NCBI RefSeq assembly: GCF_003334785.1 | Contig: NZ_QOWV01000002.1 | Direction: 5' to 3' (one strand) | Length of the DNA stretch: 64,000 bases | Source of the DNA: Escherichia coli | GTDB taxonomy: Bacteria; Pseudomonadota; Gammaproteobacteria; Enterobacterales; Enterobacteriaceae | In this document: positions 1 to 64,000 of the stretch, one piece after another | Layout: every line of letters begins with the position of its first letter | How positions within the stretch are numbered: the first letter of the stretch is position 1 | Made by a program: the position numbers and the translations under genes | The notes under the pieces: model-generated | Told to the model about the DNA's origin: nothing | Databases searched by the model: none | The model's input: only the letters and a program-made list of their open reading frames with translations

Positions 1-50
1 TTCAGTTCCAGTTGGGCGTTATCCGCCAGCCACGGTAATTCCTTGTCCAT
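1..50 (-). CDS. yehI: 5' end (first ~16 codons) of the gene downstream of molR, truncated by the window edge; yehI-like
   Basis: Reverse complement of 1-50 reads ATG GAC AAG GAA TTA CCG TGG CTG... (MDKELPWLADNAQLEL) with AAGGAA Shine-Dalgarno just upstream; gene identity is from position relative to molR only. Confidence 0.4.
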   Translation of the reverse strand, partial: MDKELPWLADNAQLEL

Positions 51-59
51 GCTCTTTCC

Positions 60-3000
60 TTATTCAAACAGGGCTTCAATATCGTTAATTAGCTCGCTGG
101 CGGTGATGGCATCGATTACGGAGAACTGCGCTTCCTGTGTTGAATTACTCCCCCAGCCATATCTTTCTGCTTTGCCTTCCCATAGCCACAGCTTGCTTAA
201 GAGCTGCTCAGCGCTGAGTTCGGCTGGCGACATGCCTACCGCAAAGCCTTCATCGATTTCCATGATTAACGACCAGCGACCCAAAGGTTTGATCATCCAT
301 CCGATCCAGCCTCCATCCTGTGGTTCGCCCTTTATCCAGCCTTTATTCGCCAGCCCCATGACCCGACCACTCGGGCATTTTCTGCCTGCCCAGCGGGTCA
401 GTTCACTGGCATTGCGCTCGGCTTCTGTCAGGGCGTAGCTGTTACGGTCGAGCTGGCGGAACGGTGGTAGCAGTTCGTAGTCGGCAAAAAGCTGACCAAA
501 GGCGGCAGCATCCGTTGGTGATATTTCCAGAACGTGAGGAGTGCCGATAGAGATATCGCCTTCCGGCAGGGTGAAAAGATCATCGTCAGCGGTGCTGGAG
601 CTGTTATCTTCTGCTACGCGAAAGCAAGCCAGTAGCTGGTTTTCGGCGCTATAAACGCCCCAAATCAGACGGCGGGTTAAGTGACGAACCAGCGGATGCT
701 CAACCAGGAAGAGCTGGAAGTTTTCCAGCGACCAGCGGCGGCGCAGGCACATGGCGGATTCCAGCCTTGCTACCTGCTGGGCGGCGATGGTACGCGCATC
801 TTTTTTCAGCAATTTGTAGCGGTTAACCGCATCGTTCGCCCGCGTTTCATCATCGCTTTTGTTCGGTTTGGGCAGGTCTTTCAGGCGGCTGCCGGAAACA
901 TCACGCACAAACGGTTTTAAGGTTTCATCAAAGCTGACGGTGAACTGCCGTGGGCCAAAATCCAGCAGCAGCGAACCGTTATCATCCAGACCGAGATCCG
1001 GTGCTAACCGATCTTCAAGCTCCGCCACCGTGAGTTCGCGGCTCTCGGCAATGTCGGCAATTTTTTCTTTTGCCCGCTCCTGTAATGCTTTGAATTTCAG
1101 TTTCTGGGCGATGCCGTTAAGCTGCATAAGGGCGATATCACTACCGATAGCAGCGAGAATATCCAACCCAACGGTGGCGCGTTTATGCTGGGATTCACCA
1201 GGCCAGGCGCGTATTAATGGCGTCAGTTTGCGGGCGGTGTCATCGTTACCGAGAACGCCTAACGCAGTGAACGCCCAACTCTCTTTCGACGGCGCGCCAG
1301 CGGTCTGCCAGGCGGTAAACAGATCCCAGGCAAATCCCGCCAGTGAGTCGGCGGAACAGACGTCTTTCACCTGCAATAATCCCGGATACAGAGCCTCTTC
1401 CTGAGGGAAGCGGAGCATTTCACCGAGGTGGAGGAGGGCGCTATCTGGCAGTGATTGGGCATTTGCTTTTAATACCGGGCGCGTCCAGAGCGATGGCTGA
1501 TAAAAGGCCGGAAGAGTGGGGATTTTTGTCGGGTGATTATCTAAGGGATCGAGCGCAAGCAGAGCGTTCACCGCATCGGTTACTTCCGGCTGGTTATAAC
1601 GTCGGGCGATTTCTTGCAGTAATGGCTGATGACCGTTTTCGGTAAGCATACGCAAGGCAGCGCGGGCGTTATCCTGTGCTTCACCGGCTTTGCCGAGCGC
1701 CGCAGGCAGCAGGCCGGTAAGGGCATGTTCCGGGTATTTCAACAGCCAGCTACGGGCGTTTTCGCGTAGCGTTTTCAGTTTGTTGAAGGCACGGGCGACG
1801 GCAGGAGCCAGCTCACTCGCTGCGAAGTAATTCGTGATGGGCAAGGCTTCTTGTGGATAGCGTGCAAGTGAGTTTACTAACCCAGGTAACCCTTTGAGTC
1901 CAAAATGTAACATGGAGTATTCGGTATCGGTATGTGGAGATAGGGTAAGGGCATTCCATGCTTTTACTGCTTTCTCCAGCGGCAATGTTGTCAAAATCCC
2001 CAACTGCCAATAATGCCCGGTAGGTGAATGAAACACCTTAAATTCACTTAGTAAGGTTGAATAATCTTCATTTAGCCATGCCTCAACTACCGCTTCGGGA
2101 GCTTTAATATATGTACCAGCGATCCGTCGTTGAAAACCCATCCTTGCCAACAGGTTGGTAGTACTTTCTTCATGGCTAACCGTGATGTGTTTTGAATACC
2201 AGATATATTTCGCCAAAAGTTGATTACTGATTTCTTCTGTCAGATAACAGATTGGCTCAATGCCTAATGGCGCTAAATCCAGCACCGGAATCGGCGATTT
2301 TTTCTTTTTCGAAAGCCAGGGAGGGGAGACTACTACGGCTGGCAGTAGATCGGCGCTGGCATGGTTTGAGGGCTGTGTCAGTTGTTGCTGGCATGATTTC
2401 AGTACGGCAACTGCGGGTGTCGAGAGCCAGGGAATGACCTGTTCTGCCAGTGCTGGTTGTGAGATAAGCATTGTCATTAGCATAATGCGCCAACTGTTCT
2501 CTTCTTTTTGCCCAAGAAGTTCCGTCAGTGCCGCCATTGCTGCATGTGGGAACGCAGCAATGGCTTTCGTCATCCGATCGTGACAGCGTTTAGTTTGCCC
2601 GGCTACACGTATAAGCAGTGTCAATGCGAACGGATGATTGATATGACGCAACACATCGGCGCAGTAGTCACTTGCGGCATAGGGAGCAAATCGGGGCAGG
2701 GCTGCAACACCTTGCTCCTGTAATACGGTGGCTGACCATATCGCACCACAATAGTAATCATCAAAAATGGCATATGGTTCGTGATATTTTTCTAATGAGG
2801 CAAGAATGTGCTCATCAGTCGCCACTATTTTTAACCACTCAAGCGAGGGTAATTTTTTTTGCCCCAGTAGACGCTGGGCAATTTCATGTGCAATTTCTGG
2901 TTTTTCGGGTAATAACAAAGCAATTAATGGTTGCCGCCATTCTGGAATATGTGGAATTGCGGCAATAAGTTTTTGTGCACATTTTTGCCAGAGAGACTCT

Positions 3001-3854
3001 TCCGTCAGTGATAAATGTTTACGTAGGCGTAATTCAAATCTGGAATATTGCTCCAAGTAGCTAGGTGCAATGCCAGACGGCAGAATAATAATGACATTAT
3101 TCGCATAATCCCATTCAATATCAATCTGTTGAAGGTGTATTATTACATCAGTAGCATATTCCAGACCGCCTTCCTGGACGATCTGATCCATAACATCCTC
3201 ACGCACTTTATATCTTGTGCATTTCATTTCAAGTGCCGTGAGTACAGCCATTACTGGTGATGGTAACTGTGTTGTTTTCAGGCCGTCGATCTGACTGATC
3301 GCCTGGGCGACGGTGTTTTGCCATTCTAAAGAACAGGCGCTGAAGTCAAATGTGGCTGTTTTATTATCCCGTTGCGACACACTACAGGCTAAGCGACGTA
3401 ATTGGGTCAATTTGTCTGCTTGCTGAACAGGAACTCCGGGAAAGCGGCGATGACTTAACGTGGTGTGTACAACTTCGGGCGGAAAAACGACAGCAATATC
3501 TTTCGCCAGCCACGGTAAAACAGCATCTGTATTTTTGTCAGGCGCACGGGTTTCTGCTACGAAAGAGGGTTGTTCCTGAATAATGGTGGATAAGTCCGCT
3601 ACCTTGAGAGAGCCCGTTACCGTTTGGGAAGGTTGCAAAGAATTATCCTTCGCTTGCTCCACATACCCCTTCTTCACCTTCTCCGCAATCAGCTTAAGTT
3701 CCGCTTTTTCCGCTGCCGCAGCATCTGAAAAACTTTTTATCTGACTTTGCCCTTTGGTGCCAACTTTTCCCCAACTGATATGCAACTCGTTTCCCTGTTG
3801 CTCCACCGCCCAGAATTTATGTGATTTTTCGTCCTGATAGATAAAGTGTCTCAT
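60..3854 (-). CDS. molR: MolR, large WGR-domain protein (1264 aa), apparently intact
   Basis: Single uninterrupted 1264-aa ORF; N-terminus MRHFIYQDEKSHKFWAVEQQGNELHISWGKVG is WGR-like; position immediately next to metG. Confidence 0.8.
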   Translation of the reverse strand: MRHFIYQDEKSHKFWAVEQQGNELHISWGKVGTKGQSQIKSFSDAAAAEKAELKLIAEKVKKGYVEQAKDNSLQPSQTVTGSLKVADLSTIIQEQPSFVAETRAPDKNTDAVLPWLAKDIAVVFPPEVVHTTLSHRRFPGVPVQQADKLTQLRRLACSVSQRDNKTATFDFSACSLEWQNTVAQAISQIDGLKTTQLPSPVMAVLTALEMKCTRYKVREDVMDQIVQEGGLEYATDVIIHLQQIDIEWDYANNVIIILPSGIAPSYLEQYSRFELRLRKHLSLTEESLWQKCAQKLIAAIPHIPEWRQPLIALLLPEKPEIAHEIAQRLLGQKKLPSLEWLKIVATDEHILASLEKYHEPYAIFDDYYCGAIWSATVLQEQGVAALPRFAPYAASDYCADVLRHINHPFALTLLIRVAGQTKRCHDRMTKAIAAFPHAAMAALTELLGQKEENSWRIMLMTMLISQPALAEQVIPWLSTPAVAVLKSCQQQLTQPSNHASADLLPAVVVSPPWLSKKKKSPIPVLDLAPLGIEPICYLTEEISNQLLAKYIWYSKHITVSHEESTTNLLARMGFQRRIAGTYIKAPEAVVEAWLNEDYSTLLSEFKVFHSPTGHYWQLGILTTLPLEKAVKAWNALTLSPHTDTEYSMLHFGLKGLPGLVNSLARYPQEALPITNYFAASELAPAVARAFNKLKTLRENARSWLLKYPEHALTGLLPAALGKAGEAQDNARAALRMLTENGHQPLLQEIARRYNQPEVTDAVNALLALDPLDNHPTKIPTLPAFYQPSLWTRPVLKANAQSLPDSALLHLGEMLRFPQEEALYPGLLQVKDVCSADSLAGFAWDLFTAWQTAGAPSKESWAFTALGVLGNDDTARKLTPLIRAWPGESQHKRATVGLDILAAIGSDIALMQLNGIAQKLKFKALQERAKEKIADIAESRELTVAELEDRLAPDLGLDDNGSLLLDFGPRQFTVSFDETLKPFVRDVSGSRLKDLPKPNKSDDETRANDAVNRYKLLKKDARTIAAQQVARLESAMCLRRRWSLENFQLFLVEHPLVRHLTRRLIWGVYSAENQLLACFRVAEDNSSSTADDDLFTLPEGDISIGTPHVLEISPTDAAAFGQLFADYELLPPFRQLDRNSYALTEAERNASELTRWAGRKCPSGRVMGLANKGWIKGEPQDGGWIGWMIKPLGRWSLIMEIDEGFAVGMSPAELSAEQLLSKLWLWEGKAERYGWGSNSTQEAQFSVIDAITASELINDIEALFE

Positions 3855-3994
3855 TCTGCATCCCTGTAATTTTATCCAGTTGAATGCAGATGCTACCAGT
3901 ATTTATGCGGGTTAGAGAGAGACAAAATCGCAAGAAAACAACTTTAGGAATTTATAAAGAAAAGGCGCTGTCGATGCAGCGCCTTGAAGGGGGA

Positions 3995-6028
3995 TTATTT
4001 CACCTGATGACCCGGTTTAGCACCAGCATCCGGGCTTAGCAGGAAGATATCTTTCCCGCCTGGACCGGCAGCCATCACCATGCCTTCGGAGATTCCAAAG
4101 CGCATTTTACGTGGTGCCAGGTTAGCCACCATAATGGTGTGACGACCAATCAGTGCCTGCGGATCCGGGTAGGCAGAACGAATACCGGAGAAGACATTGC
4201 GTTTTTCACCGCCGAGATCCAGTGTCAGGCGCAGCAGTTTGTCAGAACCTTCAACAAACTCTGCGTTTTCGATCAGCGCTACGCGCAGGTCAACTTTGGC
4301 GAAGTCGTCAAAGGTGATGGTTTCCTGAATCGGATCATCTGCCAGTGGGCCAGTAACTGGCGCGGCAGCTGCTTTCACTTCTTCTTTAGAGGCTTCCACC
4401 AGAGCTTCAACCTGTTTCATATCGATGCGGTTATACAGCGCCTTGAACGGATTCACTTTGTGGCCCAGCAGCGGTTGCTGGATACCATCCCAGGTCAGTT
4501 CCGTATTGAGGAAGGCTTCTGCACGCTCGGTCAGTTTCGGCAGTACCGGCTTCAGGTAAGTCATCAGCACGCGGAACAGGTTGATGCCCATTGAGCAAAT
4601 CGCCTGCAGGTCAGCATCGCGACCTTCCTGTTTTGCGACTACCCACGGAGCCTGTTCATCGACATAGCGGTTAGCCAGATCAGCCAGCGCCATGATTTCG
4701 CGCACAGCTTTACCAAATTCACGGCTTTCCCACGCTTCACCAATCACTTCAGCGGCATCAGTGAAGGTTTTGTACAACTGCGGGTCAGCCAGTTCGTTTG
4801 CCAGCACGCCGTCAAAACGTTTGTTGATAAAGCCCGCGTTACGGGAGGCCAGGTTAACCACTTTGTTAACGATATCGGCATTCACGCGCTGAACGAAATC
4901 CTCCAGGTTGAGATCGATATCATCAATGCGCGAAGAGAGTTTCGCAGTGTAGTAGTAACGCAGGCTGTCAGCGTCAAAATGATTCAGCCAGGTGCTGGCT
5001 TTAATAAAGGTGCCGCGAGACTTGGACATCTTCGCGCCGTTCACCGTCACATAGCCATGAACAAACAGGTTGGTCGGCTTGCGGAAGTTGCTGCCTTCCA
5101 GCATGGCAGGCCAGAACAGGCTGTGGAAGTAAACGATATCTTTACCGATGAAGTGGTACAGCTCGGCGGTGGAGTCTTTCTTCCAGTATTCATCGAAGCT
5201 TACGCTGTCGCCGCGCTTGTCGCACAGATTCTTGAAAGAACCCATGTAGCCAATCGGTGCGTCCAGCCAGACGTAGAAATATTTGCCCGGCGCGTTCGGA
5301 ATTTCAAAACCAAAGTATGGCGCGTCGCGGGAGATATCCCACTGTTGCAGGCCGGATTCAAACCACTCCTGCATTTTATTTGCCACCTGCTCCTGCAACG
5401 CACCGCTGCGGGTCCATGCCTGCAACATTTCGCTGAAAGAGGGCAGATCAAAGAAGAAGTGTTCAGAATCACGCATTACCGGCGTAGCGCCAGAAACCAC
5501 CGATTTCGGCTCGATCAATTCAGTCGGGCTGTAGGTCGCGCCGCAGACTTCGCAGTTATCGCCGTATTGATCCGGGGATTTACATTTCGGGCAGGTGCCT
5601 TTCACAAAACGGTCCGGCAGGAACATGCCTTTTTCCGGATCGTACAGCTGAGAGATGGTGCGGTTTTTAATAAAACCGTTCTCTTTCAGGCGAGAGTAGA
5701 TAAGTTCTGACAACTGGCGGTTCTCTTCGCTGTGCGTCGAGTGATAGTTGTCATAGCTGATGTTAAAGCCTGCGAAATCAGTCTGATGCTCCTGACTCAT
5801 TTCGCCAATCATCTGCTCCGGGGTGATACCAAGCTGCTGAGCTTTCAGCATGATCGGTGTACCGTGGGCATCGTCGGCGCAGATGAAGTTGACCTCGTGG
5901 CCGCGCATTCGCTGGTAACGGACCCAGACATCAGCCTGGATGTGCTCCAGCATATGGCCGAGGTGGATTGAGCCGTTAGCGTACGGCAGTGCGCACGTCA
6001 CCAGAATTTTCTTCGCGACTTGAGTCAT
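3995..6028 (-). CDS. metG: methionine--tRNA ligase
   Basis: Translation [31 protein letters not shown]... with HIGH-type motif (HLGH), KMSKS motif and C-terminal tRNA-binding domain; start moved to ATG at 6026-6028. Confidence 0.95.
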
Positions 6029-6159
6029 AGTAGGCATTACTTCTTAATAGTGAAAAGGGGTTAGATAGTACCAAATGGGAAAATGTTAAGTAAGTACTTC
6101 TCTATATTCTTCAGGTAAACTATCAGCTGATGGTTTATCTATACAAAAAAGGAGTCGGG

Positions 6160-7269
6160 ATGAACGAACAATCCCAGGCCAAATCACCAGAAGCCTTGCG
6201 CGCAATGGTCGCCGGGACACTGGCCAATTTTCAGCACCCAACCCTGAAGCATAACCTCACCACGCTGAAAGCGTTGCACCATGTCGCCTGGATGGACGAC
6301 ACGTTGCATGTGGAACTGGTTATGCCGTTTGTCTGGCATAGCGCGTTCGAAGAGTTAAAAGAGCAATGTAGCGCCGAACTGCTGCGCATCACCGGGGCGA
6401 AAGCTATCGACTGGAAACTGTCGCATAACATAGCCACTCTGAAACGCGTGAAGAATCAGCCGGGAATTAACGGTGTGAAGAACATTATCGCGGTGAGTTC
6501 CGGTAAAGGCGGCGTGGGTAAATCGTCCACGGCGGTAAACCTGGCACTGGCGCTGGCGGCAGAAGGGGCGAAAGTCGGCATTCTGGACGCCGATATCTAC
6601 GGCCCATCAATCCCAACAATGTTGGGCGCAGAAAATCAGCGTCCAACTTCGCCGGACGGTACCCATATGGCACCGATTATGTCTCATGGCCTGGCAACCA
6701 ATTCAATTGGTTATCTGGTCACTGACGACAATGCGATGGTGTGGCGTGGACCGATGGCGAGCAAGGCGTTAATGCAGATGTTGCAGGAAACCTTGTGGCC
6801 GGATCTCGACTATCTGGTGCTTGATATGCCGCCAGGCACCGGTGACATTCAATTGACGCTGGCGCAAAACATTCCAGTAACCGGTGCAGTCGTGGTCACC
6901 ACCCCGCAGGACATCGCGCTGATCGATGCGAAAAAAGGCATTGTGATGTTCGAGAAAGTCGAGGTTCCGGTGCTCGGTATTGTCGAGAACATGAGTGTGC
7001 ATATTTGCAGTAACTGTGGTCACCATGAACCGATTTTCGGTACCGGTGGTGCAGAGAAACTGGCTGAAAAATACCATACACAGCTGCTGGGGCAGATGCC
7101 GTTACACATCTCCTTACGTGAGGATCTCGATAAAGGTACGCCAACGGTTATCAGCCGTCCGGAGAGCGAATTTACCGCTATCTACCGCCAGCTGGCTGAC
7201 CGCGTTGCAGCTCAGCTCTACTGGCAGGGTGAAGTCATTCCAGGCGAGATTTCCTTCCGCGCGGTCTAA
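6160..7269 (+). CDS. apbC: Fe-S cluster carrier ATPase Mrp/ApbC
   Basis: MNEQSQAKSPEALRAMVAG...; P-loop SGKGGVGKS; GGAG Shine-Dalgarno before ATG at 6160. Confidence 0.9.
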   Translation: MNEQSQAKSPEALRAMVAGTLANFQHPTLKHNLTTLKALHHVAWMDDTLHVELVMPFVWHSAFEELKEQCSAELLRITGAKAIDWKLSHNIATLKRVKNQPGINGVKNIIAVSSGKGGVGKSSTAVNLALALAAEGAKVGILDADIYGPSIPTMLGAENQRPTSPDGTHMAPIMSHGLATNSIGYLVTDDNAMVWRGPMASKALMQMLQETLWPDLDYLVLDMPPGTGDIQLTLAQNIPVTGAVVVTTPQDIALIDAKKGIVMFEKVEVPVLGIVENMSVHICSNCGHHEPIFGTGGAEKLAEKYHTQLLGQMPLHISLREDLDKGTPTVISRPESEFTAIYRQLADRVAAQLYWQGEVIPGEISFRAV

Positions 7270-7299
7270 CGCCTATTAACCATTCTGGTTATTCTTCAT

Positions 7300-7340
7300 A
7301 CACCGCAGAGATGTTACATTGATGCGGTGTATTAGTTTTT
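7300..7340 (+). terminator. putative intrinsic terminator after apbC
   Basis: Inverted repeat ACACCGCA...TGCGGTGT followed by T-rich tract ATTAGTTTTT. Confidence 0.4.
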
Positions 7341-7531
7341 GCCGCATTAATGAACACTTATTTAATACTGCGAATATTCTGCGGACCTTCGTCCGAAACT
7401 CTACAAAGTCGATTGATCATACAGGCAATGCTTCATTATCATCCTTCGTGGCTGTGTAGTGGATGTACAGCTATAGTTTGTTATGCACTCATTCTATCCA
7501 GGCATAACCTTTACTACAGGGATAACGTTCA

Positions 7532-7813
7532 ATGAATAAGTATTGGCTGTCAGGAATTATTTTTCTTGCCTATGGATTGGCTTCTCCCGCATTCTCTTCA
7601 GAGACTGCCACATTAGCGATTAATGGCAGGATCAGTCCCCCAACATGCAGTATGGCTATGGTTAATGGTCAACCTCAACAGCATTGTGGTCAGTTAACGT
7701 ATAATGTTGACACCCGTCATCTGTTTTCTTCGCCCGTCAAAGGTGTAACGACAGAAGTGGTTGTTGCAGGTAGCGATAGCAAACGTCGAATCGTGTTAAA
7801 TCGCTACGATTAA
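7532..7813 (+). CDS. yehE: small secreted protein YehE (93 aa, signal peptide)
   Basis: ORF with N-terminal signal-like sequence MNKYWLSGIIFLAYGLASPAFS; sits just upstream of the yeh fimbrial operon. Confidence 0.6.
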   Translation: MNKYWLSGIIFLAYGLASPAFSSETATLAINGRISPPTCSMAMVNGQPQQHCGQLTYNVDTRHLFSSPVKGVTTEVVVAGSDSKRRIVLNRYD

Positions 7814-7842
7814 TTTGGCAACCTGATTTTAATTGCATTTAG

Positions 7843-7881
7843 AAAGCCGAAATCATTTATATAAATGATTTCGGCTTTTTT
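7843..7881 (+). terminator. intrinsic terminator after yehE
   Basis: Perfect hairpin AAAGCCGAAATCATTTAT/ATAAATGATTTCGGCTTT followed by TTTTTT. Confidence 0.7.
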
Positions 7882-8105
7882 ATTGATATCAACAATACCA
7901 TTTACATAAATCTACATTAATTGATAGATGCGATAAATAGTTAATACTCTTAAATATTTGTTGTATTTATATTGCAATGGTTAATTTGTTTTAAATCAAT
8001 AAAACAATGTGTTTACATTGCGGCAACTTTTTTGATGTGAGAAATTTGTTTCCAAGAGATACAGACTCTTAACAACCAAAAATAAATTTTATTAAGGAAC
8101 ATATT

Positions 8106-8648
8106 ATGAAACGTTCAATTATTGCTGTCGCTGTCTTTTCTTCTTTTTTTATGAGCGCTGGAGTATTTGCTGCAGACGTTGATACCGGAACATTAACTAT
8201 TAAGGGGAATATTGCACAATCTCCGTGTAAATTCGAAGCGGGTGGTGATTCAGTAAGTATTAATATGCCGACTGTACCAACCAGTGTCTTTGAAGGTAAA
8301 GCTAAATATTCTACCTATGATGATGCAGTCGGTGTAACCAGCAGCATGTTAAAAATTAGCTGCCCGAAAGAAGTTGCTGGTGTAAAACTCTCGTTGATTA
8401 CCAACGATAAAATAACCGGTAACGATAAGGCGATAGCCAGTAGTAACGATACCGTGGGTTACTATCTCTATTTAGGTGATAACAGCGATGTCCTGGATGT
8501 TTCTGCACCTTTTAACATTGAGAGTTATAAAACAGCGGAAGGTCAATATGCTATTCCGTTTAAAGCAAAATACCTGAAACTGACAGATAACTCAGTGCAA
8601 TCAGGTGATGTGTTATCTTCTCTGGTTATGCGTGTGGCGCAGGATTAA
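8106..8648 (+). CDS. yehD: fimbrial major subunit (chaperone-usher pilus)
   Basis: 180 aa, signal peptide MKRSIIAVAVFSSFFMSAGVFA, pilin-like length and Cys pair; first gene of a subunit-chaperone-usher-adhesin operon. Confidence 0.85.
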   Translation: MKRSIIAVAVFSSFFMSAGVFAADVDTGTLTIKGNIAQSPCKFEAGGDSVSINMPTVPTSVFEGKAKYSTYDDAVGVTSSMLKISCPKEVAGVKLSLITNDKITGNDKAIASSNDTVGYYLYLGDNSDVLDVSAPFNIESYKTAEGQYAIPFKAKYLKLTDNSVQSGDVLSSLVMRVAQD

Positions 8649-8727
8649 TAAATAAAATTGTAAGTTTCTCCAGGTAATAAACATGGCCGCTATCCCATGG
8701 CGGCCTTTTAATTTAAGAGGCATTAAA

Positions 8728-9402
8728 ATGAAAGGATTATTATCTTTACTCATTTTTTCTATGGTCCTTCCTGCACATGCCGGAATTGTTATCTACGGGA
8801 CGCGCATTATTTACCCGGCAGAAAATAAAGAAGTGATGGTGCAGTTGATGAACCAGGGAAACCGTTCTTCGCTGCTGCAGGCGTGGATTGATGATGGCGA
8901 TACGTCATTACCACCAGAAAAAATTCAGGTTCCTTTCATGTTAACGCCACCAGTGGCAAAAATAGGGGCAAATTCCGGGCAGCAAGTAAAAATCAAAATT
9001 ATGCCGAATAAACTGCCCACTAATAAAGAAAGCATTTTTTATCTGAATGTTCTGGATATTCCACCAAATAGTCCAGAGCAAGAAGGTAAGAATGCACTGA
9101 AGTTTGCGATGCAAAACAGAATTAAGTTGTTTTACCGGCCAGCGGGTATTGCTCCGGTAAATAAAGCGACATTTAAAAAATTGCTGGTAAATCGCAGTGG
9201 CAATGGTTTGGTGATAAAAAATGACTCAGCTAATTGGGTGACGATTTCGGATGTCAAAGCTAATAATGTCAAAGTCAATTATGAAACTATTATGATTGCC
9301 CCCTTAGAAAGTCAGAGTGTTAATGTCAAAAGTAATAATGCAAATAACTGGCATCTGACCATTATCGATGACCATGGCAACTATATTAGTGACAAAATTT
9401 AA
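8728..9402 (+). CDS. yehC: periplasmic fimbrial chaperone (PapD-like)
   Basis: MKGLLSLLIFSMVLPAHAGIVIYGTRIIYPAENKEVMVQLMNQGN... has the typical chaperone N-terminus; start set at the ATG preceded by AAGAGG. Confidence 0.85.
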   Translation: MKGLLSLLIFSMVLPAHAGIVIYGTRIIYPAENKEVMVQLMNQGNRSSLLQAWIDDGDTSLPPEKIQVPFMLTPPVAKIGANSGQQVKIKIMPNKLPTNKESIFYLNVLDIPPNSPEQEGKNALKFAMQNRIKLFYRPAGIAPVNKATFKKLLVNRSGNGLVIKNDSANWVTISDVKANNVKVNYETIMIAPLESQSVNVKSNNANNWHLTIIDDHGNYISDKI

Positions 9403-9417
9403 TTGCAGGAGCTGCCT

Positions 9418-11898
9418 ATGTTGAGAATGACCCCACTTGCATCAGCAATCGTAGCGTTATTGCTCGGCATTGAAGCTTATGCAGCTGAAGAAACCTTTGA
9501 TACCCATTTTATGATAGGTGGAATGAAAGACCAGCAGGTTGCAAATATTCGTCTTGATGATAATCAACCCTTACCGGGGCAGTATGACATCGATATTTAT
9601 GTCAATAAGCAATGGCGCGGGAAATATGAGATTATTGTTAAAGACAACCCGCAAGAAACATGTTTATCAAGAGAAGTTATCAAGCGGTTAGGCATTAATA
9701 GCGATAACTTCGCCAGCGGTAAGCAATGTTTAACATTTGAGCAACTTGTTCAGGGTGGGAGCTATACCTGGGATATCGGGGTTTTTCGTCTCGATTTCAG
9801 TGTCCCGCAGGCCTGGGTGGAAGAACTGGAAAGTGGCTATGTTCCACCGGAAAACTGGGAGCGGGGTATTAATGCGTTTTATACCTCTTATTATCTGAGT
9901 CAGTATTACAGCGACTATAAAGCGTCGGGTAATAACAAGAGTACATATGTACGTTTTAACAGCGGGTTAAATTTACTGGGGTGGCAACTGCATTCTGATG
10001 CCAGTTTCAGTAAAACAAATAACAATCCAGGGGTGTGGAAAAGCAATACCCTGTATCTGGAACGTGGATTTGCCCAACTTCTCGGCACGCTTCGCGTGGG
10101 TGATATGTACACATCAAGCGATATTTTTGATTCTGTTCGCTTCAGAGGTGTGCGGTTGTTTCGTGATATGCAGATGTTGCCTAACTCGAAACAAAATTTT
10201 ACGCCACGGGTGCAGGGGATTGCTCAGAGTAACGCGCTGGTAACTATTGAACAGAATGGTTTTGTCGTTTATCAGAAAGAGGTTCCTCCTGGCCCGTTCG
10301 CGATTACAGATTTGCAGTTGGCCGGTGGTGGAGCAGATCTTGATGTCAGCGTGAAAGAGGCGGACGGCTCGGTAACCACCTATCTGGTGCCTTATGCAGC
10401 GGTGCCAAATATGCTGCAACCCGGCGTGTCGAAATATGATTTAGCGGCGGGTCGTAGCCATATTGAAGGGGCGAGCAAACAAAGTGATTTTGTCCAGGCG
10501 GGTTATCAGTATGGTTTTAATAATTTATTGACGCTGTATGGTGGCTCGATGGTCGCGAATAATTATTACGCGTTTACTTTGGGGGCTGGCTGGAATACAC
10601 GCATTGGTGCCATTTCCGTCGATGCCACTAAGTCGCATAGTAAACAAGACAACGGCGATGTGTTTGACGGGCAAAGTTATCAAATTGCCTACAACAAATT
10701 TGTGAGCCAAACGTCGACGCGTTTTGGTCTGGCGGCCTGGCGTTATTCGTCGCGTGATTACCGGACATTTAACGATCACGTTTGGGCAAACAACAAAGAT
10801 AATTATCGCCGTGATGAAAACGATGTCTATGACATTGCCGATTATTACCAGAACGATTTTGGCCGCAAAAATAGCTTTTCCGCCAATATGAGCCAGTCAT
10901 TGCCAGAAGGTTGGGGGTCTGTGTCATTAAGTACGTTATGGCGAGATTACTGGGGGCGTAGCGGCAGTAGTAAGGATTATCAGTTGAGTTATTCCAACAA
11001 CCTGCGACGGATAAGCTATACCCTCGCGGCAAGCCAGGCTTATGACGAGAATCATCATGAAGAGAAACGTTTTAATATTTTTATATCGATTCCCTTTGAT
11101 TGGGGTGATGACGTTTCGACGCCTCGTCGGCAAATATATATGTCTAACTCAACGACGTTTGATGATCAGGGGTTTGCCTCAAATAATACGGGATTATCAG
11201 GAACAGTAGGGAGTCGGGATCAGTTCAATTATGGTGTCAACCTGAGTCATCAACATCAGGGAAATGAAACGACAGCTGGGGCGAATTTGACCTGGAACGC
11301 GCCGGTTGCGACAGTGAATGGCAGTTATAGTCAGTCGAGTACTTATCGACAGGCTGGAGCCAGTGTTTCAGGGGGCATTGTCGCCTGGTCGGGTGGCGTT
11401 AATCTGGCGAACCGTCTTTCCGAAACGTTTGCTGTGATGAATGCGCCAGGAATTAAAGATGCTTATGTCAATGGGCAAAAATATCGCACAACAAACCGTA
11501 ATGGAGTGGTGATATACGACGGAATGACACCTTATCGGGAAAATCACCTGATGCTGGATGTGTCGCAAAGCGATAGCGAAGCAGAATTACGTGGCAACCG
11601 GAAAATTGCCGCCCCTTATCGCGGCGCGGTTGTACTGGTTAATTTTGATACCGATCAGCGCAAGCCATGGTTTATAAAAGCGTTAAGAGCAGATGGGCAA
11701 TCATTAACGTTTGGTTATGAAGTCAATGATATCCATGGTCATAATATTGGCGTTGTCGGCCAGGGAAGTCAGTTATTTATTCGCACCAATGAAGTACCGC
11801 CATCGGTTAATGTGGCAATTGATAAGCAACAAGGACTTTCATGCACAATCACCTTCGGTAAAGAGATTGATGAAAGTAGAAATTATATTTGCCAGTAA
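9418..11898 (+). CDS. yehB: fimbrial outer-membrane usher
   Basis: ~826 aa, signal peptide MLRMTPLASAIVALLLGIEAYA, size and position typical of an usher; AGGAG before ATG at 9418. Confidence 0.85.
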   Translation: MLRMTPLASAIVALLLGIEAYAAEETFDTHFMIGGMKDQQVANIRLDDNQPLPGQYDIDIYVNKQWRGKYEIIVKDNPQETCLSREVIKRLGINSDNFASGKQCLTFEQLVQGGSYTWDIGVFRLDFSVPQAWVEELESGYVPPENWERGINAFYTSYYLSQYYSDYKASGNNKSTYVRFNSGLNLLGWQLHSDASFSKTNNNPGVWKSNTLYLERGFAQLLGTLRVGDMYTSSDIFDSVRFRGVRLFRDMQMLPNSKQNFTPRVQGIAQSNALVTIEQNGFVVYQKEVPPGPFAITDLQLAGGGADLDVSVKEADGSVTTYLVPYAAVPNMLQPGVSKYDLAAGRSHIEGASKQSDFVQAGYQYGFNNLLTLYGGSMVANNYYAFTLGAGWNTRIGAISVDATKSHSKQDNGDVFDGQSYQIAYNKFVSQTSTRFGLAAWRYSSRDYRTFNDHVWANNKDNYRRDENDVYDIADYYQNDFGRKNSFSANMSQSLPEGWGSVSLSTLWRDYWGRSGSSKDYQLSYSNNLRRISYTLAASQAYDENHHEEKRFNIFISIPFDWGDDVSTPRRQIYMSNSTTFDDQGFASNNTGLSGTVGSRDQFNYGVNLSHQHQGNETTAGANLTWNAPVATVNGSYSQSSTYRQAGASVSGGIVAWSGGVNLANRLSETFAVMNAPGIKDAYVNGQKYRTTNRNGVVIYDGMTPYRENHLMLDVSQSDSEAELRGNRKIAAPYRGAVVLVNFDTDQRKPWFIKALRADGQSLTFGYEVNDIHGHNIGVVGQGSQLFIRTNEVPPSVNVAIDKQQGLSCTITFGKEIDESRNYICQ

Positions 11899-11913
11899 TA
11901 GTCAGGTGGTTCT

Positions 11914-12948
11914 ATGGAAATTCGCATAATGCTATTTATATTAATGATGATGGTTATGCCTGTGAGCTATGCGGCATGTTATAGTGAGTTATCTGTTCAG
12001 CACAACTTGGTTGTTCAGGGGGATTTTGCACTTACTCAAACACAAATGGCGACATATGAGCATAATTTTAATGATTCGTCATGCGTAAGTACAAATACTA
12101 TCACCCCTATGAGCCCGTCGGATATTATTGTTGGACTTTATAACGATACCATAAAATTAAATTTACATTTTGAATGGACCAATAAAAACAACATCACGTT
12201 GTCAAATAATCAGACCAGTTTCACCAGTGGTTATTCAGTTACGGTGACACCTGCGGCCAGTAATGCAAAAGTGAATGTTTCTGCGGGGGGCGGCGGTTCA
12301 GTGATGATTAATGGTGTTGCGACATTATCCAGTGCTTCATCATCGACACGCGGGAGTGCCGCAGTACAATTTCTACTGTGTTTATTAGGTGGCAAGTCAT
12401 GGGATGCATGTGTAAATAGCTACAGAAATGCATTGGCACAAAATGCAGGTGTCTATTCCTTTAATCTGACATTGTCATACAACCCGATAACCACAACCTG
12501 CAAACCGGACGATTTATTAATTACTTTAGACAGTATTCCCGTTTCACAATTACCAGCCACAGGTAACAAAGCAACAATAAATAGTAAACAAGGGGATATT
12601 ATTCTGCGTTGTAAAAATTTATTAGGTCAACAAAATCAAACATCACGGAAAATGCAGGTGTATTTATCAAGTTCTGACTTGTTAACCAACAGCAACACAA
12701 TACTGAAAGGTGCGGAAGATAATGGCGTAGGATTTATTCTTGAAAGTAATGGTTCGCCAGTCACACTTTTAAATATCACTAACAGCAGTAAAGGATATAC
12801 AAATTTAAAGGAAGTTGCGGCGAAGTCAAAACTTACAGATACAACGGTTTCAATTCCGATAACAGCCAGTTACTACGTCTACGATACAAACAAAGTTAAA
12901 TCTGGCGCACTGGAGGCAACCGCATTAATCAACGTGAAATACGACTAA
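11914..12948 (+). CDS. yehA: fimbrial tip adhesin-like subunit
   Basis: 344 aa with signal peptide; last gene of the chaperone-usher operon. Confidence 0.8.
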   Translation: MEIRIMLFILMMMVMPVSYAACYSELSVQHNLVVQGDFALTQTQMATYEHNFNDSSCVSTNTITPMSPSDIIVGLYNDTIKLNLHFEWTNKNNITLSNNQTSFTSGYSVTVTPAASNAKVNVSAGGGGSVMINGVATLSSASSSTRGSAAVQFLLCLLGGKSWDACVNSYRNALAQNAGVYSFNLTLSYNPITTTCKPDDLLITLDSIPVSQLPATGNKATINSKQGDIILRCKNLLGQQNQTSRKMQVYLSSSDLLTNSNTILKGAEDNGVGFILESNGSPVTLLNITNSSKGYTNLKEVAAKSKLTDTTVSIPITASYYVYDTNKVKSGALEATALINVKYD

Positions 12949-13004
12949 TAACAAGCAAGACGAGCAAGTGGCTAATAATAAAAAATAACAAGGTGTCTGC
13001 ATTT

Positions 13005-13031
13005 CCCCCTCATGATGAGGGGGCTTTTTTT
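13005..13031 (+). terminator. intrinsic terminator after yehA
   Basis: CCCCCTCATGATGAGGGGG hairpin followed by CTTTTTTT. Confidence 0.7.
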
Positions 13032-13368
13032 AGCGATGATAAAAAATCTCACCGTCGTAGGCTTTAATGATTTTACCGTCGGTGTCGCTGATCAACACGT
13101 ACGCGCCACCCATATAGGTCCAGTGCGTCCCGGCATCAGGCGCGGGCAGGTTACGCAACTGCCACTGCTTAATGTTGTACTCATCGGTACGGTACATTTC
13201 TGGTACGGTGTCCCCTGGTTTGAAATGCTTAAAGTCAGCAATGAAACTACTTAACTCATACTTAGAAATTCCCGAGGTATTGGTCGAACCCGCGGTGGCT
13301 GGTGCGGCCCAGGCGGCACTGGTAACCAGCAAAAGCGCACCCAGCAACATCTTATTTTTAATGGTCAT
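13030..13368 (-). CDS. rcnB: periplasmic nickel/cobalt homeostasis protein RcnB (112 aa)
   Basis: MTIKNKMLLGALLLVTSAAWA signal peptide; adjacent to rcnA; start trimmed to the internal ATG at 13366-13368. Confidence 0.85.
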   Translation of the reverse strand: MTIKNKMLLGALLLVTSAAWAAPATAGSTNTSGISKYELSSFIADFKHFKPGDTVPEMYRTDEYNIKQWQLRNLPAPDAGTHWTYMGGAYVLISDTDGKIIKAYDGEIFYHR

Positions 13369-13586
13369 AAACTCTCCACTTTGGGGATCTGTAATATCAG
13401 TCGCATATCTTTCCTGCCATACAATATAACTGACAAGCGATATTTTGTTAGTGATCCCATGATTTCGTAAAAAGTGTAAATGAAAGGATGCCCTAAAAGC
13501 ATCCTTAGCGAGCAGAGAGTCAGCGGAAATAGCTGATTTAAGAATCATCCTGGGCTGAAGATAACATGCAAGCCTAAAGGATTGAG

Positions 13587-14411
13587 TTATCGCATTATGC
13601 CCATGAAGCCATGTACGCCCATATACACACCGACTAAGCCAATCAACAGACTGGAAAAATAGGGGGCGCGTTTAGCGAGAGTGTTAAATCCGCTCCAGCG
13701 TTTTGCGACCTGCTGAACGCTGATTGCTGCGCCAACGCCTACGGTGACAAGCGTTAACGCCAGGCCAATGCTGAAACTGACGACCAGTGTTGCGCCCAGT
13801 GTCAGGGCTTTCAACTGAATGCATATCAACAGCACGGTAATTGCTGCCGGGCAGGGGATAAGGCCACCGGTTAAGCCAAATAACAAAATTTGCCAGTTGG
13901 TGACCTCTCTACCATCAAAGCGTCGTTTAATGTCATTGGCATGGGCTCGTGCATGGGCATCCTGATACTCGCCATGTTCGTGATGGTGATGATGTCCATG
14001 GTCGTGGTGATGTTCGTGATCGTGATGATGATGCTCATAATCATGCCCGTGCATATTCTCCAGCCAGTTGCGTTCGCCGCGCCAGGTACGCCAGAACATC
14101 CAGAACGCGGTGCTAATAATGATCACTGCGGAAATCAGCTGGAGCCACGGTTCTGCTGATTGAGCAGTAAAGAGCTTGCTGATCACCATCCCGCCAAAGG
14201 CAATTAACCAGACCACTGCGGTATGCGAAATAGTTGCTGCCAGTCCGAGCATCACCGCTTGTTTAATGGTGCCTTTGATGGCGATGATAAACGCCGCCAT
14301 CATCGTTTTTGAGTGCCCTGGTTCCAGGCCATGAAGCGCACCAAGTAAGATGGCGCTGGGGATGAAGAACCAGGCGTTTCCTTGCTGAAGAAGAGTTGTA
14401 AATTCGGTCAT
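13587..14411 (-). CDS. rcnA: nickel/cobalt efflux permease RcnA with histidine-rich loop
   Basis: 274 aa membrane protein with HGHDYEHHHHDHEHHHDHGHHHHHEHGE loop. Confidence 0.9.
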   Translation of the reverse strand: MTEFTTLLQQGNAWFFIPSAILLGALHGLEPGHSKTMMAAFIIAIKGTIKQAVMLGLAATISHTAVVWLIAFGGMVISKLFTAQSAEPWLQLISAVIIISTAFWMFWRTWRGERNWLENMHGHDYEHHHHDHEHHHDHGHHHHHEHGEYQDAHARAHANDIKRRFDGREVTNWQILLFGLTGGLIPCPAAITVLLICIQLKALTLGATLVVSFSIGLALTLVTVGVGAAISVQQVAKRWSGFNTLAKRAPYFSSLLIGLVGVYMGVHGFMGIMR

Positions 14412-14448
14412 GATAATAATTCTTAGTATTAATTCGGCAATCTGATTC

Positions 14449-14483
14449 TACTCCCCCCCAGTACCTGATACTACCCCCCAGTA
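14449..14483. promoter_or_regulatory. two RcnR operator dyads in the rcnA-rcnR divergent promoter region
   Basis: TACTCCCCCCCAGTA (14449-14463) and TACTACCCCCCAGTA (14469-14483), matching the TACT-G/C tract-AGTA RcnR operator architecture. Confidence 0.75.
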
Positions 14484-14531
14484 GATTAATAGTGCTATGA
14501 TTTTTCATATTCTTGTTAACCAGGTGTTGCC

Positions 14532-14804
14532 ATGTCTCATACAATCCGTGATAAACAGAAACTGAAAGCGCGTGCCAGTAAGATTCAGGGCCAGGTCGTG
14601 GCGCTCAAGAAAATGCTCGACGAGCCGCACGAATGCGCTGCAGTTTTACAACAGATTGCTGCTATCCGTGGCGCGGTAAACGGTCTGATGCGGGAAGTGA
14701 TTAAAGGTCATCTGACGGAACACATCGTTCACCAGGGGGATGAGCTAAAACGTGAAGAAGATCTGGATGTCGTTCTGAAGGTGCTGGATTCATATATCAA
14801 ATAA
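14532..14804 (+). CDS. rcnR: Ni/Co-responsive transcriptional repressor RcnR (CsoR/RcnR family)
   Basis: 90 aa, [61 protein letters not shown]. Confidence 0.9.
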
Positions 14805-14894
14805 TTTATTAACGCGATTGTAAAACTGCCGTTTTTCCTCGTTTACAACGCGTGCGCTGGACATTACCATCCTCCTCTGCGATTTATCATCGCA

Positions 14895-15026
14895 ACCAAA
14901 CGACTCGGGGTGCCCTTCTGCGTGAAGGCTGAGAAATACCCGTATCACCTGATCTGGATAATGCCAGCGTAGGGAAGTCACGGACCACCAGGTCATTGCT
15001 TCTTCACGTTATGGCAGGAGCAAACT
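14895..15026 (+). ncRNA. TPP riboswitch (thi-box) in the thiM leader
   Basis: Contains the conserved thi-box CTGAGAAATACCCGTATCACCTGATCTGGATAATGCCAGCGTAGGGAAG, ending at the thiM Shine-Dalgarno/ATG. Confidence 0.85.
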
Positions 15027-15815
15027 ATGCAAGTCGACCTGCTGGGTTCAGCGCAATCTGCGCACGCGTTACACCTTTTTCACCAACATTCCCCTCTTGT
15101 GCACTGCATGACCAATGATGTGGTGCAAACCTTTACCGCCAATACCTTGCTGGCGCTCGGTGCATCGCCAGCGATGGTTATCGAAACCGAAGAGGCCAGT
15201 CAGTTTGCGGCTATCGCCAGTGCCTTGTTGATTAACGTTGGCACACTGACGCAGCCACGCGCTCAGGCGATGCGTGCTGCCGTTGAGCAAGCAAAAAGCT
15301 CTCAAACACCCTGGACGCTTGATCCAGTAGCGGTGGGTGCGCTCGATTATCGCCGCCATTTTTGTCATGAACTTTTATCTTTTAAACCGGCAGCGATACG
15401 TGGTAATGCTTCGGAAATCATGGCATTAGCTGGCATTGCTAATGGCGGACGGGGAGTGGATACCACTGACGCCGCAGCTAACGCGATACCCGCTGCACAA
15501 ACACTGGCACGGGAAACTGGCGCAATCGTCGTGGTCACTGGCGAGATGGATTATGTTACCGATGGACATCGTATCATTGGTATTCACGGTGGTGATCCGT
15601 TAATGACCAAAGTGGTAGGAACTGGCTGTGCATTATCGGCGGTTGTCGCTGCCTGCTGTGCGTTACCAGGCGATACGCTGGAAAATGTCGCATCTGCCTG
15701 TCACTGGATGAAACAAGCCGGAGAACGCGCAGTCGCCAGAAGCGAGGGACCAGGCAGTTTTGTTCCACATTTCCTTGATGCGCTCTGGCAATTGACGCAG
15801 GAGGTGCAGGCATGA
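15027..15815 (+). CDS. thiM: hydroxyethylthiazole kinase
   Basis: 262 aa, [34 protein letters not shown]... Confidence 0.9.
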
Positions 15816-16612
15816 AACGAATTAACGCTCTGACGATTGCCGGTACTGATCCGAGTGGTGGTGCGGGGATTCAGGCCGATCTTAAAACCTTCTCGGCACT
15901 TGGCGCTTATGGTTGCTCAGTTATTACTGCACTGGTGGCGCAAAATACCCGTGGCGTACAGTCGGTGTATCGCATTGAGCCTGATTTTGTCGCCGCCCAG
16001 CTCGATTCGGTGTTCAGCGATGTGCGAATCGATACCACTAAAATCGGTATGCTGGCGGAAACCGATATTGTTGAAGCGGTGGCAGAACGGTTGCAACGTT
16101 ATCAGATCCAAAACGTGGTACTCGACACCGTTATGCTGGCAAAAAGCGGCGACCCGCTGCTTTCACCTTCGGCGGTTGCTACGCTGCGCAGTCGATTATT
16201 GCCACAGGTTTCATTAATAACGCCAAACTTGCCCGAAGCTGCCGCCTTGCTCGACGCGCCACACGCGCGCACCGAACAGGAAATGCTGGAACAAGGGCGA
16301 TCGCTGTTGGCGATGGGCTGTGGCGCAGTGCTAATGAAAGGTGGTCATCTGGATGATGAGCAAAGCCCGGACTGGCTGTTTACCCGCGAGGGTGAACAAC
16401 GGTTTACCGCACCGCGCATTATGACCAAAAACACCCACGGCACTGGTTGTACACTCTCTGCGGCGTTGGCTGCACTACGCCCGCGCCATACAAACTGGGC
16501 TGACACCGTACAGGAGGCAAAAAGCTGGCTTTCATCGGCGTTAGCCCAGGCCGACACGCTGGAAGTTGGTCACGGTATTGGTCCGGTTCACCACTTCCAC
16601 GCCTGGTGGTGA
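15812..16612 (+). CDS. thiD: hydroxymethylpyrimidine/phosphomethylpyrimidine kinase
   Basis: 266 aa, [34 protein letters not shown]...; start overlaps the thiM stop (ATGA). Confidence 0.9.
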
Positions 16613-16667
16613 GCACCGTACTATAGCTGCTTTGGTTATTGTCAGCCTTTGGCACTGACATTCAGGG

Positions 16668-17495
16668 ATGAAACCAATGCAGCTAAGAATTACCAGTCGA
16701 AAAAAACTCACCTCTCTATTATGCGCTCTTGGGCTAATTTCCATCGTTGCAATTTATCCGCGTCAGACGGTGAATTTTTTCTATTCGACAGCAGTTCAGA
16801 TTACAGACTACATCCACTTCTACGGTTATCGCCCGGTTAAATCTTTCGCTATTCGCATTCCTGCCAGTTACACCATTCACGGAATAGATGTTTCGCGCTG
16901 GCAGGAGCGGATCGACTGGCAGCGGGTGGCAAAAATGCGCGACAACGGTATCCGCTTACAGTTTGCTTTTATTAAGGCGACGGAAGGCGAAAAGCTGGTG
17001 GACCCCTATTTTTCGCGTAACTGGCAACTAAGCCGCGAAAATGGCCTGCTGCGTGGGGCGTATCATTATTTCTCCCCGTCGGTATCCGCTTCAGTTCAGG
17101 CGAGATTATTTCTGCAAACGGTGGATTTCTCACAAGGCGATTTCCCTGCCGTGCTGGACGTAGAAGAACGGGGAAAATTATCGGCAAAAGAATTACGCAA
17201 GCGGGTAAGTCAGTGGCTAAAAATGGTCGAAAAAAGTACGGGGAAAAAGCCGATTATTTACTCAGGAGCCGTTTTTTATCACACCAATCTGGCGGGCTAT
17301 TTCAATGAATATCCGTGGTGGGTGGCTCACTACTATCAACGTCGTCCGGACAATGACGGAATGGCCTGGCGCTTCTGGCAGCATTCCGACCGTGGACAGG
17401 TAGATGGCATCAATGGTCCGGTGGATTTTAATGTATTTAATGGCACGGTGGAGGAGTTGCAGGCATTCGTTGATGGGATTAAAGAAACGCCTTAA
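16668..17495 (+). CDS. yegX: GH25-type muramidase-like protein
   Basis: 275-aa ORF with N-terminal hydrophobic segment; assignment from synteny and family recollection. Confidence 0.7.
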   Translation: MKPMQLRITSRKKLTSLLCALGLISIVAIYPRQTVNFFYSTAVQITDYIHFYGYRPVKSFAIRIPASYTIHGIDVSRWQERIDWQRVAKMRDNGIRLQFAFIKATEGEKLVDPYFSRNWQLSRENGLLRGAYHYFSPSVSASVQARLFLQTVDFSQGDFPAVLDVEERGKLSAKELRKRVSQWLKMVEKSTGKKPIIYSGAVFYHTNLAGYFNEYPWWVAHYYQRRPDNDGMAWRFWQHSDRGQVDGINGPVDFNVFNGTVEELQAFVDGIKETP

Positions 17496-17546
17496 ATAAG
17501 AAGCAGTGATATACTCCCACCAGACTCCCCGGCAGGAAAAAGACAA

Positions 17547-18293
17547 ATGGAACAAGCGCATACCCAGCTGATTGCCCAACTGAACGAGCGTATTTTAGCG
17601 GCGGATAACACGCCGCTTTATATTAAGTTTGCCGAAACGGTAAAAAATGCCGTGCGCAGCGGGGTGCTGGAGCATGGCAATATTTTGCCCGGTGAGCGTG
17701 ATTTAAGTCAGTTAACCGGCGTTTCGCGCATTACGGTGCGCAAGGCGATGCAGGCGCTGGAAGAAGAGGGTGTGGTGACGCGTTCGCGCGGTTACGGCAC
17801 GCAGATCAACAACATCTTCGAATACTCGTTGAAAGAAGCGCGAGGTTTTTCTCAGCAGGTGGTATTGCGCGGGAAAAAGCCCGATACGCTATGGGTTAAC
17901 AAGCGTGTCGTGAAATGTCCCGAAGAAGTCGCGCAGCAGCTGGCGGTCGAAGCAGGAAGTGATGTCTTTTTGCTTAAGCGTATTCGCTATGTCGATGAAG
18001 ATGCGGTATCGATTGAGGAATCGTGGGTTCCGGCGCATTTAATTCATGATGTTGATGCCATCGGGATTTCACTTTATGACTATTTCCGCAGCCAGCACAT
18101 TTACCCACAACGTACGCGTTCCCGCGTTAGCGCCCGGATGCCGGATGCCGAGTTTCAGTCACATATTCAGTTAGATAGCAAAATACCGGTGCTGGTGATC
18201 AAGCAAGTGGCGCTTGACCAACAGCAACGGCCTATTGAGTACAGCATTAGCCACTGTCGCAGCGATCTATACGTTTTTGTGTGCGAGGAGTAG
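17547..18293 (+). CDS. yegW: GntR-family (HutC-like) transcriptional regulator
   Basis: N-terminal winged helix (RDLSQLTGVSRITVRKAMQALEEEGVV) plus UTRA-like C-terminus. Confidence 0.8.
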   Translation: MEQAHTQLIAQLNERILAADNTPLYIKFAETVKNAVRSGVLEHGNILPGERDLSQLTGVSRITVRKAMQALEEEGVVTRSRGYGTQINNIFEYSLKEARGFSQQVVLRGKKPDTLWVNKRVVKCPEEVAQQLAVEAGSDVFLLKRIRYVDEDAVSIEESWVPAHLIHDVDAIGISLYDYFRSQHIYPQRTRSRVSARMPDAEFQSHIQLDSKIPVLVIKQVALDQQQRPIEYSISHCRSDLYVFVCEE

Positions 18294-19232
18294 TTCCTCG
18301 CGCGTTGGCGCACAATCACCGCCCCGATGCCCGACAACCCACGACGCCACTGCATTGCCCAGTAATACGGCATCCGCCAGTGGCAGACCAGAGGCCAGCC
18401 CGGCAAGTACGCCACCGGCATGACTGTCGCCCGCCCCAATGGTGTCGACAACTTGCGTTGGAAATGCCGGAATGCAGCCAGAAGCGTCGTTGCTGAAATA
18501 CCATGCGCCTTCTTTATCGAGACGAACGATCAACGGCGCGGCAAATTTCTCCTGCCATTGCTTGCCAAGTGTTGTTATCTCTGCGGATAAAGCAAAACGT
18601 TCGGCGGCAATCTCAGCCTCTTGACGATTGAGCGACACTAAAGGTCGACAGGCCATGATCCGCGCCAGTAATGCATCCGGGATATCGCCAATACGTGGGC
18701 CAAAATCGATAAACGGCGTCACGTCTTGCAGCTCTTCCAGCCATTCCACTAACAATTCGCCGCAGGGCGAGGCCAGTTGATAACCGGAAAAATAGAGCAG
18801 GCTGCCAGGCGCAACGGTTAATCGCGCCAGCCACTGGCGATTCCACTGATTTTCAACACCGCTGAATGACATAAAAGTGCGTTCGCCATCCGGCTCAACC
18901 AGCGCCAGACACCAGCCGTTATCACCTTCGGCGTTATCGATCAGGCTGATTAAGCCCTCTTTTGCCATCCGGTTGCGAATAATCTCCGCCCACACGCCCT
19001 GACCGAGCGGCAAGGCATTACCCGCTTCGATGCCGAGGCGCTTTAACGCCACGGCAATATTCAGTGCGCAGCCGCCAACGTTAACGCTCTGCTGTTTCAG
19101 TTCGATATCGCACCCACGCCAGGGGAGGGCATAAGCGTCGGCGATCACGTCAATGACCGCCGCGCCGACGACCATCACCGACTGACGCGTGGTTAATTCA
19201 GGCAGCAGCGTGTGTAATCGAGCGCCGCTCAT
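18267..19232 (-). CDS. yegV: PfkB-family sugar kinase
   Basis: 321 aa, C-terminal DTIGAGD motif typical of the ribokinase/PfkB family. Confidence 0.8.
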   Translation of the reverse strand: MSGARLHTLLPELTTRQSVMVVGAAVIDVIADAYALPWRGCDIELKQQSVNVGGCALNIAVALKRLGIEAGNALPLGQGVWAEIIRNRMAKEGLISLIDNAEGDNGWCLALVEPDGERTFMSFSGVENQWNRQWLARLTVAPGSLLYFSGYQLASPCGELLVEWLEELQDVTPFIDFGPRIGDIPDALLARIMACRPLVSLNRQEAEIAAERFALSAEITTLGKQWQEKFAAPLIVRLDKEGAWYFSNDASGCIPAFPTQVVDTIGAGDSHAGGVLAGLASGLPLADAVLLGNAVASWVVGHRGGDCAPTREELLLAHKNV

Positions 19233-20233
19233 ACCGCCTCCCGTTGTTGACGATATTTCGCCAGCGCTGTGGCATAGCGGTTGAAATCAAGCTGATTTAC
19301 CGCATCCAGTTCCGCCTTTAACGCAGGATCGATAGCGTTAACGCCATGCAACGCGCCGCAAATTGCCGTCGCCATAGCACCGATGGTGTCTGTGTCGCCG
19401 CCAAGGTTAGCGCACAGGACGGCGCAGCGATTCGGGTCGGTTTGTGCCAGTTCAACCAGCGCAATGGCGCACGGAACGGACTCAATAGTGCTGGTACCTG
19501 CGCCAACGACCTGGTAAAGCTGTTCGCTGGCGGATTCGGTGCCGTCGGCATTGCGCACAATTTTCAGCGCAATCTCCAGCCGCGCCGCCAGTGAGGCGCT
19601 GAACGTAGTGATGCGTTTTTGCTGTGCATGTCGCGCAATTGAAGGCAGGGAATCAACAATCGCTGACCAGCTTTCTCCGTCAATGGCACGAGAAATCGCC
19701 CATGCGATGACTACCGCGCCTGCAACCGCCAGATCGGATTTATGGGTCGGGCTGGACGCCAGCGCTACATCATCAATAAAGGAATCAACATCACGCGCCG
19801 GAAGCAAACAACCTAATGGCGAGACGCGCATCGCTGCGCCGTTGGTCACGCCGTTGTTTTCCAGTTCAGCAACGGGTTTACCGTCGCGAATGGCGTTAAG
19901 CGCAATCTTCGAGGTCGGACCTAGTACGTTTTTGTTAAAGGCGTCGAAACGCAGCGCCCAGTCGAGAATATTACGCCCAATCAGATCCGGATCGATCTTG
20001 CCTTCACGTTCCAGTAACGCATCCGCCAGACACAGCGCCATCGAGGTATCGTCGGTGAATTCGGCGCGGTTAAAATAACAGGCCGCGTTATTCTCCTTTG
20101 GTCCAGGAAGAAAACGGTCAATCCAGCCAAAGTGTGCTTTAACGCGGCTGCGTGGCCAAAGCTCGGAGGGCATCCCCATCGCATCCCCTAACGCCTGCCC
20201 ATAAAGAGCACCGAGAATACGTTCTGTTTTCAT
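19229..20233 (-). CDS. yegU: ADP-ribosylglycohydrolase family protein
   Basis: 334 aa, MKTERILGALYGQALGDAMGMP... typical of the ADP-ribosyl-glycohydrolase fold. Confidence 0.8.
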   Translation of the reverse strand: MKTERILGALYGQALGDAMGMPSELWPRSRVKAHFGWIDRFLPGPKENNAACYFNRAEFTDDTSMALCLADALLEREGKIDPDLIGRNILDWALRFDAFNKNVLGPTSKIALNAIRDGKPVAELENNGVTNGAAMRVSPLGCLLPARDVDSFIDDVALASSPTHKSDLAVAGAVVIAWAISRAIDGESWSAIVDSLPSIARHAQQKRITTFSASLAARLEIALKIVRNADGTESASEQLYQVVGAGTSTIESVPCAIALVELAQTDPNRCAVLCANLGGDTDTIGAMATAICGALHGVNAIDPALKAELDAVNQLDFNRYATALAKYRQQREAV

Positions 20234-21507
20234 TTAACTTCCCCTTGTGTCAACGCAATATCGCGATCATCGACCTTGATAGCCGTAATTTCGTTGTCGG
20301 ATTCGCGGAAAAAAATCATGAACAGCACGGCGATAATGGCAATCATCACCGCGCCGAAAGTCCACATCCCGGACCAGTTGAAAGTCAGTCCGTTTACCGG
20401 TTCCTGATAAGCGAACATCTTTTCCATCATCACACCGCCAAGACGATAGCCGAGCAAACTGCCGAAGCCCTGGCAGCAGAGCGTGATCAGCCCCTGCGCA
20501 GCGGTACGCATATGCACGGGGGCTTTTTTATCGACATAGATGTAAGCGGTAACGTAGTAAAAATCGTAACTTACGCCGTGAAGCAAAATACCGAGGAACA
20601 GTAACGCGTAGGTGAAATATTCATCCGCACTACCGTAAATAAAGAAGCCATAGCGGATCGCAGCGGTGACCAGACCAAGCAATAATACCTTTTTGATACC
20701 AAAGCGTTTAGTGAAAAACGGCAATGCCAGCATAAAGAAGATTTCAGAGAACTGGCCGAGCGTCATCCAGCCGGTGGCGTTTTTCATGCCAACTTCGGTC
20801 AGATAACCGTTGGCAAAGATGTAATAGAACGCTAGTGGCATCGCAAACAGGAATGAACAGAAGAAAAAGACGAGGAAGTTTTTATCGCGCAGCAGGATCA
20901 GCGCATCCAGGCCGAGCATGACTTTAATATCCATTTTGCCGGTGCTTTTTGGTGGCGTGTCGGGCAGGAAAAACGCAAACACACCGAGCAGAGCAGAACT
21001 TCCGGCGGTAATCAGCAGCGGGATGTTAGTCGGTGAGATATCGGCATACCCCAGTATTTGCGGCAAGAAACCACATGCCAGACCGGAGGCAATCCAGCCG
21101 ATAGTGCCCATCACACGAATGCGCGGGAAATCACGCTCAACATCCGGCACGTTGGCAAAAGCGATGCTGTTAGTCAGCGCAATGGTCGGCATATAGGTTA
21201 GCGAGTAGGCCAGCAGTAACGGGAAGAACCCGGCAAAAGTGGTCTGTTGCGCAGCGAAATACATCAGCAGCGCGCCTGCGAACATCAATACCGCCAGCAC
21301 TTTCTGCGCCGAGAAAAAGCGGTCAGTGATGGAGCCAACCAGAATTGGCGACAGGATCGCCGCAATGGCGGTACAGGCATACGACCAGCCAATTTCTCCG
21401 GCACTAAAACCGCTTTTACTTAACCACAACCACAATGGCACAAACCACGCGCCCCAGATAAACCATTCAACAAACATCATGAACGACAGCTTTGCTGTTG
21501 TTTTCAT
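20230..21507 (-). CDS. yegT: MFS nucleoside transporter family protein
   Basis: 425 aa polytopic membrane protein; first gene of the yegT-U-V operon. Confidence 0.8.
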   Translation of the reverse strand: MKTTAKLSFMMFVEWFIWGAWFVPLWLWLSKSGFSAGEIGWSYACTAIAAILSPILVGSITDRFFSAQKVLAVLMFAGALLMYFAAQQTTFAGFFPLLLAYSLTYMPTIALTNSIAFANVPDVERDFPRIRVMGTIGWIASGLACGFLPQILGYADISPTNIPLLITAGSSALLGVFAFFLPDTPPKSTGKMDIKVMLGLDALILLRDKNFLVFFFCSFLFAMPLAFYYIFANGYLTEVGMKNATGWMTLGQFSEIFFMLALPFFTKRFGIKKVLLLGLVTAAIRYGFFIYGSADEYFTYALLFLGILLHGVSYDFYYVTAYIYVDKKAPVHMRTAAQGLITLCCQGFGSLLGYRLGGVMMEKMFAYQEPVNGLTFNWSGMWTFGAVMIAIIAVLFMIFFRESDNEITAIKVDDRDIALTQGEVK

Positions 21508-21763
21508 CTTTTAATTCCTTCATGACAGGTAATGTAAGGTACGCGATGACAATACCACTTAATAATACCTTTTAAATACCTTTGCGGTGAAAACTTGACC
21601 GCGCTAACATTTTTTCTGATGAATCGAGCCAACAGAAAACGCTGAAAAAACATCCAAAAGATGGAAAAACTCGCCCGTAACGACCAGGATTATGATTGCC
21701 CGCTAAAGGCGGGCCAGGAAAATCCATAGCCGATATCCAATCGGAATTTACGGGAGCATAGTA

Positions 21764-22816
21764 ATGACAGATATTGCGCAGTTGCTTGGCAAAGACGCCG
21801 ACAACCTTTTACAGCACCGTTGTATGACTATTCCTTCTGACCAGCTTTATCTCCCCGGACATGACTACGTAGACCGCGTGATGATTGACAATAATCGCCC
21901 GCCTGCGGTGTTACGTAATATGCAGACGTTGTACAACACCGGGCGTCTGGCTGGCACAGGATATCTTTCTATTCTGCCGGTTGACCAGGGCGTTGAGCAC
22001 TCTGCCGGAGCTTCATTTGCTGCTAACCCGCTCTACTTTGACCCGAAAAACATTGTTGAACTGGCGATCGAAGCGGGCTGTAACTGTGTGGCGTCAACTT
22101 ACGGCGTGCTGGCGTCGGTATCGCGGCGTTATGCGCATCGCATTCCATTCCTCGTCAAACTTAATCACAACGAGACGCTAAGTTACCCGAATACCTACGA
22201 TCAAACGCTGTATGCCAGCGTGGAGCAGGCGTTCAACATGGGCGCGGTTGCGGTTGGTGCGACTATCTATTTTGGCTCGGAAGAGTCACGTCGCCAGATT
22301 GAAGAAATTTCTGCGGCTTTTGAACGTGCGCACGAGCTGGGCATGGTGACAGTGCTGTGGGCCTATTTGCGTAACTCCGCCTTTAAGAAAGATGGCGTTG
22401 ATTACCATGTTTCCGCCGACCTGACTGGTCAGGCGAACCATCTGGCGGCGACCATTGGCGCGGACATCGTCAAACAGAAAATGGCGGAAAATAACGGCGG
22501 TTATAAAGCGATTAATTACGGTTATACCGACGATCGCGTGTACAGCAAGTTAACCAGCGAAAACCCGATTGATCTGGTGCGTTATCAGTTAGCTAACTGC
22601 TATATGGGCCGGGCTGGGTTGATAAACTCCGGCGGTGCTGCGGGCGGTGAAACTGACCTCAGTGATGCAGTGCGTACTGCGGTTATCAACAAACGCGCTG
22701 GCGGAATGGGGCTGATTCTTGGACGTAAAGCGTTCAAGAAATCGATGGCTGACGGCGTGAAACTGATTAACGCCGTGCAGGACGTTTATCTCGATAGCAA
22801 AATTACTATCGCCTGA
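21764..22816 (+). CDS. fbaB: fructose-bisphosphate aldolase class I
   Basis: 350 aa, [52 protein letters not shown]... Confidence 0.9.
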
Positions 22817-22817
22817 T

Positions 22818-22975
22818 ACGCCTTATACGAACAACACCACCCCGTAGGACGGATAAGGCGTTTACGCTGCATCCGGCAACCTATGCCTGATGCGACGCTG
22901 AAGCGTCTTATCATGCCTACATAGCACTGCCACGTATGTTTACACCGCATCCGGCATAAAAACACGCGCACTTTG
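22818..22975. repeat. cluster of REP (repetitive extragenic palindromic) elements
   Basis: GGATAAGGCGTTTACGCTGCATCCGGCA, GCCTGATGCGACGCTGAAGCGTCTTATCATGCCTACA and TGTTTACACCGCATCCGGCA units. Confidence 0.65.
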
Positions 22976-22978
22976 CTA

Positions 22979-23007
22979 CGGCTTCCCTATCGGGAGGCCG
23001 TTTTTTT
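22979..23007 (+). terminator. intrinsic terminator downstream of fbaB
   Basis: CGGCTTCCC/GGGAGGCCG stem followed by TTTTTTT. Confidence 0.6.
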
Positions 23008-23069
23008 GCCTTTCACTCCTCGAACAATTTTCATATTGTCGTTTTTGTGATCGTTATCTCGATATTTAA

Positions 23070-25269
<2,200 letters not shown>

Positions 25270-25278
25270 GGACGGTAT

Positions 25279-25731
25279 ATGACTAACCTGTTTGTTCGTA
25301 GCGGAATTTCTTTTGTCGATCGTAGCGAAGTTTTAACCCATATCGGTAATGAGATGCTCGCCAAAGGTGTGGTTCATGATACCTGGCCACAGGCATTAAT
25401 TGCCAGAGAAGCAGAATTCCCTACCGGGATAATGCTTGAGCAGCACGCTATTGCAATACCGCATTGTGAGGCGATTCATGCTAAGTCGTCAGCCATTTAT
25501 CTGTTAAGGCCAACAAATAAAGTTCATTTTCAGCAAGCGGATGATGATAACGACGTGGCGGTATCGTTGGTTATTGCGTTGATTGTGGAAAATCCGCAGC
25601 AGCAATTGAAACTTTTACGCTGTTTATTTGGCAAGTTACAACAGCCCGATATCGTCGAGACACTAATCACTCTTCCTGAAACCCAGTTAAAGGAATACTT
25701 CACAAAGTATGTTTTAGATTCAGACGAATAA
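25279..25731 (+). CDS. gatA: galactitol PTS EIIA component
   Basis: 150 aa, position and size in the gat operon. Confidence 0.85.
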   Translation: MTNLFVRSGISFVDRSEVLTHIGNEMLAKGVVHDTWPQALIAREAEFPTGIMLEQHAIAIPHCEAIHAKSSAIYLLRPTNKVHFQQADDDNDVAVSLVIALIVENPQQQLKLLRCLFGKLQQPDIVETLITLPETQLKEYFTKYVLDSDE

Positions 25732-25761
25732 ATCCCTCTGTAACAATAAAAAGGACTATTT

Positions 25762-26046
25762 ATGAAACGCAAGATTATTGTCGCTTGCGGAGGCGCGGTT
25801 GCGACCTCTACGATGGCGGCGGAAGAAATTAAAGAGTTGTGTCAGAATCATAATATTCCTGTTGAATTAATCCAGTGTCGGGTTAATGAAATAGAAACCT
25901 ATATGGATGGTGTGCATTTGATATGCACCACTGCCAAAGTGGATCGTAGTTTTGGCGATATTCCGTTAGTTCACGGCATGCCTTTTATTTCTGGTATCGG
26001 TATCGAAGCATTACAAAATAAAATTCTGACTATCTTACAGGGGTGA
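25762..26046 (+). CDS. gatB: galactitol PTS EIIB component
   Basis: 94 aa, [27 protein letters not shown] with active-site Cys near the N-terminus. Confidence 0.85.
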
Positions 26047-26049
26047 CCT

Positions 26050-27405
26050 ATGTTTTCAGAAGTCATGCGTTATATTCTCGACCTCGGCCCTACGGTGATG
26101 CTGCCGATTGTCATCATTATTTTTTCTAAAATATTAGGCATGAAGGCAGGCGATTGCTTTAAAGCGGGTCTGCATATCGGGATTGGCTTTGTTGGCATTG
26201 GCCTTGTGATTGGCTTAATGCTGGATTCCATTGGCCCGGCGGCGAAAGCGATGGCGGAAAATTTCGACCTGAATCTGCATGTGGTCGATGTTGGCTGGCC
26301 GGGCTCTTCACCAATGACCTGGGCGTCGCAAATTGCGCTGGTGGCGATTCCGATTGCGATTCTGGTTAACGTGGCGATGTTACTGACCCGTATGACGCGG
26401 GTGGTAAATGTTGATATCTGGAATATCTGGCATATGACCTTCACCGGCGCGTTGCTGCATCTGGCAACCGGTTCATGGATGATAGGGATGGCAGGTGTGG
26501 TAATTCACGCGGCGTTTGTTTATAAGCTCGGCGACTGGTTTGCCCGCGATACCCGAAATTTCTTTGAGCTGGAAGGTATTGCTATTCCGCACGGTACGTC
26601 GGCGTATATGGGGCCGATTGCGGTGCTGGTCGATGCTATCATCGAGAAAATCCCAGGCGTTAACCGAATTAAATTTAGCGCCGACGATATTCAGCGCAAA
26701 TTTGGTCCATTTGGCGAGCCTGTCACCGTGGGTTTTGTGATGGGGCTGATTATCGGCATCCTCGCGGGTTACGATGTCAAAGGTGTATTGCAGCTGGCGG
26801 TAAAAACGGCGGCAGTGATGCTGCTAATGCCACGGGTGATTAAACCCATCATGGATGGTTTAACGCCCATCGCTAAGCAGGCTCGTAGTCGTTTACAGGC
26901 GAAGTTCGGCGGTCAGGAGTTCCTGATTGGCCTTGATCCGGCGTTGCTGCTGGGACATACGGCGGTGGTATCGGCAAGCCTGATTTTTATCCCACTCACC
27001 ATTTTAATTGCTGTTTGTGTGCCGGGTAATCAGGTGCTGCCGTTTGGCGATCTTGCCACCATCGGCTTCTTCGTGGCGATGGCGGTCGCCGTGCATCGTG
27101 GAAATCTGTTCCGCACCTTAATCTCGGGTGTCATCATTATGAGCATCACCCTGTGGATCGCGACGCAAACTATTGGTTTGCACACCCAACTGGCGGCTAA
27201 TGCTGGGGCGTTAAAAGCCGGGGGTATGGTGGCTTCAATGGATCAGGGCGGTTCTCCCATTACCTGGTTACTGATTCAGGTTTTCTCCCCGCAAAATATT
27301 CCCGGTTTCATTATTATCGGTGCAATTTATCTGACCGGTATTTTCATGACCTGGCGTAGAGCGCGTGGCTTTATTAAACAAGAGAAAGTCGTTCTCGCAG
27401 AATAA
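26050..27405 (+). CDS. gatC: galactitol PTS EIIC permease
   Basis: 451-aa polytopic membrane protein. Confidence 0.9.
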   Translation: MFSEVMRYILDLGPTVMLPIVIIIFSKILGMKAGDCFKAGLHIGIGFVGIGLVIGLMLDSIGPAAKAMAENFDLNLHVVDVGWPGSSPMTWASQIALVAIPIAILVNVAMLLTRMTRVVNVDIWNIWHMTFTGALLHLATGSWMIGMAGVVIHAAFVYKLGDWFARDTRNFFELEGIAIPHGTSAYMGPIAVLVDAIIEKIPGVNRIKFSADDIQRKFGPFGEPVTVGFVMGLIIGILAGYDVKGVLQLAVKTAAVMLLMPRVIKPIMDGLTPIAKQARSRLQAKFGGQEFLIGLDPALLLGHTAVVSASLIFIPLTILIAVCVPGNQVLPFGDLATIGFFVAMAVAVHRGNLFRTLISGVIIMSITLWIATQTIGLHTQLAANAGALKAGGMVASMDQGGSPITWLLIQVFSPQNIPGFIIIGAIYLTGIFMTWRRARGFIKQEKVVLAE

Positions 27406-27452
27406 TTTTTACCTGAGGGGGAGGTTATCCCCCTTAACAATCAGGAGTTTTT

Positions 27453-28493
27453 ATGAAATCAGTGGTGAATGATACTGATGGTATCGTGCGCGTTGCAGAA
27501 AGCGTCATTCCTGAAATTAAACATCAGGATGAGGTGCGGGTAAAAATTGCCAGCTCGGGCTTATGTGGTTCCGATTTACCCAGGATATTTAAAAATGGTG
27601 CACATTATTATCCAATAACGTTAGGCCATGAATTTAGCGGCTATATTGATGCGGTGGGATCCGGTGTTGATGATTTACACCCTGGCGATGCGGTTGCCTG
27701 TGTGCCGTTATTACCCTGTTTTACTTGTCCAGAGTGTCTGAAAGGGTTTTATTCCCAGTGCGCAAAATATGATTTTATTGGCTCGCGGCGTGATGGTGGA
27801 TTTGCTGAATATATTGTCGTTAAGCGAAAAAATGTCTTTGCTCTACCCACGGATATGCCTATTGAGGATGGGGCTTTTATTGAGCCGATTACCGTTGGTC
27901 TGCATGCTTTTCATTTAGCGCAAGGTTGTGAGAATAAAAACGTTATTATTATTGGTGCCGGAACCATTGGCCTGCTGGCTATTCAGTGCGCTGTCGCGCT
28001 GGGAGCAAAGAGTGTGACGGCTATCGACATTAGCTCAGAAAAACTGGCACTGGCAAAATCTTTCGGTGCGATGCAAACATTTAACAGTAGCGAAATGAGC
28101 GCGCCGCAAATGCAGAGCGTTTTACGCGAACTGCGTTTTAATCAGCTTATCCTCGAGACGGCTGGCGTACCGCAAACTGTCGAACTGGCGGTAGAGATTG
28201 CCGGTTCTCATGCCCAACTGGCGCTGGTGGGCACGTTGCATCAGGATCTGCATTTAACATCGGCAACGTTTGGCAAAATATTGCGTAAAGAGCTGACGGT
28301 TATCGGCAGTTGGATGAACTATTCCAGCCCTTGGCCGGGGCAGGAGTGGGAAACGGCGAGCCGGTTGCTGACAGAACGTAAGTTAAGCCTGGAGCCATTA
28401 ATCGCTCACCGTGGAAGCTTTGAAAGCTTCACCCAGGCGGTGCGTGACATCGCTCGTAATGCCATGCCGGGCAAAGTGTTGCTCATTCCATGA
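27453..28493 (+). CDS. gatD: galactitol-1-phosphate 5-dehydrogenase (Zn-dependent MDR family)
   Basis: 346 aa, GHEFSG zinc-ADH motif and GAGTIG Rossmann motif. Confidence 0.9.
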   Translation: MKSVVNDTDGIVRVAESVIPEIKHQDEVRVKIASSGLCGSDLPRIFKNGAHYYPITLGHEFSGYIDAVGSGVDDLHPGDAVACVPLLPCFTCPECLKGFYSQCAKYDFIGSRRDGGFAEYIVVKRKNVFALPTDMPIEDGAFIEPITVGLHAFHLAQGCENKNVIIIGAGTIGLLAIQCAVALGAKSVTAIDISSEKLALAKSFGAMQTFNSSEMSAPQMQSVLRELRFNQLILETAGVPQTVELAVEIAGSHAQLALVGTLHQDLHLTSATFGKILRKELTVIGSWMNYSSPWPGQEWETASRLLTERKLSLEPLIAHRGSFESFTQAVRDIARNAMPGKVLLIP

Positions 28494-28592
28494 AACCGCG
28501 GGCCAGCGTGATGCTGGACCGGTATTGTGCAAAACAGATCATTCACCAATGGTCCCCCTTCGTTTACACTAGCCACAATTGAATATGGGTAA

Positions 28593-29372
28593 ATGACGAT
28601 GAATTCATTCGAGCGAAGGAATAAGATCATCCAATTAGTGAATGAACAGGGAACCGTGCTTGTTCAGGATCTGGCGGGAGTATTTGCTGCCTCGGAAGCG
28701 ACAATCCGTGCCGATTTGCGCTTTCTCGAACAAAAAGGCGTGGTTACGCGCTTTCATGGCGGTGCGGCGAAAATAATGTCCGGTAATAGTGAAACCGAGA
28801 CCCAGGAAGTCGGGTTTAAAGAGCGATTTCAGCTCGCCAGCGCGCCAAAAAACAGAATAGCGCAGGCGGCAGTCAAAATGATCCATGAAGGGATGACCGT
28901 TATTCTCGACAGCGGAAGTACCACAATGCTTATCGCCGAAGGATTAATGACCGCTAAAAATATCACGGTGATTACCAACAGTCTCCCGGCAGCGTTTGCC
29001 CTTTCCGAAAATAAAGACATTACTCTGGTCGTCTGTGGTGGCACGGTCCGCCATAAAACGCGCTCGATGCATGGTTCCATTGCCGAGCGTTCATTGCAGG
29101 ATATTAATGCCGATTTAATGTTTGTCGGTGCTGATGGTATTGATGCGGTTAATGGTATTACGACCTTTAATGAAGGTTATTCGATTAGCGGTGCAATGGT
29201 CACCGCCGCTAATAAAGTGATTGCCGTTCTCGATTCATCGAAATTTAACCGTCGCGGTTTTAATCAGGTACTGCCAATCGAAAAAATTGACATTATTATT
29301 ACAGATGATGCTGTGTCAGAGGTGGATAAACTGGCATTGCAGAAGACACGGGTGAAATTAATTACGGTGTAG
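28593..29372 (+). CDS. gatR: DeoR-family repressor of the gat operon, uninterrupted
   Basis: 259 aa, N-terminal HTH (RRNKIIQLVNEQGTVLVQDLAGVFAASEATIRADLRFLEQKG) plus DeoR C-terminal domain. Confidence 0.85.
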   Translation: MTMNSFERRNKIIQLVNEQGTVLVQDLAGVFAASEATIRADLRFLEQKGVVTRFHGGAAKIMSGNSETETQEVGFKERFQLASAPKNRIAQAAVKMIHEGMTVILDSGSTTMLIAEGLMTAKNITVITNSLPAAFALSENKDITLVVCGGTVRHKTRSMHGSIAERSLQDINADLMFVGADGIDAVNGITTFNEGYSISGAMVTAANKVIAVLDSSKFNRRGFNQVLPIEKIDIIITDDAVSEVDKLALQKTRVKLITV

Positions 29373-29384
29373 TATTGTTCTGTA

Positions 29385-29416
29385 TGCCGGATAAGGTGTT
29401 TACACCGCATCCGGCA
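29385..29416. repeat. REP element
   Basis: TGCCGGATAAGGTGTTTACACCGCATCCGGCA. Confidence 0.65.
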
Positions 29417-29453
29417 TTACGGATTCTCCCTGGTTCAAGAGAGAATAGTTTGA

Positions 29454-30353
29454 TTAACGCAATAATGGACAATCCGGTGGTAATCGACAACGCAACGCCG
29501 CCGGAAGTATTTCAATATGGAAGTTTTGCCCACTCAACGGTTCGCCATCAAGATTAAAAGTGATTTCGTGTGGGGCTTGTATATCAAACCACGACGAAGC
29601 GCCTTCGATAATATTCGGGTTATCTTCGTCAGATTTTAAGGTTGATACGAGAGCCGGAAGAATTTCATCGCCGGTAAAAATGCGCAGTTGCAGCAAGCCA
29701 TCGTTAATTAACGCGTTCGGACACAATTGCTGACCGCCACCGGCCTGACGCCCGTTACCAATACCAATGACCAGGGCGTCACCTTGCCAGTGAAAGTTTT
29801 CACCGCGGATTTCACAACGGTCCGGTTGCAGAGTATCCATGCGCATTAAGCCATGAATGATGTAAGAGACGCCACCCAGCGCGGCTTTTAATTTTTCCGG
29901 CGTTTCTGTGGTAATACGCGTCCCAAATCCGCCTGTCACCATATTAATAAAACAGGTTTGTTTGTTGACCTGCGCCATATCTATCGCAATGGCGTTACCG
30001 GCAATTGCCAGTTTCAGCGCCTTATCCAGTGCCTCAGGAATCCCTACACTGGTGGCAAAATCATTGGCGGTTCCTAATGGCAAAATTCCCAGCGCGGGTA
30101 TGTCATCCCCCTCACACTGAATCAACGCCGTAGAAACTTCATTAATGGTGCCATCGCCACCACCGGCAATCACCGTTGCGACGCCCAACTTCCGGGCCTC
30201 CTCTACATATCGTGCGGCATCGCCTTTCTCCCAGGTGACCCGCACATGGATCGTCATTCCTTCCTCACGCAACAGCATAATTGCTTCGCGCAAGGGTAAA
30301 TTGTCAGTACTTTTGCCATTAAGAATCAGTAAGCTGGCGGGAAATTCTGCCAT
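29454..30353 (-). CDS. yegS: lipid kinase YegS (DAGK-catalytic family)
   Basis: [32 protein letters not shown]..., GGDGT motif; start trimmed to the internal ATG at 30351-30353. Confidence 0.85.
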
Positions 30354-30757
30354 GATCGTATGTGCCTTTATGATTGGTCTGTAGATAGTGTAGAGCAGAA
30401 AACAAAAGGTGGAGTCAGAACAGGATGAAAGTCGGAGGATAAAAGTCAGTTCAAGTATGGAGGATTCAGTGGTTACCACCAGGAGCTTGCAATGGGGACA
30501 GCGAATACTAACGGCAGCCACCGATAAATTTCAAAAAAGAGAATATACCTAATATTCAACTAAACGGTGGCATCTTCAATATAATATATTAAAGCCCTCA
30601 TGGAGTTACCCGGAAGGGCCTCCATGTTCGTAATTCCTACTTATGTAGGAAATGTTTTACAGAACATTTATTATAATCCTATTCAATTATAATAATCATG
30701 CCATTATTATATTTAAACACTAGAGAGTGTCGTTGGTATTTAATGGGGGAAGGTGAG

Positions 30758-31075
30758 ATGAAAAAGATAGCTGCTATATCATTAATTAGTATTTTTATTA
30801 TGTCTGGTTGTGCTGTGCATAATGATGAGACAAGTATCGGTAAATTTGGTCTTGCATATAAAAGTAATATTCAGCGTAAACTCGATAACCAATACTACAC
30901 CGAAGCCGAAGCTTCTTTAGCCAGGGGCAGAATATCTGGTGCAGAAAATATAGTAAAAAATGATGCAACTCATTTCTGTGTTACTCAGGGCAAAAAAATG
31001 CAAATAGTTGAGCTGAAGACAGAAGGTGTAGGATTACATGGTGTCGCTCGTCTGACATTCAAATGTGGAGAGTGA
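30758..31075 (+). CDS. yegR: small lipoprotein (105 aa)
   Basis: MKKIAAISLISIFIMSGC lipobox; AAGGTGAG Shine-Dalgarno before ATG 30758. Confidence 0.6.
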   Translation: MKKIAAISLISIFIMSGCAVHNDETSIGKFGLAYKSNIQRKLDNQYYTEAEASLARGRISGAENIVKNDATHFCVTQGKKMQIVELKTEGVGLHGVARLTFKCGE

Positions 31076-31234
31076 GAATATTTTTTGGTAAGCGTCAAAT
31101 ATGCGCGTTCTGGCTGTGCGTAGCCGGAACCTGTGGGAGCACGATGCCGATAAGTGAAAGGCATCGTGCTATGAAGGAGGATTCTATCGATGTGGTCAAT
31201 GGAAGACGGTTACCAGAGATAGGGCTTATGCATA

Positions 31235-31261
31235 AAAAAATAAGCCCGTGTAAGGGAGATT
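31235..31261. repeat. attL core (27 bp)
   Basis: AAAAAATAAGCCCGTGTAAGGGAGATT, identical to 61589-61615. Confidence 0.85.
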
Positions 31262-31340
31262 TAGGGTGTCACCAGTAGGGGCTTTCAACGGTACAATGCG
31301 GGTTTGAGCGGCATAAATTACCACTGAAAGCCCTTAAACG

Positions 31341-32354
31341 TTACTCTACTGTGGACACTGTGTGGACACTCTCGGCCTCAGTACCACCTCTTAGCGGATT
31401 AAGAGAAATGGCGTCCTGAAGGTACTCTGGCGCAAAATGAGCGTAAACCATAGTTTGCTCAATCCGCGTGTGACCTAGTATCCGTTGTAGCGTGATAATA
31501 CTTCCTCCATTAATCATGAAATGAGTGGCAAAGCTGTGCCTTAGTGCATGTGTGGCTTGCCCCATTGGCAAATCCGGTTTTATTGCTTTCATTGTTCGTC
31601 TGAAGCGAGGGTAATCAGCATCAGGGAATAAAAAACCTCGTTTGTTATCCGCGATCATTTTGGCAACAGCCTCTGAGATCGGGACGGTGCGTGGTTTGTT
31701 TGTTTTCGTTTTAACAAACGTGACGCGGTTATGGATGATATTTTCTGCTTTCAAACGAGCTGCTTCTCCCCAACGTGCTCCAGTACTCAGGCAAAGAATC
31801 GCAATCTTTTTGTTGTCGCCGTCAAGAGCAGCAAGCAGTAAGGCAATTTCTTCCTGCGTGAGATAGCCTGTGTCTGGTTTTTCCTCCTTAAGCCTTTTTG
31901 TCCCTCTGATAGGGTGCTCACCAAAGAATAACTCCGCTTCAATCAGGGCTGTAAACATGCCGCTAATACATGTTAAATCACGATTGATACTCGAAGGTTT
32001 AATACCCTGACTTCTTCGGGTGGCGCAGTACTGGCTGATAAGCGATTTCGTAATTTGAAATGCGCATGGGTCATTCGTTATTTTTGTGAAGATTTCAATT
32101 TTTCCAAGATTAGATTTCCCATGCTCTTCGTGTTTACCCTTTAAATCCCACCAGATCTGTGTCAGCTCCGACAGACGTCGCTTGTCTGTTGGTTTTGATA
32201 GCCATTCTTTATTGTGGTGGTTGTACAACGTGTATTTCTCGAAAGCGACAGCTTCGCTTTTCTTATCAAACTTCCTACGGATGCGTTTTCCATTACGTCC
32301 AGTAGGGCGGATGTCCACTTCATATCGACCATCATCGAGTTTTTTGATTGCCAT
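31341..32354 (-). CDS. int: phage P2-type tyrosine integrase
   Basis: 337 aa, MAIKKLDDGRYEVDIRPTGRNGKRIRRKFDKKSEAVAFEKYTLYNHH..., C-terminal catalytic HxxR...Y region. Confidence 0.95.
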   Translation of the reverse strand: MAIKKLDDGRYEVDIRPTGRNGKRIRRKFDKKSEAVAFEKYTLYNHHNKEWLSKPTDKRRLSELTQIWWDLKGKHEEHGKSNLGKIEIFTKITNDPCAFQITKSLISQYCATRRSQGIKPSSINRDLTCISGMFTALIEAELFFGEHPIRGTKRLKEEKPDTGYLTQEEIALLLAALDGDNKKIAILCLSTGARWGEAARLKAENIIHNRVTFVKTKTNKPRTVPISEAVAKMIADNKRGFLFPDADYPRFRRTMKAIKPDLPMGQATHALRHSFATHFMINGGSIITLQRILGHTRIEQTMVYAHFAPEYLQDAISLNPLRGGTEAESVHTVSTVE

Positions 32355-32469
32355 CAGAAAACCCTCCGAGTGGTGTGTTTTTTTGCGACTACTAATCGCT
32401 TTTTTCGTGGTGGCTGAAATTTAGCCACCAATAGTAGGCACTTGTGATGAATATATTCACGATGAATTG

Positions 32470-32769
32470 TTAACCAGTCTTTTGACCGGAGTGGGGCGAC
32501 GTTGTTTCGTTTTGCCCAAAGTGTGCGAGAGCGGGCGCAATTTGCCCGGACTCAGGAGCGATCTGATTGGTCATGAACCATAAAGTGTATTTGGTGAATT
32601 GTGGGGTCTGCAGGATGTTCATCATGACATCTGTTGGAGGTGTTGAACGACCACTTTCATAGTAACTCAGCGTGCCATACGGAACCCCTGTTAAATCAGC
32701 AAGTTGTTGTCTGCTCAAATACTCTGATTTTCGCATTAAGACTATCTTCTCGCTTATCGTGTTTGACAT
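32470..32769 (-). CDS. C: P2 immunity repressor C
   Basis: 99 aa, HTH-containing (LSRQQLADLTGVPYGTLSYYESGRSTP); divergent from cox. Confidence 0.85.
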   Translation of the reverse strand: MSNTISEKIVLMRKSEYLSRQQLADLTGVPYGTLSYYESGRSTPPTDVMMNILQTPQFTKYTLWFMTNQIAPESGQIAPALAHFGQNETTSPHSGQKTG

Positions 32770-32883
32770 GGTGTTTAGATCTCAATAGTATTTAGTTTAG
32801 ATGTAGATTGTTTAGTGCTTGGATGTGGGCACTAAAAGGCATTATAAGACATTAAACGCAATTCATGAGGGCTAGAGGACGAC
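32770..32883. promoter_or_regulatory. C/cox divergent promoter-operator switch region
   Basis: Intergenic region between the divergent C and cox genes with direct repeats TTTAGAT at 32774-32780 and 32796-32802 plus further TTTAGT copies. Confidence 0.5.
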
Positions 32884-33030
32884 ATGAGCAAGCAAGTAAC
32901 ACTCATGACTGATGCGATTCCTTATCAGGAGTTCGCAAAACTAATAGGAAAATCGACATGAAGTGGTTTACTGAATTTGGCCACCTGAACAGAGGTGATA
33001 TGCTCACCTCAGAACAACACAGGTGCCATA

Positions 33031-34178
<1,148 letters not shown>

Positions 34179-34398
34179 CTCGGTGGCCAGTTTTTGTTGA
34201 CCACTTCAACAGGAGCGGTTCGTCGGATGATCGATAAAGGAAAGCTGCCTGTAATTGATATGACCGATCCACAATCAGCTTCAGGTCGTGCAGGTGAATA
34301 TTGGGTATACCTTCCGGCATGGAATAACGGACTAAAACTGGCTTATGAAAGCCGCCCTAAAGAGATTCGTGACGGCTGGTTGATGTGGTTAGGTCTCG

Positions 34399-34593
34399 GT
34401 GAACCACGTTAAGGAGAACCGTATGAATGAGCCTCGTTGTATTGCTCAGTTACTGCGTAACGAAAGCCCCAGGGCGATTGACTTCACCATCACCCACGGT
34501 AAGGGGCGTAAGGGAATCATTATCCGCACCAAAAAACAGAGTCCGTTAAAAAAGGCTCTGACCTTTCTGAAAAGCCGGAGGGTATGGAAATGA
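34399..34593 (+). CDS. small hypothetical ORF between cox and B (P2 orf78 position)
   Basis: 64-aa ORF overlapping the cox 3' end and the B start; no independent support. Confidence 0.3.
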   Translation: MNHVKENRMNEPRCIAQLLRNESPRAIDFTITHGKGRKGIIIRTKKQSPLKKALTFLKSRRVWK

Positions 34594-35090
34594 CAGTGAT
34601 GACGCTCAATCTCGTTGAAAAACAGCCAGCAGCTATGCGCCGGATAATTGGTAAGCATCTTGCCGTTCCTCGCTGGCAGGATACATGTGATTATTATAAT
34701 CAGATGATGGAGCGCGAACGGTTAACGGTTTGCTTCCATGCTCAGTTAAAACAGCGTCACGCAACGATGTGTTTTGAAGAAATGAACGACGTCGAACGTG
34801 AACGACTGGTATGTGCAATTGATGAATTGCGTGGGGCATTCTCAAAACGCCGTCAGGTTGGCGCAAGTGAGTATGCATATATTAGTTTTTTAACAGTCAG
34901 TCAGCGTCGTACTTTATTTATGCATGCCGGATTGACTGAAAAAGAATTCAACCAGCCATACTGGCGAATTAATGAAGAATCATGTTACTGGCGTGATGCT
35001 TTATTCCGTGCATTACGTGAATTATTCAGCCTGTTTGAGTATGCACCGACAATTCTGACGTCGGTAAAACCAGAGCAATATCTGCATTAA
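34584..35090 (+). CDS. B: P2 replication gene B protein (helicase-loader-like)
   Basis: ~166 aa ORF at the position of P2 B between cox and A. Confidence 0.75.
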   Translation: MEMTVMTLNLVEKQPAAMRRIIGKHLAVPRWQDTCDYYNQMMERERLTVCFHAQLKQRHATMCFEEMNDVERERLVCAIDELRGAFSKRRQVGASEYAYISFLTVSQRRTLFMHAGLTEKEFNQPYWRINEESCYWRDALFRALRELFSLFEYAPTILTSVKPEQYLH

Positions 35091-35153
35091 GTAATTAACC
35101 AGAGTTTTTAACGCACTTAATCGTGCGGGGCTTCTTTTTGCCTGGAGAAAGTC

Positions 35154-35378
35154 ATGCATACAGTTTCTGAAAATCAGTGCGGTAAATTCGCATTACTGCT
35201 GCAACAGGCCAGAACCGAAGCACAGGCCGACGCTGCGACGCGCTTTTCTTCTCATCTTGACGCCATGATTCGCCACATCACAAAGGCGGAGTTATCCCGA
35301 GTGGAGATAGTCGAGCTGCTCAGTCAGGAGTCGGAAAAATTTCACAATATCGGATTGTCTCGCGGGGAGGTGCTTTGA
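35154..35378 (+). CDS. hypothetical early protein (P2 orf80 position)
   Basis: 74-aa ORF in the early operon. Confidence 0.5.
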
Positions 35379-35680
35379 TGTCCTGTTCTCATTCAGTTGT
35401 ATTACTGAATAACGCCTTAAAAATCGCCGTTATGGAAAATGGCGATTTGTCTCTTATTCAACTTTGTCTTGATAAAGAAAAACGCGACATCACTGAATCT
35501 GTTATCGCGATTTATCAGAATGAATTAAACCTCCTGTCTGATGTGGTCAATTTACTTGTTAAACGCGCTGTATTCCACAAGCAAATTTCCTCCGTGGATG
35601 AACTGACAAAATTAACGACAGAACTTGCCAGTTATTGCGCTGATGTATCCAGGAAACTTAACGATAAAAGGAGCTGGTAA
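35375..35680 (+). CDS. hypothetical early protein (P2 orf81 position)
   Basis: 101-aa ORF, start overlaps the previous stop. Confidence 0.5.
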
Positions 35681-35904
35681 TGCCGGACAACGTAGATTTT
35701 ATTCAGGAACAACAGGCTGAATTACTGGAGCGCCAGATTAACGCGGCAAGGGTAAAACATTGCGGTGCTTCTGCGCTGGTTTGCGAAGAGTGTGACGCGC
35801 CAATACCTGCTGCCCGTCGTGCGGCTTACCCGTCAGCCACGCGTTGTGTTTCCTGTCAGTCAGTCTTTGAAGCAAAAAACAAACATTACCGGAGAACGGC
35901 ATGA
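35680..35904 (+). CDS. DksA/TraR-family C4 zinc-finger protein (P2 orf82 position)
   Basis: CEECDAPIPAARRAAYPSATRCVSCQ four-Cys motif. Confidence 0.6.
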   Translation: MPDNVDFIQEQQAELLERQINAARVKHCGASALVCEECDAPIPAARRAAYPSATRCVSCQSVFEAKNKHYRRTA

Positions 35905-36176
35905 GTATTCGTATTGAAATTGGCGAACGTTATGTCGTTACCAGTGACAGCTTTCAGTTTATTCTCCACGAGAAAAAGAGAGCGGAAAGCGGTAAAAACG
36001 CCGGTCAGGAATGGCTGGCGGTGGTTGGTTATTACCCGAAATTAAGCCAGCTCGTTTCCGGCCTGATGCATCACGATATTCTGACCGGAAGCGCAAAGTC
36101 TTTTGCTGATTTAAACGCGCAGGTTGAGCAACTCAGCAAGCGTTGTTCAGAGGCTTTTGGCTCATATGGCCGTTAA
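35901..36176 (+). CDS. hypothetical early protein (P2 orf83 position)
   Basis: 91-aa ORF overlapping the A start. Confidence 0.5.
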   Translation: MSIRIEIGERYVVTSDSFQFILHEKKRAESGKNAGQEWLAVVGYYPKLSQLVSGLMHHDILTGSAKSFADLNAQVEQLSKRCSEAFGSYGR

Positions 36177-38451
36177 AGCCTCCGGGCGTTTTGTCCCTCC
36201 GTCAGCATTTGCTGCAGGCACCGGTAAGGCGTTTACCGGTGCTTATGCATGGAACGCGCCACGCGAGGCTGTCGGGCGCGAAAGACCCCTTACACGTGAC
36301 GAGATGCGTCAGGTGCAAGGTGTTTTATCCACGATTAACCGCCTGCCTTACTTTTTGCGCTCGCTGTTTACGTCACGCTATGACTACATCCGGCGCAATA
36401 AAAGCCCGGTGCACGGGTTTTATTTCCTCACATCCACTTTTCAGCGTCGTTTATGGCCGCGCATTGAGCGTGTGAATCAGCGCCATGAAATGAACACCGA
36501 CGCGTCGAAGCTGTTTCTGGCTGAGCGTGACCACTATGCGCGCCTGCCGGGAATGAATGACAAGGAGCTGAAAAAGTTTGCCGCCCGTATCTCATCGCAG
36601 CTTTTCATGATGTATGAGGAACTCAGCGATGCCTGGGTGGATGCGCATGGCGAGAAAGAATCGCTGTTTACGGATGAGGCGCAGGCTCACCTCTATGGTC
36701 ATGTTGCTGGCGCTGCACGTGCTTTCAATATTTCCCCGCTTTACTGGAAAAAATACCGTAAAGGACAGATGACCACGAGGCAGGCATATTCTGCAATTGC
36801 CCGTCTGTTTAACGATGAGTGGTGGACTCATCAGCTTAAAGGCCAGCGTATGCGCTGGCATGAAGCGTTACTGATAGCTGTCGGGGAGGTCAATAAAGAC
36901 CGTTCTCCTTATGCCAGTAAACACGCCATTCGTGATGTGCGTGCGCGCCGCCAGGCAAATCTGGAATTTCTTAAATCGTGTGACCTTGAAAACAGGGAAA
37001 CCGGCGAGCGCATCGACCTTATCAGTAAGGTGATGGGCAGTATTTCTAATCCTGAAATTCGCCGGATGGAGCTGATGAACACCATTGCCGGTATTGAGCG
37101 TTACGCCGCCGCAGAGGGTGATGTGGGGATGTTTATCACGCTGACCGCGCCGTCAAAGTATCACCCGACACGTCAGGTCAGAAAAGGCGAAAGTAAAACC
37201 GTTCAGCTAAATTACGGCTGGAACGATGAGGCATTTAATCCAAAGGATGCGCAGCGTTATCTCTGCCGTATCTGGAGCCTGATGCGCACGGCATTCAAGG
37301 ATAATGACTTACAGGTCTACGGTTTGCGTGTCGTCGAGCCACACCACGACGGAACGCCGCACTGGCATATGATGCTTTTTTGTAATCCACGCCAGCGTAA
37401 CCAGATTATTGAAATCATGCGTCGCTACGCGCTCAAAGAGGATGGAGACGAAAGAGGAGCTGCGCGAAACCGTTTTCAGGCAAAACACCTTAACCGGGGC
37501 GGTGCTGCGGGGTATATCGCGAAATACATCTCAAAAAACATCGATGGCTATGCACTGGATGGTCAGCTCGATAACGACACCGGCAGGCCGCTGAAAGACA
37601 CAGCCGCGGCTGTTACCGCATGGGCGTCAACGTGGCGCATACCACAATTTAAAACGGTTGGCCTGCCGACAATGGGGGCTTACCGTGAACTACGCAAATT
37701 GCCCCGCGGCGTCAGCATTGCTGATGAGTTTGACGAGCGCGTCGAGGCTGCACGCGCCGCCGCAGACAGTGGTGATTTTGCGCTGTATATCAGCGCGCAG
37801 GGCGGGGCAAATGTCCCGCGCGATTGTCAGACTGTCAGGGTCGCCCGTAGTCCGTCGGATGACGTTAACGAGTACGAGGAAGAAGTCGAGAGAGTGGTCG
37901 GCATTTACGCGCCGCATCTCGGCGCGCGTCATATTCATATCACCAGAACGACGGACTGGCACATTGTGCCGAAAGTTCCGGTCGTTGAGCCTTTGACTTT
38001 AAAAAGCGGCATCGCCGCGCCTCGGAGTCCTGTCAATAACTGTGGAAAACTCACCGGTGGTGATACTTCGTTACCGGCTCCCACACCTTCTGAGCACGCC
38101 GCAGCAGTGCTTAATCTGGTTGATGACGGTGTTATCGAATGGAGTGACCCGGAGGTCGTGAGGGCGCTCAGAGGTGCATTAAAACACGGTCGGAGAACGC
38201 CAAGTCGTCAGCAAAGAAACGGAAGCCCGTTAAAACCACATGAAATTGCACCATCGGCCAGACTGACCCGGTCGGAAAGAATGCAAATTACCCGTATCCG
38301 CGTTGACCTTGCTCAGAACGGTATCAGGCCGCAGCGATGGGAGCTTGAGGCGCTGGCGCGTGGCGCGACCGTAAATTATGACGGGAAAAAATTCACGTAT
38401 CCGGTCGCTGATGAGTGGCCGGGATTCTCAACAGTAATGGAGTGGACATGA
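36166..38451 (+). CDS. A: P2 replication initiation protein A (rolling-circle nickase)
   Basis: 761 aa from ATG 36166, MAVKASGRFVPPSAFAAGTGKAFTGAYAW...; largest early-operon ORF. Confidence 0.9.
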   Translation: MAVKASGRFVPPSAFAAGTGKAFTGAYAWNAPREAVGRERPLTRDEMRQVQGVLSTINRLPYFLRSLFTSRYDYIRRNKSPVHGFYFLTSTFQRRLWPRIERVNQRHEMNTDASKLFLAERDHYARLPGMNDKELKKFAARISSQLFMMYEELSDAWVDAHGEKESLFTDEAQAHLYGHVAGAARAFNISPLYWKKYRKGQMTTRQAYSAIARLFNDEWWTHQLKGQRMRWHEALLIAVGEVNKDRSPYASKHAIRDVRARRQANLEFLKSCDLENRETGERIDLISKVMGSISNPEIRRMELMNTIAGIERYAAAEGDVGMFITLTAPSKYHPTRQVRKGESKTVQLNYGWNDEAFNPKDAQRYLCRIWSLMRTAFKDNDLQVYGLRVVEPHHDGTPHWHMMLFCNPRQRNQIIEIMRRYALKEDGDERGAARNRFQAKHLNRGGAAGYIAKYISKNIDGYALDGQLDNDTGRPLKDTAAAVTAWASTWRIPQFKTVGLPTMGAYRELRKLPRGVSIADEFDERVEAARAAADSGDFALYISAQGGANVPRDCQTVRVARSPSDDVNEYEEEVERVVGIYAPHLGARHIHITRTTDWHIVPKVPVVEPLTLKSGIAAPRSPVNNCGKLTGGDTSLPAPTPSEHAAAVLNLVDDGVIEWSDPEVVRALRGALKHGRRTPSRQQRNGSPLKPHEIAPSARLTRSERMQITRIRVDLAQNGIRPQRWELEALARGATVNYDGKKFTYPVADEWPGFSTVMEWT

Positions 38452-38777
38452 TGGCAAAAATTCACGAGGTAAAGCTGCACGCAAAATATTTCGACCTTGT
38501 ACTGGAAGGAAAGAAACGCGCAGAGTTTCGGAAAAAAGATCGTAATTATGAGCGCGGGGGCACGTTGATTTTGCATGAATGGGTGCAGGGTGTGTTTACG
38601 GGGCGAAAGGTTGAAGCCCGGATAACAGATGTTACTGACCTGTCAGACTGGCTGGAAGATTATGTCTTGCTGCACAGAATACTAGGTGAGATACTGCCGC
38701 TGACTGTCAAGCTGGCAGTATCCTCCACATTTTTTATAAATCTAAGGCGAAGAACGGTGGCAATATATTTGCTTTAA
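38451..38777 (+). CDS. small PUA/ASCH-like protein (P2 orf91 position)
   Basis: MAKIHEVKLHAKYFDLVLEGKKRAEFRKKDRNYERGGTLILHEW...; start overlaps the A stop; C-terminal end uncertain. Confidence 0.5.
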   Translation: MAKIHEVKLHAKYFDLVLEGKKRAEFRKKDRNYERGGTLILHEWVQGVFTGRKVEARITDVTDLSDWLEDYVLLHRILGEILPLTVKLAVSSTFFINLRRRTVAIYLL

Positions 38778-38815
38778 ATTGTAAATAAGCAAATTATTCT
38801 AAGCCACAAATGATA

Positions 38816-39577
38816 TCAATTGAGTATCGATTTTCGTTCGAATATAACCATAACGCCAAGCGTCAAATGTAAGTCATCTATATGTGATTCGTATTCATAT
38901 TGGTCAGCATCAGGAGGTAGTAAATGCTCTGCTGCTGTAAAAACATCAATTGTAACAGATATATCGTCTGGAATTTCTTCATTTAATTCGGATATGTATT
39001 TTTTATATTTGTTTTTTAATTTCCTTATCATGTCTTCCTTATGGTGGATTGTAGTGCAGTAATTTTTTTTAGTTGAATCATTGTATGAATGGAATGAACA
39101 GTTTAATGCTAGGCCAAGACTTGAATTTCCTGTAGGGCCTGTGTGTTTAAAGTATTCAAGATTTCTTCTTATGTCAGAAAATAAAAGACTTTTACAGGGG
39201 GCATTTCCTTTAACTTCTATTGCACATATTGGAATGTCGAAAAATGGTCTGCTGTCCAATATGGCAATATCAATTCTGCCTGATCTTGTTGTGTTTGTGT
39301 TTTTTCTGACAGTTTTTTTTGAGAATGTTTTTTGGGGGTCAGACCGTTTCGATAAAGGAACTGTTGCATTAATGAATTTATTTGTATGGTACTCAAATAT
39401 AACTTTGTAATCACCATGGCGAAAAGATTTTATTTCTAACAACGATAGACCTATAGATACGGTAGCTACATATTCAGTGTTTATTTTTGCACCAGACCTG
39501 AAATCCATTAAATAAGTTGCGTCGGCTGACTTTTTCATTCCATCTTTTACAGCTTTCACAATATCCATGTTATTCAT
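38816..39577 (-). CDS. tin: Tin-like protein (P2 T-even phage exclusion)
   Basis: 253-aa ORF in AT-rich DNA immediately downstream of old on the same strand, the position and size of P2 tin. Confidence 0.7.
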   Translation of the reverse strand: MNNMDIVKAVKDGMKKSADATYLMDFRSGAKINTEYVATVSIGLSLLEIKSFRHGDYKVIFEYHTNKFINATVPLSKRSDPQKTFSKKTVRKNTNTTRSGRIDIAILDSRPFFDIPICAIEVKGNAPCKSLLFSDIRRNLEYFKHTGPTGNSSLGLALNCSFHSYNDSTKKNYCTTIHHKEDMIRKLKNKYKKYISELNEEIPDDISVTIDVFTAAEHLLPPDADQYEYESHIDDLHLTLGVMVIFERKSILN

Positions 39578-39751
39578 ATCAACACCTTTTATATTCCAGA
39601 ATTATAAATCTTAATGATTGATTTGTTTGTGTGTTTAGGTTACTAGATTGACGTACTTATAGCACATTCTGATTTTGAAATCACCATCCTTGGGTAAAGC
39701 ACAGCCTATCACTATTGGTTTAGTACTGTGCTGTAATAGTATCAGATTAAG

Positions 39752-41512
39752 TTAAATCCATTTTATGAAATCTTCCATTTCATCATATTTTTTTATTACT
39801 GCTCTAACATCTTTGCTTTCATCACATAAACAATCTAAAAGACTATCCCATTCAGTTTGTTTTTTACCAAATCCATAAACAGCCTCTATATCACCGGATT
39901 TCCATATATAGATTCCGTTATCTTTCAATTTTTGATGTATTTCATGTATATGCTTTTGTGTTTTTTCATGGTTACATATTTTGATGAAGTCTTTGCTTGA
40001 AATGCTTTTGAATGACTCAAAAGTAGTAACTTTTGTATTTAAACTAAGCTCTCCTGAGTTGATTGATTCAATCAAAGCAGTCAATAGATTATCACATTCA
40101 GTACTAAGTAAGTCTTTATGCTCTGTTAATAGAATATTTGATAAGAAATCACAATCAGCTAGAATCCTTGTTTTTATGCCGATGGCATTGATGATTTGTG
40201 ACATCTTAAATAAACTACCCTTACCGTCAACGGCAACAATGCAGATTTTACTCGGGTTGAGTTCATGTCCGTTAATTTTTTTATAAAGTGCATATAGAAC
40301 GTTTGTCTCTGTTTTCCCTTCAACAAGCAAAACTTCTTCAGAAAATAAAAGGTATGATGAATTAGAAAGCGTGAATGCTGAGTGCAATTGCGGTGATGAA
40401 GATTTATATAATTCTTCGATTTTTTCAGATATAGTCTTCCTTGCTATGGTTCCATTAGAATCCTTACAAACCTGAATCGCATTTGCTGCATGCTTTGCAG
40501 AAAGCATACTGGCTGAGTGAGTTGATATTATAACCTGATACCCTGATTCACTTAATGTGACAAGTGATTCTCTGACAGAATTAATGGCTGAAGGGTGTAA
40601 ATATAACTCAGGTTCATCAATGAAAATCAAAGTGTTTGATTTTTTTGATTCGCTGTTTTCTTTTTTTATTTCGGCCAGGTATTGAATTAATGCCATTTGA
40701 ATGGAACGTTGTGTTCCGTGACCAAATCGGCTGATATCTCTCATTACCGGTTCATCTTCCCGAGACTCAAAAACTTTCAGAGTGCCGGATTTAAATATCT
40801 CATCTAATGTCGGTGTGGGAAAGTGTAACTTTACACTTACGTCGGGAAAAAATTGGTTTACTTTTTTATTTACGCCTGAGTCTATTTTATTAAGGCTTTC
40901 TAATCTGTTCTCACCGTTGTGAGAAAGATATTTACCTATTTCTGATATGTTTTTTGAAAATTTTTCTTCGTGTTCTTGTTTTATTTCAGAAACAATTGCG
41001 GAAAGTATCTTTCCTATTGTGGTCGTGTTTTTGCATTTTGTTGAGTCTTCGACAGCGTCAGACATTGCAGGGATATGAATTGGTTCCGGAAATATATTGG
41101 AGATTGCACCATCTATGCCGCCAGGGTTTTTCTTCCACGTGGTACCGTCATATACATCCAGACTTTTTTTGGCTTTTCCTGTTTCCTTATTAAATTCCTG
41201 TCTTCTTGCAAAGGTAAGAGTCCCGTCAATTATAAACGGAGCTATTTTTTGTTGATTCTCTTCTGTTAACAAAGACAGAGTATCATCTGTTATACCTTGA
41301 ATAACGCCTTCAACGGATACGGGGTGTGTAGGATCGTACACATCTGATTCTGAAATCAAAGAGCCATCTAACAGCCACTTAATTGCTAAGATAATATTTG
41401 ATTTTCCTGCGTTATTATAACCAACTAAAGCAGTGAAGGGGCGCAAAATAGCCGATGTTGACTTACAAGAACGAAAGTTGCTAATTGAAACTGAAGCAAG
41501 ACGTACAGTCAT
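39752..41512 (-). CDS. old: OLD-family nuclease (ABC-type ATPase plus Toprim domain)
   Basis: 586 aa; Walker A GYNNAGKSN, Walker B LIFIDEPELYLHP, C-terminal Toprim-like LLVEGKTE...AVDGKGS...ADCDF; AT-rich. Confidence 0.9.
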   Translation of the reverse strand: MTVRLASVSISNFRSCKSTSAILRPFTALVGYNNAGKSNIILAIKWLLDGSLISESDVYDPTHPVSVEGVIQGITDDTLSLLTEENQQKIAPFIIDGTLTFARRQEFNKETGKAKKSLDVYDGTTWKKNPGGIDGAISNIFPEPIHIPAMSDAVEDSTKCKNTTTIGKILSAIVSEIKQEHEEKFSKNISEIGKYLSHNGENRLESLNKIDSGVNKKVNQFFPDVSVKLHFPTPTLDEIFKSGTLKVFESREDEPVMRDISRFGHGTQRSIQMALIQYLAEIKKENSESKKSNTLIFIDEPELYLHPSAINSVRESLVTLSESGYQVIISTHSASMLSAKHAANAIQVCKDSNGTIARKTISEKIEELYKSSSPQLHSAFTLSNSSYLLFSEEVLLVEGKTETNVLYALYKKINGHELNPSKICIVAVDGKGSLFKMSQIINAIGIKTRILADCDFLSNILLTEHKDLLSTECDNLLTALIESINSGELSLNTKVTTFESFKSISSKDFIKICNHEKTQKHIHEIHQKLKDNGIYIWKSGDIEAVYGFGKKQTEWDSLLDCLCDESKDVRAVIKKYDEMEDFIKWI

Positions 41513-41706
41513 TATTTTTCCTTAAATGTGCTATTTGTATGCAATGAGTTCATGCGAAACGCTTTTTTACATTTTATAGTCGTTGCATTCAAGGGTGCAT
41601 GAGATTGCATTAAGGGAAACTGTGATATGGCTTGGCTTTTGACTGGAAATACTGATGGCTCATTAGTTTTATTAAGGTGCATTAAAACCGCCCCGTGAAG
41701 CGGGCG

Positions 41707-41725
41707 GGCGAGGCGGGGAAAGCAC
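41707..41725. other. cos cohesive-end sequence (19 nt) of the P2-type genome
   Basis: GGCGAGGCGGGGAAAGCAC in the GC-rich non-coding region between old and Q; matches the P2 cohesive end as I recall it. Confidence 0.6.
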
Positions 41726-41894
41726 TGCGCGCTGGCGGTGGTGCTGATTTTGTTTTTTCAGCGTCTGAGCGCGTCGTGAAGGCGCTTAGTCTGCCCGTTG
41801 AGGCGTTGGTGTGTCTGCGGGGTGTTTTGTGCGGTGGTGAGCGTGTGAGGGCGTGATGACGGGGTGTAAAAAAGCCGCCCGCAGGCGGCGATGT

Positions 41895-42929
41895 TCAGCC
41901 GTTGTCTGTGTCCAGTGAGTAGTTTTTAAAGCGGATGACCTCCTGACCGAGCCAGCCGTTTATTTCCCGAATCCTGTCCTGTAACGGGATAAGCTCATTG
42001 CGGACAAAGACCTTTGCCACTTTCTCAATATCACCCAGCGACCCGACGTTCTCCGGCTTGCCGCCCATCAACTGAAAGGGGATGCGGTGCGCGTCCAGCA
42101 GGTCAGCGGCGCTGGCTTTTTTGATATTAAAAAAATCGTCCTTCGTTGCCACTTCACTGAGCGGGATAATTTTAATGCCGTCAGCTTTCCCCTGCGGGGC
42201 ATAGAGAAACAGATTTTTAAAGTTGTTGCGGCCTTTTGACTTCACCATGTTTTCGCGAAGCATTTCGATATCGTTGCGATCCTGCACGGCATCGGTGACG
42301 TACATGATATATCCGGCATGAGCGCCGTTTTCGTAATACTTGCGGCGGAACAGCGTGGCCGACTCATTCAGCCAGGCAGAATTAAGGGCGCTGAGATATT
42401 CCGGCAGGCCGTACAGCTCCTGATTAATATCCGGCTCCAGCAGGTGAAACACGGAGCCGGGCGCGAAGGCTGTCGGCTCGTTGAAGGACGGCACCCACCA
42501 GTAAACATCCTCCTCCACACCACGGCGGGTATATTTTGCCGGTGAGGTTTCCAGTCTGATGACCTTACCGGTGGTGCTGTAACGCTTTTCCAGAAACGCA
42601 TTACCGAACACCAGAAAATCCAGCACAAAGCGGCTGAAATCCTGCTGGGAAAGCCACGGGTGCGGAATAAACGTTGAAGCCAGAATATTACGTTTGACGT
42701 AAATCGGTGAGCTGTGATGCACGGCAGCACGCAGGCTTTTTGCCAGACCGGTAAAGCTGACCGGTGGCTCATACCATCTGCCGTTACTGATGCACTCGAC
42801 GTAATCCAGAATGTCACGGCGGTCGAGTACCGGCACCGGCTCACCAAAGGTGAATGCCTCCATTTTTGGGGCACTGGCAGTCATTTTTTTTGCCGCAGGT
42901 TGCGGTGTTTTCCCTTTTTTCTTGCTCAT
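41895..42929 (-). CDS. Q: portal protein (P2 gpQ)
   Basis: 344-aa ORF at the gpQ position. Confidence 0.85.
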   Translation of the reverse strand: MSKKKGKTPQPAAKKMTASAPKMEAFTFGEPVPVLDRRDILDYVECISNGRWYEPPVSFTGLAKSLRAAVHHSSPIYVKRNILASTFIPHPWLSQQDFSRFVLDFLVFGNAFLEKRYSTTGKVIRLETSPAKYTRRGVEEDVYWWVPSFNEPTAFAPGSVFHLLEPDINQELYGLPEYLSALNSAWLNESATLFRRKYYENGAHAGYIMYVTDAVQDRNDIEMLRENMVKSKGRNNFKNLFLYAPQGKADGIKIIPLSEVATKDDFFNIKKASAADLLDAHRIPFQLMGGKPENVGSLGDIEKVAKVFVRNELIPLQDRIREINGWLGQEVIRFKNYSLDTDNG

Positions 42930-44701
42930 CAGTAAAACTCCAGAATGGTGGATGTCAGCGGGGTGCTGATACCGGCGGTGAGTGGCTCATTTAACAGGGC
43001 GTGCATGGTCGCCCAGGCGAGGTCGGCGTGGCTGGCTTCCTCGCTGCGGCTGGCCTCATAGGTGGCGCTGCGTCCGCTGCTGGTCATGGTCTTGCGGATA
43101 GCCATAAACGAGCTGGTGATGTCGGTGGCGCTGACGTCATATTCCAGACAGCCACGACGGATAACGTCTTTTGCCTTGAGCACCATTGCGGTTTTCATTT
43201 CCGGTGTGTAGCGGATATCGCGCGCGGCGGGATAGAACGAGCGCACGAGCTGGAACACGCCGACACCGAGGCCGGTGGCATCAATACCGATGTATTCGAC
43301 GTTGTATTTTTCGGTGAGTTTGCGGATGGATTCAGCCTGGGTGGCAAAGTCCATGCCTTTCCACTGGTGACGCTCAAGTATTCTGAATTTGCCACCGGCC
43401 ACCACCGGCGGTGCCAGCACCACGCATCCGGCGCTGTCGCCACGGTGTGACGGGTCGTAACCAATCCATACCGGGCGGGAGCCGAACGGATTGGCGGCAA
43501 ACGGCGCATAGTCTTCCCATTCTTCCAGCGTGTCGACCATGCAGCGTTGCAGCTCCTCGAACGGGAACACCGACGCCTTGTCGTCCACAAATTCACACAT
43601 GAACAGGTTTTTAAAATCGTCGGCGCTGTTTTCACGTTTGAGCTGCTCAATGTCGAACAGCGTGCAGCCGCCTTTCAGGGCATCCTCAATGGTGACAATC
43701 TGCCGCCACTGGCCGTCCGCACAGAGAAGCCCACCGGCAAGGGCGTTATGACTGACGTCGATTTCCACGCGTTCAGCGGCGCTGGCGCGTCCCCGGTTAA
43801 ACAGTTCACCCGACCAGAACGGGTAGGCGTCGTGCGCCAGCGTGGACGGGGTGGAGAAATAGGTCGAGCGCAGGTGACTCTGTGAGGCCATACCTGATGC
43901 CACCTTACGCAGTACCTGAAAATTCGGGATCCAGAAAATCTCATCGACGTACAGGTCGCCGTTATGGCTCTGTGCGGTGTTGGAGTTGGTGCCGAGAAAA
44001 ATCAGTTTTGCACCGTTATTGCCCAGGACAATCGGGTCACCGGTCAGGTCAACGTCAACCAGCCGGGCAAAGGCGATGATGTATTCGCGGAACACATACG
44101 CCTGCGTTTTACTGGCCGACAGAAAAATCTGGTTATGACCGGTTTTCAGGGCGCGCAGCAGCGCCTCGCGGGAAAAATAAAACGTCGCGCCAATCTGGCG
44201 GGATTTCAGGATATCGCGGATGCGGTGCTCAAGCCCGGCGCGATACCAGTGCAACTGATATTCGAAAGACTGCTCAAAGAAAATCTGCTCCAGCTTTTCG
44301 ATGGCCTCGTCACTGAAAAAATTCTTTTTCGGTTTGCGGCGTTCGCCTTTGTTGCGGTTAGCGACGTTCGGATTAAGGTCTGCCTCGTTGCCGGTCTGGC
44401 TGTAACGGTTGACCCGTGCCAGTCGTTCAATCTGGCGTCCCAGCAGGTCAATTTCCTTGAAGTCCCCGCCGGTTTTCTGCGGTTTGATGATGAGCTGGGT
44501 CAGCCGCGCTTCCAGACTCATTTCGACACGGCTGATGGGAGCAACGCTGTCCCAGCCGTCGCGCTGTTTCCAGCTCTGCACCGTCGGGCGTTTCATCTGC
44601 AACATGGCGGCAATCTGCGGCACGGAAAACCCCTGCCAGTACAGCAGCGCCGCCTGACGACGCGGGTCGTGTAAAAGAGTGGTGTCTGTGGTGATGGTCA
44701 T
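42929..44701 (-). CDS. P: terminase large (ATPase) subunit (P2 gpP)
   Basis: MTITTDTTLLHDPRRQAALLYWQGFSVPQIAAML..., ~590 aa. Confidence 0.85.
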   Translation of the reverse strand: MTITTDTTLLHDPRRQAALLYWQGFSVPQIAAMLQMKRPTVQSWKQRDGWDSVAPISRVEMSLEARLTQLIIKPQKTGGDFKEIDLLGRQIERLARVNRYSQTGNEADLNPNVANRNKGERRKPKKNFFSDEAIEKLEQIFFEQSFEYQLHWYRAGLEHRIRDILKSRQIGATFYFSREALLRALKTGHNQIFLSASKTQAYVFREYIIAFARLVDVDLTGDPIVLGNNGAKLIFLGTNSNTAQSHNGDLYVDEIFWIPNFQVLRKVASGMASQSHLRSTYFSTPSTLAHDAYPFWSGELFNRGRASAAERVEIDVSHNALAGGLLCADGQWRQIVTIEDALKGGCTLFDIEQLKRENSADDFKNLFMCEFVDDKASVFPFEELQRCMVDTLEEWEDYAPFAANPFGSRPVWIGYDPSHRGDSAGCVVLAPPVVAGGKFRILERHQWKGMDFATQAESIRKLTEKYNVEYIGIDATGLGVGVFQLVRSFYPAARDIRYTPEMKTAMVLKAKDVIRRGCLEYDVSATDITSSFMAIRKTMTSSGRSATYEASRSEEASHADLAWATMHALLNEPLTAGISTPLTSTILEFY

Positions 44702-44874
44702 GAATACCTCGCCGTGATGAATACACGGCAAGGCTACTGAGTCGCGCCCCGCGATTCGCTAAGGTGCTGTTGTGTCAGTGATAAGCCATCCGGGACTGAT
44801 GGCGGAGGATGCGCATCGTCGGGAAACTGATGCCGACATGTGACTCCTCTAATCACTATTCAGGACTCCTGACA

Positions 44875-45729
44875 ATGGCAAAAAAAGTCTCAAAATTCTT
44901 TCGTATCGGCGTTGAGGGTGACACCTGTGACGGGCGTGTCATCAGTGCGCAGGATATTCAGGAAATGGCCGAAACCTTTGACCCGCGAGTCTATGGTTGC
45001 CGCATTAACCTGGAACATCTGCGCGGCATCCTGCCTGACGGTATTTTTAAGCGTTATGGCGATGTGGTCGAACTGAAGGCCGAAAAGATTGACGATGATT
45101 CGGTGCTGAAAGGCAAATGGGCGCTGTTTGCGAAAATCACCCCGACCGATGACCTTATCGCGATGAACAAGGCCGCGCAGAAGGTCTACACCTCAATGGA
45201 AATTCAGCCGAACTTTGCCAATACCGGCAAATGTTATCTGGTGGGTCTGGCCGTCACCGATGACCCGGCAAGCCTCGGCACGGAATACCTGGAATTCTGC
45301 CGCACGGCAAAACACAACCCTCTGAACCGCTTCAAATTAAGCCCTGAAAACCTGATTTCAGTGGCAACGCCTGTTGAGCTGGAATTTGAAGACCTGCCTG
45401 AAACCGTGTTCACCGCCCTGACCGAAAAGGTGAAGTCCATTTTTGGCCGCAAACAGGCCAGCGATGACGCCCGTCTGAATGACGTGCATGAAGCGGTGAC
45501 CGCTGTTGCTGAACATGTGCAGGAAAAACTGAGCGCCACTGAGCAGCGCCTCGCTGAGATGGAAACCGCTTTTTCCGCACTTAAGCAGGATGTGACTGAC
45601 AGGGCGGATGAAACCAGCCAGGCATTCACCCGCCTGAAAAACAGTCTCGACCACACCGAAAGTCTGACCCAGCAGCGCCGCAGCAAGGCCACCGGTGGTG
45701 GCGGTGACGCCCTGATGACGAACTGCTGA
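44875..45729 (+). CDS. O: capsid scaffolding protein (P2 gpO)
   Basis: MAKKVSKFFRIGVEGDTCDGRVISAQDIQEMAETFDPRVYG..., 284 aa, divergent from Q-P. Confidence 0.85.
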   Translation: MAKKVSKFFRIGVEGDTCDGRVISAQDIQEMAETFDPRVYGCRINLEHLRGILPDGIFKRYGDVVELKAEKIDDDSVLKGKWALFAKITPTDDLIAMNKAAQKVYTSMEIQPNFANTGKCYLVGLAVTDDPASLGTEYLEFCRTAKHNPLNRFKLSPENLISVATPVELEFEDLPETVFTALTEKVKSIFGRKQASDDARLNDVHEAVTAVAEHVQEKLSATEQRLAEMETAFSALKQDVTDRADETSQAFTRLKNSLDHTESLTQQRRSKATGGGGDALMTNC

Positions 45730-45787
45730 CCGGCGTCAGTCAGTCCGGGAAAACCTTCACGATTAACCCTTAATTTCAGGAAAAACT

Positions 45788-46861
45788 ATGCGCCAGGAAA
45801 CCCGCTTTAAATTTAATGCCTACCTGTCCCGTGTTGCCGAACTGAACGGCATCGACGCCGGTGATGTGTCGAAAAAATTCACCGTTGAACCGTCGGTCAC
45901 CCAGACCCTGATGAACACCATGCAGGAGTCCTCTGACTTTCTGACCCGCATCAACATTGTGCCGGTCAGCGAAATGAAAGGGGAAAAAATTGGCATCGGT
46001 GTCACCGGCTCCATCGCCAGCACCACCGACACCGCCGGTGGCACCGAGCGTCAGCCGAAGGACTTCTCGAAGCTGGCGTCAAACAAGTACGAATGCGACC
46101 AGATTAACTTCGATTTTTATATCCGCTACAAAACGCTGGACCTGTGGGCGCGTTATCAGGATTTCCAGCTCCGTGTCCGTAACGCCATTATCAAACGCCA
46201 GTCCCTTGATTTAATCATGGCCGGTTTTAACGGCGTGAGGCGTGCCGAAACCTCTGACCGCAGCAGCAATCCGATGCTGCAGGATGTGGCGGTCGGCTGG
46301 CTGCAGAAATACCGCAATGAAGCCCCGGCGCGCGTGATGAGCAAGGTCACTGACGAGGAAGGGCACACCACCTCTGAGGTTATCCGCGTGGGTAAGGGCG
46401 GTGATTATGCCAGCCTTGACGCACTGGTGATGGATGCGACCAACAACCTGATTGAGCCGTGGTATCAGGAAGACCCTGACCTTGTGGTGATTGTGGGACG
46501 TCAGCTACTGGCGGACAAGTATTTTCCCATCGTCAACAAGGAGCAGGACAACAGCGAAATGCTGGCCGCTGACGTCATCATCAGCCAGAAACGCATCGGT
46601 AACCTGCCGGCGGTACGCGTCCCGTACTTCCCGGCGGATGCGATGCTCATCACAAAGCTGGAAAACCTGTCCATCTACTACATGGATGACAGCCATCGCC
46701 GCGTGATTGAGGAAAACCCGAAACTCGACCGCGTGGAGAACTACGAGTCAATGAACATTGATTACGTGGTGGAAGACTACGCCGCCGGTTGTCTGGTGGA
46801 AAAAATTAAGGTCGGTGATTTCTCCACACTGGCTAAAGCGACCGCAGAGCCGGGAGCGTAA
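45788..46861 (+). CDS. N: major capsid protein (P2 gpN)
   Basis: 357-aa ORF following O. Confidence 0.85.
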   Translation: MRQETRFKFNAYLSRVAELNGIDAGDVSKKFTVEPSVTQTLMNTMQESSDFLTRINIVPVSEMKGEKIGIGVTGSIASTTDTAGGTERQPKDFSKLASNKYECDQINFDFYIRYKTLDLWARYQDFQLRVRNAIIKRQSLDLIMAGFNGVRRAETSDRSSNPMLQDVAVGWLQKYRNEAPARVMSKVTDEEGHTTSEVIRVGKGGDYASLDALVMDATNNLIEPWYQEDPDLVVIVGRQLLADKYFPIVNKEQDNSEMLAADVIISQKRIGNLPAVRVPYFPADAMLITKLENLSIYYMDDSHRRVIEENPKLDRVENYESMNIDYVVEDYAAGCLVEKIKVGDFSTLAKATAEPGA

Positions 46862-46864
46862 CCG

Positions 46865-47608
46865 ATGACGAGTCCCGCACAGCGCCACATGATGCGGGTC
46901 TCGGCAGCGATGACCGCGCAGCGGGAAGCCGCCCCGCTGCGACATGCAACTGTCTATGAGCAGATGCTGGTTAAGCTCGCCGCAGACCAGCGCACACTGA
47001 AAGCGATTTATTCAAAAGAGCTGAAGGCCGCGAAAAAACGCGAACTGCTGCCGTTCTGGTTGCCGTGGGTGAACGGCGTGCTGGAGCAGGGCAAAGGTGC
47101 ACAGGATGACATTCTGATGACGGTCATGCTGTGGCGTCTGGATACCGGCGATATTGCCGGTGCGCTGGAGATTGCCCGTTATGCCCTGAAATACGGTCTG
47201 ACCATGCCGGGTAAACACCGCCGCACCCCGCCGTACATGTTCACCGAGGAGGTGGCACTTGCGGCCATGCGCGCCCACGCTGCCGGTGAGTCTGTGGATC
47301 CCCGCCTGCTGACGGACACCCTCGAACTGACCGCCACGGCTGACATGCCTGATGAAGTGCGCGCAAAGCTGCACAAAATCACCGGTCTGTTTCTGCGTGA
47401 CGCTGGTGATGCCGCCGGTGCGCTGGCTCACCTGCAGCGTGCGACACAGCTCGACTGTCAGGCAGGCGTCAAAAAAGAGATTGAACGACTGGAGCGGGAG
47501 CTGAAACCGAAGCCGGAGCCGCAACCAAAAGCGGCCACCCGCGCCCCGCGTAAGACCCGGAGCGTGACACCGGCAAAACGTGGACGCCCGAAAAAGAAAG
47601 CCAGTTAA
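46865..47608 (+). CDS. M: terminase small/endonuclease subunit (P2 gpM)
   Basis: 247-aa ORF with very basic C-terminal tail (KPKPEPQPKAATRAPRKTRSVTPAKRGRPKKKAS). Confidence 0.8.
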   Translation: MTSPAQRHMMRVSAAMTAQREAAPLRHATVYEQMLVKLAADQRTLKAIYSKELKAAKKRELLPFWLPWVNGVLEQGKGAQDDILMTVMLWRLDTGDIAGALEIARYALKYGLTMPGKHRRTPPYMFTEEVALAAMRAHAAGESVDPRLLTDTLELTATADMPDEVRAKLHKITGLFLRDAGDAAGALAHLQRATQLDCQAGVKKEIERLERELKPKPEPQPKAATRAPRKTRSVTPAKRGRPKKKAS

Positions 47609-47647
47609 CAACCGAATGCGCCCCGCGCCAGGGCGGCACGCCGGTCA

Positions 47648-48076
47648 GTGAGGGTGACCGGACTTATTGAATCGCTGTCACCGTCAGGGCGTCGGCGACT
47701 GAGCGCCGAACTGGCGAAACGTCTGCGGCAGAGTCAGCAGCGCCGGGTGATGGCACAGAAAGCCCCGGACGGCACACCCTACGCACCACGCCAGCAGCAG
47801 AGCGCCAGAAAAAAGACCGATCGCGTTAAGCGAAAAATGTTTGCGAAACTTATCACCAGTCGTTTTTTGCATATCCGCGCCAGCCCGGAACAGGCATCAA
47901 TGGAGTTTTTCGGCGGGAAGTCACCGAAAATCGCCAGCGTGCATCAGTTCGGTCTGTCGGAAGAAACCCGGAAAGACGGTAAGAAAATTGATTATCCGGC
48001 GCGTCCTCTGCTCGGCTTTACCGGTGAGGATGTGCAGATGATTGAAGAGATTATCCTGGCTCACCTTGAGCGTTAG
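47648..48076 (+). CDS. late morphogenesis protein; by position gpL (head completion), but the C-terminal HQFG...PARP motif resembles the gpS/virion-morphogenesis family
   Basis: 142-aa ORF starting at GTG 47648 with no ATG in frame upstream; identity as L versus S cannot be settled without a search. Confidence 0.55.
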   Translation: MRVTGLIESLSPSGRRRLSAELAKRLRQSQQRRVMAQKAPDGTPYAPRQQQSARKKTDRVKRKMFAKLITSRFLHIRASPEQASMEFFGGKSPKIASVHQFGLSEETRKDGKKIDYPARPLLGFTGEDVQMIEEIILAHLER

Positions 48077-48106
48077 TTTTATCCAGGCAGAGGCTGATGC
48101 GCAATT

Positions 48107-48140
48107 AAACATTGAGCGCCGTGCTGGTCGCTCAATGTTT
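48107..48140. other. perfect 12-bp inverted repeat (hairpin) at the junction between GC-rich late genes and the AT-rich cargo
   Basis: AAACATTGAGCG - 10 nt - CGCTCAATGTTT; no adjacent T-tract on either strand. Confidence 0.5.
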
Positions 48141-48146
48141 AGAGGT

Positions 48147-48932
48147 TTATGAGTGGTTTTTATTTGATGCTTTGTATTCTAAAACCTTCTTATTGGCGTA
48201 AAAGAATTTTGTATATGACAGGAATATAAGCAGACCTGAAATGAAATAGATTAGGGATATTATTAATAATGTTTTTCTGTGGCTGTTATTATCTTTAATC
48301 TCCTGACTTAACCATTCGGAGTCCTCCTCGTTTAGCTGTAAGAGCTTATTGCAGGCGATCTCAGGAAGTGTGTCTTTTATAAATACGTTTTGCAGACTCT
48401 TGCAATCGGCAAGGCTATAAGTTTTATTAAATTCAACTGTTTTATTTTTGAAGGATAAAAGAACTTTGTCACTATAAACATAGTACATCATATTTTTATA
48501 TGGTATACCTATGGCATCCCTTACTATAGCGGATTGTTCATTGTGTATGTAACATGCGAAGATAATATAAAGAATTCCGGCCAGGACTGCACTCATTGTT
48601 TTTGTGATGCATGGCGGTTCTGTTATGTCTCCCCAGAAGCGAGTAAGGAAAAAATCCGATGTTTTTAGTTTTCCATCAATCAGCCCCTGCTGTATCATTC
48701 TCACATCTTCGATGCCTGATACATTGATTCCGTTAAGTGTTTTAAATAGTTGAATATCGCGCCACTCGCGGTCCAGTCTTTTTAATTTTTTGTCTGAATA
48801 TCCAAATTTGAAATAATGTGCAATAAGCCTCATAAGGTTACTTTTACCAAAGCTAAAAAATGCTAATACTGCAAAGACCAAAAGATACAAAACGATTAGC
48901 TCCCACACATTAGTCACATTATAGCTGACCAT
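48147..48932 (-). CDS. hypothetical membrane protein (261 aa, 3 predicted transmembrane helices), foreign AT-rich cargo of unknown function
   Basis: ORF with strong Shine-Dalgarno (AAGGAGAG 7 nt before ATG); hydrophobic segments WELIVLYLLVFAVLAFFSF, MSAVLAGILYIIFACYI, KTLLIISLIYFISGLLIFLSY; AT-rich codon usage unlike the flanking phage genes. Confidence 0.6.
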   Translation of the reverse strand: MVSYNVTNVWELIVLYLLVFAVLAFFSFGKSNLMRLIAHYFKFGYSDKKLKRLDREWRDIQLFKTLNGINVSGIEDVRMIQQGLIDGKLKTSDFFLTRFWGDITEPPCITKTMSAVLAGILYIIFACYIHNEQSAIVRDAIGIPYKNMMYYVYSDKVLLSFKNKTVEFNKTYSLADCKSLQNVFIKDTLPEIACNKLLQLNEEDSEWLSQEIKDNNSHRKTLLIISLIYFISGLLIFLSYTKFFYANKKVLEYKASNKNHS

Positions 48933-49015
48933 TACGCTCTCCTTGAATGTTGTCTGGTGGTTCTACAAATGAATCCAGATAGCATAACTTTTATATATTG
49001 TGCAATCTCACATGC

Positions 49016-49651
49016 ATGAACACTCTCGCAAATATTCAGGAACTCGCGCGCGCACTGCGCAACATGATCCGCACCGGCATTATCGTTGAAACCGACCTTA
49101 ACGCCGGTCGCTGCCGTGTGCAGACCGGCGGCATGTGCACCGACTGGCTTCAGTGGCTGACCCATCGCGCCGGACGTTCGCGCACATGGTGGGCACCTTC
49201 CGTGGGGGAACAGGTGCTGATTCTGGCCGTGGGCGGTGAACTCGACACGGCGTTCGTTCTGCCGGGGATTTATTCCGGCGATAACCCTGCGCCGTCTGCG
49301 TCGGCTGATGCCCTGCATATCCGTTTCCCTGACGGGGCGGTGATTGAGTATGAGCCCGAAACCAGTGCACTCACGGTAAGCGGAATTAAAACGGCCAGCG
49401 TGACGGCTTCTGATTCTGTTACTGCCACGGTGCCGGTGGTCACGGTGAAAGCATCAACCCGCGTCACCCTGGACACACCAGAGGTGGTCTGCACCAACAG
49501 GCTGATTACCGGCACGCTGGAAGTGCAGAAGGGCGGGACGATGCGCGGCAACATTGAACACACCGGCGGTGAACTCTCATCAAACGGTAAGGTACTGCAT
49601 ACCCATAAACACCCCGGCGACAGCGGCGGCACAACCGGGAGTCCTCTATGA
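49016..49651 (+). CDS. V: baseplate spike/assembly protein (P2 gpV)
   Basis: MNTLANIQELARALRNMIRTGIIVETDLNAGRCRVQTGG..., 211 aa. Confidence 0.85.
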   Translation: MNTLANIQELARALRNMIRTGIIVETDLNAGRCRVQTGGMCTDWLQWLTHRAGRSRTWWAPSVGEQVLILAVGGELDTAFVLPGIYSGDNPAPSASADALHIRFPDGAVIEYEPETSALTVSGIKTASVTASDSVTATVPVVTVKASTRVTLDTPEVVCTNRLITGTLEVQKGGTMRGNIEHTGGELSSNGKVLHTHKHPGDSGGTTGSPL

Positions 49652-49995
49652 CAGCGCGTTATCTCGGAATGAATCGCAGTGATGGCCTGACTGTCACTGA
49701 CCTTGAGCATATCAGCCAGAGTATCGGCGATATCCTGCGCACACCGGTCGGCTCACGGGTGATGCGTCGTGATTACGGCTCGTTGCTGGCGTCAATGATT
49801 GACCAGCCGCAGACTCCGGCGCTTGAGTTGCAGATTAAGGTCGCCTGTTACATGGCAGTGCTGAAATGGGAACCCCGCGTCACCCTGTCATCCGTCACCA
49901 CGGCGCGCAGTTTTGACGGGCGAATGACGGTCACGTTAACCGGTCAGCACAACGACACCGGCCAGCCACTTTCGTTAACCATCCCTGTGAGTTGA
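49648..49995 (+). CDS. W: baseplate wedge protein (P2 gpW, GPW/gp25 family)
   Basis: 115 aa, overlaps the V stop. Confidence 0.85.
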   Translation: MTARYLGMNRSDGLTVTDLEHISQSIGDILRTPVGSRVMRRDYGSLLASMIDQPQTPALELQIKVACYMAVLKWEPRVTLSSVTTARSFDGRMTVTLTGQHNDTGQPLSLTIPVS

Positions 49996-49999
49996 AACC

Positions 50000-50908
50000 A
50001 TGCCGATTATCGACCTGAACCAGCTACCCGCACCGGATGTGGTCGAGGAGCTGGACTTTGAAACCATTCTTGCCGAACGCAAGGCGACACTGATTTCCCT
50101 TTACCCGGAAGACCAGCAGGAGGCGGTCGCCCGTACCCTGACGCTGGAATCCGAACCTCTCGTCAAACTGCTGGAGGAAAATGCTTATCGTGAGCTTATC
50201 TGGCGTCAGCGTGTGAATGAGGCCGCACGGGCGGTAATGCTGGCCTGTGCCGCCGGTAATGACCTTGATGTGATTGGTGCCAATTACAACACCACGCGCC
50301 TGATTATCACCCCGGCAGATGATTCGACCCTCCCGCCGACACCGGCAGTGATGGAATCTGACACCGATTATCGTCTGCGTATTCAGCAGGCGTTTGAGGG
50401 CTTAAGCGTCGCCGGGTCGGTGGGTGCCTATCAGTATCATGGTCGCAGTGCCGACGGGCGTGTCGCAGATATCTCTGTCACCAGTCCGTCTCCGGCCTGC
50501 GTCACTATCTCCGTGCTGTCACGTGAAAATAACGGTGTGGCATCCGAAGACCTGCTGGCGGTGGTGCGTAACGCCCTTAATGGCGAGGACGTCAGGCCGG
50601 TGGCCGACCGCGTGACCGTGCAGTCTGCCGCCATTGTTGAATACCAGATAAACGCCACGCTTTACCTTTACCCTGGTCCCGAAAGCGAACCCATCCGCGC
50701 CGCCGCCGTGAAAAAACTGGAAGCGTATATCACGGCACAGCACCGGCTGGGGCGTGACATCCGTCTGTCTGCCATTTATGCCGCTTTGCATGTGGAAGGC
50801 GTGCAGCGTGTCGAGCTGGCCGCACCACTGGCCGACATTGTGCTCAACAGTACGCAGGCGTCTTTCTGCACCGAATACAGCGTCGTGACCGGAGGCTCGG
50901 ATGAGTGA
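50000..50908 (+). CDS. J: baseplate protein (P2 gpJ)
   Basis: 302-aa ORF after W. Confidence 0.85.
   Translation: MPIIDLNQLPAPDVVEELDFETILAERKATLISLYPEDQQEAVARTLTLESEPLVKLLEENAYRELIWRQRVNEAARAVMLACAAGNDLDVIGANYNTTRLIITPADDSTLPPTPAVMESDTDYRLRIQQAFEGLSVAGSVGAYQYHGRSADGRVADISVTSPSPACVTISVLSRENNGVASEDLLAVVRNALNGEDVRPVADRVTVQSAAIVEYQINATLYLYPGPESEPIRAAAVKKLEAYITAQHRLGRDIRLSAIYAALHVEGVQRVELAAPLADIVLNSTQASFCTEYSVVTGGSDE

Positions 50909-64000: not shown

Follow-up and report, generated by a model that had tools for sequence, protein, structure and literature searches.

What does the gene that follows metG in this stretch of Escherichia coli DNA encode, is it whole, and what might its product do? 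The window, that is the entire stretch of 64,000 nucleotides analysed (GCF_003334785.1, NZ_QOWV01000002.1), supports answers of different strength. The reading that we favour, to which we assign as a whole a probability of roughly 0.45, is that the gene is an intact allele of molR (yehH), that this allele is a hybrid of two tandem paralogues, and that its product may act as an adaptor of the YehLMPQ proteins.

A first-pass annotation had described a single intact frame of 1264 amino acids, which the ORF listing of the window bears out: there is one ATG-initiated ORF, and it lies on the minus strand, a point previously left unstated (Table 1). Over all six frames it is the longest open stretch in the window (1280 codons from stop to stop, the runner-up reaching 832), and given the base composition of the window the chance of 1264 codons staying open is about 5e-27. 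The gene is flanked by metG (3995..6028/6037, minus strand), 140 nt upstream, and by the start of yehI (50..1, minus strand), whose ATG lies 9 nt past the molR stop, with the Shine-Dalgarno-like sequence GGAAAGAG spanning the gap. The order metG-molR-yehI matches the annotated genomes of K-12 and VE-F10. The encoded protein matches cluster P0001 (7215 member sequences) at 100% identity, and a single mismatch separates the gene from that of VE-F10, annotated as an intact DUF4132 protein (WP_021544687.1). VE-F10 also carries a yegL-pphC-yegI triad, which was left aside because it falls past the window's end. Because the open frame, the synteny, the 99.8% identity to the K-12 pseudogene and the WGR and DUF4132 domains all agree, the gene is almost certainly an intact allele of molR, the gene after metG. 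Plus-strand ORFs within it (for example 859..1404, 181 aa) were set aside, as they look like antisense shadows of the long gene and are without support; an Rfam scan of window positions 1-6500 returned zero RNA families.

Table 1. Features of the molR locus in window coordinates
Feature	Position	Strand	Basis or remark
molR (yehH) CDS, intact, 1264 codons + TAA	60..3854	-	ORF listing
yehI, first 50 nt, WGR-less paralogue	1..50	-	sequence and annotation
WGR domain (PF05406), residues 6-69	3648..3839	-	Pfam E 3.2e-18
Variable linker, residues 70-147, low/intermediate model confidence	3414..3647	-	pLDDT, alignment
Alpha-helical (HEAT/ARM-like) solenoid, residues ~148-949, fast-evolving, AT-richer	1008..3413	-	AlphaFold model, identity, GC
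Conserved C-terminal alpha/beta module, residues 950-1264	63..1007	-	contains DUF4132
DUF4132 (PF13569), residues ~988-1173	336-893	-	Pfam E 3.6e-50, model positions 1-179 of 179
Codon 15, TGG (Trp of near-invariant KFW motif, WGR domain)	3810..3812	-	alignment; family N-termini
Interval in which A gives way to B (recombination junction), gene nt 71-109 = codons 24-37	3746..3784	-	diagnostic sites
Codon 275, TTA (Leu) here, TGA in K-12; first K-12 break	3030..3032	-	alignment
Codon 949, +G in GG run in K-12 = +1 frameshift; second K-12 break	1008..1010	-	alignment
metG-molR intergenic region with molR promoter	3855..3994	-	identical to K-12
LexA (SOS) box-like 20-mer AACTGGATAAAATTACAGGG	3862..3881	-	8-27 nt upstream of ATG
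Terminator-like hairpin of metG	3962..3985	-	9-bp stem, 6 GC pairs, then T-run

In K-12 MG1655 the locus is annotated as a pseudogene, 'frameshifted; internal stop', in agreement with the earlier statement that the K-12 gene is split into fragments. Aligned over 3795 nt, the two genes are 99.8% identical and differ by eight substitutions and one indel, an inserted G; the K-12 copy is not intact, a nonsense codon and a frameshift leaving three open pieces of 274, 682 and 345 codons. This pseudogene (molR'; molR_1/_2/_3, b2115-b2117; yehH) sits at the same metG-yehI locus behind an identical promoter region, and the window allele is free of three of its changes, the TGA at codon 275, the extra G at codon 949 and W15R. 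Codon 15 reads AGG (Arg) in both K-12 and the wild isolate A27. Counted as exact matches of a K-12 61-mer across 5426 complete E. coli genomes, the codon-275 stop allele occurs in 706 (13%), wild isolates among them, and the codon-949 frameshift allele in 352, all of which, among the matches listed, are laboratory K-12 derivatives. The gene is also interrupted by IS1 in strain 14EC001 and by a transposon in ST131, and O157:H7 F7386 has two copies, each a pseudogene; yehQ, a YehLMPQ partner gene, is likewise a pseudogene in K-12. The intact gene and its pseudogene state in K-12 are already known from databases and the literature, where molR has been described as 'disrupted in K12' (PMC3950696), and the intact gene is the common state in E. 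coli.

The first-pass annotation went on to call the intact gene ancestral. This holds relative to K-12, both of whose lesions are missing here, and fails at greater depth, where the gene is derived. In about 30% of E. coli the locus holds three tandem paralogues (A, B and yehI), as seen in strains 52148, AR_0086 and O157:H7; gene A is present in 1651 of the 5426 genomes and has been deleted from some 70%. The metG-molR intergenic sequence of the window is the one that precedes gene A in three-gene strains. The window gene is A-type at diagnostic coding sites 7, 8, 11, 15, 69 and 70 and B-type at 110, 168, 171 and 186; past the junction it shares 92% nucleotide identity with B versus 52% with A. 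Judged by these sites, molR of the window is shown to be an in-frame hybrid that takes its promoter and first ~24-36 codons from A and the remainder from B. Such a gene fits a deletion of ~3.8 kb, which would have occurred by recombination within the near-identical WGR-coding 5' ends of A and B. K-12 has A-like variants at nt 111, 146 and 156, which might reflect a separate deletion with its own crossover point; two of these sites are also polymorphic among B alleles. Paralogues A and B (WP_001551344.1 and WP_000860770.1 in strain 52148) are both WGR + DUF4132 proteins of ~1265 aa from the same locus; three-gene lineages keep them separate, whereas the window has a single fused gene that retains only the promoter and first ~70 nt of A and none of its body. 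Klebsiella spallanzanii has position-wise orthologues of A, B and YehI, again with A and B separate. YehI is 37% identical to and collinear with MolR residues 110-1204 and has the same solenoid and C-terminal module; it differs in lacking the WGR head and linker and in being somewhat more conserved between strains (92-94% amino acid identity). Some molR alleles are mosaics with a better match in a cryptic Escherichia clade than in other E. coli, and the hybrid together with very divergent alleles shows that this stretch next to a housekeeping gene evolves fast and is prone to recombination.

The domain search of the 1264-aa protein recovered WGR and DUF4132, and the proposal that the frame begins with a WGR-like domain agrees with the Pfam match and with PDB 2ra8, whose WGR head is the sole solved relative by sequence (E 2.4e-17). 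The head occurs in most family representatives. MolR is a three-part protein: the WGR domain forms its N-terminus, ~800 residues of helical solenoid follow, and a conserved alpha/beta module with DUF4132 makes up the C-terminus. The linker behind the head is modelled with pLDDT 37-69 across most of fragment residues 1-40 and 71-90 and aligns poorly among alleles and paralogues. The solenoid is modelled well by AlphaFold (pLDDT 90.1, pTM 0.84); structure comparison matches it to generic solenoids only, a likeness of architecture and not of homology, and its GC content is 45-46%. Over codons 1-700 the protein is mostly 48-64% identical in amino acids to the B allele of AR_0086, with one 100-codon block at 77%, and its C-terminal third is 94-98% identical among alleles. 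Sixteen columns are invariant in a 75-sequence family alignment, all except W433 and W623 within the last ~440 residues; R969, H1053, H1107 and Y1126, which are positions 20, 104, 158 and 177 of the C-terminal module, are among the invariant residues. For the C-terminal module the predicted structure found no solved structural relative. Pfam, NCBIfam and PADLOC searches recognised no catalytic family in MolR, NCBIfam giving only a partial match, far below cutoff, to the WGR head of an unrelated Leptospira family. The nearest known counterparts of the head are the WGR domains of PARP1-3 and of bacterial proteins such as PDB 2ra8: the MolR N-terminus significantly matches Pfam WGR and the N-terminus of 2ra8, and in PARP enzymes the domain contacts breaks in DNA. 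In contrast to PARP1-3, MolR is without the PARP catalytic domain and continues after the WGR with solenoid and DUF4132 instead.

The distribution of the family points to possible partners. A search with MolR retrieves 5931 representatives at E<=1e-3, of which 2615 reach E<=1e-30, and many are collinear with it over query residues ~25-1184; outside Enterobacterales they are 39-48% identical to E. coli MolR. We compared 68 loci from other bacteria, namely Beta-, Gamma- and Deltaproteobacteria and an actinobacterial MAG. In 43 of them from 1 to ~10 tandem WGR/DUF4132 genes lie directly upstream of YehL, YehM, YehP and YehQ; YehL is found in 43 and YehP in 40 of the 68, with strand and order kept and with gaps that can be as small as 15-70 nt. 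YehL mostly shares 71-77% identity with its E. coli counterpart, falling to 56% in the remotest loci, and YehP mostly shares 61-71%. The partners lie beyond the window, and in E. coli a gap of ~300 nt and an extra gene, yehK, come between yehI and yehL, such that the yehI side and the yehL side may be two transcription units. Gene order is the sole link of MolR to YehLMPQ.

The downstream proteins are a MoxR-type AAA+ ATPase (YehL), a DUF5682 protein (YehM), a vWA protein (YehP) and a SWIM protein (YehQ); family searches with the partner proteins gave weak AAA+ (GvpN/MadB/McrB-type) and vWA matches only. Snider and Houry are said to have used YehL in 2006 as the name of one MoxR subfamily. An AAA+ ATPase and a vWA protein are also shared by the MoxR AAA+/vWA systems RavA-ViaA, CbbQ-CbbO, NorQ-NorD and CoxD-CoxE, in which accessory proteins bring clients to the ATPase. 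To this plan the YehLMPQ locus adds DUF5682 (YehM), SWIM (YehQ) and at least one WGR/DUF4132 protein. A literature search returned zero descriptions of DUF5682 or of a system combining MoxR, vWA, SWIM and WGR, and zero interaction or genetic data tying MolR to the YehL ATPase.

For the metG-molR intergenic region a promoter activated by BglJ-RcsB and not repressed by H-NS has been mapped in K-12 (PMC3950696). The box-like 20-mer contains an SOS-box-like core, CTG-N10-CAG with an AT-rich spacer, at 3864-3879, and one published list of genes under LexA control gives molR as having a known SOS box (PMC6590174), while a second LexA-regulon list also includes it (PMC11039860). Conservation of the box was considered as independent support for the SOS link and rejected. 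We scanned -300..+60 of the first WGR/DUF4132 ORF for CTG-N10-CAG with at least six A/T in the spacer, excluding the nearest relatives L010, L011 and L015, whose upstream DNA is cut off; of the 53 testable loci outside E. coli, 51 had none and 2 had any such motif near the start, neither convincing. As the box is unconserved in other genera, we treat predicted SOS control of molR as Escherichia-specific and DNA damage as no system-wide cue. Depletion of the DNA-damage repressor DdrO in Deinococcus induces a WGR protein as well as a DUF4132 protein (PMC8533742).

The historical reading takes MolR for a transcription factor of molybdate uptake or molybdoenzyme synthesis, with the WGR as its DNA-binding domain. 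It lives on in the legacy annotations 'molybdate metabolism regulator' and 'MolR family transcriptional regulator', and a review from the Aravind laboratory lists WGR as the DNA-binding domain of MolR-like transcription factors, citing Lee et al. 1990 (PMC7824862). The protein itself argues otherwise, as Pfam and NCBIfam find only WGR and DUF4132 in it, with HTH, Mop/TOBE and other regulator or molybdate-binding domains absent, and known bacterial regulators do not resemble a solenoid protein of 1264 residues with a link to an AAA+/vWA machine. K-12, which has molR as a pseudogene only, makes functional molybdoenzymes, and molybdenum genes are absent from the molR flanks in E. coli. Furthermore, the Deinococcus molybdenum genes did not respond alongside the WGR and DUF4132 genes (PMC8533742). 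We therefore regard the regulator reading as very improbable; the gene probably has nothing to do with molybdate, and the remark of the first-pass annotation that its function is poorly defined despite its name is apt, since domain content lends 'molybdate regulator' no support. Lee et al. reportedly placed molR elsewhere on the map in 1990, in which case the name may have been attached to the wrong locus. The label, unsupported by the protein, still spreads in annotations.

What we propose in its place, tentatively and at less than even odds, is that MolR is a nucleic-acid-binding adaptor or specificity subunit of the YehLMPQ machine. By analogy to other WGR proteins, the head would contact DNA or RNA; choosing the target or client would fall to the fast-evolving solenoid, and docking on the YehLMPQ engine to the conserved C-terminal module. 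In Escherichia, expression would be tied to DNA damage through the LexA box and to BglJ-RcsB. The division into adaptor and engine is suggested because YehL and YehP are conserved and MolR is variable, its C-terminal third again being conserved. Against the proposal, molR is often lost or broken in E. coli, so that any role it has is dispensable. A wider and rather unlikely extension is that WGR-solenoid-DUF4132 proteins (MolR, YehI and arrays of up to ~10 paralogues) are interchangeable and fast-evolving specificity subunits of a widespread, uncharacterised five-component AAA+/vWA/SWIM machine that surveys nucleic acids or nucleoprotein in genome conflict or DNA damage. If true, a new class of sensor-adaptor systems would have 'molR' as its first, misnamed member, and their repertoire could be reshuffled, among other ways, when tandem paralogues recombine as A and B did here.

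The same adaptor architecture could serve a different biological role, with WGR-solenoid-DUF4132 proteins as the diversifying recognition subunits and YehLMPQ as the engine of an uncharacterised anti-phage or anti-mobile-element system. Several traits would suit such an immune sensor: the tandem arrays of up to ~10 paralogues, the extreme divergence and mosaic alleles within one species, the AT-rich variable half, a patchy distribution with a highly conserved ATPase, and repeated independent inactivation (K-12, O157:H7, 14EC001, ST131). Likewise, dN/dS of molR is ~0.22 over 1264 codons, which is purifying and roughly tenfold weaker than for metG (0.01-0.02), although it never exceeds 0.6 in any 100-150-codon block. 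Against a defence role, PADLOC-DB v2.0.0 (E<=0.01) gave zero matches for MolR, YehI, YehK, YehL, YehM, YehP and YehQ, and effector domains (nuclease, protease, TIR, pore-former) were not recognised in the operon proteins. Of 5426 genomes, 5420 moreover have the locus at a fixed core position beside metG; a search of 50,697 phage records found no copy of the module, and plasmid matches are rare and lie on megaplasmids or mislabelled chromosomes. On this evidence we consider an immune function unlikely.

Less likely still, and in our judgement distinctly improbable, is that E. coli molR is a relic drifting toward loss, its intactness in the window being without functional consequence. The codon-275 nonsense allele with its spread into wild isolates, the double pseudogenes of F7386, the IS and transposon insertions, the broken yehQ of K-12 and the frequent deletion of gene A would all agree with decay. 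Continuing purifying selection speaks against it, with dN/dS falling to 0.04-0.25 in the C-terminal third, and so do an open frame far beyond chance, clusters of intact 1262-1264-aa proteins with tens of thousands of member sequences, and a WGR/DUF4132 family and gene order conserved across phyla. The molR-yehQ operon is present in thousands of bacterial lineages, and that K-12 has neither a working molR nor a working yehQ helps to explain why this conserved, SOS-listed operon has yet to be given a function; strains with intact molR, such as the present one, are the right background for functional tests. As a separate observation on the locus, a blaCTX-M-15 transposon has integrated into the molR region in a sublineage of ST131.

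Our analysis establishes molR as an intact hybrid allele that encodes a WGR domain, a solenoid and DUF4132, and as a member of a large family physically linked to the YehLMPQ genes. The first-pass annotation had described an intact 1264-aa frame without stating its strand; the ORF listing places that frame on the minus strand, and no other open stretch in the 64-kb window, in whichever frame, is longer. At the given base composition, 1264 codons would stay open by chance with a probability of ~5e-27. Across the gene, GC content splits sharply between the conserved C-terminal-coding part (54-55%) and the variable N-terminal-coding half (45-46%). Plus-strand ORFs within molR lack support and were treated as antisense shadows, and an Rfam search of window positions 1-6500 returned no RNA family.

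Positions of the features discussed (L numbers denote fetched loci of the strains named)
Feature	Sequence	Position	Detail
molR	window	60..3854, minus strand	single ATG-initiated ORF, 1264 aa
metG	window	3995-6037	140 nt upstream of molR; longest ORF from ATG at 6037, 680 aa; RefSeq start 6028, 677 aa
yehI	window		ATG 9 nt past molR TAA stop; gene continues beyond window edge
LexA-type box	window	3881..3862	AACTGGATAAAATTACAGGG, 8-27 nt upstream of molR ATG
Segment between yegR and yegQ	window	31262-61588	~30.3 kb
WGR domain	MolR	residues 6-69	Pfam, E 3e-18
DUF4132	MolR	residues ~988-1173	Pfam, E 3.6e-50
Lesion 1	K-12 molR	codon 275	TTA>TGA
Lesion 2	K-12 molR	codon 949	+G
yehQ	K-12 MG1655, L001	24627-26627	pseudogene, internal stop
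A and B	O157:H7 F7386, L005	1-5975	A internal stop, B frameshifted, both pseudogenes; yehI intact
B allele	AR_0086, L009	4153-7914	
Cryptic-Escherichia copy	MOD1-EC7003, L010	3545-7318	
First of three tandem copies	Escherichia sp. MOD1-EC7003, L010	641-3544	
yegL, pphC, yegI	VE-F10, L003	45262-49351	past the end of the window's chromosomal part
Tandem arrays	Massilia spp., L033, L037, L040, L048, L056, L065		~7-10 WGR/DUF4132 paralogues

A Pfam search of the whole protein recovered the WGR-like head proposed in the first pass and a C-terminal DUF4132, with no domain between them, and NCBIfam added no further family. By sequence, the sole solved relative of MolR is the WGR head of PDB 2ra8. The family alignment holds 16 invariant columns, all but W433 and W623 within the last ~440 residues; the invariant residues of the C-terminal module (residues 950-1264) include several Arg, two His and a Tyr. 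The paralogue YehI, 37% identical over MolR residues 110-1204, has neither the WGR head nor the linker.

The hybrid nature of the gene emerges from strains 52148, AR_0086 and O157:H7 F7386, which carry gene A (3798-3801 nt), gene B (3762-3795 nt) and yehI in tandem after metG. Window molR is 92.4% identical to 52148-B versus ~52% to A, and it is B-type from nt 110 on. The 160 nt upstream are those of the metG-A intergenic region, the first 70 nt of the gene carry the A-type base at 6/6 diagnostic coding sites (7, 8, 11, 15, 69, 70), and the protein begins with MRHFIYQ, as in A, versus MKTYIYQ in three B alleles. The WGR-coding 5' ends of A and B are 86-88% identical, their gene bodies 30-50%. 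On the simplest reading of these sequences, the hybrid would have arisen via a ~3.8-kb deletion by recombination between the two 5' ends. Gene A is present in 1651 of 5426 complete E. coli genomes, and the fused two-gene state is therefore the majority. At nt 111, 146 and 156 the window has B-like bases, K-12 and the calf isolate A27 A-like ones; two of the three sites vary among B alleles too, and the A-like bases could reflect a different crossover or later conversion.

This qualifies the description of molR as the ancestral intact form, which holds relative to K-12 but not at a deeper level, because A and B are far too divergent for a recent duplication and outgroups show the three-gene state. 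In Klebsiella spallanzanii, each of the three genes has an orthologue at the corresponding position (copy 1, 56-57% to A versus 48-49% to B; copy 2, 62-67% to B; copy 3, 56% to YehI), and cryptic Escherichia has three copies as well. The first copy in Escherichia sp. MOD1-EC7003 is 42-43% identical to A and 50% to B, neither A-like nor clearly B-like; which gene occupies the front of the array seems to vary greatly between lineages.

Megablast found molR in 5420/5426 of the complete genomes, 4011 of them with one place spanning at least 80% of the query. VE-F10 has an essentially identical, intact gene, annotated 'DUF4132 domain-containing protein'. The window DNA is not K-12, since it differs from MG1655 by 58 mismatches over 15.9 kb, versus 8 over 31.3 kb from VE-F10. 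In MG1655, molR is 99.8% identical over 3796 nt, with 8 substitutions and one inserted base, and is annotated as a pseudogene ('frameshifted; internal stop'). Its TGA and extra G leave open stretches of 274, 682 and 345 codons, matching the pseudogene fragments that the first pass had described for K-12 molR; that the gene is 'disrupted in K12' is already published (PMC3950696). A third lesion, W15R, lies in the WGR domain and costs its near-invariant 'KFW' motif the Trp. The spread of the lesions was followed with 61-nt K-12 probes centred on each, for which an exact match alone scores at least 99%. The nonsense allele occurs in 706/5426 genomes, urine and cattle isolates among them, and A27 has a 3795-nt gene annotated 'internal stop' only; the +G allele occurs in 352/5426, among the matches listed all laboratory K-12 derivatives. 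The decay of K-12 molR thus took two steps or more: wild relatives share the older lesions, the stop codon and W15R, and the frameshift appears specific to the K-12 lineage. That MolR acts as the molybdate regulator of its historical name is very improbable, as no domain favours this role and the K-12 copy is only a pseudogene. Lee et al. in 1990 reportedly mapped molR to a position other than the present locus, which may thus bear the name by mistake.

Independent inactivations are common at this locus. Besides K-12 and O157:H7 F7386, in strain 14EC001 (NZ_CP024127.1, match H1) an IS1A insertion splits the best DNA match of window molR, an otherwise identical allele, in two, and in ST131 sublineage L1a the blaCTX-M-15 transposon TnMB1860 inactivates the locus (PMC9334617). 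Between E. coli lineages, Nei-Gojobori dN/dS is ~0.22 for molR/B, 0.23 for A and 0.18-0.19 for yehI versus 0.01-0.02 for metG; selection on molR is purifying, with metG constrained far more strongly. Compared with the window, the B allele of AR_0086 is a mosaic: most of codons 1-700 lie at 48-64% amino acid identity (up to 77% in one block), dS being saturated in several blocks, and codons 700-1264 lie at 94-98%. This allele is closer to the cryptic-Escherichia copy (88% amino acid identity) than to the B-type alleles of other E. coli (~76% to the window), which suggests trans-species polymorphism or introgression.

The family comprises 5931 representatives (50% clustering, E<=1e-3), and in most of them the protein opens with this WGR head. 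A profile-guided scan, limited to one genome for each species, gave 68 loci, in which tblastn with the E. coli proteins found YehL (AAA+, weak matches to GvpN, MadB and McrB) in 43, YehM (DUF5682, E 3e-97) in 43, the vWA protein YehP in 40 and YehQ (weak SWIM fingers) in 41. The partners always lie on the same strand in the order [WGR/DUF4132 x 1 to ~10]-YehL-YehM-YehP-YehQ, with gaps down to 15-70 nt, in Beta-, Gamma- and Deltaproteobacteria and a Propionibacteriaceae MAG; yehK occurs in Escherichia only. YehL mostly shares 71-77% identity with its E. coli counterpart, falling to 56% in the most distant loci, and YehP mostly 61-71%; outside Enterobacterales identity is mostly 42-49% for YehM and 29-39% for YehQ, and MolR homologues there share 39-48%. 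Such cross-phylum conservation, together with the dN/dS of ~0.22, makes it improbable that molR is a drifting relic. Loci without partners are mostly short contigs or long Massilia arrays filling the available flank. These one-strand arrays, several per genome and in many cases without a YehL in the flank that was fetched, represent an extreme family expansion. The last gene of the cluster, yehQ, is likewise annotated as a pseudogene in K-12 (intact in VE-F10), and K-12 therefore lacks two components of the system.

Four features lead us to propose, with a probability of roughly 0.35, that MolR is a variable nucleic-acid-binding adaptor of an AAA+/vWA machine: fast-evolving paralogue arrays in front of a conserved engine, a solenoid that varies beside a C-terminal module that is conserved, the WGR head, and the lack of a recognisable catalytic or regulator domain. 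In this model the WGR head would bind DNA or RNA, the solenoid would choose the client or target, and the C-terminal module would attach to the YehLMPQ engine. An immune-type sensor would likewise fit the arrays, the divergence and the repeated losses, but is unlikely given that PADLOC defence models matched 0/7 operon proteins, that no effector domain was recognised and that mobility is lacking: none of 50,697 phage records contains the C-terminal module, which occurs on 31/72,556 plasmid records, mostly megaplasmids or mislabelled chromosomes.

The metG-molR intergenic region is identical in the window and K-12, where a BglJ-RcsB-activated promoter, not H-NS-repressed, was mapped (PMC3950696). 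A 20-mer in front of the molR ATG fits the LexA box pattern, and published lists of LexA-regulated genes that have a known SOS box include molR (PMC6590174, PMC11039860). Depletion of the damage-response repressor DdrO in Deinococcus radiodurans strongly induces a WGR protein and a DUF4132 protein (PMC8533742). Any LexA box near the start was found in only 2/53 testable loci of other genera, and SOS control is therefore not a conserved property of the system. CTG-N10-CAG occurs 22 times in the whole window versus 12.1 expected (0/100 shuffles reach 22); nearly all copies are GC-rich and inside genes, so that frequent CTG and CAG codons, not LexA sites, are the probable cause.

The observation and interpretation of the first-pass annotation were correct and restate what databases and literature already contain. 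Added here are the two-step K-12 decay, the A/B hybrid origin, the conserved neighbourhood of five components with its variable arrays, the lack of a solved relative for the C-terminal module and the non-conservation of the SOS box. The classification is unchanged; with these additions, functional study of the locus in a background other than K-12 becomes reasonable.

Elsewhere in the window, the segment between yegR and yegQ is missing from the otherwise near-identical VE-F10. Its tail region (50000-60000) matches P2-like phages (Peduovirus; pro483, 92% coverage at 94.9% identity; P2, 97.5% identity), and it looks like a P2-family prophage. VE-F10 also carries a triad of yegL (vWA), pphC (PP2C phosphatase) and yegI (protein kinase), which we take to resemble the TerY-P type of candidate defence system.

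What the first reader, a model, noticed from the sequence alone, without database searches (positions are those of the whole stretch)
7814..8105. AT-rich, repeat-containing regulatory region upstream of the yehDCBA fimbrial operon
About 290 bp of strongly AT-rich DNA with A/T tracts precedes the fimbrial major-subunit gene. This is typical of H-NS-silenced cryptic chaperone-usher operons; the operon itself (subunit, chaperone, usher, adhesin) appears intact.
Basis: inference. Interest (0 to 1): 0.2.

Follow-up and report, generated by a model that had tools for sequence, protein, structure and literature searches.

The report
Silenced promoter region of Yeh fimbriae
This is the well-known AT-rich gap between the E. 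coli genes yehE and yehD: it holds the transcription stop signal of yehE and then the H-NS-bound, normally silent control region of the Yeh fimbrial operon, so the finding is correct but ordinary.

Summary
Window 7814-8105 is exactly the yehE-yehD intergenic region of E. coli and differs from K-12 MG1655 at one base of 292. The AT-richness is real: 24.7% GC, the lowest of any 292-bp stretch in the 64 kb window. The A/T tracts and direct repeats are no more than composition predicts, and there are no tandem repeats.

The one significant repeat is an 18-bp-stem hairpin (7841-7880) followed by TTTTTTATT. It is the intrinsic terminator of yehE and is kept by compensatory changes from Escherichia to Citrobacter. 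The first ~70 bp therefore belong to yehE, not to yehD regulation.

Downstream come a fast-evolving AT-rich spacer (7885-7957) and a strongly conserved core (7958-8076). The core is 95% identical between alleles whose yehE and yehD are 75-80% identical. It contains the published ArcA-P site.

Published work on K-12 lists this region as an H-NS-bound "promoter island" inside a silenced protein-occupancy domain. It also reports induction by SlyA overexpression and repression by ArcA. In EHEC, CsrA binds the leader.

The operon is intact. Novelty: already known. Interest: low.

The parts
7532..7813 (+). yehE (DUF2574 / YehE family, 93 aa, signal-peptide-like N-terminus), the gene upstream of the region
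   Evidence: ORF. RefSeq annotation. PF10836 on all homologues.
7841..7884 (+). Intrinsic (Rho-independent) terminator of yehE: 18-bp stem (7841-7858 with 7863-7880), 4-nt loop, T-run TTTTTTATT at 7876-7884. It contains a perfect 36-bp palindrome at 7843-7878.
   Evidence: RNA fold -26.7 kcal/mol, z = -5.85, matched by 0 of 200 shuffles. Palindrome. Covariation across 12 Escherichia and Citrobacter sequences: 96.3% of cells paired, 5 pairs with changes on both sides, 0 of 500 shuffles reach the score, slid controls 37-57% paired.
7885..7957 (.). Fast-evolving AT-rich spacer. It holds two 8/10 matches to the H-NS high-affinity motif TCGATAAATT (7919-7928 on the - strand, 7930-7939 on the + strand).
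   Evidence: 56% identity to the O157:H7 allele. Poorly conserved in all alignments. Motif matches; their enrichment is what the composition would give.
7958..8076 (+). Conserved regulatory core, presumed to be promoter, operators and leader of yehDCBA
   Evidence: 95% identity to the O157:H7 allele, against yehE 75% and yehD 80%. Kept in E. albertii, E. whittamii, cryptic clades and a contig whose YehE is only 59% identical. Blocks of it are invariant in Citrobacter koseri and C. freundii.
7987..8029 (-). Published ArcA-P binding site with four direct-repeat elements at 11-bp phasing
   Evidence: The 43-mer given in the supplement of Park et al. 2013 maps here as its reverse complement. The same supplement gives a ChIP-seq peak in one replicate and 5.4-fold higher yehDCBA expression, listed among ArcA-repressed operons.
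8018..8046 (+). Best conserved sigma-70 candidate (inference only): TTGCGG, 17-nt spacer, TGaGAAATT (extended -10). It would start transcription near 8053.
   Evidence: Top + strand score in my own PWM scan, but 104 sites in the 64 kb score as well. The hexamers are invariant within Escherichia and partly kept in Citrobacter. No TSS is known.
8054..8070 (+). Inverted repeat AAGAG-N7-CTCTT inside the core. The arms are invariant, and the centre differs in sequence and length (7, 7, 6 nt) in Citrobacter.
   Evidence: Read from alignment A6; coordinates. Function unknown.
8094..8098 (+). Shine-Dalgarno AAGGA of yehD. Its GGA is the core of the CsrA site described for EHEC.
   Evidence: ATTAAGGAA is invariant in all 15 sequences. 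EMSA with a GG-to-CC control in Gonyar et al. 2024, done on the O157 allele, whose sequence 3' of the GGA differs from the window.
8106..8648 (+). yehD (K-12 name), fimbrial subunit, 180 aa
8683..9402 (+). yehC, periplasmic chaperone (239 aa with the K-12 start; RefSeq PGAP calls a 224-aa form)
9418..11898 (+). yehB, outer-membrane usher, 826 aa
   Evidence: NF011763 matched at 1-826/826, 1752 bits
11914..12948 (+). yehA (K-12 name), two-domain tip adhesin, 344 aa
   Evidence: NF011788 matched at 1-344/344. Residues 21-193 match PDB 9N4G at 2.8e-109.

Best explanation
The 292 bp are the yehE-yehD intergenic region and consist of three modules.

1. 7841-7884 is a Rho-independent terminator. It ends yehE transcription, so yehDCBA needs its own promoter.
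2. 7885-7957 is a fast-evolving, very AT-rich spacer. Its composition, rather than its exact sequence, favours H-NS nucleation and spreading.
3. 7958-8105 is a strongly conserved promoter, operator and leader core. It contains the ArcA-P direct repeats, a weak sigma-70 promoter whose position is not known, and a Shine-Dalgarno sequence whose GGA is a CsrA target.

In K-12-type strains under laboratory conditions an H-NS filament covers the region and keeps yehDCBA almost silent. ArcA-P adds repression under anaerobiosis. Excess SlyA, or conditions met in EHEC, relieve the block.

Shown here: the anatomy, the composition statistics, the covariation in the terminator, the conservation pattern and the intactness of the operon. 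Taken from papers: H-NS occupancy and the ArcA, SlyA and CsrA effects. Inferred: the position of the promoter and the division of labour between spacer and core.
For: - Coordinates and genes.
- GC is the lowest in 64 kb.
- Terminator fold and covariation.
- Conservation profile: core 95%, spacer 56%, yehE 75%, yehD 80%. The core persists across Escherichia species and into Citrobacter.
- The Citrobacter koseri intergenic region is equally AT-rich, 22.5-25.5% GC, so the low GC is itself conserved.
- 291/292 identity to K-12.
- H-NS binding and promoter-island status. H-NS data sets and SlyA effect. Silenced occupancy domain. ArcA site and derepression. CsrA.
- Operon intact.
Against: - No transcription start site is known for yehD. 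Simple sigma-70 scans find nothing better than background: 4 sites against 5.4 expected, and 104 equally good sites in the 64 kb. The promoter is therefore assumed, not located.
- H-NS binding is known to me only through two papers that cite the ChIP data sets. I could not open the primary tables or Korea et al. 2010.
- The ArcA ChIP peak appeared in one replicate only.
- Loss of the protein-occupancy domain did not induce yehDCBA, so H-NS alone does not explain the silence.
- The locus is transcribed from its native promoter in EHEC 86-24.
Confidence: 0.85

Rival explanations
1. yehE and yehDCBA form one operon (yehEDCBA). The region would then be an intra-operon spacer whose hairpin only attenuates or stabilises the transcript, and there would be no separate yehD promoter.
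For: The 2024 IPOD-HR preprint writes 'yehEDCBA operon'. All five genes lie on the same strand, and the yehE-subunit-chaperone-usher-adhesin order is syntenic from Escherichia to Citrobacter.
Against: The hairpin plus TTTTTTATT is a canonical strong intrinsic terminator 27 nt after the yehE stop, and it is maintained by compensatory changes. The 119-bp core downstream of it is far more conserved than either flanking gene, which an inert spacer would not be. ArcA and SlyA studies and EcoCyc-based tables treat yehDCBA as the unit. In EHEC, complementation with Z3276-Z3279 'including endogenous promoters' worked.
Confidence: 0.08
2. The conserved core (7958-8076) encodes a small RNA or a structured cis-regulatory leader, and this is the reason for its conservation rather than protein-binding sites.
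For: Conservation is well above that of the neighbouring coding DNA. The AAGAG-N7-CTCTT arms are invariant while the centre varies in sequence and length in Citrobacter, a pattern seen in RNA hairpins. CsrA acts on the leader in EHEC.
Against: No Rfam family reaches its threshold, and the weak hits all fall on the terminator hairpin. Predicted folding of the core is no better than shuffles on either strand (z = -0.52 and -0.65). There is no covariation to test, because the core hardly varies. The published ArcA operator already accounts for about 40 bp of it.
Confidence: 0.06
3. The region is a phase-variation switch like those of other fimbriae: either fimS-type inversion or pap-type Dam/Lrp methylation patterns.
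For: Many fimbrial operons are phase-variable, and the region is AT-rich with several short inverted repeats.
Against: There is no GATC site anywhere in 7814-8105. No pair of inverted repeats brackets a promoter-sized segment; the only significant one is the contiguous terminator hairpin. No recombinase gene lies next to the operon. The T-runs show substitutions between strains rather than large length changes.
Confidence: 0.02
4. The AT-richness is passive, the usual low GC of intergenic or horizontally acquired DNA, with no specific silencing role.
For: Intergenic DNA in E. coli is generally more AT-rich than coding DNA. A/T tracts, H-NS motif matches and promoter-like sites are no more frequent than composition predicts.
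Against: It is the most extreme 292 bp in 64 kb. The same low GC is kept in Citrobacter although the spacer sequence has changed. H-NS occupancy is reported from two ChIP data sets.
Confidence: 0.04

Closest known systems
The 78 'promoter islands' of E. coli K-12 (Shavkunov/Panyukov/Ozoline), of which this region is a listed member
   Same: AT-rich, about 300-350 bp, bound by H-NS and RNA polymerase, transcriptionally near-silent, upstream of genes flagged as horizontally acquired. The entry 2190229_357 yehD/yehE is this region.
   Different: My simple sigma-70 scan does not reproduce an excess of promoter-like sites; the original definition used another algorithm. The locus is not recent foreign DNA, because it is syntenic in Citrobacter and, according to Wurpel 2013, in Salmonella as stc.
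Upstream regions of the other cryptic K-12 chaperone-usher operons (yadN, sfmA, elfA/ycbQ, ybgD, yraH, yfcV)
   Same: The regions next to these genes are on the same promoter-island list, and all but the yfcV entry are marked there as associated with foreign genes. elf, sfm, yeh and yad rise together on SlyA overexpression. Several fimbria-like genes rise together on BolA overexpression.
   Different: Here a separate small gene (yehE) with its own terminator sits directly upstream, and the proximal 119 bp are unusually conserved across species. I did not examine the other operons for these features.
fim (type 1) and pap regulatory regions
   Same: AT-rich, H-NS-repressed fimbrial control regions. 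SlyA counteracts H-NS at fimB.
   Different: There is no invertible element, no adjacent recombinase and no GATC/Lrp switch.
ArcA-P operators with three or four direct repeats (Park et al. 2013)
   Same: TGTTA-like elements at 11-bp phasing, and repression under anaerobiosis.
   Different: The element scores are weak (1.4 to 7.5 bits), the ChIP peak was seen in one replicate only, and the position relative to the promoter is unknown because no TSS exists.

Membership tests
H-NS-silenced AT-rich regulatory region / 'promoter island' | AT content far above the genome average over a few hundred bp | tested here: met
   24.7% GC against 49.7% for the window, the lowest 292-bp stretch in 64 kb. 22.5-25.5% GC in Citrobacter koseri.
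H-NS-silenced AT-rich regulatory region / 'promoter island' | H-NS occupancy in vivo | not testable with these tools
   Reported for the K-12 sequence, which is 291/292 identical, in the Kahramanoglou and Oshima data sets as cited. The region lies within a silenced occupancy domain. The primary tables are not held.
H-NS-silenced AT-rich regulatory region / 'promoter island' | Derepression when H-NS is removed or antagonised | not testable with these tools
   Indirect only: 3.6-fold up with excess SlyA, an H-NS antagonist. Against: loss of the occupancy domain did not induce the operon. Korea et al. 2010 could not be read.
H-NS-silenced AT-rich regulatory region / 'promoter island' | Unusually high density of promoter-like sites | tested here: inconclusive
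   A consensus scan finds 4 sites against 5.4 +/- 2.6 in shuffles. My PWM scan finds nothing exceptional. The published classification used a different algorithm.
Rho-independent (intrinsic) terminator | Stable stem-loop directly followed by a U-run, just downstream of a stop codon | tested here: met
   18-bp stem, -26.7 kcal/mol, z = -5.85, then UUUUUUAUU, beginning 27 nt after the yehE stop.
Rho-independent (intrinsic) terminator | Structure rather than sequence conserved (compensatory changes) | tested here: met
   5 pairs with changes on both sides, 15 such cells, 96.3% of cells paired, 0 of 500 shuffles reach the score, slid controls 37-57% paired.
Rho-independent (intrinsic) terminator | Termination of transcripts in vivo | not testable with these tools
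   Needs Term-seq or 3'-end mapping.
ArcA-P operator | Direct repeats of TGTTA-like elements at about 11-bp spacing, bound by ArcA in ChIP, with the target derepressed without ArcA | tested here: inconclusive
   I only mapped the published 43-mer to 7987-8029 and showed that it lies in invariant sequence. Binding (one replicate) and the 5.4-fold effect come.
Phase-variation switch (fimS inversion or pap-type Dam/Lrp) | Inverted repeats bracketing an invertible promoter with a recombinase nearby, or paired GATC sites | tested here: not met
   No GATC site, no bracketing inverted repeats, no recombinase gene nearby.
Chaperone-usher fimbrial operon (Yeh/Stc type) | Subunit, PapD-like chaperone, usher and two-domain adhesin, all full length | tested here: met
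   NCBIfam matches. PDB match of the adhesin receptor-binding domain. Same order in Citrobacter with Pfam Fimbrial, PapD_N/C and Usher domains.

The most novel reading that the evidence does not exclude
The 119-bp core (7958-8076) is much more conserved than the genes around it, from E. coli to Citrobacter. Only about 40 bp of it is explained by a known factor (ArcA). The rest, including the invariant box TATTTGTTGTAwTTATATTGCA and the AAGAG-N6/7-CTCTT inverted repeat, could be the binding site of an undescribed dedicated activator, or a leader RNA element, that decides when Yeh fimbriae are made. That would explain why removing nucleoid-protein occupancy alone does not switch the operon on.
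Probability: 0.25. Interest if true: 0.35.

Novelty: already known. Interest (0 to 1): 0.12.

Why it matters
Yeh is one of the core chaperone-usher fimbriae of E. coli. Its adhesin was recently shown to bind pectin, and the locus influences EHEC virulence-gene expression, so knowing what switches it on has some value. The general answer for this region (AT-rich, H-NS-bound, silent in K-12, ArcA-repressed) is already published.

What this check adds is anatomical:
- the first quarter of the region is the yehE terminator;
- the middle is a composition-only spacer;
- a 119-bp core is under strong purifying selection across genera, which gives a defined target for finding the still-unknown promoter and any activator.

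Tried and rejected
1. A second genomic copy. BLAST reported two 'places' per genome for the region. Local BLAST showed the second place is the 36-bp palindrome matching itself on the other strand. It is not a repeat family.
2. Direct and tandem repeats: none beyond chance.
3. Small proteins in the region. The 21- and 22-codon ORFs at 8007-8072 and 7972-8040 lose their start codon or gain a stop in other lineages (alignment), so I rejected them.
4. Known RNA families: nothing near any threshold.
5. Structured RNA in the core: folding is no better than shuffles.
6. YehE as a remnant of a fimbrial subunit. BLASTP against YehD gives E = 3.6, so this is unsupported.
7. YehE restricted to Escherichia. 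Two searches suggested this, but Citrobacter loci carry a DUF2574 gene in the same place, so it was a sensitivity artefact.
8. Locating the promoter by consensus or PWM: no convincing site.
9. The H-NS high-affinity motif: only 8/10 matches, at the rate the composition predicts.
10. G7960T as a K-12 laboratory mutation. The T allele is also present in wild isolates.
11. Primary sources not available: Korea et al. 2010 and the supplement of Kahramanoglou et al..

Full report
**What is at the coordinates.** The window is E. coli chromosome. Its gene order is yehH/molR-like ORF (-), metG (-), apbC/mrp (+), yehE (+), yehD, yehC, yehB, yehA (+), then rcnB, rcnA, rcnR, thiM and thiD. This is the K-12 MG1655 region 2.183-2.203 Mb read in reverse. 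The 1.4 kb around the finding matches 5,422 of 5,426 complete E. coli genomes, and RefSeq annotates only yehE and yehD there. yehE ends at 7813 and yehD starts at 8106, so 7814-8105 is exactly the intergenic region. It differs from MG1655 at one base, 7960, which is G here and T in K-12.

**Checking the observation.**
- GC is 24.7% against 49.7% for the window. Only 0.06% of all 292-bp windows are as low, and all of them overlap this site (profile).
- The region has 7 A or T runs of 4 or more bases. Shuffles give 7.2 +/- 2.3, so the runs add nothing beyond composition.
- Tandem Repeats Finder returns nothing.
- The longest direct repeat, 13 nt with one mismatch, is reached in 22% of dinucleotide shuffles. 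Its second copy is not conserved in other lineages.
- The exception is an inverted repeat with 18-nt arms, against 6.6 +/- 1.1 in shuffles and reached by 0 of 300.
- The operon is intact. The usher matches its NCBIfam model at 1-826/826 and the adhesin at 1-344/344. The subunit and chaperone have the K-12 lengths.

**The hairpin is the yehE terminator.** Positions 7841-7880 fold into an 18-bp stem with a 4-nt loop, followed by UUUUUUAUU. The fold energy is -26.7 kcal/mol, with z = -5.85. On the opposite strand the same stem is followed only by UUUCUAAAU, so it works mainly for the + strand. It starts 27 nt after the yehE stop.

I aligned ten Escherichia sequences (E. coli lineages, E. albertii, E. 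whittamii, cryptic clades, one metagenomic contig) with two Citrobacter species. The stem is kept through compensatory substitutions:
- 96.3% of cells are paired.
- Five pairs change on both sides; the pair at alignment columns 14 and 37 occurs as GC, AU, CG and UA.
- 0 of 500 column shuffles reach the observed covariation score.
- Partners slid by one to three columns pair in only 37-57% of cells.

The perfect 36-bp palindrome at 7843-7878 also explains why BLAST reported two 'places' per genome: it hits itself on the other strand. The first ~70 bp of the finding therefore belong to yehE, and yehDCBA must be started downstream of 7885 or by read-through.

**Conservation splits the rest in two.** I compared the window with the divergent O157:H7-type allele, which is 81% identical overall. 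Identities by segment:

| Segment | Identity |
|---|---|
| yehE | 75% |
| terminator segment | 79% |
| 7885-7957 | 56% |
| 7958-8076 | 95% |
| last 29 bp before the ATG | 72% |
| yehD | 80% |

- The same core is nearly unchanged in E. albertii, E. whittamii, two cryptic-clade genomes and a contig whose YehE is only 59% identical.
- In Citrobacter koseri and C. freundii the synteny is metG-apbC-DUF2574-subunit-chaperone-usher-adhesin. The C. koseri intergenic region is equally AT-rich at 22.5-25.5% GC.
- These blocks stay invariant or nearly so in Citrobacter: TATTTGTTGTAwTTATATTGCA, TTGTTTTAAATCAAyAAAACAA, GTTTACATTGC, most of the GTGAGAA motif, CAAGAG...CTCTTAACAA and ATTAAGGAA.
- The spacer 7885-7957 keeps its composition but not its sequence.

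**What the core is not.**
- Rfam gives only sub-threshold hits, all on the terminator hairpin.
- The core does not fold better than shuffles on either strand.
- The small ORFs in it are broken in other lineages.
- There is no GATC site, no bracketing inverted repeat and no recombinase nearby, so the known fimbrial phase switches are excluded.

**What is published for this sequence.**
- Panyukov & Ozoline 2013 list 'yehD(-)/yehE(-) 2190229_357' among 78 K-12 promoter islands. These are regions that bind RNA polymerase, produce almost no transcript and are largely covered by H-NS. This entry is marked as H-NS-bound in the Kahramanoglou and Oshima data sets.
- Curran et al. 2017 mark yehDCBA as cryptic and H-NS-associated in the same two data sets, and find it 3.6-fold up when SlyA is overproduced.
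- A 2024 IPOD-HR preprint shows the locus inside a static silenced protein-occupancy domain. It notes that loss of the domain did not induce the operon.
- Park et al. 2013 report an ArcA ChIP-seq peak (one replicate, 3.9-fold) and a four-repeat ArcA-P site. They also report a 5.4-fold higher yehDCBA signal, listed among ArcA-repressed operons, and 'no TSS'.
- The 43-mer from Park et al. maps to 7987-8029, entirely inside the invariant core.
- BolA overproduction raises yehD and yehC.
- In EHEC 86-24 the locus is transcribed as one unit from its native promoter, responds to ethanolamine, and CsrA binds the leader in a GG-dependent way.
- The GGA in EHEC is in the Shine-Dalgarno sequence, window 8094-8098, which is invariant. 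The bases 3' of it differ between the O157 allele and the window allele.
- Wurpel et al. 2013 describe Yeh as a core-associated fimbria, orthologous to Salmonella Stc, and functional but cryptic.

**Mechanism proposed.** The terminator isolates yehE. The AT-rich spacer and core are coated by H-NS. A weak promoter in the core is additionally occluded by ArcA-P under anaerobiosis. Counter-silencers such as SlyA, or unknown activators, open it, and CsrA then acts on the leader.

The promoter position is not established. The consensus scan finds no excess of sites. The best conserved candidate, TTGCGG-17-TGaGAAATT at 8018-8046, is no better than about a hundred other sites in the window.

**Verdict.** The residual open point is what, beyond ArcA, constrains the 119-bp core.

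Noticed in passing
window 7960: This is the only difference from K-12 MG1655 in the whole intergenic region. G here (also in every other Escherichia species and in Citrobacter) is T in K-12, inside the invariant box TATTTGTTGTA. A 60-mer carrying the K-12 T allele is matched exactly in 689 complete genomes, including wild isolates, so it is not a laboratory mutation. Its effect on expression is unknown.
   Followed up: partly
window 8054-8070: Inverted repeat AAGAG-ATACAGA-CTCTT. The arms are invariant from E. coli to Citrobacter, while the centre changes in sequence and length (7, 7, 6 nt). It could be a small leader hairpin or a protein site.
   Followed up: partly
L012 (E. coli ES9) 3001-4280: In this strain an IS5-family element sits 33 bp into the intergenic region, and yehD, yehC and most of yehB are gone, leaving only a C-terminal usher fragment.
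   Followed up: no
L004 (APEC IMT5155) 1007-1550: yehD is annotated as frameshifted in this strain, so the operon is not intact everywhere.
   Followed up: no
window 7532-9700 compared with L002, L009, L010: The yehE-yehD region occurs in sharply different alleles within E. coli, about 81% identical overall. The O157:H7 allele is almost identical in the intergenic region to that of Escherichia sp. E1V33 and close to that of E. whittamii. This suggests allele exchange between Escherichia lineages.
   Followed up: partly
window 11914-12948: Naming conflict. The tip adhesin called YehA in K-12 matches PDB 9N4G, deposited as 'YehD protein' under the UTI89 naming, the pectin-binding adhesin published in 2026. 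'yehD' in the finding is the subunit gene at the start of the operon.
   Followed up: yes
window 38700-41512: The second most AT-rich stretch of the window (27-30% GC) carries P2-phage-type old (586 aa, 712 bits to PADLOC Old) and tin (253 aa, 324 bits). At least 80% of the 2-kb query (38500-40500) is matched in only 17 of 5,426 complete genomes.
   Followed up: partly
window 60-3854 (- strand): A single 1264-aa ORF lies where K-12 MG1655 has yehF plus the yehH pseudogene (together 3,796 bp), so the gene appears intact in this strain.
   Followed up: no
L002, L003, L004 (RefSeq annotations): Locus-tag numbering skips one tag between yehE and yehD in three genomes (for example SS17_RS15080 then SS17_RS15070), but not in a fourth. 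This would fit a gene call in the intergenic region that was later withdrawn.
   Followed up: no
window 7532-7813; L015 2350-2631; L016 2284-2565: The DUF2574 gene yehE keeps its place directly upstream of the fimbrial operon from Escherichia to Citrobacter, yet has its own terminator. Its function and its link to the fimbriae are unknown. It shows no significant similarity to YehD.
   Followed up: partly

Follow-up and report, generated by a model that had tools for sequence, protein, structure and literature searches.

The closest described system to the locus reported here is the nickel-cobalt efflux system of Escherichia coli, in which RcnR acts as repressor and RcnA as exporter. The RcnR motif of Iwig & Chivers (J Mol Biol 2009) is relayed in three citing papers (PMC3902906, PMC7055735 and PMC7105576), and the binding details given here are taken from such secondary citations. 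In the account of PMC3902906, the tandem pair of sites is classed as a 'type 1' operator with one RcnR tetramer reported per site; RcnR contacts the minor groove at TACT/AGTA, the G tract confers A-form character on the DNA, and the sites are described as lying 'between promoter elements'. The same source mentions a DNA-binding RASK motif. Both rcnA and rcnR are repressed by RcnR at the shared operator (Blaha et al. 2011, as cited in PMC7055735), RcnAB is placed under RcnR regulation (PMC7055735), and the release of RcnR from DNA is described as dependent on Ni(II)/Co(II) (PMC7055735, PMC7105576). Synthetic biology already makes use of the rcn circuit as a part that Co/Ni can induce (PMC7105576).

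RcnA (YohM) of E. coli belongs to the NicO family (Rodrigue et al. 2005, as cited in PMC11247825) and has a central, predicted cytoplasmic His-rich loop, for which PMC11247825 considers export (transport), chelation or regulation as possible roles. The loop is described there as recurring in distant RcnA homologues and as being expanded in nickel-dependent cable bacteria (PMC11247825).

We analysed a 64-kb stretch of E. coli DNA, here called the window, and compared its rcn locus with these systems and their relatives. The operator of the window is identical to that of E. coli RcnR in sequence, position, spacing and orientation, and the whole intergenic region equals that of MG1655 base for base. 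Type-2 CsoR operators, as in Streptomyces lividans and B. subtilis CsoR, are served by the same repressor fold family and share an A-form-like shape component in their recognition (PMC3902906). They are described with two short G/C tracts separated by 2-4 intervening bases, with repeats that lie about 11 bp apart and with two tetramers per site, whereas the sites in the window have one unbroken tract and 7 bp from TACT to AGTA, the type for which one tetramer per site is reported (PMC3902906). FrmR, the formaldehyde-responsive paralogue in E. coli/Salmonella, is of the same family. However, the RcnR of the window reached only 76.5 bits on the FrmR model, below the cut-off of 133, and the gene next to it encodes a NicO transporter and not frmA.

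Results

Gene content of the locus

Based on profile searches the 274-aa ORF on the minus strand was identified as rcnA (yohM), with 556.8 bits on the NCBIfam nickel/cobalt efflux transporter model NF007454 (cut-off 195) and a Pfam NicO match (PF03824, 1e-69) covering residues 13-273. The 90-aa ORF on the plus strand was identified as rcnR (yohL), as it reached 197.3 bits on NF011613, the equivalog model for RcnR (cut-off 138), and matched Pfam PF02583 (Trns_repr_metal, 3.9e-21). All positions are collected in Table 1. The RcnR translation has the RASK motif at residues 14-17, and His3, Cys35, His60 and His64 are all there (MSH3...HEC35...GH60LTEH64); these four are said to be the metal ligands of RcnR in the work of Iwig et al. 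from 2008. The third gene, rcnB, was placed by the annotation of the identical MG1655 region, and an NCBIfam profile search with it gave no match.

A 1.5-kb stretch of the locus was matched in 5370 of 5426 complete E. coli genomes, with an identity over 1.5 kb of 100% to strain C5 and 99.9% to K-12. The gene names had already been proposed in an earlier reading made from the sequence alone (the sequence-only reading), and they were borne out by scores far above the curated cut-offs and by the 99.9-100% identity to annotated rcnB-rcnA/rcnR. The region very probably comprises the first gene and the regulatory DNA of the E. coli rcnR/rcnAB nickel-cobalt efflux system, and in the analysis no evidence was met that contradicts this reading of the locus as an rcnR/rcnAB switch.

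In the MG1655 annotation the gene order is yehB-yehA, rcnB, rcnA (minus), rcnR (plus), TPP riboswitch, thiM and thiD. With Rfam the riboswitch (RF00059, 71.2 bits) was located at 14896-14992, immediately downstream of rcnR and upstream of thiM-thiD, and it was the only structured RNA found in 12900-15200.

Some variation was observed in the surroundings and the presence of the locus. Genomes of the O157:H7 type cease to resemble the window at the rcnR stop codon, and in one of these (L008) the annotated neighbour is an outer membrane protein gene and not the riboswitch. Two loss-of-function alleles were seen: in strain MS20675 (L009) an IS1 stands in place of the segment from the 3' part of yehB to rcnA and the 5' half of rcnR, and in strain 81EVA an IS3-family element breaks rcnA at the His-loop region. 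The locus was without any match in 56 of the 5426 E. coli genomes, and one plasmid-borne copy of the rcnA-rcnR region was found among 5,426.

Table 1. Positions in the window of the genes, protein segments, operator sites and candidate promoter elements of the rcn locus
Feature	Position	Strand	Basis
rcnB (yohN), periplasmic accessory protein, downstream of rcnA	13030..13368	-	annotation of identical MG1655 region
rcnA (yohM), Ni/Co efflux protein, 274 aa	13587..14411	-	ORF, NF007454, NicO, annotated E. coli genomes
Hydrophilic central loop, RcnA residues ~113-170	13902..14075	-	Kyte-Doolittle scan
His run HHHHDHEHHHDHGHHHHHEH, RcnA residues 127-146, imperfect 18-nt tandem repeat	13974..14033	-	translation, TRF, direct repeats
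Candidate rcnA -10, TAGAAT, which overlaps the outer half-site of site 1	14445..14450	-	sequence and cross-genus alignment
rcnA-proximal RcnR operator site (site 1), TACTCCCCCCCAGTA, TACT-C7-AGTA	14449..14463	+ strand reading	exact match to published motif, conserved across genera
rcnR-proximal RcnR operator site (site 2), TACTACCCCCCAGTA, TACT-A-C6-AGTA	14469..14483	+ strand reading	exact match to published motif, conserved across genera
Candidate rcnR -10, TAGATT, overlapping the outer half-site of site 2	14482..14487	+	sequence and cross-genus alignment
Candidate rcnR extended -10-like element, TGCTATGAT	14493..14501	+	sequence and cross-genus alignment
rcnR (yohL), Ni(II)/Co(II)-responsive CsoR/RcnR-family repressor, 90 aa	14532..14804	+	ORF, NF011613, PF02583

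The His-rich loop of RcnA and its length alleles

In the Kyte-Doolittle scan of RcnA hydropathy is lowest around residue 135, with hydrophobic segments ending near residue 108 and resuming near 175, and the His run would form the core of the hydrophilic loop between them. The run consists of CAT/CAC codons with GAT/GAC/GAA interspersed, and 19 of the 23 His residues of RcnA are within residues 120-160. The sequence-only reading had described this run of His codons as repetitive at the DNA level and prone to length variation. It was found verbatim in the 274-aa ORF, and its repetition was evident both as an 18-nt period in Tandem Repeats Finder (13974-14030, 3.2 copies, 76% matches) and as direct-repeat families D1-D3 at the run, with those of D2 being spaced by 18 nt and up to 95% identical. 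Between RNWL and RRF the loop is identical to that of MG1655, and both proteins are 274 aa long. Two ORFs on the opposite (plus) strand, of 89 aa (13890-14159, Val/Met-rich) and 55 aa (13949-14116, Arg/Asp-rich), were rejected as genes and represent mirror images of the CAY/GAY codons.

The proposed comparison of tract length across strains showed that the length does vary. Among 16 readable E. coli loci, most of which had been picked from genome match lists for differing length, we found 13 distinct loop sequences between RNWL and RRF, with 43-61 residues and 13-23 His, and an annotated RcnA length from 265 aa (IAI39) to 283 aa (O157:H7). All length differences are multiples of 3 and all are in frame. 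Part of them form two series that differ simply in the copy number of 6-nt units, one with (HE)3, (HE)4, (HE)5 and (HE)7, and one with (DH)n in O157-type alleles. Records of differing length also turned up when the E. coli matches were sampled at even spacing, and with a 211-nt loop query 674 of 5364 genomes (12.6%) were below 95% identity, the sampled rows being mostly indel alleles. In a limited literature search, which is not proof of absence, we found no prior description of length variation in the RcnA loop of E. coli.

Across genera the loop is far more variable, with long (HD)n runs in Citrobacter. In Vibrio, Shewanella, several Enterobacter, Chitiniphilus, Silvimonas, Burkholderia and others a conserved loop insert of about 90 aa was seen. 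This insert (L024, L041, L054, L080, L083, L085, L102, L103, L111, L116 and L132) lies beside the same operator motif, replaces or adds to the plain His run with a sequence of the form …VDTGHG…L.I.E.…FRL…GYLES…PEPH.F…LGH..H.H.Y…, and gives an RcnA of 357-377 aa. In Enterobacter sp. Bisph1 (L027) the RcnA loop has no more than 7 His, along with a stretch rich in Pro, Ala and Gln (…SAPRLVLQPAQPARMSAQPTILSLRK…), which looks like His-repeat DNA translated in a shifted frame before the original frame resumes; two frameshifts, or else an error in the assembly, could account for this.

With a range of 43 to 61 residues within E. coli, a wider one across genera that includes the His-poor loop of Enterobacter sp. 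Bisph1 and the insert of roughly 90 aa, and a loop role that PMC11247825 gives as a choice of possibilities, the His run might be viewed as a neutral low-complexity insert, in which case the membrane core alone would work and length would drift without constraint. This is unlikely, however, as every E. coli allele is in frame and rich in His/Asp/Glu, with 13-23 His, which points to selection on loop composition, and as the His-rich loop is reported to recur in distant RcnA homologues and to be expanded in cable bacteria (PMC11247825). The in-frame length alleles may have arisen by replication slippage or unequal recombination at the imperfect short CAY/GAN codon repeats, and selection would then keep the frame and the His/acidic composition. 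Transport appears to tolerate such differences in loop length.

The RcnR operator and its C-tract variants

The two dyads lie in the 120-bp gap between the rcnA ATG (14411, minus) and the rcnR ATG (14532, plus), with a start-to-start distance of 20 bp. When both strands of the 64-kb window were searched for TACTNCCCCCCAGTA with at most one mismatch, exactly two matches were found and these were the two dyads. On the rcnA-sense strand the sites read as the reverse complements TACTGGGGGGGAGTA and TACTGGGGGGTAGTA, and both fit TACT-G6-N-AGTA, with site 1 being TACT-G6-G-AGTA and site 2 being TACT-G6-T-AGTA. They also fit the RcnR subtype of the type-1 operator exactly, with 7 bp from TACT to AGTA and tracts of 7 and 6. 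In the sequence-only reading two close dyads with C7 and C6 tracts had been placed between divergent rcnA and rcnR, within a span (13960-14483) that starts about 14 bases below the low end of the His run (13974) and stops at the end of the second dyad. Both dyads and both tract lengths were recovered as claimed, as the sole matches in 64 kb, and in the comparison with published RcnR sites that it had called for, the reverse complements agree with the TACT-G6-N-AGTA of the citing papers. Together the dyads make up the tandem type-1 operator published for RcnR.

Within E. coli the 96-nt operator region was found exactly, with C7 at site 1 and C6 at site 2 (C7/C6), in 3600 of 5347 genomes. In an evenly spaced sample 15 of 20 non-identical rows were at the reference length and thus differed by substitutions only; in the three such sequences that were read (L004, L008 and L014) the substitutions are outside the dyads. 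Every intergenic indel seen was within a C tract. Using queries of 95-97 nt with K-12-like flanks, C6/C6 was counted in 104 genomes (several O111 strains among them), C8/C6 in 95 (several O121:H19 strains among them), and, sporadically, C7/C7 in 26 and C7/C5 in 15-24. The four queries together gave about 240-250 genomes against the 3600 exact ones. Single cases of C5/C5 (L002) and of C9/C6 (L003) were also seen, the latter in the same assembly as a frameshifted rcnR. As some of the tract-variant assemblies also have a frameshifted rcnA or rcnR, part of these variants are probably homopolymer miscalls, while some appear to be real, inherited alleles, given that C6 turns up repeatedly in O111 and C8 in O121:H19 strains. 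Furthermore, a 20-bp tandem duplication (CCTGATACTACCCCCCAGTA) was found in strain N47 (L015:1444-1583), which results in three RcnR sites and not two; this three-site allele occurs in strains N47, N39 and EC26, i.e. in 3 of about 5,340 genomes. The tracts of the window itself are the canonical C7 and C6, and the variants do not change its interpretation.

The confinement of the intergenic indels to the C tracts, the four variants with their counts and the recurrence of C6 in O111 and C8 in O121:H19, which suggests inheritance, could be taken to mean that the homopolymers act as a contingency (phase-variation) switch, where slippage would alter the spacing of the half-sites and thereby toggle RcnR repression, and with it Ni/Co efflux, in lineages or subpopulations. 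The tracts are short for switching at a high rate, however. The exact reference is kept in 3600 genomes and the reference length in most of the sampled non-identical rows, exact C7/C6 is kept across genera, several variants are in frameshifted assemblies as is typical of long-read homopolymer miscalls, and alleles fixed in a lineage are ordinary polymorphism. With variants that are rare, in part fixed in lineages and in part suspect, the reading of the tracts as a contingency locus is not supported, and we regard it as highly improbable.

Conservation of the operator across species

When TACTNCCCCCCAGTA, which has 14 specified bases, was searched for in a single genome of each species, at least 120 loci were found. 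Among the matches listed, an RcnR/CsoR-family or RcnA-like ORF lay at most 400 bp from the motif in 55 of 120, with an RcnR-family ORF at 54 of these 55 listed loci and RcnA alone at one (L132). At 13 loci among the matches listed, in Citrobacter, Enterobacter, Escherichia albertii, Vibrio and Shewanella, the motif occurs as a tandem pair that has the 20-bp spacing and the orientation of the pair in the window, with the C7 (N = G) site beside rcnA and the A-C6 (N = T) site beside rcnR. When 29 rcnR-upstream intergenic regions were aligned, the two dyads stood out as a conserved island with the surrounding DNA diverged. From Enterobacterales to Vibrio and Shewanella, the operator forms such a conserved island.

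A reading of the dyads as palindromes that arose by chance, or as the binding site of another regulator, for which no support was met here (an influence of Fur or iron on rcnA, reportedly described by Koch, Nies & Grass in 2007, would add to RcnR and not replace it), is effectively refuted by the expectation from dinucleotide-preserving shuffles (a mean of 0.01 matches to TACTNCCCCCCAGTA per window, and 0 of 100 shuffles with two or more), by the RcnR-family genes that adjoin the motif in 54 of 120 independent genome matches listed, by the exact match to the published RcnR motif, and by the published footprints.

Candidate promoter elements

The outer half-sites of both dyads continue into -10-like hexamers, as AGTAGAAT toward rcnA and AGTAGATT toward rcnR. 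In the alignment of the 29 intergenic regions a -10-like continuation was present on both sides, as AGTAGAAT or AGTATAAT. The position of the candidate rcnA -10 is kept across genera as TAGAAT/TATAAT/TATGAT; on the rcnR side TAGAAT/TATAAT is conserved, and a TGnTATgAT (TGnTAT..T) element is conserved downstream of site 2. From these sequences we infer that the -10 region of each promoter overlaps or abuts an operator, with the G/C tract in the spacer, which fits the remark in PMC3902906 on sites 'between promoter elements'. The exact hexamers are to be taken as candidates. A simple consensus promoter scan did not call them, and the rcnA candidate has a poor -35. The two promoters which the scan did call abut the start codons and were judged implausible.

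Discussion

The two RcnR sites and the His-rich RcnA loop belong to a well-studied E. coli locus and are as such already known. For the working of the switch we follow the literature with regard to repressor binding, stoichiometry and metal response. Without excess metal, apo-RcnR tetramers would occupy both of the neighbouring TACT-G6-N-AGTA sites within the divergent promoter region of 120 bp, and would so repress rcnA(B) as well as their own gene rcnR. According to the literature, RcnR would read the TACT/AGTA inverted repeats via the minor groove and the unbroken G/C tract by its A-form-like shape. Binding of Ni(II) or Co(II) to RcnR, through the N-terminal amine/His3, Cys35 and His60/His64, would lower the affinity for DNA and free both promoters, after which RcnA would export Ni/Co out of the cytoplasm. 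The His-rich loop most likely binds metal on the cytoplasmic side, for substrate capture, hand-over or buffering.

This is a textbook metal-sensing circuit. The finding matters little beyond annotation, and what looks new in it is confined to variation in the population, which is described here. Two aspects of that variation may be mildly useful. Among E. coli strains the His-rich loop of RcnA is a hotspot at which length varies in frame, and the length of the operator G/C tract varies among sequenced strains. It is conceivable, though we hold it as a rather doubtful idea, that C6 at site 1 in O111, C8 at site 1 in O121:H19 and the three-site duplication in N47, N39 and EC26 retune RcnR repression and, together with the His-loop alleles (RcnA of 265-283 aa), lead to heritable differences in Ni/Co tolerance between pathotypes. 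If the tract variants are real and not assembly errors, they would provide natural mutants for the effects of G-tract length and site number on repression by RcnR.

Follow-up and report, generated by a model that had tools for sequence, protein, structure and literature searches.

The thiM locus and its leader

The window, a stretch of 64,000 nucleotides of Escherichia coli DNA (contig NZ_QOWV01000002.1), contains the spacer between rcnR and thiM. The following features were assigned at this locus, all positions being those of the window:

14532–14804: upstream ORF, RcnR (protein profile match)
14842–14870, + strand: sigma-70-like promoter candidate, TTTACA-17 nt-TACCAT, the only match of a consensus scan in the region
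14902–14979 (P1 5' to P1 3'), + strand: structured core of the TPP aptamer (THI element, RF00059)
15027–15815, + strand: thiM (hydroxyethylthiazole kinase), the regulated gene, 262 aa (TIGR00694, 341 bits at a cut-off of 256; RefSeq)
15812–16612, + strand: thiD (HMP/HMP-P kinase), second gene of the operon, overlapping the thiM stop codon (TIGR00097, 363 bits)

The whole window was scanned with Rfam 15 at gathering thresholds, which yielded three matches. One of them, RF00059 (TPP), is located at 14896–14992 on the + strand and scores 71.2 bits against a gathering score of 54.3, covering model positions 1–105 of 105 with an E-value of 5.1e-12 (64-kb window, both strands). A preliminary description had placed a thi-box element upstream of thiM at 14895–15026 and had named this covariance model scan as the way to check it; the match is significant, and the profile scores confirm thiM as the downstream gene, with thiD next. 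The interval comprises aptamer and expression platform and is off by no more than one base at either end. It was said to end at the thiM ribosome-binding site, and indeed the Shine-Dalgarno (SD) sequence GGAG (15017–15020) lies inside it and its end is one base before the ATG at 15027. The P1 end of the aptamer core is located 48 nt and the Rfam match 35 nt 5' of this ATG on the same (+) strand. In identical sequence of other E. coli genomes RefSeq carries the label “TPP riboswitch” at the same place in the rcnR-thiM spacer. A 68-aa antisense ORF overlapping the aptamer (14790–14996, − strand) was found to be without support and was treated as a chance ORF.

The two remaining Rfam matches are the sRNA CyaR/RyeE (RF00112) at 61592–61677 on the − strand (100.7 bits, E-value 6e-19, full model) and naRNA4 (RF02564, nucleoid-associated ncRNA / REP-type paired hairpins) at 22847–22917 on the + strand (64.5 bits, gathering score 59.5). 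In the preliminary description no structured RNA regulator other than the thi-box element had been recognised in the window, which is incomplete since CyaR is also present.

The region 14532–15028 is an exact substring of the E. coli K-12 MG1655 genome (NC_000913.3, complement of 2185300–2185796, 100% identity). The sequence is therefore that of the original thiM riboswitch biochemistry and structures, on which the idea of a riboswitch was first put to the test. When a 281-nt query around the element was compared with 5426 complete E. coli genomes, matches were found in 5425 of them, many at 100% identity.

Anatomy of the aptamer and the expression platform

For comparison with the literature we used a register in which published nt 1 corresponds to window position 14892. 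The model of Winkler et al., as restated by Lang, Rieder and Micura 2007, places the anti-anti-SD at nt 83–86, an ACCA loop at nt 96–99, the anti-SD at nt 108–111 and the SD at nt 126–129 (PMC2018614). In our register all four published elements land on the expected letters. The parts of the leader are as follows:

14902–14905 / 14976–14979, + strand: P1, 4 bp, GACU with AGUC (Rfam alignment; Lang et al. cited)
14906–14909 and 14911 with 14936 and 14939–14942, + strand: P2 (Rfam alignment)
14912–14918 with 14924–14929, + strand: P3, C14915 bulged (Rfam alignment)
14906–14942, + strand: pyrimidine-sensor arm consisting of P2, P3 and the thi-box core CUGAGA at 14929–14934 (Rfam alignment)
14948–14973, + strand: pyrophosphate-sensor arm with P4 (14948–14951/14970–14973) and P5 (14954–14957/14964–14967) (Rfam alignment)
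14974–14977, + strand: anti-anti-SD GAAG, overlapping the P1 3' strand (published nt 83–86; pairs with CUUC in the free MFE fold)
14983–14994, + strand: small hairpin GACC-ACCA-GGUC with the ACCA loop at 14987–14990, part of the extended ligand-free helix (published nt 96–99)
14996–15002, + strand: anti-SD strand UUGCUUC, core CUUC at 14999–15002 (published nt 108–111)
15017–15023, + strand: SD GGAG (15017–15020) plus CAA, 3' strand of the sequestering helix P8 (published nt 126–129)

The optional P3a stem of the RF00059 model is absent from the Rfam alignment of this element. We take the ligand contacts of the crystal structures to be U39-G40-A41-G42-A43 for the pyrimidine and G60, C77 and G78 for Mg-pyrophosphate (thiM numbering). 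These residues map to U14930, G14931, A14932, G14933, A14934, G14951, C14968 and G14969, and all eight putative contact positions are among the invariant columns of the 75-sequence alignment described below.

Predicted switching between two folds

We folded nt 1–165 (14892–15056) with ViennaRNA and enforced the aptamer pairs as a proxy for the TPP-bound state. The free MFE structure is the published ligand-free fold: 14962–14980 pairs with 14997–15016, including GAAG:CUUC and the GACC-ACCA-GGUC cap. In the free ensemble G15017, G15018 and A15019 are unpaired with 73–77% and G15020 with 8%. With the aptamer enforced, the MFE structure contains a 7-bp P8 between UUGCUUC (14996–15002) and GGAGCAA (15017–15023), and the unpaired probability drops to 0.00 at all four SD bases. 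The leader thus holds two mutually exclusive pairings, GAAG:CUUC in the free and CUUC:GGAG in the aptamer-enforced computation, and the computed folds reproduce the translational OFF-switch model. Taken over its full length, the leader has an MFE in the range of shuffled sequences (z = −0.22), as expected for an RNA poised between two folds, with ligand and tertiary contacts outside the energy model. For such a bistable, ligand-stabilised RNA the value is uninformative and was counted in neither direction.

According to this model, the anti-SD is paired with the 3' portion of the aptamer when TPP is scarce, centred on GAAG (14974–14977) with CUUC (14999–15002); the SD GGAG (15017–15020) stays free and thiM is translated. 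Upon binding of TPP the aptamer P1–P5 (14902–14979) locks and P1 absorbs part of GAAG. The released UUGCUUC (14996–15002) then pairs with GGAGCAA (15017–15023), by which the RBS is hidden.

Many Firmicutes TPP riboswitches use intrinsic terminators. A thiM element that acts mainly in this way, as in the thiamine operons of Bacillus, and not by hiding the RBS is highly improbable to us. The fall of thiMD mRNA upon addition of TPP (Bastet et al. 2017, PMC5499598) would be compatible with such a mode; however, transcriptional fusions need 20–34 thiM codons to respond to TPP and bicyclomycin abolishes the effect on the mRNA level, which makes the drop Rho-dependent and secondary to translation (PMC5499598). 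The leader moreover leads directly into SD and AUG. It has in substance been reported that transcription in vitro without Rho yields no TPP-dependent short transcript with its end in the leader. No G+C-rich hairpin followed by a T run was found in 14700–15200, and with 0 intrinsic-terminator-like sites in this region the intrinsic-terminator model was ruled out. Control at the level of translation, as proposed in the preliminary description, is in agreement both with this result and with the pairing of anti-SD and SD when the aptamer is folded.

Candidate promoter and Rho-dependent termination

The consensus scan that yielded the promoter candidate gave 1 site where 0.5 are expected, so that the match is weak when taken alone. 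In the numbering of Bastet et al. 2017, codons 9–40 correspond to nt 174–271 from the transcription start site (PMC5499598). With this numbering the start site would be located near 14878 (about 14876–14880), 7–8 nt 3' of the promoter candidate. The same authors located a rut site at about nt 200–210, where Rho protects nt 201–210, and regard Rho termination as a consequence of the translational block (PMC5499598). Inside thiM we found a C-rich and G-poor stretch at 15067–15101 on the + strand (36% C, 4–16% G per 25 nt), which presumably corresponds to the published rut region at about +200.

The earlier wording of a classic translational-control riboswitch is therefore appropriate as to translation and needs to be refined by the coupling to Rho-dependent termination, which takes place within the first 34 thiM codons and lowers thiMD mRNA (PMC5499598; PMC11487190). 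As the published experiments have it, thiM mRNA that is not translated exposes the C-rich rut about 50–75 nt into the ORF, Rho terminates transcription, and thiD expression falls as well.

Comparison of enterobacterial thiM leaders

A search for ThiM with one genome per species resulted in 80 loci, among them Escherichia, Kluyvera, Kosakonia, Klebsiella/Raoultella, Enterobacter, Cedecea, Buttiauxella, Pantoea, Providencia and others. A thi-box lies about 60–100 nt 5' of thiM in 75 of the 80 loci. We aligned 74 thi-box loci and the window with MAFFT (alignment A1, 75 leaders). P1, P2, P4 and P5 are invariant across the 75 leaders: all 4 P1 pairs are present in 75/75, and in the P4/P5 arm, which is essentially invariant, 99.7% of cells are paired. 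Since these helices do not vary they are uninformative on covariation, and covariation support comes from P3 only, where both partners of the three inner base pairs have changed in a compensatory way in 9, 7 and 10 of 75 sequences. Taking all 30 pairs together (23 of the aptamer and 7 of P8), 94.5% of cells can pair in comparison to 31–56% in controls slid by 1–3 columns. RNAalifold recovered P1–P5 plus CUUC:GGAG without structural guidance.

The letters of the switching elements are equally well preserved. GAAG, the UUC of CUUC and the GGA of GGAG are invariant in 75/75 leaders; the first C of CUUC is found in 73 and the last G of GGAG in 74 of them, and the CUUC:GGAG core pairs in 74–75 of 75. 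Both alternative pairings are therefore possible in essentially every orthologue.

MAFFT did not align the hairpin that separates P1 from the anti-SD consistently from clade to clade (55.7% paired), and for this reason we used an alignment-free helix search for this part of the leader (A1 columns 115–171). It revealed two platform designs among the 75 leaders. The longest helix that masks the SD includes CUUC in 29 leaders (Escherichia, Kluyvera, Klebsiella/Raoultella and others), and here UUGCUUCU:AGGAGCAA covaries with UCGCUUCU:AGGAGCGA. Its place is taken in 40 leaders (Kosakonia, Cedecea, many Enterobacter, Buttiauxella and others) by CCUGYCCGGY:GCCGGRCAGG, which is located upstream of CUUC and present in several compensatory variants. 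Equilibrium folding gave a drop in SD accessibility of more than 0.3 with the aptamer enforced in 12 of the 75 orthologues, nearly all with the Escherichia/Kluyvera/Klebsiella-type platform. In leaders of the second type the SD is masked by another helix whether or not the aptamer is enforced, which means that equilibrium folding misses their switch.

Two Pseudocitrobacter species, P. faecalis and P. vendiensis (L028 and L029, around 1130–1200), deviate from this picture. The 5' two-thirds of the aptamer are replaced by unrelated sequence, the loss covering the P1 5' strand, P2, P3 and CUGAGA; retained is TAATGCCAG(C/T)G(T/C)AGGGAAGTC through anti-SD, SD and ATG. These leaders are decapitated riboswitches of natural origin and probably leave thiM constitutive. 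In a Pseudocitrobacter MAG (L019) the full aptamer is still present. No thi-box was found upstream of thiM in Providencia vermicola, P. rettgeri and P. heimbachae (L038, L052 and L059, around 1040–1215). In these thiM lies close behind another ORF, and it is thus not under a TPP riboswitch of its own.

Integrase islands inside the riboswitch of other E. coli

697 of the 5425 E. coli genomes with a match align with less than 80% of the 281-nt query. In isolate AF3, MRY15-131 and STEC711 an island of 2.9, 7.7 or 8.5 kb lies between two annotated TPP riboswitches. All three islands begin with a 435-aa tyrosine integrase (phrog_1 integrase) and are bounded by a perfect direct repeat of 82 nt that equals window 14893–14974, i.e. 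the aptamer minus the P1 3' strand. The repeats are located at:

L084: 424–505 and 3352–3433
L085: 19902–19983 and 27633–27714
L086: 19902–19983 and 28376–28457

The native thiM promoter stays with the left aptamer copy (L084:427–522), for which the TPP model gives 61.3 bits. In the left copy of L084 the P1 3' strand is replaced, with an AGUC found 9 nt further on. The ATG of the integrase (L084:589–1896) follows 66 nt past the left aptamer copy. The right copy is complete and precedes thiM. Integrase DNA was detected in 147 of 5426 complete E. coli genomes and is always chromosomal.

This structure bears the signature of a site-specific integration into riboswitch DNA. We see about even chances that the aptamer DNA 14893–14974 is the empty attB of tyrosine-integrase islands, whose insertion would duplicate the 82 nt. 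thiM would then keep a complete switch and lose its native promoter, and the integrase would come to lie 66 nt behind the promoter and an aptamer copy. Judged from this arrangement, transcription of the integrase could start at the thiM promoter, and TPP might influence its expression. In the literature library that we searched, no description of the thiM riboswitch, or of any riboswitch, as an integration site or attB was found. In the window itself the site is unoccupied and carries no island.

Besides the RNA switch, a role of the DNA itself as attachment site could also contribute to the conservation of 14893–14974. The perfect 82-nt repeats around the islands of three genomes, each with a tyrosine integrase, and the integrase DNA in the 147 genomes would be in line with such a contribution. 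However, genera in which we saw no such island conserve the aptamer just as well, the window lacks the island, and the conservation of TPP aptamers extends over all bacteria, so that RNA function fully explains the conservation. We therefore regard selection on an attachment site as very unlikely and attribute the conservation to the riboswitch.

In O157:H7 (YB14-1, L002:731–3000) an island remnant of 2.27 kb replaces window 14805–14892, which comprises the entire spacer between rcnR and the riboswitch with the candidate for the native thiM promoter, and homology resumes exactly at window 14893. The remnant contains an outer membrane protein, a hypothetical protein and an HTH-like fragment, and no integrase. 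In its last 250 nt (right end) no sigma-70-like promoter was found on the + strand.

Relation to known riboswitches and significance

That the thi-box is a chance or decayed sequence and no working switch is the least probable of the alternatives, to a degree that makes it negligible, since nothing apart from the non-significant z-score of the whole-leader MFE speaks for it, whereas the full-model match lies 17 bits over the gathering score, the aptamer core is invariant in 75 orthologues at the level of genera and species that all carry it directly 5' of thiM, the leader is identical to the experimentally characterised K-12 leader, and the genuinely decayed Pseudocitrobacter leaders look quite different from the window. 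It is virtually certain that we are dealing with the TPP riboswitch of E. coli thiM, which acts in cis as a 5'-UTR RNA and shuts off thiM-thiD at high TPP.

The TPP riboswitch of E. coli K-12 thiM was reportedly described by Winkler, Nahvi and Breaker in 2002, and crystal structures of the aptamer are said to have been published in 2006 by Serganov et al. and by Edwards and Ferre-D'Amare. The element in the window is the same object: identity is 100% over 14532–15028, all published positions map, and there is no difference. Beyond mere membership in RF00059 it is the E. coli K-12 type example and as such already known.

The TPP riboswitches of Firmicutes, for example in the B. subtilis tenA and thiC leaders, share RF00059 and the ligand with the thiM element. 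The tenA and thiC leaders of B. subtilis have a terminator/antiterminator platform; unlike these terminator-type riboswitches, the thiM leader contains no terminator. Closer relatives are found in E. coli itself. The tbpA (thiB) riboswitch shares the aptamer class, the logic of SD sequestration and a secondary control on the mRNA level, and its secondary structure is very similar to that of thiM according to its authors (PMC11487190). It differs in that it belongs to a transporter operon at another locus and in that 12 codons, in comparison to 34, are needed for the mRNA-level effect (PMC11487190). The thiC riboswitch shares aptamer class, ligand and the repression of thiamine biosynthesis genes, but it has a larger platform with a Rho site within the riboswitch, and both transcription and translation are directly controlled (PMC11487190). 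Binding of TPP by RNA of identical sequence has been published (PMC2018614, citing Winkler 2002 and crystal structures), and there are also reporter data on it. TPP binding, repression in vivo and the role of Rho are based on published experiments; the present analysis showed the aptamer match, the identity to K-12, the two exclusive pairings, the lack of an intrinsic terminator, and conservation and covariation.

For this chromosome the finding means a correct annotation which ties the expression of thiM-thiD to cellular TPP. The thiM element belongs to the founding cases of riboswitch control and its structure has been solved, and to find it again in an E. coli chromosome adds nothing new to riboswitch biology. 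The lead of wider interest is the island only. In about 13% of complete E. coli genomes an island or remnant bounded by aptamer sequence parts the riboswitch from its native promoter, and one has to ask how the strains concerned, O157:H7 included, transcribe thiMD.

Follow-up and report, generated by a model that had tools for sequence, protein, structure and literature searches.

The stretch of DNA analysed here (the window) comprises 64,000 nucleotides of Escherichia coli (GCF_003334785.1 NZ_QOWV01000002.1). On this part of the E. coli chromosome, thiM, thiD, yegX, and yegW follow one another on the plus strand, and yegV, yegU, and yegT come next on the minus strand. yegW, now called ggaR, occupies positions 17547-18293 of the plus strand (248 aa; stop codon TAG at 18291-18293; RefSeq b2101) and encodes a GntR/HutC-family repressor of yegTUV. 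yegV (18267-19232, minus strand, 321 aa; RefSeq b2100) encodes a PfkB-family sugar kinase and is the last gene of yegTUV; its stop codon, TAG, reads as CTA at 18267-18269 on the plus strand. Upstream of it in the operon lie yegU (19229-20233, minus strand) and yegT (20230-21507, minus strand), both present in the ORF list and in RefSeq. Three co-directional pairs in the window share 4 bp of sequence ATGA, namely thiM/thiD (15812-15815), yegU/yegV (19229-19232), and yegT/yegU (20230-20233), an overlap of the kind typical of translationally coupled operon genes.

Pfam assigned a GntR domain (PF00392) to residues 29-87 of YegW and a UTRA domain (PF07702) to residues 108-242, with E-values of 1e-35 and 7e-16. 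This combination of an N-terminal GntR winged helix-turn-helix and a C-terminal UTRA domain places the protein in the GntR/HutC subfamily. YegW could be aligned with the solved YvoA/NagR structure up to residue 245, i.e. through the last strand, DLYVFV. In YegV, the PfkB domain covers residues 17-309 (E-value 1e-56), and homology to PfkB proteins stops at about residue 313. The first-pass annotation of this DNA had suggested that the regulator might control the kinase operon, and this was correct, as GgaR has been characterised as an ADP-glucose-responsive repressor whose single target is yegTUV, with about 20-30 molecules in each cell (PMC10819704). In the same study, yegTUV was transcribed as a single mRNA and was derepressed about 30-fold in the absence of GgaR and about 3-fold by high glucose in the wild type.

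The segment shared by the two genes (18267-18293, both strands) is 27 bp long and provides each of them with eight sense codons and a stop codon. It holds yegW codons 241-248 and the stop (LYVFVCEE*; CTA TAC GTT TTT GTG TGC GAG GAG TAG) and, on the other strand, yegV codons 314-321 and the stop (LLLAHKNV*; CTA CTC CTC GCA CAC AAA AAC GTA TAG). The register is antiparallel, with codon position 1 opposite position 3 and position 2 opposite position 2. Two triplets are used doubly, on both strands: at 18267-18269, the yegV stop TAG is the yegW Leu241 codon CTA, and at 18291-18293, the yegW stop TAG is the yegV Leu314 codon CTA. We computed that loss of the yegV stop would add 32 residues to the protein, and loss of the yegW stop 24 (one from the mutated stop codon itself and 23 beyond it). 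With its 27 bp, the overlap exceeds the common 4-bp overlaps in which stop codons are shared.

A tail-to-tail overlap of 27 bp had been noted in the first-pass annotation, and the ORF list, the sequence, and the MG1655 RefSeq annotation all agree with it; MG1655 has the same arrangement, with b2100 at 2181096..2182061 and b2101 at 2182035..2182781. The possibility that one gene truly ends earlier, making the overlap an artefact of annotation or sequencing, had also been raised. We regard this as virtually excluded: nothing was found in its favour, and in both genes the conserved frame meets no stop codon before the one annotated. RefSeq and thousands of genomes have the identical arrangement (of 5426 complete E. 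coli genomes, 5420 contain the region at 80% coverage or more), and 65 of the 69 species-level loci keep both frames open throughout the shared segment. Genome engineers have, moreover, edited the two TAG stops separately, at sites 24 bp apart (PMC3458525). yegW and yegV are both genuine protein-coding genes. Being real genes on opposite strands that share 3' nucleotides, with both frames open in relatives, they form a convergent overlapping pair. In one strain, E. coli SHP24 (NZ_CP104788.1), the region matched with 100% identity in two pieces over 3073 bp, with an ISApl1 (IS30-like) transposase annotated under the match, which points to an IS insertion at this locus in that strain.

To follow the junction beyond E. 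coli, we scanned for YegV using one genome per species. The scan yielded 70 loci, 69 of which (K-12 included) contained both genes, and orthologues occur in 70 or more species. The overlap was exactly 27 bp in 65 of these 69 Enterobacterales loci, with carriers in Escherichia, Citrobacter, Enterobacter, Lelliottia, Leclercia, Mangrovibacter, and Trabulsiella and out to Pectobacterium and Leminorella. Of the remaining four loci, one has a duplication and one an insertion, and a gene is frameshifted in each of the other two. A 1-bp deletion within the shared segment frameshifts yegW in Yokenella regensburgei, and yegV is frameshifted in Pectobacterium sp. PL152; each case may be a pseudogene or an assembly error. 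Two records, titled Chryseobacterium sp. 18061 and Cichorium endivia, carry enterobacterial yegV/yegW sequence under non-enterobacterial names and are probably contaminated or mislabelled assemblies.

Within the overlap, the YegW tail was essentially invariant and the YegV tail variable (A/T, H/N/D/Y, K/E, and N/D/H at the changing residues). Every change in the overlap was a synonymous third-position change in yegW, and the YegV tail therefore tracks the conserved last beta-strand of YegW. Normalised third-position entropy in yegW was 0.32 in the overlap, compared with 0.67 for codons 1-205. Just ahead of the overlap, codons 206-240 showed the lowest synonymous variability of any 35-codon window in the gene. 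These alignments show that the C-terminal strand of YegW, LYVFVCEE, is under strong purifying selection and that the last eight residues of YegV follow whatever synonymous changes yegW admits. Dual coding constraint explains the exact conservation of the 27 bp, and nothing more is needed to account for it.

This constraint is also seen in the two dual-use triplets. Among 63 loci, Leu241 of YegW was encoded by CTA in 50 and by TTA in 13, and CTG, CTC, CTT, and TTG were never used (0/63); the other Leu codons of yegW vary freely across loci. The yegW stop was TAG in 21 and TAA in 42 of the 63 loci, opposite CTA or TTA in yegV. A metagenomic relative has taken another route that preserves the same geometry, with residue 241 being Ser (TCA) opposite a TGA stop and the overlap still being 27 bp. 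The comparison shows that the two stops are locked, each TAG or TAA lying opposite a CTA or TTA Leu codon of the partner gene, and changes that would destroy a stop were never seen.

Two Citrobacter lineages have escaped from the overlap. In Citrobacter amalonaticus S646 (L008:4900-5120), an imperfect tandem duplication of the junction, about 107 bp long, has given each gene its own tail; the genes are now 56 bp apart and YegV is extended (ending in FAHGDIQVAATRTQ*). This is the sole locus in which Leu241 is encoded by CTG, the codon having been freed by the duplication. The shift to CTG after the genes separated shows that NTA is otherwise retained at this codon for its second role as the yegV stop. 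In Citrobacter sedlakii (L020:4950-5040), an insertion of about 95 bp that contains two hairpins has taken the place of the YegV tail, leaving a gap of 69 bp; it resembles a terminator cassette of recent acquisition. Both genes survived the loss of the overlap in these lineages, which makes the coding overlap itself dispensable.

We then placed more distant YegW orthologues in their contigs. The convergent arrangement of yegW and yegVUT was kept wherever yegV was present (L072-L075, L078, and L079), and no yegV was called adjoining yegW in Pragia or in Budviciaceae BWR-B9. Four non-overlapping outgroups were sampled, with spacers of +242 bp (L078), +67 bp (Yersinia intermedia, L072:4745-4817), +32 bp (Providencia, L073:4745-4782), and +29 bp (L079); in Pantoea dispersa, the junction is a 14-bp overlap (-14 bp). 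Three of the four spacers (Yersinia, Providencia, and L079) contain a discrete hairpin, and that of Providencia is a textbook bidirectional terminator of the form A6-hairpin-T6; the whole 242-bp spacer of L078 was folded as one, with no terminator singled out. Residue 241 is Met in all four, so that no yegV stop is possible there. The length of YegV after its conserved 'AP' is 14 residues in overlapping and non-overlapping lineages alike.

These comparisons suggest that the 27-bp overlap is derived, having arisen through spacer loss, after which dual coding froze it. An ancestor of the Enterobacteriaceae-type cassette would have lost a short, terminator-bearing spacer, after which the end of yegV would have fallen within the antisense of the last eight codons of yegW.

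The loss of the spacer raises the question of where the two transcripts end. The first-pass annotation had held that the overlap leaves no room for terminators. This is accurate insofar as there is zero intergenic space between the stops, but a conserved, codon-selected hairpin with a U-rich tail lies within yegW, 36-94 nt past the yegV stop. The hairpin, which we call hairpin T (18185-18231, minus strand), is a 47-nt stem-loop with 19 base pairs and a folding energy of -26.8 kcal/mol, located within yegW codons 213-229. Directly after it comes the tail AUUUUGCUAUCU (18173-18184, minus strand), antisense of yegW codons 209-213, so that the whole element spans codons 209-229. Hairpin T thus has the stable, G+C-rich stem of a terminator, beginning 36 nt after the yegV stop. 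The tail is imperfect (AUUUUGCUA); in E. coli it has four consecutive U and five U in its first nine nucleotides, and the latter count was 4-6 in 60 of 65 sequences. The fold of the 181-nt context of hairpin T had a z-score of -2.67. Across the 64-kb window, searched on both strands (128 kb), hairpin T ranked first in stability among the end-closed 47-nt hairpins that precede a U-rich tail. A simple promoter/terminator scan flagged no terminator near the junction and gave no excess over shuffled sequences, and an Rfam search over 17000-19600 returned no match at E<=1.

A hairpin within yegW could also be something other than a terminator, such as a chance palindrome, a structure of the yegW mRNA, or a protein-binding site in the DNA. 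As it lies in coding sequence, its conservation is expected regardless, the tail has only four consecutive U, and the reverse strand folds as well (-21.4 kcal/mol in E. coli). We therefore asked how stable the segment would be if only the protein were fixed, by redrawing the codons from the gene's own usage 2000 times while keeping the YegW sequence. None of the 2000 synonymous recodings was as stable as hairpin T in E. coli (mean -10.5, SD 3.4), which argues against these non-terminator readings. The fraction of recodings reaching the native stability was at most 0.011 in 9 of 11 overlap-lineage sequences (the window and 10 loci); the hairpin was weak in two overlap lineages, Leminorella (L060) and Trabulsiella (L036). 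For Yersinia, the corresponding fraction was 0.17, and for Providencia it reached 0.64. The homologous segment has a weak fold in all four non-overlapping outgroups (-6 to -14 kcal/mol) and carries no U-tail there. Hairpin T is thus absent where a spacer terminator exists, which also speaks against the non-terminator readings, as does its standing as the most stable site of its type in the 128 kb scanned.

The pattern of substitutions indicates on which molecule the hairpin acts. RNAalifold, applied to 65 sequences, found the hairpin T helix and, apart from a stem of three pairs at the edge of the alignment, nothing else. In hairpin T, 95.9% of the alignment cells were paired, compared with 29-54% when the partners were slid; the covariation consists largely of one-sided changes (G-C to G-U), true compensatory ones being few, and the related sequences are not independent. 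Non-Watson-Crick cells were G.U in 207 cases and A.C in 10, and the yegV-sense strand was more stable than its reverse in 59 of the 65 sequences. The excess of G.U together with the greater stability of the yegV-sense strand points to selection on the yegV-sense RNA, not on the yegW mRNA or the DNA. A binding site in the DNA would have some appeal, as GGTATT-like motifs are found both in the yegT promoter and at the tail of hairpin T; however, the only ChIP-chip signals of GgaR are at the yegT promoter and inside yegT, and we set aside hairpin T as a GgaR operator for this reason. Altogether, we consider it unlikely that the hairpin is not a terminator.

We infer from these observations that hairpin T either terminates the yegTUV mRNA or is what remains as its 3'-end stem after trimming. 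The yegTUV transcript would then end at, or be trimmed to, a codon-selected hairpin and U-rich tail within yegW. The supplements of published Term-seq (PMC7815308) and SMRT-Cappable-seq (PMC6131387) data contain no entry for yegV, yegW, yegT, or yegX; the absence of yegV and yegW from these 3'-end sets would be expected for a repressed operon and weakly expressed genes.

Two further sites in the operon were noted. Upstream of yegT, at about 21530-21600 on the minus strand, where GgaR binding was mapped, there are repeated GGTATT motifs (AAGGTATTTAAAAGGTATTATTAAGTGGTATTGTC), which may be GgaR operator half-sites; GGTATTTT of this upstream region recurs as the tail of the hairpin within yegW. 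Within the 3' part of yegT, a perfect stem of 14 bp (GGCGCGGUGAUGAU/AUUAUCGCCGUGCU) precedes UUCAUGAUUUUUUU (20318-20364, minus strand). This terminator-like site lies about 90-130 nt ahead of the yegT stop and could give rise to a yegT-only transcript or attenuate yegTUV.

For the yegW transcript, no comparable element was detected. We sought a conserved structure or U-run for yegW termination within yegV and found none (alifold energy -6.3 kcal/mol). The continuation of the yegW transcript (18294-18420, plus strand) is untranslated and antisense to the 3' part of yegV. Over about 120 nt, this RNA contains 40-42% C and 22-24% G, with a GC skew of -0.17 to -0.31; it is C-rich, G-poor, unstructured, and untranslated, and so has the features of a Rho-type terminator as far as composition alone can tell. 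Termination of yegW is thus most likely Rho-dependent, and Rho would terminate the weakly expressed yegW transcript in the untranslated, C-rich region that lies antisense to yegV, with 18294-18420 as the candidate zone.

A 7-bp palindrome, GCGAGGA/TCCTCGC (18283-18301, both strands), is centred on the yegW stop. It was tried as a bidirectional terminator and rejected: neither strand has a following U-tract, the T-run preceding the palindrome and the A-run coming after it in the transcribed senses, each on the wrong side, and the palindrome is only partly conserved (86% paired across relatives) and was not recovered by RNAalifold. E. coli, which has no spacer, thus lacks a bidirectional terminator between the stops, and the Providencia locus has one.

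As the coding sequences overlap, the yegW and yegV mRNAs must overlap as well. With the predicted 3' ends, the yegTUV and yegW mRNAs would be complementary over roughly 120 nt or more, and antisense effects would be possible. The yegV-yegW pair is among 165 convergent excludons that were detected in at least 50% of 58 MG1655 RNA-seq datasets (PMC12288877). Coupling of yegW and yegTUV by antisense RNA or transcriptional interference is a plausible hypothesis.

The coupling might even be a functional antisense switch, in which derepressed yegTUV lowers yegW through polymerase collision or cleavage of the duplex by RNase III. The result would be positive feedback on induction, and the overlap would have been kept for that reason. 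In its favour, besides the transcript overlap reported across the RNA-seq datasets (PMC12288877), the regulator and its target are convergent in relatives with yegV, at very short or negative distance (with outgroup spacers of up to +242 bp). The approximately 30-fold derepression of yegTUV, set against 20-30 GgaR molecules per cell, offers the asymmetry that interference needs, and an embedded terminator would let the antisense RNA cover no more than the final ~120 nt of yegW. However, GgaR protein stayed constant over 24 h in glucose media while yegTUV rose 3-fold (PMC10819704). The overlap was lost in the two Citrobacter lineages, spacer hairpins in Yersinia, Providencia, and L079 would limit transcript overlap there, and dual coding constraint fully accounts for the exact 27 bp. 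We therefore find such a switch doubtful as an explanation of the overlap.

A more elaborate form of this idea is that the spacer terminator was replaced by one written into the synonymous sites of ggaR, so that derepressed yegTUV always enters ggaR for ~120 nt and duplexes or collisions then lower GgaR, giving a commitment switch. We hold this to be rather improbable. If true, a positive-feedback switch would be built into the control of a single-target repressor of which each cell contains about 10 dimers.

The arrangement can be compared with several known systems. Convergent overlapping pairs are a recognised minority class, with about 75 in E. coli K-12 (Huvet & Stumpf 2014, PMC4161906). 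Like them, yegW/yegV consists of two bona fide opposite-strand genes with common 3' ends, is of a kind that originates by stop-codon movement or spacer loss, and has an overlap that is more conserved than its flanks owing to dual coding; unlike the typical pair, the partners here are a repressor and the operon under its control. The pair also resembles excludons, being convergent with overlapping transcripts and itself on the published ExcludonFinder list for E. coli (PMC12288877). However, the mutually exclusive expression that defines excludons, through interference or RNase III, is only a candidate for yegV-yegW, and its transcripts probably share a short stretch (about 120 nt or more), with no long antisense UTR running across the neighbouring gene.

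Bidirectional intrinsic terminators represent the ancestral-type solution at the same junction, as in the A6-hairpin-T6 of Providencia; the spacer hairpins of Yersinia and L079 lack the A/T-tract arrangement. E. coli differs in having no spacer, and its only terminator-like element is one-directional and lies in the yegW coding sequence. Finally, GgaR resembles the GntR/HutC repressors encoded beside a single target operon (NagR/YvoA, with LacI-type logic) in having a GntR helix-turn-helix and a UTRA domain, a single target, an adjacent gene, and a low copy number (PMC10819704). The usual layouts of such repressors are divergent or co-directional, whereas ggaR is convergent with its target and overlaps the target's 3' end.

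Taken together, we read the locus as an ordinary, anciently fixed convergent overlap of ggaR and the last gene of yegTUV, maintained by dual coding, with the terminators moved into coding sequence; we put the probability of this reading at roughly 70%. The overlap itself, the relation between regulator and target, and the overlap of the transcripts were already known (RefSeq, PMC10819704, PMC12288877). What is new is modest: the deep conservation, the lock between stop and Leu codons, its resolution by duplication, and the codon-selected embedded hairpin.

The arrangement has practical consequences, since deleting or tagging the 3' end of yegW also alters yegV and the probable terminator of the operon. 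The closeness of the stops has been felt before, when MAGE oligonucleotides designed for one TAG stop overwrote the other (PMC3458525). The Keio design removes a gene from codon 2 to the seventh-from-last codon and leaves its last 21 nt (PMC2824493). A ggaR deletion of this design, JW2088, should accordingly lack the last codon and stop of yegV (18267-18272) and the hairpin with its tail (18173-18231). Going by the general Keio design, then, JW2088 should be without both the yegV end and the candidate yegTUV terminator.

This matters because JW2088 was used to define the function of GgaR, and an altered yegV 3' end could colour the phenotypes ascribed to loss of GgaR. The 3.3-kb yegTUV band on Northern blots was likewise obtained in the Keio ggaR deletion (PMC10819704); as this strain should lack hairpin T, we dropped the band as support for termination there. 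Both the ggaR-mutant phenotypes and the 3.3-kb band may partly reflect the altered 3' end of yegV. More broadly, the locus offers a natural example of how an overlap can be locked by stop and Leu codons, how it can be resolved by tandem duplication, and how a terminator would move into the neighbouring gene.

Follow-up and report, generated by a model that had tools for sequence, protein, structure and literature searches.

In the 64,000-nt stretch of Escherichia coli DNA analysed here (the window), a resident P2-type prophage occupies positions 31235-61615 and is integrated at the E. coli site locI, between yegR and yegQ/trhP. To its left lie yegS (minus strand; the coding region ends at 30353) and yegR (30758-31075, plus strand), a small lipoprotein-like orphan gene, while yegQ/trhP begins at 61760 on the right (minus strand). 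The prophage is bounded by two identical copies of the 27-bp P2 core, AAAAAATAAGCCCGTGTAAGGGAGATT, which matches the attP core annotated in P2: the attL core at 31235-31261 and the attR core at 61589-61615 (both plus strand). The attR core is also the 3′ half of the terminator of cyaR (ryeE), the small RNA gene that serves as the integration target (61592-61677, minus strand). The match of this gene to Rfam family RF00112 is full-length (100.7 bits, E 9.6e-21), with the 27-bp core overlapping its 3′ terminator, and an Rfam scan of the attL side gave no match. ryeE is named as a known phage target in a passage of PMC3603311 that cites Wassarman 2001. The same core, with 0-3 substitutions, follows yegQ at a distance of ~147 nt in almost all of the 80 enterobacterial species that we sampled. 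It varies by taxon, reading AAGCCTGTG in ST131 (L004, position 766; L numbers denote the loci compared) and AAGCC(C/T)GCG in most other genera, with the stem of the cyaR terminator changed. Among the loci compared, only the Kluyvera core and the usual E. coli core agree with that of P2 at every position.

Inward from the attL core lies the P′ arm (31262-31375, plus strand) with the Cox-binding region (~31278-31351), the coordinates of both being transferred from the P2 annotation, and with two direct Int repeats, TGTGGACACT, at 31350-31359 and 31361-31370 (plus strand). The int gene (31341-32354, minus strand) is a 337-aa open reading frame for a P2-type tyrosine integrase, and integrase is also the annotation at the orthologous position of L002, L007 and P2. 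The C repressor gene comes next. In the region 32950-34412, an IS3-family element with an IS911-like orfA (32995-33333) and orfB (33360-34178) interrupts cox, and after it only the C-terminal ~70 codons of Cox are present (34194-34412). The resident prophage is probably defective for excision and for the lytic switch.

At the right end, the last prophage gene is ogr (61268-61486, plus strand), which lies 3′ of D and is 97-99% identical in DNA to ogr of P2 and other Peduovirus members. It is followed by a rho-independent terminator hairpin (61497-61520, plus strand), recognized as an inverted repeat and annotated as a terminator in P2, and directly afterwards by the P-arm Int binding site, TCGATGTGGTCAATGTGTGGACGTGACC (61526-61553, plus strand), and the IHF site (61557-61590, plus strand), both located through the P2 reference annotation (NC_001895). 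The order in that annotation is terminator, ‘protein_bind Int, P arm’, ‘IHF’, ‘Int, attP core’, ‘Cox’ and ‘Int, P′ arm’, and the attR side likewise has its IHF site between the Int site and the core. The Int P-arm site of P2 was reportedly the subject of footprinting work by Yu and Haggard-Ljungquist in 1993. In P2-type phages, direct repeats with the consensus tgTGGaCa flank the core (Nilsson and Haggard-Ljungquist, PMC3448106); the attR copy has two such direct repeats, TGTGGTC at 61530 and TGTGGAC at 61541, 11 nt apart. The site is predicted to be bound by the N-terminal domain of Int, and, following the mechanism described for P2, it would build the recombination complex together with an IHF bend before the core.

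The repeated 15-mer and the putative host-side P arm

The exact 15-mer TCGATGTGGTCAATG occurs at 31187-31201, on the bacterial side of the attL core, and at 61526-61540, within the prophage (both plus strand). These are the same two identical copies that a preliminary description of this DNA had noted; they are the only ones in the window, and none were added when up to two mismatches were allowed. The description placed them ~35 bp outside the attL core and ~50 bp before the attR core, and the measured gaps are 33 nt and 48 nt, respectively. It also pointed to a TGTGG(T/A)C motif inside the 15-mer and to a candidate integrase arm-type site. Both copies indeed contain aTGTGGtCA, which fits the arm consensus, and the phage copy forms the beginning of the ‘Int, P arm’ site annotated in P2, taking up 15 of its 28 nt; this is the site with the two tgTGGaCa-type repeats. 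Following the 15-mer on the phage side is TGTGGACG, and then the attR core. In P2-like prophages of Citrobacter spp. and of a Buttiauxella metagenome-assembled genome, which carry the same core, the 15-mer is exact and its 48-nt spacing is kept, and other P-arm positions differ. On this sequence conservation, the 15-mer is a conserved functional block of living phages.

The simplest account of the repeat would be coincidence without common origin. By calculation, a few random 15-mer repeats are expected across the whole 64-kb window, and 2 of 100 shuffles gave at least two matches at up to two mismatches. However, only ~1e-5 chance matches are expected between the two short flanks concerned (159 nt and 102 nt, same strand), where the copies share orientation and lie at a similar distance from the core. 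In addition, local alignment of the yegR-core and ogr-core spacers extends over 41 nt at ~80% identity with a score of 21, compared with a mean of 8.1 (sd 1.3) and a maximum of 15 in 2000 shuffles. The match continues in register directly 3′ of the 15-mer as GT(T/G)ACCAGA(G/A)ATA, and it is collinear up to the core; taken alone, this downstream part (GT.ACCAGA.ATA) is matched equally well in 55 of 5000 shuffles. No similarity between the host flank and the phage arm was detected 5′ of the 15-mer by local alignment. On the shuffles and the collinearity we rejected a chance origin, to which we give next to no probability, in agreement with the earlier judgement that a match in two such short flanks is hardly accidental.

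We then compared the host flank with the P arms of P2, of the window, of K-12-type remnants and of prophages of other genera, together with several candidate fossils. The preliminary description had proposed that an alignment would reveal whether the host flank resembles P2 att arms any further, and it does: between the 15-mer and the core, the common version of this flank in E. coli (‘form A’) follows the P arm collinearly over its whole length. The putative fossil P arm extends over 31185-31234 (plus strand) and matches the resident P arm over 41 nt at 80.5% identity by Blastn. Its 15-mer at 31187-31201 corresponds to the first Int arm-type repeat, TGTGGTCA, which is intact. The second repeat is mutated (GGAAGAC vs. 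TGTGGAC), its position reading GGAAGACG, so that the host copy has a single repeat where the P2-type Int arm site has two; indeed, only one TGTGGNC motif exists in 30354-31234. Further towards the core, the GTGACCAG block is kept, being exact and phage-identical in most E. coli alleles and reading GTTACCAG in this window, and ~16 nt are deleted from the IHF block, leaving the host copy without the IHF site that separates Int site and core in the phage. The bases adjoining the core are TTATGCAT in the fossil vs. TTACGCGT in the phage. In addition, a perfect 8-bp inverted repeat, GGGCTTAT and ATAAGCCC (31222-31229 and 31240-31247), has one half at the end of the host flank and the other in the left portion of the core, at the position of the IHF block in the phage.

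The flank is not peculiar to this lysogen. Joining the two flanks of the window through a single core yields a product with 100% identity to an unoccupied site in NZ_CP024127.1, and unoccupied sites of this kind are found in 4567 of 5426 complete E. coli genomes. The 103 nt from hairpin to core, including the 15-mer, are present in 5273 of the 5426 (97%). Since the flank is found in nearly all genomes and at empty sites, the host copy does not derive from the resident prophage. A recent transfer by recombination or gene conversion, from this prophage or from a K-12-type ogrK remnant, would account for the complete identity of the copies over 15 nt. Nevertheless, identity falls directly outside the conserved blocks, and 15 nt is too short for homologous exchange. 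With the flank at empty sites and in 97% of genomes, we rejected copying from either source as scarcely conceivable.

Between yegR and the putative fossil P arm there is a perfect 11-bp hairpin (31138-31170, plus strand), an inverted repeat in a place corresponding to that of the ogr terminator. Most E. coli alleles have the 10-11-nt right end of the core, (T)AAGGGAGATT, 3 nt 5′ of the 15-mer, preceded by a hairpin (L003; L004, 700-712; L005; L006; L007), and the window has a degenerate AAGGAGGATT in its place (31174-31183). By shuffles, p is ~0.01 for (T)AAGGGAGATT, and 8 of 506 real-sequence controls reach 10 and none reach 11. This element may represent a second, internal core fossil, marginally beyond chance.

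The differences between fossil and phage are clustered: a 7-nt block with one match lies between blocks that are identical at 15/15 and 8/8 positions, a pattern that uniform neutral decay does not predict. The state of the source phage, a single mutational event or selection may each explain the clustering in the second repeat. Selection would apply if the host copy were kept because it still works as an arm-type Int site, for instance by aiding Int capture or integration at locI, or by altering excision from attL. Apart from the clustering, the perfect first repeat (TGTGGTCA with its flanks) speaks for this, as does the invariance of 23 nt, TCGATGTGGTCAATGGAAGACGG, across the six alleles read, next to positions that vary. 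On the other hand, with the low divergence within the species, selection is not required to keep 15-23 bases unchanged; two parts of a functional P arm, the second repeat and the IHF site, are destroyed; and one E. coli allele (L008, see below) is without the 15-mer and yet keeps a usable core. As far as the sequence allows us to judge, continued function of the host copy is therefore unlikely.

The yegS-cyaR interval, yegR and other enterobacteria

In 37 of the 80 sampled species, including Klebsiella, Raoultella, Kosakonia, Trabulsiella odontotermitis and C. sedlakii, the start of yegS lies 73-145 nt from the core in the cyaR terminator, and neither yegR nor the 15-mer is present in between. 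The corresponding distance in E. coli is 881 nt. Given the short spacing in the 37 species, the E. coli interval of ~800 bp is an insertion at the P2 core. Homology of the outgroups to the DNA upstream of yegS ends at ~30436, and a MAFFT alignment places the core of the outgroups opposite window positions 30441-30467.

The sequence at this boundary resembles an attL. When 30400-30760 was aligned with the core and P′ arm of the resident attL, 30441-30495 (plus strand) matched 31236-31291, that is, from the start of the core, as a decayed core (17/27) followed by P′-arm-like sequence. The score of 18 was not reached in any of 1000 mononucleotide shuffles, the maximum among 162 real-sequence controls was 14, and dinucleotide shuffles gave a mean of 9.6 (sd 1.3; 0/1000 reach 18; z = 6.5). 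The same element has z = 4.3 in L002 and z = 1.9 in L008, the latter being weak when taken alone; in L008, TAAGAGAGATTCAGGG (14/16) still spans the core/P′ junction in the corresponding place. Hence 30441-31234 reads as a fossil attL, yegR and a fossil P arm, followed by the live core, which are the expected remains of a deleted P2-type prophage, and we consider this assignment probable. A tblastn search with all open reading frames of the resident prophage gave only noise for phage coding homology inside 30441-31234.

These data also bear on the direction of transfer. Through aberrant excision, an ancestor of P2 could have acquired the E. coli flank as its P arm, the host copy being the original; such excision at attL would indeed put B-arm DNA at the place of the P arm, and similarity alone gives no direction. 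Against this, the same 15-mer and spacing are found in the Citrobacter and Buttiauxella prophages, unoccupied sites of other genera do not have the 15-mer, and the motif is an arm consensus that is also repeated in the P′ arm. Furthermore, the E. coli flank is an insertion relative to the 37 species, with an attL-like fossil at its far end, and it is the host copy whose second repeat and IHF block are defective. We thus regard the reverse direction as very improbable.

Comparable P-arm fossils or remnants, independent of the form A flank, also speak for the remnant. The E. coli-labelled variant allele L008 (‘form B’) is without the 15-mer and keeps the IHF part, with 49 nt at 78% identity to the resident P arm; read as the reverse complement, this allele diverges from the common flank after ...CCTGTGCGA, ~150 nt left of the core. 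The existence of form B points to integration and decay having taken place at the cyaR site at least twice in succession. P-arm-like flanks also stand beside cyaR in E. albertii, where the flank is cut by an IS-like sequence, in S. enterica arizonae, without ogr and with yegS 1.9 kb away, and in C. amalonaticus, with a partial ogr. In Kluyvera (L032, L037, L051 and L082), a different small island ends a few bases left of the same core, which implies that the cyaR 3′ end is used by other elements too; an open reading frame of this island, ending in ...LTLSKAPH*, resembles an antitoxin-like helix-turn-helix gene. Searches for a living phage with a P arm of the host type returned only junctions with the host: Blastn against 50,697 phage records gave just two records, both with the host flank, and in an exact scan of IMG/VR all 80 loci examined were attL junctions with the host flank.

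Inside the proposed remnant lies yegR, which, as noted above, is missing from the yegS-cyaR spacer of the 37 species. A tblastn search of the 50,697 phage records found no YegR homologue other than in records that include the host flank. YegR does match PHROG 21109, a family of unknown function, and this match is probably a flank artefact. In a search of 5.8 billion proteins, YegR appears as an Escherichia orphan with two distant copies, one in an IS-rich island and one in another chromosomal context, neither of them P2-related. In Citrobacter P2-like prophages at cyaR, variable open reading frames of 201 aa and 63 aa (L055, 4338-4943; L047, 4287-4478) occupy a slot between ogr and the P arm, the same position as yegR has in E. 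coli. By analogy with this cargo slot, yegR may be former cargo that came in with the ancient phage, and we offer this as conjecture.

Two further observations concern the surroundings of yegR. In some E. coli lineages, namely ST131 and the host of vB_EcoM-720R8, an extra AT-rich segment of ~170 bp with a 41-codon open reading frame lies just after the yegR stop codon (L002, 2494-2665; L004, 430-600). In addition, the phage records ON470606.1 and AY639599.1 include host DNA (yegR, yegS and the gat repressor). Such host DNA in phage records, together with the PHROG family for YegR, represents prophage boundary overreach that contaminates phage protein families.

A proposed history for locI and comparison with known systems

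The reading that we favour, and consider likely, is that the host-side 15-mer is a decayed copy of the P arm of an older P2-type prophage at the cyaR terminator, of which a remnant of ~800 bp is left. An older P2-type insertion had already been proposed for the attB flank in the preliminary description; the collinearity with the P arm, the empty sites, the absence from outgroups, and the decayed core with P′ arm now argue for it. The sequence relationships, the distribution of the flank and the state of the outgroups are direct observations, from which we infer the following order of events. In an ancestor of E. coli, the cyaR terminator would have received an earlier P2-type phage, whose prophage would later have been cut by deletion to ~800 bp (30441-31234). 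Left over would be a decayed attL core and P′ arm by yegS, then yegR, and then a P arm in which the first repeat and the GTGACCAG block survived, with the second repeat mutated and most of the IHF site deleted. The right-hand core would have stayed perfect because it is part of cyaR; held in this way, it would remain a live attB for present-day P2 phages, and the distal core copy would be free to decay. The fossil arm itself is most likely inert, going by its defects.

If so, the ‘bacterial’ arm of a textbook P2 attachment site is old phage DNA, and the yegS-cyaR interval with yegR looks like an ancient P2-type remnant rather than native chromosome, which also proposes an origin for yegR. This has a bearing on the calling of prophage boundaries, as yegR is already in phage records and in a PHROG family. 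In evolutionary terms, a conserved sRNA terminator would preserve a live core while the DNA distal to it decays. It also raises the question of whether an arm-type site beside attB influences site choice or excision. A still-functional bacterial-side arm-type Int site at locI, contributing to the strong preference of P2 for locI or to poor excision of lysogens, combined with yegR, a gene that almost all E. coli carry, as domesticated cargo, would be an unlikely extension on present sequence grounds.

That remnants gather at integration hotspots in RNA genes is well known, and so is the P2 remnant of K-12 at locI. Two points appear to be new, provisionally, as the primary P2 att-site papers lie outside the literature checked: that the ‘bacterial’ arm of locI is a fossil P arm, and that a fossil attL marks the edge of the yegR interval.

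Measured against the P-arm site of P2 attP (NC_001895), the attR copy agrees in sequence, in position and in its distance from the core. What the host copy has in common with that site are the opening 15 nt, the GTGACC end and its orientation; it differs in having only one intact repeat, in the loss of ~16 nt of the IHF block, in lying 33 rather than 48 nt from the core, and in its position on the bacterial side of attL.

A cryptic P2 remnant of E. coli K-12 at locI (yegZ/D′, ogrK and attR) was reportedly described by Barreiro and Haggard-Ljungquist in 1992. In the K-12-type remnant that we compared (‘Phage TP’, AY639599; L001), next to the same flank comes a truncated core, to which the 3′ end of D is fused, and then ogr, the P arm, the core and cyaR. 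The left junction (L001, 320-345) lies inside the attL core, reading ...AAGCCCGTGTA up to the junction and GCAGAGTTC... beyond it, where the 3′ end of gene D is joined directly; by its sequence, this junction marks a deletion that starts inside the core and reaches into the prophage. Like the fossil, the K-12 remnant is P2-derived DNA beside cyaR after a large prophage deletion, with a live core kept. However, it is young (~97-99% identical to P2), retains coding sequence, is strain-specific, and lies between the form A flank and cyaR, that is, separate from and to the right of the fossil flank. The fossil, in contrast, is older and close to fixation in E. coli, shows no recognisable phage genes, and itself makes up the ‘bacterial’ arm.

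Degraded integrative elements are known to accrete at RNA genes, for example at the sdsR/ryeB locus (PMC3333887). Shared with such accretion at tRNA, tmRNA and sRNA genes are the target, namely the hairpin 3′ end of a small RNA gene for which the element supplies a replacement 3′ end, and the repeated use of the site, as a result of which decayed att copies and cargo remain distal to it. Unlike those examples, the fossil at locI keeps an arm-type accessory-protein site in addition to a core repeat, and the same phage family is still active there.

Follow-up and report, generated by a model that had tools for sequence, protein, structure and literature searches.

Does the perfect tandem repeat that closes the coding sequence of a phage integrase gene belong to the protein, to the messenger RNA or to the DNA itself? 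The question arises at the 3' end of int, the integrase gene of a P2-type prophage lying in the 64-kb stretch of Escherichia coli DNA analyzed here (the window). A reading made from the sequence alone had proposed that the repeat comprises candidate arm-type binding sites for the integrase (Int), embedded in the coding end of its own gene. The features on which the question turns are as follows.

31341 to 32354, minus strand: int, gene for the P2 tyrosine integrase (337 amino acids), with mismatches to P2 int at 7 of 1,014 nucleotides
31350 to 31357, plus strand: core-proximal repeat TGTGGACA, assigned below to the P' arm; the extended unit TGTGGACACT runs to 31359; exact match to the published consensus, inside the annotated footprint
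31361 to 31368, plus strand: core-distal repeat TGTGGACA, assigned below to the P' arm; the extended unit runs to 31370; 11 bp from the first repeat
31235 to 31261, plus strand: 27-bp core of attL (Int core-type site and crossover region), identical to the P2 attP core (AF063097 24356-24382) and to the copy in attR

The repeat at the 3' end of int

On the plus strand, positions 31350 to 31370 read TGTGGACACT (31350-31359), a single g (31360) and TGTGGACACT once more (31361-31370), which is the perfect tandem direct repeat that the sequence-only reading had described. On the complementary strand it overlaps codons 329 to 337 of int, where it encodes S V H T V S T V in a tail ending in AESVHTVSTVE and the stop; the placement of the repeat within the last codons of a 337-residue minus-strand open reading frame was therefore accurate, as were the int reading frame and the assignment of attL and attR. 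The distance to the attL core, which had been put at about 90 bp, is 88 bp when measured from the end of the 27-bp core to the start of the first repeat.

The repeat is unusual for the window. The exact motif TGTGGACA occurs twice in the whole 64 kb, both times here, and 31350-31370 is the sole exact tandem repeat in the window with a 10-nt unit and a gap of 0 to 2 nt. We compared the window with 1,000 dinucleotide-preserving shuffles: an exact same-strand pair at a spacing of 10 to 12 bp appeared in none of them (0/1000), and two pairs with at most one mismatch appeared in 2. The real window contains exactly two such pairs at that tolerance; both are on the plus strand, the members of each are spaced by 11 bp, and either att core has one of them next to it. 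The pair on the attR side consists of TGTGGTCA at 61530-61537 and TGTGGACG at 61541-61548. The sequence-only reading had noted the second of these as a related motif near attR, which is correct, and had missed its partner TGTGGTCA.

Identity with the mapped integrase sites of phage P2

As a reference we used the phage P2 GenBank record AF063097, in which the protein_bind features are described as experimentally derived; the mapping of the sites is based on these features together with a later paper from the same laboratory (PMC3448106). The corresponding regions of the window, with one feature given in the coordinates of the P2 record, are the following.

31349 to 31375, plus strand: Int-protected region, 'Int, P' arm' of AF063097 (24470-24496), with 0 mismatches in 27 bases; it spans both repeats
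31278 to 31351, plus strand: region bound by Cox, located between core and P' arm, protein_bind Cox of AF063097 (24399-24472), no mismatch
61526 to 61553, plus strand: Int-binding region of the P arm in attR, 'Int, P arm' of AF063097 (24293-24320), no mismatch; it contains the repeats TGTGGTCA and, as the second, TGTGGACG
61557 to 61590, plus strand: IHF region of the P arm, protein_bind IHF of AF063097 (24324-24357), with 5 of 34 bases different
61589 to 61615, plus strand: 27-bp core of attR, also serving cyaR, a host sRNA gene, as its 3' terminator end
AF063097 24356 to 24383: 'attP core' for Int, a protein_bind feature of the P2 record

Because the mapping to AF063097 is free of mismatches in both arms, the repeat at the end of int is the annotated P' arm, and the motif near attR belongs to the annotated P arm. 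The overlap of the repeats with the Int-protected region was established by sequence identity to the GenBank protein_bind feature only. In the P2 record, too, the P' arm feature overlaps the 3' end of int (24462-25475). Comparison with mapped P2 Int sites was the check that the sequence-only reading had named for its proposal; we found both arms base-identical to annotated features, so that the mapped arm sites carry the same sequence and not an unrelated one.

The published consensus for P2-type arm repeats is tgTGGaCa (Nilsson et al. 2011, PMC3448106), and both P' copies fit it exactly. All four arm repeats, starting at 31350, 31361, 61530 and 61541, have the same orientation (plus), are spaced 11 bp apart, and flank the core on both sides. 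In P2-type integrases, the N-terminal domain recognizes arm repeats of this kind and the core-binding domain recognizes the core (PMC3448106). The proposal of Int arm-type sites embedded in the coding end of int is supported by the P2 annotation and by the published consensus, and we regard the repeats as almost certainly the P' arm of the P2 attachment site, providing two predicted arm-type sites for the N-terminal domain of the P2 integrase.

The P' arm is already mapped, named and annotated in the reference genome, its consensus is published, and it has been known since 1993; the P2 Int footprinting paper is Yu & Haggard-Ljungquist 1993 (J Bacteriol 175:1239). The site described here is identical to the P' arm of phage P2 attP in sequence, in its placement with respect to core, Cox sites and int, and in the way it overlaps the int stop. 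In contrast to phage attP, it is found in the prophage (attL) configuration, within a P2 variant that is defective elsewhere; the site itself shows no difference. Arm-type sites could be recognized correctly from a bare reading of the sequence, and the feature opens no new question.

The domain layout of the protein is as expected for a heterobivalent integrase. Pfam places Int_N at residues 57-156 and Phage_integrase at residues 164-308, leaving the last 29 residues past the catalytic match, and the PDB entries for P2 integrase cover residues 46-337 (5c6k) and 162-337 (5dor). An N-terminal segment of about 45 to 56 residues lies outside the Pfam domains and 5c6k, and this part of a P2-type Int is the arm-binding domain (PMC3448106).

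Conservation of the repeats among P2-type integrase genes

We gathered about 290 int loci from annotated phages and IMG/VR, encoding Int proteins 46-100% identical to the query that retrieved them. Counts were made on the 88 distinct int 3' ends in which enough sequence could be seen. In 78 of these 88, two cores of the GTCCAC type (GTGGAC on the complementary strand) lie exactly 11 bp apart, within -31 to +20 nt of the int stop codon, and the pair is kept in integrases down to about 50% identity. Its relation to the reading frame is variable: the pair is wholly inside the open reading frame, as in P2, in 46 tails, straddles the stop in 11 and lies wholly downstream in 21, with the stop at most 31 nt past the first core and at most 20 nt ahead of it. 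The downstream group includes L-413C/WPhi, fiAA91-ss, HQ103, SEN5 and the Klebsiella phage ST16-OXA48phi5.4, and among the straddling tails those of the D8 type have their TAA stop provided by the second repeat itself. The other 10 of the 88 ends have no recognizable pair; these are divergent or recombinant C-termini, plus one locus, L044 (IMGVR_UViG_2671180903_000018).

One set of related loci illustrates the drift of the stop directly. The tail encoded by L077 and L080 ends in GGADAENVHIMSTLR followed by the stop. In L081 and L084 a GAA codon has become TAA, and Int ends in GGADA. The protein of these two loci is 10 residues shorter and terminates immediately ahead of the repeats, whose DNA has stayed the same.

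The same conclusion can be drawn at the level of single codons. In a set of 18 int genes (mean nucleotide identity 77%), third codon positions seldom stay fixed: gene-wide, just 7.7% of them are invariant. Within the repeats, GTC-CAC (codons 330-331) and G-TCC-AC (codons 333-335) are invariant or nearly so, and the most variable residues of the tail are 325-329 and 336-337. Because the cores are kept irrespective of coding while neighboring residues vary, what is constrained is the DNA motif with its spacing and not the peptide. Coding-independent conservation of the DNA comes from this analysis itself, as do the identity to annotated Int sites and the agreement with the consensus.

That the repeats coincide with the final nine codons of int is incidental: the arm sites are fixed, and the reading frame simply continues into them as far as the next stop. 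A modest addition to the known picture is the drift of the int stop: the pair of arm repeats stays in place, and the stop codon moves across it. The tail of this gene is an example of a DNA-binding site dictating the final residues of a protein.

At L044, one 11-bp unit has been lost, so that a single arm repeat is left and the int frame is shifted, ending in AESVHSRVTFKGFQW and a stop. The loss looks like slippage between the tandem copies.

Alternative explanations

Three other accounts of the repeats would do away with arm binding altogether. If Int needed a repeated C-terminal peptide (VHT-VST), the DNA repeat would be a by-product of selection on the protein; the repeat is indeed in frame, encoding S-V-H-T-V-S-T-V, and a similar tail is retained in many close relatives. 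We consider this very unlikely, since the DNA repeat is retained wholly past the stop in 21 distinct tails and across it in 11, the GAA-to-TAA change of L081 and L084 deletes the tail and leaves the repeat DNA intact, and synonymous positions in the GTCCAC cores are invariant or nearly so where adjacent amino acids vary. The Pfam catalytic domain, moreover, stops at residue 308, short of the repeat-encoded tail. The comparative data rule out protein-level selection on the tail, and we infer that the C-terminal peptide SVHTVSTVE is dispensable, a reading to which the natural TAA variants also point; a search for a part played by the Int C-terminus in dimerization found no report among the papers covered. 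An equally slim chance attaches to the idea that the repeats are sites for the excisionase Cox and not for Int. The annotated Cox region reaches the first repeat, overlapping it by 2 bp, and Cox boxes are likewise spaced 10-11 bp apart (PMC3936717). However, the cox-box consensus TTAAA(G/C)NC(A/C) (PMC3936717) is unrelated to TGTGGACA, Cox-box-like 9-mers span 31255-31342 and are absent over 31350-31370, and the TGTGGNCN pair is also present in the P arm, where AF063097 annotates no Cox site. The mismatch to the consensus and the positions of the 9-mers rule out a Cox-box identity for the repeat. We give almost no credence to a chance or replication-slippage duplication without function. Slippage can create short tandem repeats, and L044 has lost exactly one 11-bp unit, but an exact pair arose in 0 of 1,000 shuffles, the other att arm has a pair of its own, alike in spacing and orientation, and conservation extends down to about 50% Int identity.

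A different possibility is that the repeats have a second role besides DNA arm binding. Present twice in the int mRNA as GUGUCCACA, they might help int to regulate itself post-transcriptionally, for instance through Int binding its own message. The repeats are necessarily within the int transcript, and Yu, Barreiro & Haggard-Ljungquist 1994 (J Virol 68:4220) is cited by PMC11789052 among viral proteins regulated via binding to their own mRNA. GUGGAC, the complement of GUCCAC, is found in a second block of int with conserved synonymous sites (codons 5-14). Nevertheless, the GTGGAC of this 5' block shows no covariation with the repeats: the locus L110 combines GTG GAC with arms of the form TGTCTAC, and a mismatch is likewise seen in the D8 and 569R5 types. 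In many relatives the repeats lie past the int stop codon, and all of the observed conservation is accounted for by DNA-level arm binding. We therefore think such a second role improbable. The narrower claim that the P' repeats are the RNA element, or part of it, for the reported self-regulation of Int after transcription appears slightly less probable still; if it were true, occupancy of the arm-site sequence would be tied to integrase supply. Arm-type DNA sites for Int remain the reading that we prefer.

The block near the 5' end of int deserves a separate description. Codons 6-14 (approximately 32313-32339, minus strand) read CTC GAT GAT GGT CGn TAT GAA GTG GAC and are invariant, including at synonymous sites, in the 18 int genes. 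This block resembles the P arm and contains AGTGGACA, which is one mismatch away from the arm motif and lies on the strand opposite to the arm repeats. In the wider int set the synonymous sites of this block vary, and its conservation is weaker. SEN5, with GTA GAC and TGTAGACA arms, gave a first hint of covariation. We rejected codons 5-14 as an extra arm-type site or as an RNA partner of the 3' repeats, since SEN5-like loci, L110 among them, have either GTA or GTG with the same arms; in the enlarged sequence set, pairing or covariation of the conserved GUGGAC (int codons 13-14) with the arm repeats was unsupported.

Proposed role in integration and excision

With the repeats read as the P' arm, a mechanism can be proposed in which the parts given to Int binding, IHF and Cox are taken from literature and annotation. 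P2 Int is a tyrosine recombinase of the heterobivalent type: the 27-bp core would be bound and cut by its central and catalytic domains, and the direct repeats, one helical turn apart in each arm, would be held by its small N-terminal domain. The 11-bp spacing would place both repeats of an arm on one face of the helix. IHF is expected to bend the P arm, and Int bound at the P arm (beside the bend) and at the P' arm would bridge to the core; this bridging would assemble the intasome, leading to recombination of attP with attB on integration. On the stretch that separates the core from the P' arm, Cox occupies an array of cox boxes; it inhibits integration and promotes excision (PMC3936717, PMC7581858), and Cox bound in this position would lead to recombination of attL with attR on excision. 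In the prophage, attL has kept the P' arm and the Cox sites, beside int, and attR has kept the P arm with the IHF site.

Comparison with other phage systems

The arrangement is common to other P2-type phages. In WPhi/L-413C, fiAA91-ss, HQ103, D8, SEN5 and the Klebsiella phage ST16-OXA48phi5.4 the core has on either side a pair of direct repeats with 11-bp spacing, and other P2-type phages share the consensus tgTGGaCa and the position of the P' pair beside the int stop (PMC3448106), as here. Variants of the arm motif are found, with TATGGACA in D8 and 569R5 and TGTAGACA in SEN5. In L-413C, fiAA91-ss, SEN5 and the Klebsiella phage the repeats lie 2-16 nt downstream of the stop, unlike those in the window.

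Phage 186 belongs to the same family and also has a heterobivalent Int and a core flanked by direct repeats, together with IHF and Apl, which is a Cox-like factor (PMC3448106). Its arm consensus, YAYCGCCAYTY / tgccGCCActt, is however unrelated to that of P2, its sites are arranged as 3 + 2, and a separate open reading frame lies between int and attP, hence the absence of an overlap with int. We found no TGTGGACA-like matches at the int end of phage 186.

The arm sites of phage lambda (P1, P2 and P'1-P'3) differ from those of P2 in consensus, in number and in arrangement. The likeness lies in the design, described in general terms in PMC2951348: the N-terminal domain of a tyrosine integrase binds arm repeats far from the core, IHF bends the DNA and an excisionase sets the direction. 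For the integrase IntS of KplE1, arm sites in attL overlap the expression signals of the integrase gene itself (PMC2951348). In KplE1 it is the intS promoter, at the 5' end of the gene, that is overlapped, which leads to autorepression, whereas in P2 it is the 3' coding end.

The attachment sites and the surrounding prophage

Window positions 31235-32961 are 99.5% identical to AF063097 24356-26082, and the entire 30.4-kb element is collinear with P2, up to 61615. The 27-bp core AAAAAATAAGCCCGTGTAAGGGAGATT stands at both ends, in attL, which int adjoins, and in attR, which ogr adjoins. The P2-type prophage has kept its attachment-site architecture on both sides, with the core, the P and P' arm sites, and the IHF and Cox regions. 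The Cox region overlaps the P' arm footprint by 3 bp and contains Cox-box-like 9-mers in both orientations. In the IHF region, TTTCAATTTATTGTACG of P2 is replaced by TTTCATTGTATTACGCG, and the flanking Int arm sites and core are identical to those of P2.

The host gene at attR is cyaR (RyeE), which extends over 61592-61677 on the minus strand (Rfam CyaR_RyeE, 100.7 bits). As the att core is the 3' terminator end of cyaR, P2 integrates into the end of this gene and restores it at attR. The attL junction (31150-31450, comprising host flank, core, P' arm and int end) is present at a coverage of at least 80% in 816 of 5,426 complete E. coli genomes, which makes this site a common one for P2-type prophages. 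The host flank of attL was found in 5,291 of the 5,426.

The bacterial side of attL (31186-31234) itself resembles the phage P arm. It includes TCGATGTGGTCAATG, 15 nt identical to the first P-arm repeat and its flank, which is followed by a decayed second repeat and then by ACCAGA.ATA, with a 15-bp gap at the expected IHF site. From this resemblance, the chromosomal attB looks like a relic of an older P2-like attR.

Several changes distinguish the prophage from P2. An IS3-family element of 1,250 bp (window 32959-34208) lies in cox after P2 nucleotide 26079, at about codon 25. Its ends are TG...CA, the 3-bp target duplication flanking it is ACA (32956-32958 and 34209-34211), and it carries two open reading frames, orfA (32995-33333) and orfB (33360-34178). 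Because cox is interrupted and Cox is required for P2 excision, the prophage should be unable to excise despite its intact att sites. At window position ~47652-47657, P2 nucleotides 5950-8942 are missing and their flanks are contiguous. This deletion removes L, X, Y (holin), K (endolysin), lysA, lysB, lysC, R and the start of S, and the prophage is therefore defective for capsid completion, tail completion and lysis.

At window 51338-54803, P2 nucleotides 12630-17571, which comprise the 3' end of I (12193-12723), H, G and fun(Z), are replaced by about 3.5 kb of unrelated DNA. The replacement encodes a tail fiber (51509-52645) and an assembly protein (52647-53087), an oppositely oriented second set on the minus strand (53059-53661 and 53661-54203), and a DNA invertase (54225-54824). 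It looks like an invertible host-range cassette resembling the G segment of Mu. In the host DNA outside the prophage, Rfam models matched a TPP riboswitch at 14896-14992 (plus strand, 71.2 bits) and naRNA4 at 22847-22917 (plus strand, 64.5 bits).

Follow-up and report, generated by a model that had tools for sequence, protein, structure and literature searches.

The intergenic region between C and cox, at 32770-32883 of the 64,000-nucleotide stretch of Escherichia coli DNA analysed here (the window), is, to judge from its sequence, the lysis/lysogeny switch of phage P2 itself and not merely a P2-like one. We read it as an unchanged P2 switch inside a P2 prophage whose cox gene has been cut by a recent ISEc52 insertion, which would hold the switch in its C-on state, in a prophage that was most likely already dead; the probability that we attach to this joint reading is about 0.93. 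The switch is P2-type by descent, and it is without one of its two repressors, Cox. Every feature tested for membership in the P2 immunity type of C/Cox switches is present, a functional Cox excepted, and nothing in the analysis contradicts the identification.

The region is the 114-bp gap that separates the C start codon (32769, minus strand) from the cox ATG (32884), and it lies inside a P2 prophage that spans 31235-61615 and is integrated between yegR and yegQ in the E. coli chromosome. Direct alignment of 32440-32958 (519 bp) with P2 (AF063097) gave 100% nucleotide identity, while blastn gave 99.5% over 31235-32961 and a megablast against phage records returned P2 and its closest relatives at 99.6%. 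The C gene, Pe, O1, O2, Pc, the cox boxes and cox codons 1-25 are base for base those of P2 (AF063097 / NC_001895), the difference from AF063097 being that cox is split here after codon 25 by ISEc52. The coordinates of O1, O2, Pe and Pc given in Table 1 were transferred from the experimentally derived annotation of AF063097. The repressor matches the 'C protein' of PDB 2XCJ/2L49 (the crystallised P2 C being 2XCJ) in 99/99 residues, and the leftward gene order, C and then int, is that of the Pc operon of P2.

The first-pass annotation had noticed TTTAGAT and TTTAGT motifs in an intact C-cox gap and had expected them to be read by an immunity repressor that binds direct repeats. Both points are borne out: TTTAGAT lies at 32774-32780 and 32796-32802, TTTAGT lies at 32791-32796 and 32811-32816, the region has 100% identity to P2, and P2 C is a repressor that reads direct repeats, with both C and O1/O2 unchanged here. 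In P2, the operator consists of 8-bp non-palindromic direct repeats, 22 bp apart centre to centre, which span the Pe -10 and are both required (PMC2995052, PMC1904263), and its linker has 14 bp, 11 AT and 3 GC (PMC2995052). The O1 and O2 of this prophage likewise lie 22 bp apart centre to centre, flank the Pe -10 and enclose a 14-bp linker of 11 AT and 3 GC, so that spacing and linker composition match the published description (PMC2995052) exactly. The comparison with the mapped P2 C operators, which the annotation had proposed, also went its way: the mapped half-sites, two copies of GTTTAGAT, contain TTTAGAT and are unchanged in this sequence. They make up two of the four TTTAG motifs, and the proposal of several operator repeats stands for these two copies of GTTTAGAT and falls for the two TTTAGT copies, which are neither annotated nor demonstrated as C sites. 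Given the 100% identity of protein and DNA to the characterised P2 components, C would be expected to bind O1/O2 and to repress Pe in this strain as well.

Counting motifs could not have identified the operator. The window has 6 copies of TTTAGAT where 7.3 are expected and 14 of TTTAGWT where 14.1 are, and neither of these nor GTTTAGAT is over-represented in the window relative to shuffled sequence. When the region was shuffled, ~5% of the shuffles contained an exact 8-mer direct repeat within 40 bp, and of 561 real 114-bp windows 53 had one as well. The statistics alone are weak; the identity of the operator rests on the identity to P2 and on the P2 annotation.

The same region had been described as a divergent promoter-operator region, which is correct for the genes, as they diverge, but not for the promoters: the predicted Pe (32763-91, plus) and Pc (32841-66, minus) face each other inside the ~110-bp C-cox gap, and in P2 the two are convergent, with transcripts that overlap by ~35 nt (PMC1904263, PMC2995052, PMC3936717). 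Pe was also found independently by a promoter scan (TTGACA-17-TAGTAT, 10/12 matches). Pc was not called by the consensus promoter scan, and it has been described as a weak promoter (PMC1904263). No more than 14 nt separate the annotated Pc -10 and -35 hexamers (AF063097), a short spacer for a sigma-70 promoter; this spacing and the missed call may reflect a weak Pc, which fits the literature, or an annotated -35 that is imprecise. Over Pc lie three cox-box-like direct repeats, TAAAAGGCA, TATAAGACA and TTAAACGCA, which have 1, 2 and 0 mismatches to the consensus TTAAA(G/C)NC(A/C) and whose starts are 9-10 bp apart; this matches the cox boxes described for P2, which are placed over the Pc -10 and -35 with a periodicity of 10-11 bp (PMC3936717). 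A scan of the window with this consensus, allowing one mismatch, returned 141 hits against 104 expected, the motif being too degenerate to be useful anywhere but inside the switch. The gap also holds a perfect 8-bp inverted repeat, TTTAGTGC(N10)GCACTAAA, whose left arm contains the fourth of the TTTAG motifs (TTTAGT, 32811-32816). Its predicted hairpin (-11 kcal/mol, z = -2.9) would fall inside the ~35-nt overlap of the Pe and Pc transcripts; in folding of the two leaders, whole-leader z-scores were -1.4 and -2.2, and the hairpin at 32811-36 was modest. The P2 switch literature that we examined describes no role for this inverted repeat.

Table 1. Features of the switch, the interrupted cox gene and the surrounding prophage (coordinates in the window).
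Feature	Coordinates	Strand	Basis
attL core	31235-31261	.	blastn: 31235 = P2 24356, edge of annotated attP core; alignment diverges left of 31235
Cox-binding region of attL (P' side)	31278-31351	.	P2 annotation 24399-24472 'protein_bind Cox'; identical to P2
int, integrase, 337 aa, intact	31341-32354	-	ORF; 99.7% aa identity to P2 Int over 337/337 residues
C, immunity repressor, 99 aa, intact	32470-32769	-	100% aa and nt identity to P2 C
Pe -35 TTGACA, overlaps C start codon	32763-32768	+	P2 annotation 25884-25889; promoter scan
O1, C-repressor half-site GTTTAGAT	32773-32780	+	P2 annotation 25894-25901 'O1 repressor binding site'; 100% identical
Pe -10 TAGTAT, bracketed by O1 and O2	32786-32791	+	P2 annotation 25907-25912; promoter scan
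TTTAGT in O1-O2 spacer, abuts O2	32791-32796	+	sequence; no feature in P2 record
O2, C-repressor half-site GTTTAGAT	32795-32802	+	P2 annotation 25916-25923
Perfect 8-bp inverted repeat TTTAGTGC(N10)GCACTAAA	32811-32836	.	repeat search; identical in P2
Three cox-box-like direct repeats over Pc: TAAAAGGCA 32833-41, TATAAGACA 32843-51, TTAAACGCA 32852-60	32833-32860	+	consensus match
Pc -10 (TATAAT on minus strand)	32841-32846	-	P2 annotation 25962-25967
Pc -35 as annotated in P2	32861-32866	-	P2 annotation 25982-25987
cox 5' fragment, codons 1-25, translation MSKQVTLMTDAIPYQEFAKLIGKST then stop	32884-32958	+	100% identical to P2 Cox residues 1-25
ISEc52 (IS3 family, IS911-like), 1250 bp, complete, same orientation as cox	32959-34208	+	junctions compared with P2
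cox 3' fragment: duplicated codon 25 and codons 26-91, undecayed	34209-34412	+	tblastn against P2 Cox; blastn resumes at P2 26074
Rest of early operon: orf78, B, orf80-83, A	34423-38451	+	full-length tblastn matches, 88-100% identity, no stop codons
tin, anti-phage, intact	38819-39577	-	99.2% protein identity to P2
old, anti-phage, intact	39755-41512	-	100% protein identity to P2
H-like fibre	51509-52645	+	cassette 51337-54824
Tail-fibre assembly protein	52647-53087	+	cassette 51337-54824
Tail-fibre assembly protein, opposite orientation	53059-53661	-	cassette 51337-54824
Fibre tip	53661-54203	-	cassette 51337-54824
Serine DNA invertase	54225-54824	+	phrog_125, E = 1.5e-101
attR core	61589-61615	.	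blastn: 61615 = P2 24382, edge of annotated attP core

That cox is broken had also been recognised in the first reading of the sequence, and the nature of the lesion can now be given. A complete IS splits the frame after codon 25, where the first three bases of the element supply a TGA stop. Uninterrupted P2 reads AAATCGACAGGAGCG; here, AAATCGACA is followed by TGAAGTGG at the left junction, and CCACTTCA by ACAGGAGCG at the right one. The target duplication is a 3-bp ACA (32956-58 and 34209-11), and the terminal inverted repeats are 27 nt long and imperfect (TGAAGTGG at 32959-85, CCACTTCA at 34182-208). The orfA (33031-33333) and orfB (33360-34178) frames match NCBIfam transpos_IS3 (E = 3.8e-90), and the element is 99.5-99.8% identical to those annotated 'IS3-like element ISEc52 family transposase'; a length of ~1.25 kb, TG...CA inverted repeats, a 3-bp duplication and an orfA/orfB pair are the hallmarks of the IS3 family, and all of them are found. 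In tblastn, the mismatches of the cox 3' fragment to P2 Cox are confined to the alignment leader derived from the IS. The break falls inside the winged-helix DNA-binding half of Cox, next to T25, G26, R30 and D33. These residues were picked, with others, as likely to contact DNA in the winged helix-turn-helix, and when they are replaced by alanine, complementation of a cox3-defective prophage is highly decreased (PMC3936717). With its frame split, a functional 91-aa Cox is not encoded as the first gene of the Pe operon, and the cox boxes are present. The early-operon frames orf78, B, orf80-83 and A are intact and are now separated from Pe by the IS.

How would such a switch behave? By the mechanism established for P2, which the sequence identity extends to this prophage, C dimers on O1 and O2 would block Pe and keep cox, B and A off, and the weak opposing Pc would keep C and Int expressed. 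Normally, Cox would coat the cox boxes over Pc and flip the switch, and would also act as the excision directionality factor at attL; indeed, Cox represses P2 Pc via the cox boxes and is needed for excision, and cox-defective P2 prophages show no spontaneous phage release (PMC3936717). With ISEc52 in cox, no functional Cox would be made, and Pc would therefore be unrepressible and the prophage unable to excise, even though int and the Cox sites of attL are intact. Any transcript from Pe would reach B and A only after running through 1.25 kb of IS, and the prophage would be held in the C-on, immune state. We consider such a lock probable, and it is a reasonable expectation from the published cox-defective phenotypes. 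P2 lysogens are already very stable, so that in practice the loss of cox may add little to the bias towards lysogeny. Transcription from Pe could run on into B and A once Pe is derepressed, as no plus-strand intrinsic terminator was found inside the IS, and Cox could be provided in trans by another P2-type prophage outside the window. The classical P2 cox mutants, for example the cox3-defective prophage and the excision-deficient mutants cited in PMC3936717 (its reference 10), likewise represent the loss of Cox in an otherwise P2-immune lysogen, and the phenotype expected of them is no spontaneous phage release and no excision (PMC3936717). Unlike those mutants, this prophage carries a natural IS, has an additional 1.25 kb between Pe and the replication genes, and also suffers from a lysis and morphogenesis deletion.

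It is this deletion that makes the lock largely moot, because a prophage without L, X, Y, K, lysA, lysB, lysC and R would yield no virions and no lysis. P2 5950-8942 (~3 kb) is missing at the junction 47652-47657, which removes L, X, the holin Y, the endolysin K, lysA, lysB, lysC, R and the first 9 codons of S, and this renders cell lysis and head and tail completion impossible whatever the state of the switch. In a gene-by-gene comparison with P2, most of the other genes are intact at 82-100% amino acid identity. The same colinear deletion junction occurs at the yegR/yegQ site of E. coli IAL7250 (NZ_CM130729.1), in a more decayed P2 prophage with an intact cox. Because the deletion junction is found there together with an intact cox, the deletion is by parsimony probably older than the insertion into cox, and the prophage was most likely already dead through the ~3-kb deletion before the IS hit.

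The insertion itself looks recent and private. The exact cox::ISEc52 junction, for which the 29-mer TAGGAAAATCGACATGAAGTGGTTTACTG can serve as a tag, was found in 0 of 5,426 complete E. coli genomes and is also absent from the GTDB species representatives. The insertion is judged recent because both halves of cox are undecayed and the junction is private, and it follows from this that the intact state of the switch reflects how recently the IS struck and not any later preservation. The P2-type stretch from C through the switch to the 5' part of cox was found in 404 genomes at a coverage of at least 80%, and among the matches listed, every such stretch annotates a cox-family gene there. The backbone of E. 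coli LR-64-2 (NZ_AP027595.1) is 99.88% identical to the present one over 30.6 kb (2000-32599), shared from metG to yegR and including the yeh fimbrial, rcn, thiMD and gat operons, and in this strain the same site is occupied by a complete P2-like prophage whose cox is intact. The prophage of LR-64-2 is only ~98% identical to ours to the right of C, which suggests that the two strains harbour different or recombined phages in a near-identical chromosome.

Other readings of the switch have to be weighed against this one. The operator could be a four-site array in which all four TTTAG motifs bind C. The published DNase I footprint of P2 C, as described in PMC1904263, lends itself to this idea, as it comprises four short protected patches, namely O1, the spacer, O2 and a stretch ~12 nt downstream of O2, and the authors state that four C molecules may bind; moreover, four TTTAG motifs on one strand within 114 bp occur nowhere in the 64 kb except in the C-cox gap. 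However, only O1 and O2 are annotated and mapped as C sites, no sequence-specific site is described for the protected spacer patch (PMC1904263), and a structural model accounts for the four patches by two dimers, in each of which one monomer occupies an 8-bp repeat while its partner contacts the DNA alongside non-specifically (PMC2995052). Neither TTTAGT copy is in 11-bp phase with O1 and O2, their starts lying 18 bp after O1 and 15-16 bp after O2, and the downstream copy (32811-32816) reaches beyond the protection limit at ~+16 and is better explained as an arm of the inverted repeat. A four-site array is therefore unlikely in our view, and we retain the operator of two half-sites. A role for the TTTAGT copies as phased auxiliary half-sites was rejected because of their spacing, and genuine auxiliary contacts of any kind at these motifs are likewise unlikely. 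It is also conceivable that the switch is not locked at all and leaks, either via a truncated Cox (residues 24-91) or via read-through or an outward promoter borne by the IS that would express the early operon. A 72-aa ORF that starts with a TTG at 34194, in the right end of the IS, might in theory yield Cox residues 24-91; the IS points the same way as Pe, with no intrinsic terminator predicted on the plus strand; and TTGACC, an outward-facing -35-like hexamer, is present at the right end of the element. Nevertheless, the break costs the winged helix-turn-helix half of Cox its first 23-25 residues, and the residues at or beside the break are those whose replacement by alanine highly decreases activity (PMC3936717); TTGACC has no -10 partner at the right distance, and the promoter scan found no convincing sigma-70-like outward promoter at this end of the IS. 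Pe would be off anyway while C is present. An unlocked switch is thus extremely unlikely, and the C-on hold is the reading that we prefer.

One could also speculate that selection has kept the switch after the loss of cox, the host having domesticated the prophage for its immunity and for defence by old and tin. In line with this, none of C, int, old and tin is damaged, their identity to P2 being 99-100%, and the prophage has been grounded by two independent lesions. But too little time has elapsed for selection to be visible: the two halves of cox, which are certainly free of selection, are equally undecayed, the target duplication of the IS is still perfect, the junction is private to this strain among the genomes searched, and most structural genes are just as intact, although the loss of L through R has left them without use. 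We therefore regard domestication as very unlikely. Going further, IS insertion into cox might be a recurrent and selected route by which E. coli grounds its P2 prophages. If this were true, the loss of one protein would remove the anti-repressor and the excisionase together, P2 immunity, old and tin would be kept, and the response to Cox-dependent cross-talk with a satellite (P4) would be abolished. Such a route is very improbable on the present data; a neutral recent hit is far more likely, because the insertion is known here from a single sequence and struck a prophage that had probably died before.

The switches of WPhi, P2 Hy dis and 186 (CI/Apl) have promoters that point at each other, a repressor that recognises direct repeats, and a Cox or Apl protein that is also an excisionase (PMC1904263, PMC1904268, PMC7498355), an architecture that these heteroimmune phages have in common with the switch studied here. 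They differ in the sequences of their operators, in the spacing (2.5 or 3 turns) and in the position relative to Pe (PMC2995052), whereas the present switch is of exactly the P2 immunity type. The C/cox switch is already known and our analysis adds no new mechanism to it; 32770-32883 can confidently be annotated as the P2 Pe/Pc switch with its O1 and O2, and the prophage as defective, owing to cox::ISEc52 and to the deletion from L through R. It provides a clean and datable example of stepwise prophage decay, the deletion coming first and the IS second, in which the grounded prophage still carries two defence genes, old and tin. The strain should still be immune to superinfection by P2, and it should neither release phage nor serve as a helper for P4.

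The cryptic P2 remnant at yegQ-yegR of E. coli K-12 (ogrK, yegZ) occupies the same chromosomal attachment site. It is another P2 that has decayed in place, of which only ogr and a D fragment are kept; in contrast, the strain analysed here retains the greater part of its prophage and the switch in full. An ogrK gene adjoins yegQ in the related genomes.

Finally, two observations concern the rest of the prophage. Compared with P2 (AF063097), this prophage not only lacks L through R but also has H, G and fun(Z) replaced, at 51337-54824, by an apparent invertible tail-fibre cassette. The orf30 homologue (48150-48932) is intact and, at 87.7% amino acid identity, is among the most divergent of the P2 genes here, while its neighbours S, V and W are 97-100% identical; orf30 is absent from the prophage of LR-64-2.
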